From Chthonomonadales bacterium (GTDB lineage: Bacteria; Armatimonadota; Chthonomonadetes; Chthonomonadales; Chthonomonadaceae), in assembly GCA_038217285.1 (NCBI GenBank), contig JBBQPO010000194.1, forward strand, positions 1 through 11,853: 11,853 nt of DNA, in the 5' to 3' direction. The notes beneath the pieces were generated by a model, which saw only the letters and a program-made list of their open reading frames with translations, was not told the origin of the DNA and did no database searches. The position numbers and the translations under genes are program-made. This document shows, one piece after another, positions 1 to 11,853 of this stretch (positions are counted from its first letter, which is position 1; the number at the start of each line of letters is the position of its first letter).

Positions 1-295
1 TTGTCGCGCTTGTAAGCCTCACACGCTTTGCTGATAGCGCGTATCGCCATCTGAGAGGAAATCCTCCGAACACAGGAGGATTTGGAGTGCGCCTCTGGCG
101 CTTCCTCTTCCGTTTGCACTCCTCGCGCAGGCGTGTGTAGACAAAGGGCTGGAGGGCGATCTTGTTGGCGGAATGCTTCTGGAAGGCAACTTCCGCCACA
201 TAATCGCAACCTGCGTTGAACGCTTCCATCGTCTCAAGGAGAGCATGGAACTGTTCGGGTGTCGTTTCCAGTGTGAGCGCGATTGTCTGCTTCAT
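1..295 (-). pseudogene. tnpB: RNA-guided nuclease TnpB (IS200/IS605 family, IS1341-like with no tnpA), 5' part; runs off the window; frameshifted by a 50-bp insert at 62-111
   Basis: ATG at 295 reads MKQTIALTLETTPEQFHALLETMEAFNAGCDYVAEVAFQKHSANKIALQPFVYTRLREECK. After removing 62-111 it continues in frame as LSSQMAIRAISKACEAYKRD, matching the typical TnpB N-terminus (MKxTxxxKLxPTxEQxxxLxxTMExFNxACxY...LRExFGLSxQMAIRAIxKVxEAYKRD). An IS605-type end hairpin lies upstream. Not in the ORF track. Confidence 0.85.
62..111. repeat. 50-bp structured insertion (REP-like double hairpin) inside tnpB
   Basis: Exact removal restores the TnpB frame (AAA C|TT TCC). Contains hairpin AAATCCTCC-7nt-GGAGGATTT (59-83, whose AAA comes from the flank) and GGAG-T-GCGCC-TCT-GGCGC (84-101). 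Confidence 0.7.
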
Positions 296-301
296 ATCTC
301 T

Positions 302-310
302 ATTCTACCA
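302..310 (-). promoter_or_regulatory. Extended -10 promoter (TGgTAGAAT) for tnpB, probably giving a leaderless transcript
   Basis: Minus strand TGGTAGAAT-AGAGAT-ATG: 6 nt between the -10 and the start codon, no Shine-Dalgarno, AT-rich upstream. Confidence 0.55.
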
Positions 311-380
311 TAAAACGTAGTGTAATTAAATCAATGTAAGCGGTTATTTTCGGAAGCGTTGAACTCTCCTGCGGAGGGCA

Positions 381-436
381 AGGATACCATTCCTCCTCTG
401 CCTAAAGGCAAGGGGCCTCCTGGTATGAATCTGTGA
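381..436 (-). mobile_element. IS200/IS605 left end (subterminal hairpin) of the tnpB element, with putative target motif TCAC
   Basis: Minus strand TCAC|AGATTCATACCAGGAGGCCCCTTGCCTTTAGGCAGAGGAGGAATGGTATCCT: imperfect hairpin of the IS605-end type, about 90-140 bp upstream of tnpB. The exact boundary is inferred by comparison with the copy at 922-981. Confidence 0.75.
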
Positions 437-444
437 TACACTGG

Positions 445-514
445 CCCAATCCGTATACCGGATTGGGAATATTGCCTCCCTACGCGCCTTCCACTGGAGA
501 CGATTCTCGTCTCC
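445..514. terminator. Two perfect hairpins downstream of the acyl-CoA ligase remnant (possible terminators)
   Basis: CCCAATCCG-tatac-CGGATTGGG (445-467) and GGAGACGA-ttc-TCGTCTCC (496-514); no clear U-tract. Confidence 0.4.
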
Positions 515-529
515 TCACTCGTTCGAAAG

Positions 530-710
530 TTACATCAGGGCGCTGCGCAGGGACTTCTTGTCCAGTTTGCCGACGCTGGTTTTGGGCAGGAAACCGACGC
601 AGTGGATGTCCGAAAGCCGGGGCAACTGCCAGCGGGCAAAGCGGGAGCTCAGCACACCGAGGAGCTCCTGCAGGGAGAGGATTTGCTGCGGATAGCGTAG
701 GAATACATAG
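530..710 (-). pseudogene. 3' remnant of a long-chain fatty acid-CoA ligase (AMP-binding C-terminal domain)
   Basis: YVFLRYPQQILSLQELLGVLSSRFARWQLPRLSDIHCVGFLPKTSVGKLDKKSLRSALM* contains the FAxWQLP and LPKTSVGKLDKKxLR (A10 catalytic Lys) motifs. Similarity stops at an IS605-type hairpin near 711. Confidence 0.8.
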
Positions 711-750
711 GTTCTATACCCAAGCCTAACGGCACGAGAGCCTTCCGACG
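711..750 (-). mobile_element. Degenerate IS200/IS605-type end hairpin (right end of a miniature element, or a third left end)
   Basis: Minus strand GAAGGCTCTCGTGCC-GTTA-GGCTTGGGTATAGAAC shares the TGCC-nTnA-GGC core and orientation with the hairpins at 381-436 and 922-981. Confidence 0.45.
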
Positions 751-921
751 GTTTTACGAAGCAAGATGGCATCGTTTGCTTCAACTTTGAACCGATGTTC
801 TCGAACCGTCACTACCCTATCATTACACCGCGTTCCGGAGAAGCGGAAACCCCGCACAAAACTATTCAGAAAGGAAGTCAAGGACTTGCAAAGCCTGGTC
901 CTGAAAGCCCGGTTTCGCAAC

Positions 922-981
922 AGGATAGCAATTCCTCCCATGCCTGAAGGCAATGGGTCTCCTTGCAAATGTTGTCTATGA
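922..981 (-). mobile_element. Second IS200/IS605 left end, putative target motif TCAT, with no intact tnp gene behind it
   Basis: Plus strand AGGATAGCAATTCCTCCCATGCCTGAAGGCAATGGGTCTCCTTGC...TCTATGA aligns with AGGATACCATTCCTCCTCTGCCTAAAGGCAAGGGGCCTCCTGGT...TCTGTGA at 381-436. Confidence 0.7.
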
Positions 982-2195
982 AAGCCTTGCCTTTGGCCGT
1001 AACGCTCGTCCTGATGAGCCTGCTGCCCCTTTATCCCGTTGCTGCTGCCGCCCCGGAAACGATCCCGTGGGACATGAAGGCGCTCTCGCAGACTCCCCAT
1101 TTCACGGACGCCCCCACCTACAGCAAAGACGAAGTGAAAGCCATTTTTTACGACGGCGTTCCCTGGAAAGGCCAGACCACGCGGGTGTTCGCCTACTACG
1201 GCGTGCCCAAAACCCAACCGGGAAAGCGCGTACCGGCGATGGTGTTGGTGCATGGGGGCGGCGGATCGGCTTTCATTCCCTGGGTCAAACTCTGGGTGTC
1301 GCGAGGCTATGCCGCGATCTCCATGGACACCTGCGGCTCTACCAATGATGGCGGCTACAAAGATCATCCGCGTGATCCGCAGGGCGGGCCGCCGGGATGG
1401 GGCGGCTTCGATCAGATCGATCAGCCCGTGACGGACCAGTGGACCTATCACGCCGTCGCCGATGTGATCCTGGCGCACTCCCTCCTCCGATCGTTCCCTG
1501 AGGTCGATCCGCAGAAGATCGGCATCACGGGCGTCTCCTGGGGCGGCTACCTCACCTGCATCGTAGCCGGGGTGGACAACCGCTTCAAGTTCGCGGCGCC
1601 TGTCTACGGCTGCGGTTTTTTGGGCGAAGATTCAGTCTGGCTGCCTGACTTTCAGCGGATGGGGCCGGAAAAGGCAGCGAAGTGGCTGGGCCTTTGGGAC
1701 CCCTCCGTCTACCTCGCCAAGGCCCGCATGCCGATGCTGTGGGTCGATGGCACCAACGACTTCGCCTATCCCCCGGATTCGCTTCAGAAGTCGTATCGCC
1801 TGCCGACAGGGGCGCGTACGCTCTGCATGCGCGTTCGCATGGCGCACTCGCATGGAGGGCCTGGCGAAAACCCGGAGGAGATCCACGCAATGGCGGACGC
1901 CCTCCTACGCGGACAACCTTCCCTGGCCCGGATCACAAAGTCCGGTCGGGAGGGGACGACCGTCTGGGCGACCTATACCTCCTCCACCCCCATCGCCGGG
2001 GCCGAGTTGAACTACACCACCGATAGCGGCGAGTGGCAGAAACGCAACTGGCAGACCCTGCCCGCCACGCTGGATGCCGCCCAGGCGCGTATCTCGGCCG
2101 ATCTTCCAGCGGGCGTCACCGCCTACTATCTCAACCTGACCGATGTGCGGAACCTTGTCGTCAGCACCGAGCATGAGACCCTGACGCCCCGTTAG
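978..2195 (+). CDS. Secreted alpha/beta hydrolase (acetyl xylan esterase / peptidase S9-like)
   Basis: 405 aa from ATG 978. Sec-type signal MKALPLAVTLVLMSLLPLYPVAAAA; oxyanion LVHGGGG; nucleophile GVSWGG; acid GTND; His in MAHSH. Confidence 0.88.
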   Translation: MKALPLAVTLVLMSLLPLYPVAAAAPETIPWDMKALSQTPHFTDAPTYSKDEVKAIFYDGVPWKGQTTRVFAYYGVPKTQPGKRVPAMVLVHGGGGSAFIPWVKLWVSRGYAAISMDTCGSTNDGGYKDHPRDPQGGPPGWGGFDQIDQPVTDQWTYHAVADVILAHSLLRSFPEVDPQKIGITGVSWGGYLTCIVAGVDNRFKFAAPVYGCGFLGEDSVWLPDFQRMGPEKAAKWLGLWDPSVYLAKARMPMLWVDGTNDFAYPPDSLQKSYRLPTGARTLCMRVRMAHSHGGPGENPEEIHAMADALLRGQPSLARITKSGREGTTVWATYTSSTPIAGAELNYTTDSGEWQKRNWQTLPATLDAAQARISADLPAGVTAYYLNLTDVRNLVVSTEHETLTPR

Positions 2196-2288
2196 CCCCC
2201 TCCGGAAGGAGCCGTGTGCGTGTCAACCGGAATCCACGGCGCCAGGTTATAGACCGCAGGGCCTATTTCAAGCCGCCGAGGATTCCGT

Positions 2289-3188
2289 CTACTTCTCCTT
2301 GAGATTCTTGGCGAAGAAGTCGAGCGTCCGTTTCCAGGCGAGCTTGGCGGCCGCGGCGTCGTAGCGCGGTGTGGTGTCGTTGTGAAAGCCATGATTGACG
2401 TTTTCATAGATAAAGGCTTCGTACTTGACGTGATTGGCTTTCAGCGCCTCCTCGAAGGCAGGCCACCCGGCGTCGATGCGGGTATCGAGCCCTGCGTACT
2501 GCAGCATCAACGGGGCCTTGATCTTGGGTACGTCTTCGGCTTTGGGTTGTGAGCCGTAGAAGGGAACGCCTGCGGCCAGATCGGCGCCGAGATGGACGGC
2601 CAGCATATTGACGATCCCGCCGCCAAAACAGAAGCCGACCGCCCCGATCTTCCCGGTACAGTCGGGACGCGCTTTCAGCCACTTCGCCGCTGCGATGAAG
2701 TCCTCAGACATCTTCGGTTTGTCCACCGTTTGGAAGAGCGCACCGCCTTTTTCGTCGTCGCCGGGGTAACCTCCGACGGAGGTGAGGCCGTCCGGTGCAA
2801 ACGCGACGTAGCCCTCGGTCCCCAGCCGTCGCGCGACGTCCTCGATATAGGGATTGAGCCCGCGGTTCTCATGGATGACAAGCACACCGGGAAGTTTATG
2901 CTCCGTTTTCTGGACAGGATGCACGAGATAGCCTTTGATCTCGGTGTTGCCTCTCGGCGACGAAACGGTGACGACCTCGCTCTTGATGCGGCTGTCGTCT
3001 TTGGGAACCTGCTGCGCCCAGGCGTAGTTGGGACGCAGGCTCTCAAAGAGCGCCATGGCGGTCACGCCTCCGACGGCGAACTTCTGCGCGGCGGCGAGGA
3101 ATTCGCGGCGATCCATCCCTCCATGCACATAGATGTCGAAAAGGTTGAGAAGCTCTTGCGGGTAGTCGTTGGCGGTTTTGCGTTCCAT
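2289..3188 (-). CDS. yghX: Dienelactone hydrolase family protein, YghX-like
   Basis: 299 aa. N-terminus LFDIYVHGGMDRREFL; catalytic motifs IHENRGLNP, GFCFGG (Cys nucleophile), DTRI, HGFHNDTTPRYD; GGAG RBS upstream. Confidence 0.92.
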   Translation of the reverse strand: MERKTANDYPQELLNLFDIYVHGGMDRREFLAAAQKFAVGGVTAMALFESLRPNYAWAQQVPKDDSRIKSEVVTVSSPRGNTEIKGYLVHPVQKTEHKLPGVLVIHENRGLNPYIEDVARRLGTEGYVAFAPDGLTSVGGYPGDDEKGGALFQTVDKPKMSEDFIAAAKWLKARPDCTGKIGAVGFCFGGGIVNMLAVHLGADLAAGVPFYGSQPKAEDVPKIKAPLMLQYAGLDTRIDAGWPAFEEALKANHVKYEAFIYENVNHGFHNDTTPRYDAAAAKLAWKRTLDFFAKNLKEK

Positions 3189-3316
3189 AGTCCGTGTCTC
3201 CCTGAAATCTGAATTTGATTCTCTCGAAGGCGGGCCTGCCGGTGCGAAGGCTCTCTTCCGGCTCCGGCATAGGTGATGCTAACATAATACCCGCTGTCCG
3301 GTCTATCCGATAAACG

Positions 3317-3364
3317 AGGCCGAAAGTAGCCGACCCGCAGAAACGAGTCAGTCACTTTCGGCCT
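3317..3364 (-). terminator. Long hairpin downstream of tyrosinase (probable terminator)
   Basis: AGGCCGAAAGT / ACTTTCGGCCT outer stem plus an inner stem that pairs via G-U only on the minus-strand RNA; followed by CGTTTAT. Confidence 0.6.
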
Positions 3365-3388
3365 TGGAGAGCATACGCAGACGCCTTC

Positions 3389-4333
3389 CTACAGTGCCAG
3401 AGAGTCGTAGGTGTAGCCCAGGGCAGCGATGTTAAGCAGGTTTGCGTAGGATTCCGGCCACGGGTCCATGATCAGATCAGCGCCGGTGAGGGCGGGGGCC
3501 GGAGTGGGGTGCGCCTGTCGCCAGATGTGCCACAACCGGTCGATCTCGGCATGGTGCATCCAGAAGATAGGATCGGTGGGCGAGGTGCTCGTATTGTTCA
3601 TGATGCCGCCGACCCACGAGTGACCGTGATTGTGCGCGAACAGCGTCGTTCCGTCGGGTCGCAAGCCCCACCCTTCGATGCCGTAGGTGAATTTCGTATA
3701 GTCGTTCTCACCGGGCACATGGGTCGTCTGGACGGAGAAATGGTTGATGATGTCGTCGATGTCGACCGCACTGGGTTTGGCGGGTGGCGCGGCATTCTTG
3801 CGTTTGGGCGGCTTTTTGCCGGAGACAGGGTCTTTCGCAGGCAGAAAACCGGCGAGCCAGGCAGGGAACGGATCTTCCCAGCGCCAGTAAGGAACGCTCA
3901 GCTTGTCGGTCGCCGTGGGACGAAGAATGGCATCGACCCGCTGCAGTTCCCGCTCGAATGCCACGACAAAGCGCCGGTGCCAGGGCAGGAAGCGGTAGAG
4001 CCCGCGCGTGCCCATGCTGCCGTGCATGTTGTGGGACATATCCATGTGGTCCTGGATCAGGGTGAGGTATCCGCCGTCGGCGACCAGCTTGACGACCGCG
4101 TTCTTGAACGTCGTCTGCTCTGCGACCGAGAGGGTGGCCTGATTCTTGCGCGTCACGGTCGCGACGGCAGGGAGCGGCGCCGCAAGCGGCGCGTGGAGTA
4201 CGCGACCTGCGGCGGGAAGCACCATCGCGGACTGATCCAGCATCCCCAGCATGTCGTGCGGGAATCCCTGGGCGATGACCTGGTCGAATGTCTGCGGGTG
4301 TAAATGTCCGCCGGAGCCCTGTGAACGGTTCAT
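3389..4333 (-). CDS. Tyrosinase (type-3 binuclear copper protein)
   Basis: 314 aa. VTRKNQATLS start of the domain; CuA His in HMDMSHNMHG and FLPWHRRF; PYWRW; CuB HNHGH and SPTDPIFWMHHAEIDRLW; AGGAG RBS. Confidence 0.93.
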   Translation of the reverse strand: MNRSQGSGGHLHPQTFDQVIAQGFPHDMLGMLDQSAMVLPAAGRVLHAPLAAPLPAVATVTRKNQATLSVAEQTTFKNAVVKLVADGGYLTLIQDHMDMSHNMHGSMGTRGLYRFLPWHRRFVVAFERELQRVDAILRPTATDKLSVPYWRWEDPFPAWLAGFLPAKDPVSGKKPPKRKNAAPPAKPSAVDIDDIINHFSVQTTHVPGENDYTKFTYGIEGWGLRPDGTTLFAHNHGHSWVGGIMNNTSTSPTDPIFWMHHAEIDRLWHIWRQAHPTPAPALTGADLIMDPWPESYANLLNIAALGYTYDSLAL

Positions 4334-4447
4334 ACGGTTTCTCCTAATTCAGCGATGAAGAGATGCTCACGACTCGACAGGAGAGAAGTCCCGGCTTTCA
4401 CGCCCCGGGAATTGTCACACGTGTATCCACCTGCAAAGTATATAAAC

Positions 4448-4475
4448 ATTATACACAACTTTTACGTTTTGTCAA
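4448..4475 (-). promoter_or_regulatory. Sigma70 promoter for tyrosinase
   Basis: Consensus hexamers TTGACA (4475-4470), 16-nt spacer, TATAAT (4453-4448). Confidence 0.8.
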
Positions 4476-4509
4476 GACATTCCGGTGATACAGATCTTTC
4501 CGAGCGCCG

Positions 4510-5259
4510 TTACCTGTCGGAGGCGGGCTGCACGACATCGGGACGGCTGCCGACGCAGGGCGGCGCGAGAATGCGGCACTGCTGGTCGGTCAGGCCTGCA
4601 TAGTCGTCGGGAGAGTAGTAGTTTTGGGACCAGGCGGAGTGCCCTGGGCTGAACTTATACAGCAGAGCGCGGCGCTCGTGTGCGGCTTTCCACGGGTGCG
4701 TGCCGTGTACCAGCGCTTCCGTGAAGATCAGGGCATCCCCCGCTTCCACCGCCGGCTGCACGACATAGGGCGCCGCTCGCTCGTACCGCAGGACTTCGTG
4801 CGGAATCGAATCGATGAAGTTGGATTTGTGGGTGCCGGGAATGCAGACGAAGCCGCCGTCGCCCTGTGCCGCTGAAGCCAGAAAATAGGTGACGACGCAC
4901 AGCCCGTTCTTCATCTGCCCGTCCCGATACTTGTACCAGTGATCGCCCTCATGGCCCTCGCCGCCGTGCAGATGGCCGCCCGGCGCTCCCGGTTCCATGA
5001 AGATGCAGTAGTCATGATCGAGCCGAAATTTCGGGTCGATGAGCGTAAGCAGATAGGGCAGAATGCGCGGATGATCCATCAGCGCCTGCGTTTCCGGCCC
5101 CCAGTTCGACACCCGTTTGCGCCGATCTGGCTTGCCGGGGATAGACGGATACTTCGCTTCCGCCAGAGCGTTCAAACCGGCGACTTCCTGCGTGCTCAGC
5201 ACGTTTTTGATAACGAGATAACCCTGCAAGTCGAAGAGAAACTTTTCTTCAGGCGTCAT
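4510..5259 (-). CDS. Phytanoyl-CoA dioxygenase (PhyH) family Fe(II)/2-oxoglutarate oxygenase
   Basis: 249 aa. FDLQGYLVIKNVLS, GGFVCIPGTHK, AGDALIFTEALVHGT, RRALLYKF; first metal motif is LHGG. Confidence 0.9.
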   Translation of the reverse strand: MTPEEKFLFDLQGYLVIKNVLSTQEVAGLNALAEAKYPSIPGKPDRRKRVSNWGPETQALMDHPRILPYLLTLIDPKFRLDHDYCIFMEPGAPGGHLHGGEGHEGDHWYKYRDGQMKNGLCVVTYFLASAAQGDGGFVCIPGTHKSNFIDSIPHEVLRYERAAPYVVQPAVEAGDALIFTEALVHGTHPWKAAHERRALLYKFSPGHSAWSQNYYSPDDYAGLTDQQCRILAPPCVGSRPDVVQPASDR

Positions 5260-5375
5260 GGAATTCGGCCATCCTTCCTGTCGTATAGGAGTTCAGAGGT
5301 TCGATTCGCTCTTCGAACAGAGAATTCCTTTTTGGGATAGAGAAGAGAGATTTTTCAAAAAACGTCTCCATGAAG

Positions 5376-5417
5376 AAAAGGTGGTGACTTCAATGCGGTT
5401 TGAAGTCACCACCTTTT
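5376..5417. terminator. Intrinsic (bidirectional-type) terminator after katG
   Basis: Perfect 18-bp inverted repeat AAAAGGTGGTGACTTCAA-tgcggt-TTGAAGTCACCACCTTTT, with T-runs on both strands. Confidence 0.8.
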
Positions 5418-5469
5418 TCAGAGTAGCCGGAATAGCCCGGAGACAGAAGAGAAACAGCGGAGGATTGGA

Positions 5470-8026
<2,557 letters not shown>

Positions 8027-8061
8027 TGTGTCCTCTCGTTCGGACAATACCGAGCAGTGAG

Positions 8062-8090
8062 ATTGTACCGCGTTGTTTGGAATAAGTCAA
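8062..8090 (-). promoter_or_regulatory. Sigma70 promoter of the furA-katG operon, with a candidate Fur-family operator over the -35
   Basis: TTGACT (8090-8085), 17 nt, TACAAT (8067-8062). The imperfect palindrome TTGACTTATTCCAA overlaps the -35. Confidence 0.75.
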
Positions 8091-8180
8091 TAGATGTTAT
8101 AGGTCCATATCTTGATCAAGTCTGTTTCCGTACTGAATCGGCTGTTATCCTGGACACTCTGTGGACCCAAAAACGACAAG

Positions 8181-8225
8181 TTCCGCTTTAGATTGCCCCT
8201 TAGCAAGGGTCGATCTAAAGCGGAA
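8181..8225. repeat. 45-bp palindrome
   Basis: TTCCGCTTTAGAT / ATCTAAAGCGGAA (13-bp perfect) plus inner CCCTT-agc-AAGGG. Confidence 0.7.
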
Positions 8226-8485
8226 TTATCCGATACAACTTTGGAGATGTAACTATAGAGCGTGCGCCTGGCTTAGAGTTCACGTCTGGAAACAAGCAGG
8301 AATTCGCCGAACGCTTAGCCAATCTTTTCTTTCGTAGTATTGTCCTGCTCCGACTGGCGCGAATGCTGAAGGAGACGATACACGTCGGTGATGTGGGGCT
8401 GCACGGGAATCGTTCGGGCAGGCTGAACAACGCCGCCGACACACTTCATGCGACGCAGTGGGAGGGATTCAAATATGCTGCCTGA
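8219..8485 (+). pseudogene. Headless reading frame, probable 3' end of a truncated gene
   Basis: Stop-free from the palindrome to TGA 8483-8485 (SGIIRYNFGDVTIERAPGLEFTSGNKQEFAERLANLFFRSIVLLRLARML...WEGFKYAA*). Its end overlaps the next start codon, as in an operon. No family recognised. Confidence 0.35.
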
Positions 8486-8708
8486 ACCTGTCAACGACCC
8501 CAACAATCCCATCCTCTCCCGTGAGCTCTATGAGCACATACTCCGCGGCGCAGCCATACCGGTGCTCCTCTTTTTGATCTGGCTCAGCTGGTTTCTCATC
8601 AATCGTCTGATGAGTCCAGAGCGGAGGCAGGAACGCCGTAATCGTGAGATTCGGAAAGCGACGGCCGAACGCAAGGCACAGCGGGAACAGGACGCCAAGC
8701 CTCTCTGA
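8475..8708 (+). CDS. Small single-pass membrane protein (77 aa), unknown function
   Basis: GGAGG RBS before ATG 8475; hydrophobic segment AAIPVLLFLIWLSWFLI followed by a charged helical tail. Confidence 0.65.
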   Translation: MLPEPVNDPNNPILSRELYEHILRGAAIPVLLFLIWLSWFLINRLMSPERRQERRNREIRKATAERKAQREQDAKPL

Positions 8709-8738
8709 ATTTTTGGGTGGAGGGAAGGGAACCTACGG

Positions 8739-9045
8739 ATGCTTACCCGCTGAGACTTCCTTTCCTCATCGGCGGTGGCGACTACCCGGACGGGGCCTGC
8801 CTGAATCTGGTACTCGACGGCAAAACGACACGAACCGTGTCCGTGATGCAGTCCGCCCGATTACGCATCAAGAGTGGGCGGCCTTTCACGAGACGCATCC
8901 CTATATTCTCAAGTCCGCCCGAAATGCCGTGGCCCAGTTCGATAAAGAGGATGCTGCCCGACCGGCATGCCCCTGGCCGGGGCTTTCCCTACAGTCTCTT
9001 GCGTTGTCATCCTGGGGAGTTCAGGGCAATGCCCTGAAGGTGTAG
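8739..9045 (+). pseudogene. Possible decayed Tat-exported protein
   Basis: Purine-rich RBS, then ATG CTT ACC CGC TGA GAC TTC CTT = MLTR*DFLSSSAVA (TRRDFL if TGA was CGA). Protein-like text in another frame follows (ITHQEWAAFHETHPYILKSARNAVAQFDKED). Confidence 0.35.
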
Positions 9046-9072
9046 AGGCGGCCTGCCACCTCATCGTGATAT

Positions 9073-11698
9073 CTACCCCACTCCTTCTCCTGTCAGATAG
9101 TGCGTGAGAGGTTCTCCAAGCAAGCTGATAAGCTTTAGCAGATGCTCCTCGACAAAGTTGTCGTATTCCGTGTCTTTATTGCTGCCTGCTGTCTTCTTGT
9201 GCAAGGCGCTTACACCCTCTTCGATAAACTCATCATAGAGCGCGAACGCCGATCTCGCGTTCTCCGTCTTTGAATGCCGTATTCTGACAAACTTCTGCAG
9301 GATGCGAAACATGACTTTGCGAAACACCGTTGTTTGCAGCCGATAGTGCTGAATCCGACTTCGGAATAACCAGTGAAAGGAGTTGTCGTCCGTCGCACCC
9401 AACAGCGTCAGGTTCCTGTACGTCAGTCCAGGCGCGTGCGAGGTGCGGGACGGCGGGACTGGCTGTCTTCGCGGTGCGCTCCGTCAGTCCAGGCGCGTGC
9501 GAGGTGCGGGGTTCGGTAGTCAGGGCTGTGCGAATATAAGATGCGTCCGGCATTTTACGTGTCGGCAGCCCGACTCCCATCTGCATGCGATCAAAATTGG
9601 CGCGGACAGTGGATAGGATGTCCAGGGTATCGTATCCTAATCGAAGCGATTTGCTTCCCCTGGTGATGGCAAGATGCCAGTCTCCCCTGGTCGAGAAGCT
9701 TCCAGGCAGCCGTATCGGAGTATATCCTGCGAAGTTCTCATCCTGGGTCGCATGGACGGCCGTGGAGTACCAGTGGCGCACGGCCACGGAGGGAAACGCG
9801 CGGCGAGGCAGTATGTCGAACCCGGTATCGGTTGCCTGAAGCATCTCCGCGTCGAACGCTTCGGCCATGAGTTTCAATGTAAAAAAGAGCGCCGCGCGCG
9901 CCACCTCGTTTTGCAGCAGACCGATAAGATTGAGAGGCTGTTTTGGATCACGCCTGGAGTTTGGCGTGTCGCGTATCTCGTCTGCGAGAGTTTGGGCCGC
10001 GCTCCATTCCTCTTCGGGGAGGCCGGTGCGTTTCGCGCGATCAACAAAAAACAAAAACTCTGAAAACCAGATCTCCAGTATCGTTGCCGTGAGATTTTCC
10101 GGCGATGTAAGATCGATATCGAAGGGCTTTAACTTGTGACCGGCTGTCCAGTCGGCAATAAAACAACAGGTCTCCAGAAATAAGCGCCATCCGAGCAGAT
10201 CGAGGTTGAATTTATGCTTGTCCAAATCATCTATTCGCTTTTTATCGTCTTCTCTGCCATAAGGTCCTTTCTCAGAAGAACGACCTTCGTCCGCCGAATA
10301 TGTATAGAACCCTCTCAAACCCTTTCGACCCAGACTGCGATCCACGCGTGCGAAACGCAGTATCTCGGCCATCTCTCTCACCTGGAACTTCGGCTTGTCC
10401 GGATCACGTTTTTTGATCCACTTTTTTCGATTCGTGTCGGGCAGAGGAATTTCGACGATGTACGCGCTCCGCCAGGCGTCCGGACGGGTTAAGATCAGCC
10501 CGAAATCCCAGGTGAACGGAACCCTGTCTTCTCTATCCTTGATCCAAAACGGATCGAAAGAACTATCCGACTCCGCTTCCGGATCGGTAGAAGTGCGTGG
10601 GACATCCGGATCTTTCGGCGTTACGACATGGTTATTTAGCAGAGGGCGGTTGATTTGAGAATACGAGTCGTTATATATCTTGGCTCTGGGGATTCCCTCC
10701 CTTGTTTTGCTGAGGTAGGCCTCTTTAAGAGGATGCAGGGAGGCGCGCGCCTCCCAGAACTCCTCGACAGCGACGACCTGGGTGTAGTTCTGCCGGGTAT
10801 CGCGCTGGAGGAAGATCGTGTCTCGGAGCAGATCGTATTCCATTTCTTCCACGATGGGCTGATCCTTTGGCTCTCCGGGCGTGATCTTGTGGAGCAATTC
10901 GCCAATCGTAGTTGCGTAGAGACGTTGGGCAGGCGTCTGTCCGAGAAGCCTCAGATGCAGCCTGACCGGTTTGGGATTCCCGGTCTCGAAGCCTTCATAG
11001 CGCTCCAAACTGGGATCGATCTCAATGAGACCGTGGTTCCGTTCGACCTGTTTGACTTCGCGGACGAGAGTTCGGCCATCCGCATGCTTTTGCGGTGTGA
11101 CGGCGATCGCGATGCGTGCATCGCCCGGTACGCGCCATGTATAGATCGTCTGATCTGCAATCTGTGCGAGTCGACTCCGGCTCTGATACACGGAGGGAAG
11201 GGCGCCCGTATCGGTGCGCGACTCCGTGATGAGCGTTGTCACACCGCGTCTCTTCAAATGGAAAATCAGCAGAGGGAGGAACTGTGAACTGGCGGCGACA
11301 TCAGGATATCGCTCTTCGATGAGAGCCCAGTCACCCAGGGTGACAACGACCTTCGCCGCTTCGGCTTGCTGCTCTGCAGTCAGCTTCGACACGTCGACGT
11401 TGTGGGGAAAGGCCCTTCGCAGCCCCTCTTCGACACATTCGGCGATAGTGGCGAACAGCACGGAAGCAGAGTTGGTATTGATCTCCAGACGCCGACAGAT
11501 AACACGAGCCTCGATCTCCGCTAATTCCCCCCATGAGGGTACGCTCCGCGTCTGAGGGGAACGCGAGGCAAGGGATCTCGTTGAGTTCCTTATACGGTGA
11601 ATGCGCGCAGCGATCTCCCAGGAGTCCACATCCCCGGTTGTGAGGTGAACGATAATTGGTATGACCTCTGAACGGGGTTCGCGCAACAGCGCTTGCAC
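9073..11698 (-). pseudogene. KaiC/RAD55-like domain fused to a solute-binding-protein-like domain; frameshifted by a 61-bp insertion; 5' end uncertain
   Basis: N-part: VVVTLGDW, HLKRRGVTTLITE, LAQIADQTIYTW, TLVREV resemble the C-terminal half of a RecA/KaiC fold. C-part: RVPFTWDFGLIL, AVRHW, LPGSFSTRGDWHLAITRGSKS, GVGLPTRK resemble family-1 sugar SBPs. Deleting one 61-bp unit joins ORF 9233..11698 to ORF 9073..9402 in frame (854 aa). Confidence 0.65.
9421..9510 (-). repeat. 29-bp exact direct repeat around a 32-bp unique segment (CRISPR-like repeat-spacer-repeat)
   Basis: CGTCAGTCCAGGCGCGTGCGAGGTGCGGG at 9421-9449 and 9482-9510; intervening ACGGCGGGACTGGCTGTCTTCGCGGTGCGCTC (9450-9481). Confidence 0.95.
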
Positions 11699-11853
11699 GG
11701 ATTGCCGGTAAGGCCATCGCTGACAAGTTAAGGTCTGAGTTGGTTCGTCAATAGCCGAACAGTGTCTAGTGATTTGGGTCTTTTGGCCTTGATAATCGCA
11801 AGAGCCGAAGCTTTGCGAGCCAGATATTCAATCGGATCATCGGCCAAGCCCCG

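What the first reader, a model, noticed from the sequence alone, without database searches (positions are those of the whole stretch)
54..122. 50-bp insert in tnpB that is complementary to both of its own flanks
Seen: removing 62-111 restores TnpB exactly, with no target duplication, at a C|T step on the coding strand. The insert carries TTCCTCT (102-108), complementary to left-flank AGAGGAA (54-60), and GGAGTGC (84-90), complementary to right-flank GCACTCC (116-122). These two 7-mers sit on either side of a GCGCC/GGCGC hairpin, so together they read as an antisense copy of the empty site. A second hairpin (59-83) is extended by flank bases. Known: REP elements are a GTAG/GGAG tetranucleotide plus a hairpin, and E. 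coli TnpA-REP cleaves at CT. Inference: a tiny element that selects its target by base pairing (HUH/REP-like), or a template-switch product. A more remote option is an RNA-level removable or bypassable insert (T4 gene 60 has a 50-nt bypass, but the take-off stop codon is missing here).
Basis: partly seen in the sequence, partly recalled or inferred. Interest (0 to 1): 0.7.

Follow-up and report, generated by a model that had tools for sequence, protein, structure and literature searches.

The report
REP-like hairpin repeat inserted in tnpB
The 50-base insert that breaks this tnpB gene is one copy of a small two-hairpin repeat found about 45 times in this bacterium's genome, and it is a rare case where the exact site and size of such a repeat's insertion can be read.

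Summary
Window 62-111 is a real +50-nt insert in a tnpB gene (minus strand). Eleven of 11 intact homologs need exactly this gap. Contigs from four public runs carry the filled allele, and two runs also carry empty alleles that are 50 nt shorter. The insert is not unique. It belongs to a family restricted to this genus, with about 45 copies here and 39 and 23 in two sister species: GAAAT-hairpin1-ATTTGGRRTGC-hairpin2-CTTCCT tail. Both hairpins are kept by compensatory changes, and the copies are mostly extragenic and often sit in REP/BIME-like mosaics. A second +50-nt copy sits in another tnpB remnant (contig C63). The insertions make no target duplication, fall in the loops of pre-existing hairpins, and follow GAA(A). 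The 7+7-nt flank complementarity is real and unlikely by chance for this copy (about 8 in 10,000). It does not recur across 67 copies, so a general antisense guide is not supported. The most likely route is a single-strand (HUH/Y1, RAYT-like) insertion. Microhomology-guided template switching is the main rival, and translational bypass is unsupported. The element fails the GTAG and RAYT-flanking tests for classical REPs, so I call it a new variant of a known kind. At least two copies of the IS carry the insert.

The parts
62..111 (+). The 50-nt insert: one copy of the two-hairpin repeat family, top strand as drawn for the family
   Evidence: net +50 against the empty alleles; covariance model R1 scores window 55-119 at 49.3 bits
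59..83 (+). Hairpin 1: AAATCCTCC / GGAGGATTT with a 7-nt loop; A59-61 come from the target
   Evidence: Pairs are kept by compensatory change in the 52-sequence alignment
84..88 (+). Conserved linker GGAGT (family: GG[G/A][G/A]T), in the position where REPs carry GTAG
89..101 (+). Hairpin 2: GCGCC TCT GGCGC
   Evidence: CG:38 / GC:7 at the inner pair
102..111 (+). 10-nt pyrimidine tail TTCCTCTTCC.
   Evidence: L072 ends ...GCGCTTCCTCTTCC as here
57..61 (+). GGAAA: native tnpB bases (codons L-S on the minus strand) immediately 5' of the insert; they coincide with the family's invariant GAAA
   Evidence: 3 of 11 homologs have GAAAG at this site; closest empty allele has CGAGA
55..59 (+). 5' arm (GAGGA) of a 5-bp hairpin in the empty target; its 3' arm is TCCTC at 120-124, and the insertion point lies in its 10-nt loop
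120..124 (+).
112..295 (-). tnpB, N-terminal 61 codons up to the insert
   Evidence: Homolog L030 (73% identical) carries OrfB_IS605 and Cas12f1-like TNB domains
1..61 (-). tnpB continuation (..SSQMAIRAISKACEAYKRD) in the shifted frame; it runs off the contig end
296..436 (-). Non-coding left end of the tnpB-only IS, shared at 97.5-98% with contigs C390 and C266

Best explanation
Window 62-111 is a copy of a lineage-specific, REP/BIME-like small dispersed repeat. The unit is about 50-51 nt and consists of hairpin 1, a GGRRT linker, hairpin 2 and a pyrimidine tail of about 10 nt. It integrated into the 5' part of a tnpB gene of an IS200/IS605-type, tnpB-only element. Shown: integration added exactly 50 nt, made no target duplication and removed no target bases. 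Shown: it happened right after a native GAAA (GGAAA^G) inside the loop of a weak 5-bp hairpin, and it frameshifts TnpB. Shown: the insert was there before the IS multiplied, because at least two IS copies with different flanks carry the identical insert. Inferred: the unit moves as folded single-stranded DNA handled by a Y1/HUH enzyme (RAYT-like or IS200-TnpA-like, four candidates in the genome). In this model the enzyme cuts next to the hairpins and joins the unit 3' of GAA(A) in exposed hairpin loops, in the manner of IS200/IS605 and REP processing.
For: - Real insertion of 50 nt. The filled allele is in contigs of X1, X2, X3 and X4 (four studies). Empty alleles are in X3 and X2.
- Family membership: model R1 finds 46 own-genome copies at E<1e-3. 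G001 has 41, G003 28, G002 1 and G004 0. Across 61 genomes of the order, only this genus has copies, apart from one weak hit.
- Structure under selection: 97.1% of cells are paired against 86.0% in shuffles. 47 cells have two-sided changes against 7.4. Six of 11 pairs covary.
- Mostly extragenic: only 22 of 46 copies lie in an open frame of at least 150 codons, against 93.5% of 2000 random sites.
- Second in-gene event: C63 has net +50 relative to C173 and three other homologs, again with no duplication.
- Hairpin-loop targets: both in-gene empty sites have a 5-bp stem around the site, whereas 8.5% of 20,000 random sites do. Paralogous filled/empty pairs show the module inside the loops of GCCCGC-GNAG-GCGGGC, AGCGC-RAA-GCGCT and GTCCGC-GAAG-GCGGAC hairpins. 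In G003 it sits in the loop of a long hairpin that is empty in G000:C126.
- GAAA rule: GAAA precedes the T in nearly all copies. Here it is native coding DNA, and 3 of 11 homologs naturally have GAAAG at this site.
- Candidate enzymes: four Y1_Tnp genes.
- Insert predates IS spread: G002:C213 joins the C390-type flank to the same insert, while the window joins it to a different flank and carries 5 SNPs.
- Literature (passages read): TnpA-REP cleaves ssDNA beside REP hairpins, with the tetranucleotide 5' of the hairpin acting like an IS200/IS605 guide (PMC8266576). A pairing step in REPIN targeting has been proposed (PMC3116915).
Against: - No enzyme is linked to the family. The three RAYT-like genes (C104, C375, C220) are flanked by a different repeat, GTAG-CGAGGGG..CCCCTTG, and C119 by yet another.
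- Distribution does not track that system. G002 has 6 Y1 hits and 13 GTAG-REPs but no family copy of its own, while G003 has 23-28 family copies but only 4 GTAG-REPs by my pattern.
- At C63 the empty site favoured by four homologs (GAC) puts the 5' junction 2-3 nt earlier in the consensus than in the window. A fixed GAAA^T cut needs an unobserved GAA allele.
- Older filled/empty pairs show 3-6 target bases replaced and net gains of +47 to +51, which a clean cut-and-join does not predict unless the sites mutated later.
- The junctions are not at C|T on the element's top strand.
- No excision or circle junction was seen; only contigs were available, not raw reads.
Confidence: 0.55

Rival explanations
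1. Copy-choice or template switching. Replication stalls at a small hairpin in tnpB. The nascent strand re-anneals by a few bases (GAA/GGAAA) to a family copy elsewhere, copies about 50 nt of hairpin-rich DNA and returns. No dedicated enzyme is needed. The mosaics of hairpin modules in intergenic DNA arise in the same way.
For: - The 5' junction always lies in bases shared by the target and the family's 5' end: 5 nt here. At C63 it is 1-2 nt under the favoured empty site. In loops of the GAAG or RAA type it is GAA.
- The junction position in the consensus differs between the two clean events.
- Older events show small replacements and net gains of +47 to +51.
- Nested and truncated copies and 51-nt tandem units exist.
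- Targets are hairpins, which are known stall sites.
Against: - Both clean events add exactly 50 nt with no loss of target bases and no visible microhomology at the 3' junction.
- No donor copy identical to the insert was found in the own genome (best match: 28 nt of hairpin 1 at C23), nor in the metagenome collection with a 31-nt pattern.
- Strong conservation of GAAAT/ATTTGG and of both stems over three species suggests recognition by a protein.
Confidence: 0.28
2. One reading: the element carries a bipartite antisense guide. The tail would pair with the left flank, and the linker plus hairpin-2 arm with the right flank. This guide would select the site by base pairing, as IS200/IS605 guides, bridge RNAs or group II intron EBS sites do.
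For: - 7+7 nt of complementarity in this copy. At least 7 on both sides occurs in only 0.08% of random genomic placements.
- The other in-gene copy (C63) has a 6-nt match between TGTCCC in the insert and GGGACA 2-3 nt into the right flank. The window and C63 hold two of the three highest right-flank values among 67 copies.
- Bertels and Rainey proposed a pairing step for REPIN targeting (PMC3116915, passages read).
Against: - There is no covariation between element and flank across 67 copies (p=0.42 and 0.86).
- The paired segment sits at different element positions in the two cases (first 7 nt after ATTT versus nt 5-10).
- C63 has no left-flank match (3 nt).
- The left match here is explained by the family-wide CTTCCT tail meeting a purine-rich flank.
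Confidence: 0.1
3. RNA-level rescue: ribosomes bypass or frameshift across the insert so that TnpB is still made, which would explain why insert-bearing IS copies spread.
For: - Both reading frames are open across the insert.
- A matched CGG (112-110) / CGG (68-66) pair would yield ..CK-R-RI-SSQ.. (my reading).
- An SD-like GGAGG lies at the 3' end of the gap.
- Insert-bearing copies are multiple and are seen in four studies.
- The gene 60 gap is also 50 nt (abstract of 10.1101/2022.08.31.505936).
Against: - There is no stop codon in the incoming frame anywhere up to the window's end, whereas a stop or hungry codon at take-off is a conserved feature (abstract).
- By my estimate, about two matched codon pairs are expected by chance among roughly 16 x 16 codons.
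- There is no slippery heptamer.
- The same family inserts in non-coding DNA and in a dead tnpB remnant.
- TnpB is not needed for transposition (recalled from the literature, not checked here).
- The related contig G020:C234 shows this tnpB decaying further downstream.
Confidence: 0.03
4. Assembly artefact at a contig end.
For: - The insert lies 61 nt from the start of contig C194.
- Window 1-195 is present only once in the assembly.
Against: - The identical sequence occurs in an independently assembled contig (G002:C213) that has another flank.
- Contigs from four runs of four studies carry it without gaps.
- The insert is a bona fide family member.
Confidence: 0.01

Closest known systems
REP / BIME repeats and their RAYT (TnpA-REP) Y1 transposases (E. 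coli, Pseudomonas REPINs, Stenotrophomonas)
   Same: Short GC-rich hairpins with a conserved purine tetranucleotide just 5' of a hairpin. Tens of mostly extragenic copies, restricted to a lineage. They are arranged in mosaics with other hairpin modules. Y1 genes are present in the genome. No terminal inverted repeats or target duplications.
   Different: The tetranucleotide is GGAG/GGGG/GGGA/GGAA, not GTAG. The unit has two unlike hairpins. The RAYT-like genes here are flanked by another repeat, which does carry GTAG. Copy number is modest. Two precise in-gene insertions with known empty sites are visible here. I know of no such case reported for REPs (recall; my library searches were limited).
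IS200/IS605 transposition chemistry (IS608, ISDra2) and their gene-less derivatives (PATEs)
   Same: Insertion without duplication, directly 3' of a short conserved motif that stays outside the element. Subterminal hairpins. The right end lies about 10 nt beyond the last hairpin (IS608 figure recalled). Single-strand logic fits hairpin-loop targets.
   Different: 50 nt is far smaller than any such element I know of. The two hairpins are unlike each other. No cognate TnpA has been identified. The left junction lies inside the foot of hairpin 1, not upstream of it.
Small dispersed repeats (SDR) of cyanobacteria (Elhai et al. 2008, Genome Res 18:1484; recalled, paper not held)
   Same: Very small (tens of nt) hairpin-forming mobile repeats found nested in other sequences, without duplications and without a known enzyme.
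   Different: Different phylum and sequence. The comparison rests on recall only.
T4 gene 60 bypass cassette and mitochondrial 'byp' elements
   Same: A 50-nt structured insert in a coding region, of mobile origin.
   Different: No stop or hungry codon at take-off, no evidence for a nascent-peptide signal, and the family is mainly non-coding.
MITEs and Rickettsia palindromic elements (recalled)
   Same: Small non-autonomous repeats that can land inside genes.
   Different: MITEs have terminal inverted repeats and duplications; this element has neither. RPEs insert in frame and are translated; this insert shifts the frame.

Membership tests
REP / REPtron (RAYT-associated) | Short palindromic unit, many mostly extragenic copies | tested here: met
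   46 copies at E<1e-3. 22 of 46 lie in long open frames, against 93.5% of random sites. Stems are kept by covariation.
REP / REPtron (RAYT-associated) | Conserved GTAG tetranucleotide 5' of the palindrome | tested here: not met
   The linker is GG[G/A][G/A]T in all aligned copies. A separate repeat in the same genome does carry GTAG (45 matches).
REP / REPtron (RAYT-associated) | A single-copy RAYT gene flanked by the same repeats | tested here: not met
   The four Y1 genes are flanked by other repeats. The family copy on C220 lies about 8.7 kb from the Y1 gene.
REP / REPtron (RAYT-associated) | Cleavage at CT (or CA) next to the hairpin | tested here: inconclusive
   The empty site here is C|T on the coding strand. 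At C63 this holds only under the less favoured empty site. No biochemistry was done.
IS200/IS605-type element / PATE | No target duplication; insertion 3' of a fixed tetra- or pentanucleotide | tested here: inconclusive
   No duplication in 2 of 2 clean events. GAAA^ is met in the window. It is met at C63 only if the target had GAA instead of the GAC seen in 4 of 4 homologs.
IS200/IS605-type element / PATE | Cognate Y1 TnpA that recognises similar hairpins at both ends | tested here: not met
   Hairpins 1 and 2 differ in sequence. No linked Y1 gene was found.
MITE | Terminal inverted repeats and target-site duplication | tested here: not met
   Direct reading of the junctions.
Programmed translational bypass (gene 60 type) | Matched take-off and landing codons, with a stop or hungry codon after take-off | tested here: not met
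   A CGG/CGG pair exists, but no stop follows in the incoming frame. The feature list is from the abstract of 10.1101/2022.08.31.505936.
Known RNA families (Rfam 15) | A covariance-model match | tested here: not met
   Nothing on window 1-1000 except a chance-level hit at 607-632, E=5.4.
TnpB (host gene) | OrfB_IS605 / RuvC-like and TNB zinc-finger domains | tested here: met
   The window holds only the first 81 codons. Its closest intact homolog, L030 (73% identical over 59 aa), has PF01385 and PF07282.

The most novel reading that the evidence does not exclude
The family is a minimal (50-51 nt) single-strand transposable unit with defined ends: it starts at the T after GAAA and ends 10-11 nt past hairpin 2. 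A Y1/HUH enzyme integrates it at GAAA^G in exposed hairpin loops. If so, the window and C63 events would be, to my knowledge (recall, limited searches), the first natural insertions with matched empty sites that reveal the cut sites and target rule of a REP-class repeat. The local likeness or pairing between the element's extended hairpin 2 and the target hairpin would contribute to site choice.
Probability: 0.3. Interest if true: 0.65.

Novelty: new variant of a known kind. Interest (0 to 1): 0.45.

Why it matters
How REP-like repeats spread is still poorly understood; the abstract of PMC8266576 says so. Most copies are old and sit in mosaics where their ends cannot be read. Here a copy landed in a conserved gene, so its size (+50), its ends, the absence of a duplication and its target are all readable. 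The target is GAAA^G in a hairpin loop. A second such event and several filled/empty paralog pairs point the same way. This gives concrete substrates for testing the genome's four Y1 enzymes. It also shows a tnpB-only IS that kept multiplying after its tnpB was frameshifted.

Tried and rejected
- Rfam scan of window 1-1000: nothing relevant.
- Earlier-findings look-ups: empty.
- Orthologous empty sites in G000 for 29 copies from G001 and G003: intergenic DNA is too diverged (80-87% identity) to fix junctions, except L085 against C126.
- None of those 29 loci lies in a tnpB.
- Search for a donor copy: none in the own genome beyond 28 nt of hairpin 1 at C23. There were 0 matches to a 31-nt pattern of the insert in metagenome contigs.
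- Search for an empty allele with any 5 nt at the site in metagenome contigs: 0 matches.
- No RNA holder was listed among the sequencing runs, and only contigs (no raw reads) could be laid. Excision, circle junctions and expression therefore could not be examined.
- Contig depths (IS contig 35 against flank contig 8.2 in X1) hint at about four filled copies, but the tool warns that depth is not copy number.
- Correlation of the family with Y1 genes or with the GTAG repeat across five genomes of the genus: none that is clean.
- The 12-nt identity between the hairpin-1 loop of the C63 insert and the CRISPR repeat on C74 is at chance level for a 6.2-Mb genome.
- Elhai et al. 2008 could not be read.
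- 'Armatimonadota' together with 'repetitive extragenic palindromic' gave 0 papers.
- The idea that the insert brought its own GGAAA and replaced 5 target bases is unnecessary, because 3 of 11 homologs naturally have GAAAG at this site.

Full report
**Setting**

- The window is the first 11,853 bases of contig C194 of a 459-contig, 6.2-Mb, 60% G+C assembly.
- Record titles of related loci name Armatimonadota / Chthonomonadales MAGs.
- A tnpB gene starts at ATG 295 on the minus strand and runs off the contig end.
- Its non-coding left end (296-436) is shared at 97.5-98% with the ends of contigs C390 and C266, so the IS is a multi-copy repeat on which the assembly breaks.

**The observation**

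- The reading frame changes across 62-111.
- Twelve related loci were translated. One stops before the site. The other 11 (L030-L037, L040-L042) read ...ANKIALQP(F/M/L/I)(V/I)Y....(G)L(S/P)(S/A)Q(M/L)A(I/V)R..., with the same number of residues that the window has once 62-111 is left out. Leu is kept in 11 of 11 and GLSSQ in 8 of 11.
- The closest homolog, L030, carries OrfB_IS605 and Cas12f1-like TNB domains.
- DNA evidence came from Logan contigs of four runs from four studies:
  - The filled allele is covered without gaps in X1 (1-409), X2 (1-142) and X4 (1-125). In X3 a 60-nt contig covers 55-114.
  - X3 also holds a contig that joins 56 to 112 with CGAGA between.
  - X2 holds one that joins 31 to 118 with 36 diverged letters between.
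  - Both joints are net -50 and both encode ..L-S-S-Q...
- So the insert is real and is exactly +50.
- An independent assembly, G002:C213, has the same insert. It is identical to the window over 1-272 but carries the C390-type SNPs further on.
- G002:C213 is 99.96% identical to G000:C390 over 2,600 nt of flank. Hence at least two IS copies with different flanks carry the identical insert, which therefore predates their duplication.

**The insert belongs to a repeat family**

- BLAST and motif scans showed that hairpin 1 and the following GGRRTGC recur in the genome.
- A covariance model built from 21 copies (A1, R1) finds 50 own-genome matches at E<=0.1, of which 46 are below 1e-3.
- In the sister species it finds 41 (G001), 28 (G003), 0 (G004, 73% complete) and 1 (G002).
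- The single G002 hit is the tnpB copy on C213. That contig is near-identical to G000:C390 and may belong to the same population.
- Across 61 genomes of the order at E<=1e-5, only this genus has copies (42, 39, 23 and 1), apart from one weak hit in G005; the other 56 genomes have none.
- The consensus is GAAAT, then a variable stem-loop, then ATTTGG(G/A)(G/A)TGC, then a short GC stem-loop, then a CTTCCT.. tail.
- In a 52-sequence model-fitted alignment:
  - 97.1% of cells pair, against 86.0% in shuffles (0 of 500 shuffles reach this).
  - 47 cells carry changes on both sides, against 7.4 expected.
  - 6 of 11 pairs covary, for example AAATCC/GGATTT to AAATTC/GAATTT, AAATGC/GCATTT and AAATAC/GTATTT.
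  - The alignment leans towards the model, but sliding the partners by 1-3 columns gives far lower scores.
- Copies avoid long open frames: 22 of 46 lie in a frame of at least 150 codons, against 93.5% of 2,000 random sites.
- Many copies sit in mosaics with other hairpin modules. One such module is GCGCGTAGCGAGGGG..CCCCTTG, a classical GTAG repeat. By pattern it occurs 45 times in the own genome, 40 in G001, 13 in G002, 4 in G003 and 0 in G004.

**Candidate enzymes**

- Four Y1_Tnp genes are present.
- Three of them (C104, C375, C220) are flanked by the GTAG repeat, in the manner of RAYTs. The fourth (C119) is flanked by another inverted repeat.
- None is flanked by the family studied here.
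- Across five genomes of the genus, neither the Y1 genes nor the GTAG repeat track the family.

**A second clean event**

- R1 also hits C63:11532-11595. This lies in an internally deleted remnant of a different tnpB, whose full copy sits on C173 and carries HTH_OrfB_IS605, OrfB_IS605 and TNB domains.
- Relative to C173, C63 has 54 nt where C173 has 4, which is again net +50, with no duplication.
- Four homologs (C173, G007, G001:C553, G013) read GAC at the codon before the site. This favours an empty site ..CATGA^CAGGGAC...
- A one-base alternative, ..CATGAAA^GGGAC.., would put the insert after GAAA and before G exactly as in the window, but it needs a GAA allele that was not observed.

**Targets are hairpin loops**

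- The inferred empty site in the window has a 5-bp stem (GAGGA 55-59 with TCCTC 120-124), and the insertion point lies in its 10-nt loop.
- The favoured C63 empty site has CCCTG/CAGGG around a 5-nt loop.
- Only 8.5% of 20,000 random genomic sites have a stem of at least 5 bp around them.
- Paralogous filled/empty pairs in the own genome show the module inside the loops of three hairpin modules:
  - GCCCGC-G(A/C/T)AG-GCGGGC: filled in C33 and C341, empty in at least 10 other copies.
  - AGCGC-(A/G)AA-GCGCT: filled in C162, empty in C183 and C215.
  - GTCCGC-GAAG-GCGGAC: filled in C12, C106, C122, C226 and C256, empty in many copies.
- In these older cases 3-6 target bases differ or are replaced, and the net gains are +51, +50 and +47.
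- In G003 the module, with extra 5' sequence, sits in the loop of a long hairpin that is empty in G000:C126.

**The GAAA**

- In the window, GGAAA (57-61) is native coding DNA (codons CTT TCC).
- The closest empty allele (X3) has CGAGA there. It differs at two third-codon positions, while the neighbouring 56 nt on the left and 34 nt on the right are identical.
- Three of 11 homologs naturally have GAAAG at this site. The filled allele's ancestor therefore probably had it too, and no replacement needs to be assumed.
- The insert lies exactly where the family consensus passes from GAAA to T. This is about a 1-in-200 coincidence unless GAAA is either a recognised target or a microhomology used in joining.

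**The flank complementarity**

- For this copy it is unlikely by chance. At least 7 nt on both sides occurs in 0.08% of placements at random genomic sites and in 0.025% of shuffles.
- Across the family it is not a rule. I parsed 67 of 75 copies (46 own plus 29 from relatives); 8 were dropped, 2 as too short and 6 as not parsed.
- In those 67, a copy's own flanks are no more complementary than other copies' flanks (p=0.42 on the right, p=0.86 on the left).
- The window holds the maximum on both sides (7 and 7). C63 has 6 on the right and 3 on the left.
- The left 7-mer is the family tail, which can also extend hairpin 2. Both 7-mers pair with the arms of the former target hairpin. In other words, the target hairpin resembles the base of the element's hairpin 2.
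- This may have helped site choice, but it is not a fixed guide: the paired segment sits at different element positions in the two cases.

**Mechanism**

- What is shown points to a single-strand, hairpin-centred route:
  - a precise +50 insertion with no duplication and no loss of target bases;
  - hairpin-loop targets;
  - a conserved 5' GAAA context;
  - structural conservation of both hairpins;
  - Y1 genes in the genome.
- This resembles IS200/IS605 and REP processing. Passages of PMC8266576 describe cleavage beside the hairpin, with the 5' tetranucleotide acting as a guide.
- The enzyme, the strand and the cut sites are inferred, not shown.
- Template switching at stalled hairpins explains the variable junction position and the small replacements better. 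It explains the two exact +50 events and the strong conservation of the hairpin feet less well.
- Translational bypass or frameshifting is not supported. The incoming frame has no stop, matched codons are expected by chance, and the family is mainly non-coding. The feature list for bypass is taken from the abstract of 10.1101/2022.08.31.505936.

**Comparison and novelty**

- The family works like a REP/BIME-type repeat, but it fails two defining REP tests (GTAG and a flanked RAYT). It also fails the MITE tests.
- It shares the no-duplication, "3' of a short motif" style of IS200/IS605, but it is far smaller and has unlike hairpins.
- I found no description of such repeats in Armatimonadota (0 papers). 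The cyanobacterial SDR paper that may be the closest analogue could not be read.
- I rate it a new variant of a known kind. Interest is moderate, because it offers rare, readable insertion events for a class whose spread is unexplained.

Noticed in passing
window 900-960 compared with window 380-436: A second sequence that looks like the IS left-end hairpin region (..attcctcccatgcctgaaggcaatgggtctcc..) lies about 470 nt from the IS end. Further partial left-end copies occur on C8, C144, C82 and C239. These may be solo ends or gene-less derivatives.
   Followed up: no
G000:C63:~11440-11760 (L095) compared with G000:C173 (L096:374-1591): C63 holds a tnpB remnant in which about 930 nt were deleted between short TGG(G) repeats. 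Its 3' part carries the second +50-nt family insert.
   Followed up: yes
G000:C74 (for example 100-2250): A CRISPR array with repeat CGGTTCACCCCCGCGTCTGCGGGGAATAGC. Its last 12 nt equal the hairpin-1 loop of the C63 insert, and several family loops read GG(A/G)ATAG. The match length is at chance level.
   Followed up: partly
G000:C104, C375, C220 (L006-L008) and C119 (L005): Three RAYT-like Y1 genes are flanked by GTAG-CGAGGGG..CCCCTTG repeats. The upstream 'ORF' parts are translated repeats (..GVITPRYA..). The C119 Y1 gene is flanked by another inverted repeat and is followed by four tandem copies of a unit of about 37 nt.
   Followed up: partly
G002:C213 compared with G000:C390: A 4.3-kb contig of the sister-species genome is 99.96% identical to an own-genome contig. 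It is the only place in G002 that holds the repeat family. This suggests either shared population DNA or a mis-binned contig.
   Followed up: partly
G000:C147:1-132, the end of C137, the end of C95: Head-to-tail units of the family with a 51-nt period (..CTTCCTTGTC|ATCC..) sit at contig ends. This is either a tandem duplication or a trace of a circle junction.
   Followed up: no
G000:C23:28843-28933: A hairpin 1 identical to the window's (28 nt) is followed not by hairpin 2 but by a complete second family unit. This is a nested or truncated arrangement.
   Followed up: no
G020:C234:4903-6439 (L013): A contig of another genus ends with 37 nt identical to window 1-37. It continues the tnpB for about 40 codons before the frame decays, next to an amidohydrolase-like open frame. 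Its bases 1306-1403 are 100% identical to the ends of own-genome contigs C228 and C452.
   Followed up: partly
window 441-465: A perfect 9-bp hairpin (cccaatccg gtatac cggattggg) lies just outside the IS left end.
   Followed up: no

Follow-up and report, generated by a model that had tools for sequence, protein, structure and literature searches.

The insertion of spacers outside a CRISPR array is known mainly from Escherichia coli made to overproduce Cas1–Cas2. Nivala, Shipman and Church are said to have described, in 2018, how type I-E Cas1–Cas2 integrates spacers off target in E. coli, leaving 'neo-CRISPR' units. The E. coli I-E system owes its site fidelity to the HU/IHF family. Transposons, MITEs and casposons also break genes with insertions flanked by target-site duplications, which in these elements are far shorter than 28–31 nt. 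Two reports document the E. coli events with overproduced Cas1–Cas2 (PMC7054753, PMC11788318), and a third has them favoured near IHF-like motifs (PMC9456107). A study of Cas1–Cas2 from the archaeon Pyrococcus furiosus, whose repeat is 30 nt long, describes off-target integration at sites sharing features of the repeat, in vitro only (PMC6698737).

The locus we describe here lies in an 11,853-nt stretch of DNA, analysed as a whole and called the window below, from an uncultured sediment bacterium. A 61-nt unit within it very probably arose by ectopic, or off-target, integration of a spacer through the type I-E Cas1–Cas2 integrase of the host, and is, in all likelihood, a natural instance of the reaction known from the E. 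coli experiments. Like the E. coli neo-CRISPR units, it involves the same subtype and combines a spacer-sized insert outside the array with a repeat-length target duplication and possible fitness effects. Unlike them it arose naturally, as one of three in a single genome, all of them intragenic, in a host in which no HU/IHF gene was found and with no IHF-like motif by the sites. Canonical I-E adaptation shares with it the gain of 61 nt per event, a duplicated block of probably 28 nt and an insert that begins with G, whereas here the target is a stretch of coding DNA without a leader, which lies on another contig than the array and agrees with the repeat at 14 of 29 positions. The P. furiosus sites are alike in offering scattered repeat features rather than overall identity (here 14–17 matches of 29, with a GC-rich centre and C as the first base). 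Transposons, MITEs and casposons differ from the units found here, in which unique inserts of 30–33 nt without terminal inverted repeats stand between duplications of 28–31 nt. For the natural frequency and cost of off-target integration this genome is a clean natural case, with three independent recent insertions that have the geometry of the host array, each in a conserved gene.

The 61-nt unit and the gene it interrupts

A preliminary description of the window had reported an exact 29-bp duplication around 32 unrelated bp, with a 61-bp period. A repeat search recovered the same coordinates at 100% identity (Table 1), as one family of two copies whose starts are 61 nt apart; the 32 nt between them are unrelated to the copies, and repeat and filler together make up the 61-nt unit. 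In 6.2 Mb, chance would not be expected to repeat an exact 29-mer at a fixed spacing. Two familiar sources of such a structure were ruled out. A transposable element was rejected on the absence of inverted-repeat pairs between window positions 9000 and 10000 and on an insert that is unique in the genome. Tandem duplication by slippage fell because the filler matches nothing nearby or elsewhere, having been copied neither from adjacent sequence nor from another part of the genome.

Table 1. Coordinates of the unit in the window, of the gene it interrupts and of the two further units in the genome
Feature	Position	Strand	Description
Copy 1 of duplicated target	9421..9449	.	Native coding sequence, 29 nt, 100% identical to 9482-9510
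Spacer-like insert	9450..9481	-	32 nt; minus-strand reading begins with G; without counterpart in homologues
Copy 2 of duplicated target	9482..9510	.	29 nt; upstream copy on minus strand, still in native frame
N-terminal 739 codons of interrupted gene	9482..11698	-	P0002 at 74% identity
C-terminal 115 codons and stop, out of frame	9073..9420	-	Aligns to P0002 790-892, 64% identity
Frameshifted tail, 82 aa and stop	9233..9481	-	Replaces native C-terminus in assembled sequence
Second unit	C41:5676-5767		Adds 61 nt, breaks conserved gene
Third unit	C137:8394-8482		Adds 61 nt, breaks conserved gene

The unit sits in a minus-strand open reading frame (9233..11698) of 821 aa as assembled. That removing one unit restores the frame, as had been claimed, was borne out: without the 61 nt the frame continues to 9073 and yields a conserved protein of 854 aa. 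The 61-nt insertion has put the C-terminal part of the gene out of frame, and the 82-aa tail that stands in its place gave no alignment beyond short chance matches to the five homologues tested. The last 140 aa of the N-terminal part are 87% identical to P0002 residues 650–789, and the C-terminal part also aligns to P0003 from residue 1133 and to P0005 from residue 1174.

Were the filler native sequence, homologues should hold something in its place. Five of the 11 non-self homologues were used to examine the junction, and all five are contiguous over the site, three of them exactly by alignment: the N-terminal part stops at residue 789 of P0002 and the C-terminal part starts at 790, with the junction at 1132/1133 in P0003 and 1173/1174 in P0005. 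In P0004 the two parts meet to within one residue, and in P0006 they do so by extrapolation. Judged on these alignments, the window unit is an insertion, as first proposed. The interrupted gene belongs to a family with a KaiC-like ATPase domain in its longer members (PF06745 in P0003 to P0005; other P-loop ATPase families, PF13481, PF13401 and PF13191, in P0006). The open frame around it measures 864 aa and possibly continues beyond the end of the contig. In 40 relatives no close copy of the gene exists, the single weak match being in G023, and PADLOC assigned no defence role to the broken genes apart from a weak partial match for P0014. The insertion costs the gene its conserved C-terminal 115 residues, and with them, presumably, its function.

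The host type I-E system and the choice of site

The preliminary description had expected a type I-E system in the host, and the genome duly contains one: a complete operon of cas3, cse1, cse2, cas7e, cas5e, cas6e, cas1e and cas2e. Seven of the eight proteins exceed their NCBIfam whole-protein cut-offs (Cas1e at 378.9 bits against 215.6, Cas2e at 72.8 against 33.15), while Cas3 passes through models of its core and HD domain. The host array has 51 repeats of 29 nt at a 61-nt period, and its 50 spacers are 32 nt long in 43 cases, 33 nt in six and 34 nt in one. The flank of the I-E contig matches all four congeners at 81–90% identity and is typical of the bin in composition. The I-E system is thus intact, shares its geometry with the window unit and lies on a contig linked to the core DNA of the genus. 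Cas1e itself was found in none of the four congeners. No HU/IHF-family gene was found in the host, PF00216 being present in one of 41 genomes of the order, which is not the host.

The register of the unit was picked by best fit to the host repeat. We would set the duplicated block at 28 nt (9421–9448) and the insert at 33 nt (9449–9481), placing base 9449 in the insert. With a 28-nt duplication and a 33-nt insert starting with G, the 29th matching base becomes a coincidence. In this register the 33-nt insert begins, in all three units of the genome, with G, the base in which the host repeat usually ends (47 of 50 in the array). The variable last base of the repeats in the array suggests that the 29th repeat base arrives with the spacer. 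The orientation given to the insert is likewise only a probable one. The initial G counts as weak support, the inserts of the window and of C137 starting with this base in both orientations.

How much does the target look like a repeat? The type I-E repeat given in the preliminary description, which had been likened to the window target, turned out not to be the host repeat. Against the true host repeat the three targets of the genome score 17, 14 and 14 matches of 29, the window target being one of the 14s. Under the null, at least 14 matches occur with p = 0.077 and at least 17 with p = 0.0026, so the window target alone is not significant; the three sites combined give a Fisher's p of 0.0016. 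GCGCG or CGCGC occurs in the central 14 nt of all three targets and in 5.5% of random sites, a motif chosen after looking. The duplicated targets, then, resemble the host repeat weakly. Neither AT-rich leader-like sequence nor an IHF-type motif was found beside the three sites. The window flank is coding DNA of 57% G+C, compared with 36% in the host leader, and the best matches near the sites to an IHF-type motif (a 13-nt consensus) have three to four mismatches, equal to background, compared with two in the host leader.

A repeat-spacer-repeat layout could also belong to a functional mini-array or a solitary repeat unit, kept for its crRNA, and the pseudo-repeat on C41 is able to fold into a hairpin like that of a repeat (−9.7 kcal/mol). 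Against this, the repeats are native coding sequence that differs at each locus, the window pseudo-repeat folds weakly (−3.8 kcal/mol compared with −13.2 for the true repeat), the leader is missing and a conserved reading frame is lost at every unit. Since the duplicated copies have stayed identical, the events look recent rather than conserved. A unit kept for its crRNA is thus a very improbable explanation. A working CRISPR array was ruled out on the 14/29 repeat match, the weak fold and the difference in G+C between coding flank and leader, and the pseudo-repeats are probably not processed into crRNA.

The reading that we favour is integration by Cas1–Cas2, an agent to which the geometry points. 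The integrase would mistake a 28-nt coding stretch for a repeat and attack it at both ends, joining in a 33-nt prespacer. Repair of the gaps would then copy the 28 nt, leaving a pseudo-repeat, G plus a 32-nt spacer, and a second pseudo-repeat. One array period (61 nt) would have been gained and the reading frame shifted. Like events would have happened at least twice more in the genome, on contigs C41 and C137, breaking a gene each time.

Three units in one genome

Scanning the genome for other duplications with a 61-bp period, as had been suggested, brought these two further units to light. The scan took in exact duplications of at least 16 nt lying 30–120 nt apart and listed 182, arrays included. 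Once the two arrays are set aside, three isolated pairs have a period of 61, and no others: one of 28 nt on C137, one of 29 nt on C194, which is the window contig, and one of 31 nt on C41. The only other isolated pair at a period of 50–80 has a period of 66. For three of four pairs to fall on the pre-set value of 61 has a rough probability of 1.3e-4. The C41 site is empty, with a single copy and no filler, in the congener G003 (92% DNA identity) and in G013, and the restored 218-aa frame aligns to that of G003 over 218 of 218 residues without a gap. The C137 site is contiguous in all four homologues tested. Compared with their relatives, all three units are insertions into conserved frames. 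Their inserts are unlike one another and unlike the rest of the genome, and therefore do not form a mobile family. With I-E geometry, empty sites and broken frames at hand, the original proposal of an ectopic acquisition event acting as an insertional mutagen is supported.

Between the units the apparent duplication differs in length, at 28, 29 or 31 nt, yet all three totals are 61 nt. We put the variation down to chance matches at the borders, three or more extra matching bases having a probability of about 0.05–0.08 per site. A process that fixed total length would give the same pattern as chance border matches. Some other, undescribed process might instead add about 61 nt every time, pairing a short insert with a target duplication that compensates for its length; the agreement with the CRISPR period would then be coincidental. 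The constant total speaks for such a process. So does contig C67, where an insertion of 29 + 37 = 66 nt, with an empty site in the congener G001, misfits the 61-nt pattern and hints that another long-duplication process may act in the genome; the C137 insert, moreover, folds into a fair hairpin (−16.7 kcal/mol). Yet all three totals agree to the nucleotide with the period of the host I-E array, the inserts are neither alike nor copies of the genome's own DNA, a marked hairpin is missing from two of the three, and the targets are more repeat-like than chance. We know of no transposase family that gives 28-nt duplications, which also counts against such a process. On balance we regard it as unlikely, and return to Cas1–Cas2 as the agent.

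Could the unit be missing from the DNA altogether, or could the broken genes and the I-E system come from different organisms? The genome is an assembly of 459 contigs, and the composition of the window contig is somewhat atypical (11th percentile). Read support is thin and consists of contigs, the best run having a word depth of about 6. From run X1, a 1445-nt Logan contig (record 2; depth 5.8) equals window 8072–9516 with 0 differences and 0 gaps; it contains both copies and the filler and stops 6 nt past copy 2, the next contig beginning 12 nt later. X1 is probably the source sample of the genome assembly, and therefore stands for an independent assembler on the same reads. Both assemblers recover an identical 90 nt, every junction word included, so the duplication appears to be real. 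No joint skipping the unit was seen in the X1 contigs, which cannot reveal a rare empty allele, and in runs X2, X3 and X5 the stretch is represented in part, by relatives alone, with 9053–9637 uncovered. The same geometry recurs at three loci, each on its own contig; the congeners that C41 matches at about 90% are matched at that level by the flank of the I-E contig as well, and the contamination estimate is 0.88%. An assembly or binning artefact is, on this evidence, hard to credit.

If the inserts are spacers, where did they come from? Exact scans gave no matches for any of the three inserts in viral contigs, nor for the window and C137 inserts in metagenome contigs. BLAST of the window insert returned nothing from phages and, from plasmids, only matches with E of at least 0.3. 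The host's own genome holds no second copy of this insert, and its best match there (22/32, on C217) was rejected. The protospacer and PAM sought in the light of the preliminary description were accordingly found for none of the three inserts. Two true leader-proximal array spacers, taken as a control, also had no matches in viral contigs, and because they were blank too, the blank protospacer searches are uninformative.

What would make an integrase so careless? A more tentative reading, which we think possible but doubtful, is that the type I-E integrase of this lineage works without an HU/IHF-family protein. Were that family absent from the lineage, site choice might be relaxed, guided perhaps by a GC-rich pseudo-palindrome instead of a leader. 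If so, ectopic integration might be a mutagenic cost of CRISPR that recurs and can be measured, and a standing source of new repeat-spacer units, and the cas island might be a recent gain, given that Cas1e is missing from all four congeners. The apparent absence of HU/IHF from the lineage is a testable reason for sloppy integration, and three real target sequences are now available for a direct integration assay. As a figure for the hazard, one genome gives three ectopic gene-breaking units against 50 retained array spacers. In G015, a further genome of the family with a type I-E system, the scan covered 2.8 Mb of the 4.86-Mb contig C1. A 29 + 33 pair was dropped as part of a repeated element, leaving a candidate unit of 27 + 33 = 60 nt, with no empty site in relatives, at C1:85889, just past a conserved gene.

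A duplicated segment inside a conserved gene

The window is one entire contig, C194, of a host genome in 459 contigs (6.21 Mb, 60% G+C). A repeat search bore out the exact duplication, its 32 unrelated nucleotides and its 61-nt period, from which the preliminary description had argued for an off-target type I-E spacer integration knocking out a gene; no inverted repeats were found in window 9000–10000. The surrounding ORF was assigned no Pfam, NCBIfam or PADLOC family. It has 11 non-self homologues, among them P0002 (74% identity, 903 aa) and three proteins of ~1250 aa (P0003 to P0005) with a KaiC-like ATPase domain (PF06745).

With the unit taken out, the 821-aa frame grows to 854 aa, and the claim that its removal restores the frame held in the homologues. 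Five of the 11 were compared separately with the sequence preceding the unit, with the sequence following it in the frame left by deleting 61 nt, and with the assembled tail. The preceding and following sequences, both native, meet at adjacent residues in P0002 (789/790), P0003 (1132/1133) and P0005 (1173/1174); they do so by extrapolation in P0006 and to within one residue in P0004. The 82-aa assembled tail matched none of the five. Because the downstream part is still open, with 64% identity to P0002, and the duplication is exact, we conclude that the insertion is recent.

An artefact of assembly or binning is, in our judgment, very improbable. Sequencing run X1, a sediment metagenome, contains 0.93 of sampled words and is probably the genome's source sample; an independent assembly of its reads supports the duplication, with a Logan contig that spans both copies and equals window 8072–9516 with zero differences. 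That contig stops 6 nt beyond copy 2, and its successor starts at 9528. As depth is near 6 and another gap lies at 9923–9978, we attribute the break to thin coverage. The X1 contigs, which could not reveal a rare empty allele, showed none.

Coordinates of features in the host genome (G000), in the window (contig C194) and in a related genome (G015)
Feature	Location	Strand	Detail
Exact 29-nt direct repeat	window 9421–9449 and 9482–9510		32 unrelated nt between copies; period 61 nt
Interrupted ORF, 821 aa	window 9233..11698	minus	contains the unit
In-frame stop in katG	window 6835–6837, within katG 5470–7872	minus	catalase-peroxidase gene in two ORFs
C41 unit, 31+30 nt	G000:C41:5676–5767		breaks conserved secreted-protein gene upstream of PQQ-like propeller gene
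C137 unit, 28+33 nt	G000:C137:8394–8482		splits conserved endonuclease/exonuclease/phosphatase-family gene (PF03372 in homologues P0014, P0017)
C67 unit, exact 29-nt copies flanking 37 unrelated nt, 66 nt total	G000:C67:11813–11907		3' end of Dps-like gene; stop codon inside copy 1
Candidate 60-nt unit, exact 27-nt duplication around 33 nt	G015:C1:85889–85975 (L036:5889–5975)		just past conserved gene
Type I-E operon (cas3, cse1, cse2, cas7e, cas5e, cas6e, cas1e, cas2e)	contig C74	minus	
Second CRISPR locus, 37-nt repeat	contigs C56 and C73		
957-aa fusion gene, second CRISPR locus	G000:C56:20897–24762 (L030:11898–15763)		just upstream of cas1; 4-nt overlap with cas1 start

The CRISPR systems of the host

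The host does have a type I-E system, as had been supposed, with a full operon and array on contig C74. All its proteins exceed the NCBIfam whole-protein cut-offs but Cas3, which passes via core and HD domain models. The cas genes are followed by an AT-rich leader and then by an array reaching the contig end, with 51 full repeats (47 read CGGTTCACCCCCGCGTCTGCGGGGAATAG on the plus strand) and 50 spacers of 32 nt (43), 33 nt (6) and 34 nt (1). Spacers being mostly 32 nt, the array period is 61 nt. In E. coli type I-E, the last repeat base comes in with the spacer, making the true duplication 28 nt and the insert 33. The spacer-adjacent repeat base on C74 varies (47, 2 and 1), which would fit the same arrangement.

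All four congeners match the far flank of C74, at 81–90% identity, and that flank is typical in composition, so the system belongs to the host organism. Of 41 related genomes, host counted, eight have a Cas1e above cut-off; none of the four congeners (73–98% complete) is among them. The 3 kb adjoining the operon are not common to these four. The cas island looks recently gained.

The second locus, with its 37-nt repeat, does not fit the geometry of the window unit. Its fusion gene joins a group-II-intron-type reverse transcriptase to a CRISPR-associated primase-polymerase. Close by is a Cas10-like gene; the array is on C73.

Three units of 61 nt and their target sites

Scanning the genome for exact duplications of at least 16 nt, 30–120 nt apart, gave 182 pairs, arrays counted. 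Exactly three outside arrays have period 61: the window unit (29+32) and two more, on contigs C41 and C137. A looser scan (25/28 matching, periods 45–90) added nothing at periods 60–62 beyond one tandem region at 60. Among isolated non-tandem pairs of period 50–80 there is one besides the three, at 66; the rough probability of three in four falling at 61 is 1.3e-4.

The C41 site is empty, a single copy with no filler, in congener G003 (92% DNA identity) and in the related genome G013; the alignment of a third relative broke off within the copy. Without the unit, a 218-aa secreted-protein frame aligns 218/218 to G003, ungapped; as assembled, only 26 aa align. The C137 site is contiguous in all four homologues tested, of seven non-self found, and the frame grows from 273 to 353 aa without the unit.

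The best ungapped fits to the host repeat, in crRNA orientation, are 17/29 for C41 (plus) and 14/29 for both the window and C137 (minus). Against 20,000 random sites, both strands and four offsets, at least 14 matches has p = 0.077 and at least 17 has p = 0.0026; Fisher's combined p for the three is 0.0016. In best register the repeat and the three targets share C1, C11, C15, G16, G20 and A26. GCGCG or CGCGC, a motif picked post hoc, occurs in the central 14 nt of all three sites versus 5.5% of random sites. In this register all three 33-nt inserts start with G, the base on which the true repeat ends, which is weak evidence because two sites give G in the opposite orientation too. The flanks are not leader-like (47–57% G+C versus 36% for the leader), and no IHF-type motif was found in them.

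We hold it very likely that the window unit is an ectopic integration by the host's I-E Cas1–Cas2 integrase. A weakly repeat-like, GC-centred stretch would have been attacked at two points 28 nt apart and a 33-nt prespacer ligated in, after which both gaps would have been filled. Each event adds 61 nt and so shifts the frame by one. Some other kind of process that fixes total length could also have made units of one period; we think this unlikely. That the unit is a working mini-array is hardly credible: its pseudo-repeat folds at -3.8 versus -13.2 kcal/mol for the true repeat, and because it folds so poorly we expect no crRNA. No source was found for any of the three inserts, nor for two true array spacers taken as controls.

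Nivala et al. 2018 reportedly described off-target integration and neo-CRISPR units. The window unit would belong to this known phenomenon of off-target integration; what is notable is its completeness and the three events in one genome. A preprint (bioRxiv 10.1101/148544) mentions circumstantial evidence in two other species, and PMC7054753, PMC11788318, PMC6698737 and PMC9456107 discuss off-target integration. The literature searched yielded no natural gene-breaking ectopic integrations, and 'ectopic' there mostly means within-array events.

No HU/IHF-family gene was found in the host genome (95% complete) with three models. Among 41 genomes in the order, near-complete single-contig ones included, PF00216 was detected in one; it was detected in 9 of 14 control genomes. 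According to PMC13769266 and PMC9456107, IHF promotes leader-proximal integration in E. coli. Lower fidelity without IHF might explain the three events; this is a hypothesis that can be tested rather than a result.

Other duplications and a katG stop

The C67 site is a single copy with no filler in congener G001 (93% identity), so this unit is an insertion too. It fits neither host CRISPR system, having no GC-rich centre and an insert that does not start with G. Part of G015, a related I-E genome with an array period of 61 nt, was scanned and gave the candidate 60-nt unit, for which the relatives compared offered no empty site.

Two repeat families recur at many host contig ends (C220:1–143, C50:1–128, C340:10–119; C26, C37, C80, C203, C243, C260 and C344 at ~55–120). 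One is a tandem unit of 41 nt, the other a 21-nt word whose copies lie 46 nt apart; both are probably repeated elements breaking the assembly. The katG stop in the window is single, lies inside a well-conserved stretch and reflects either a nonsense mutation or a wrong base at low depth.
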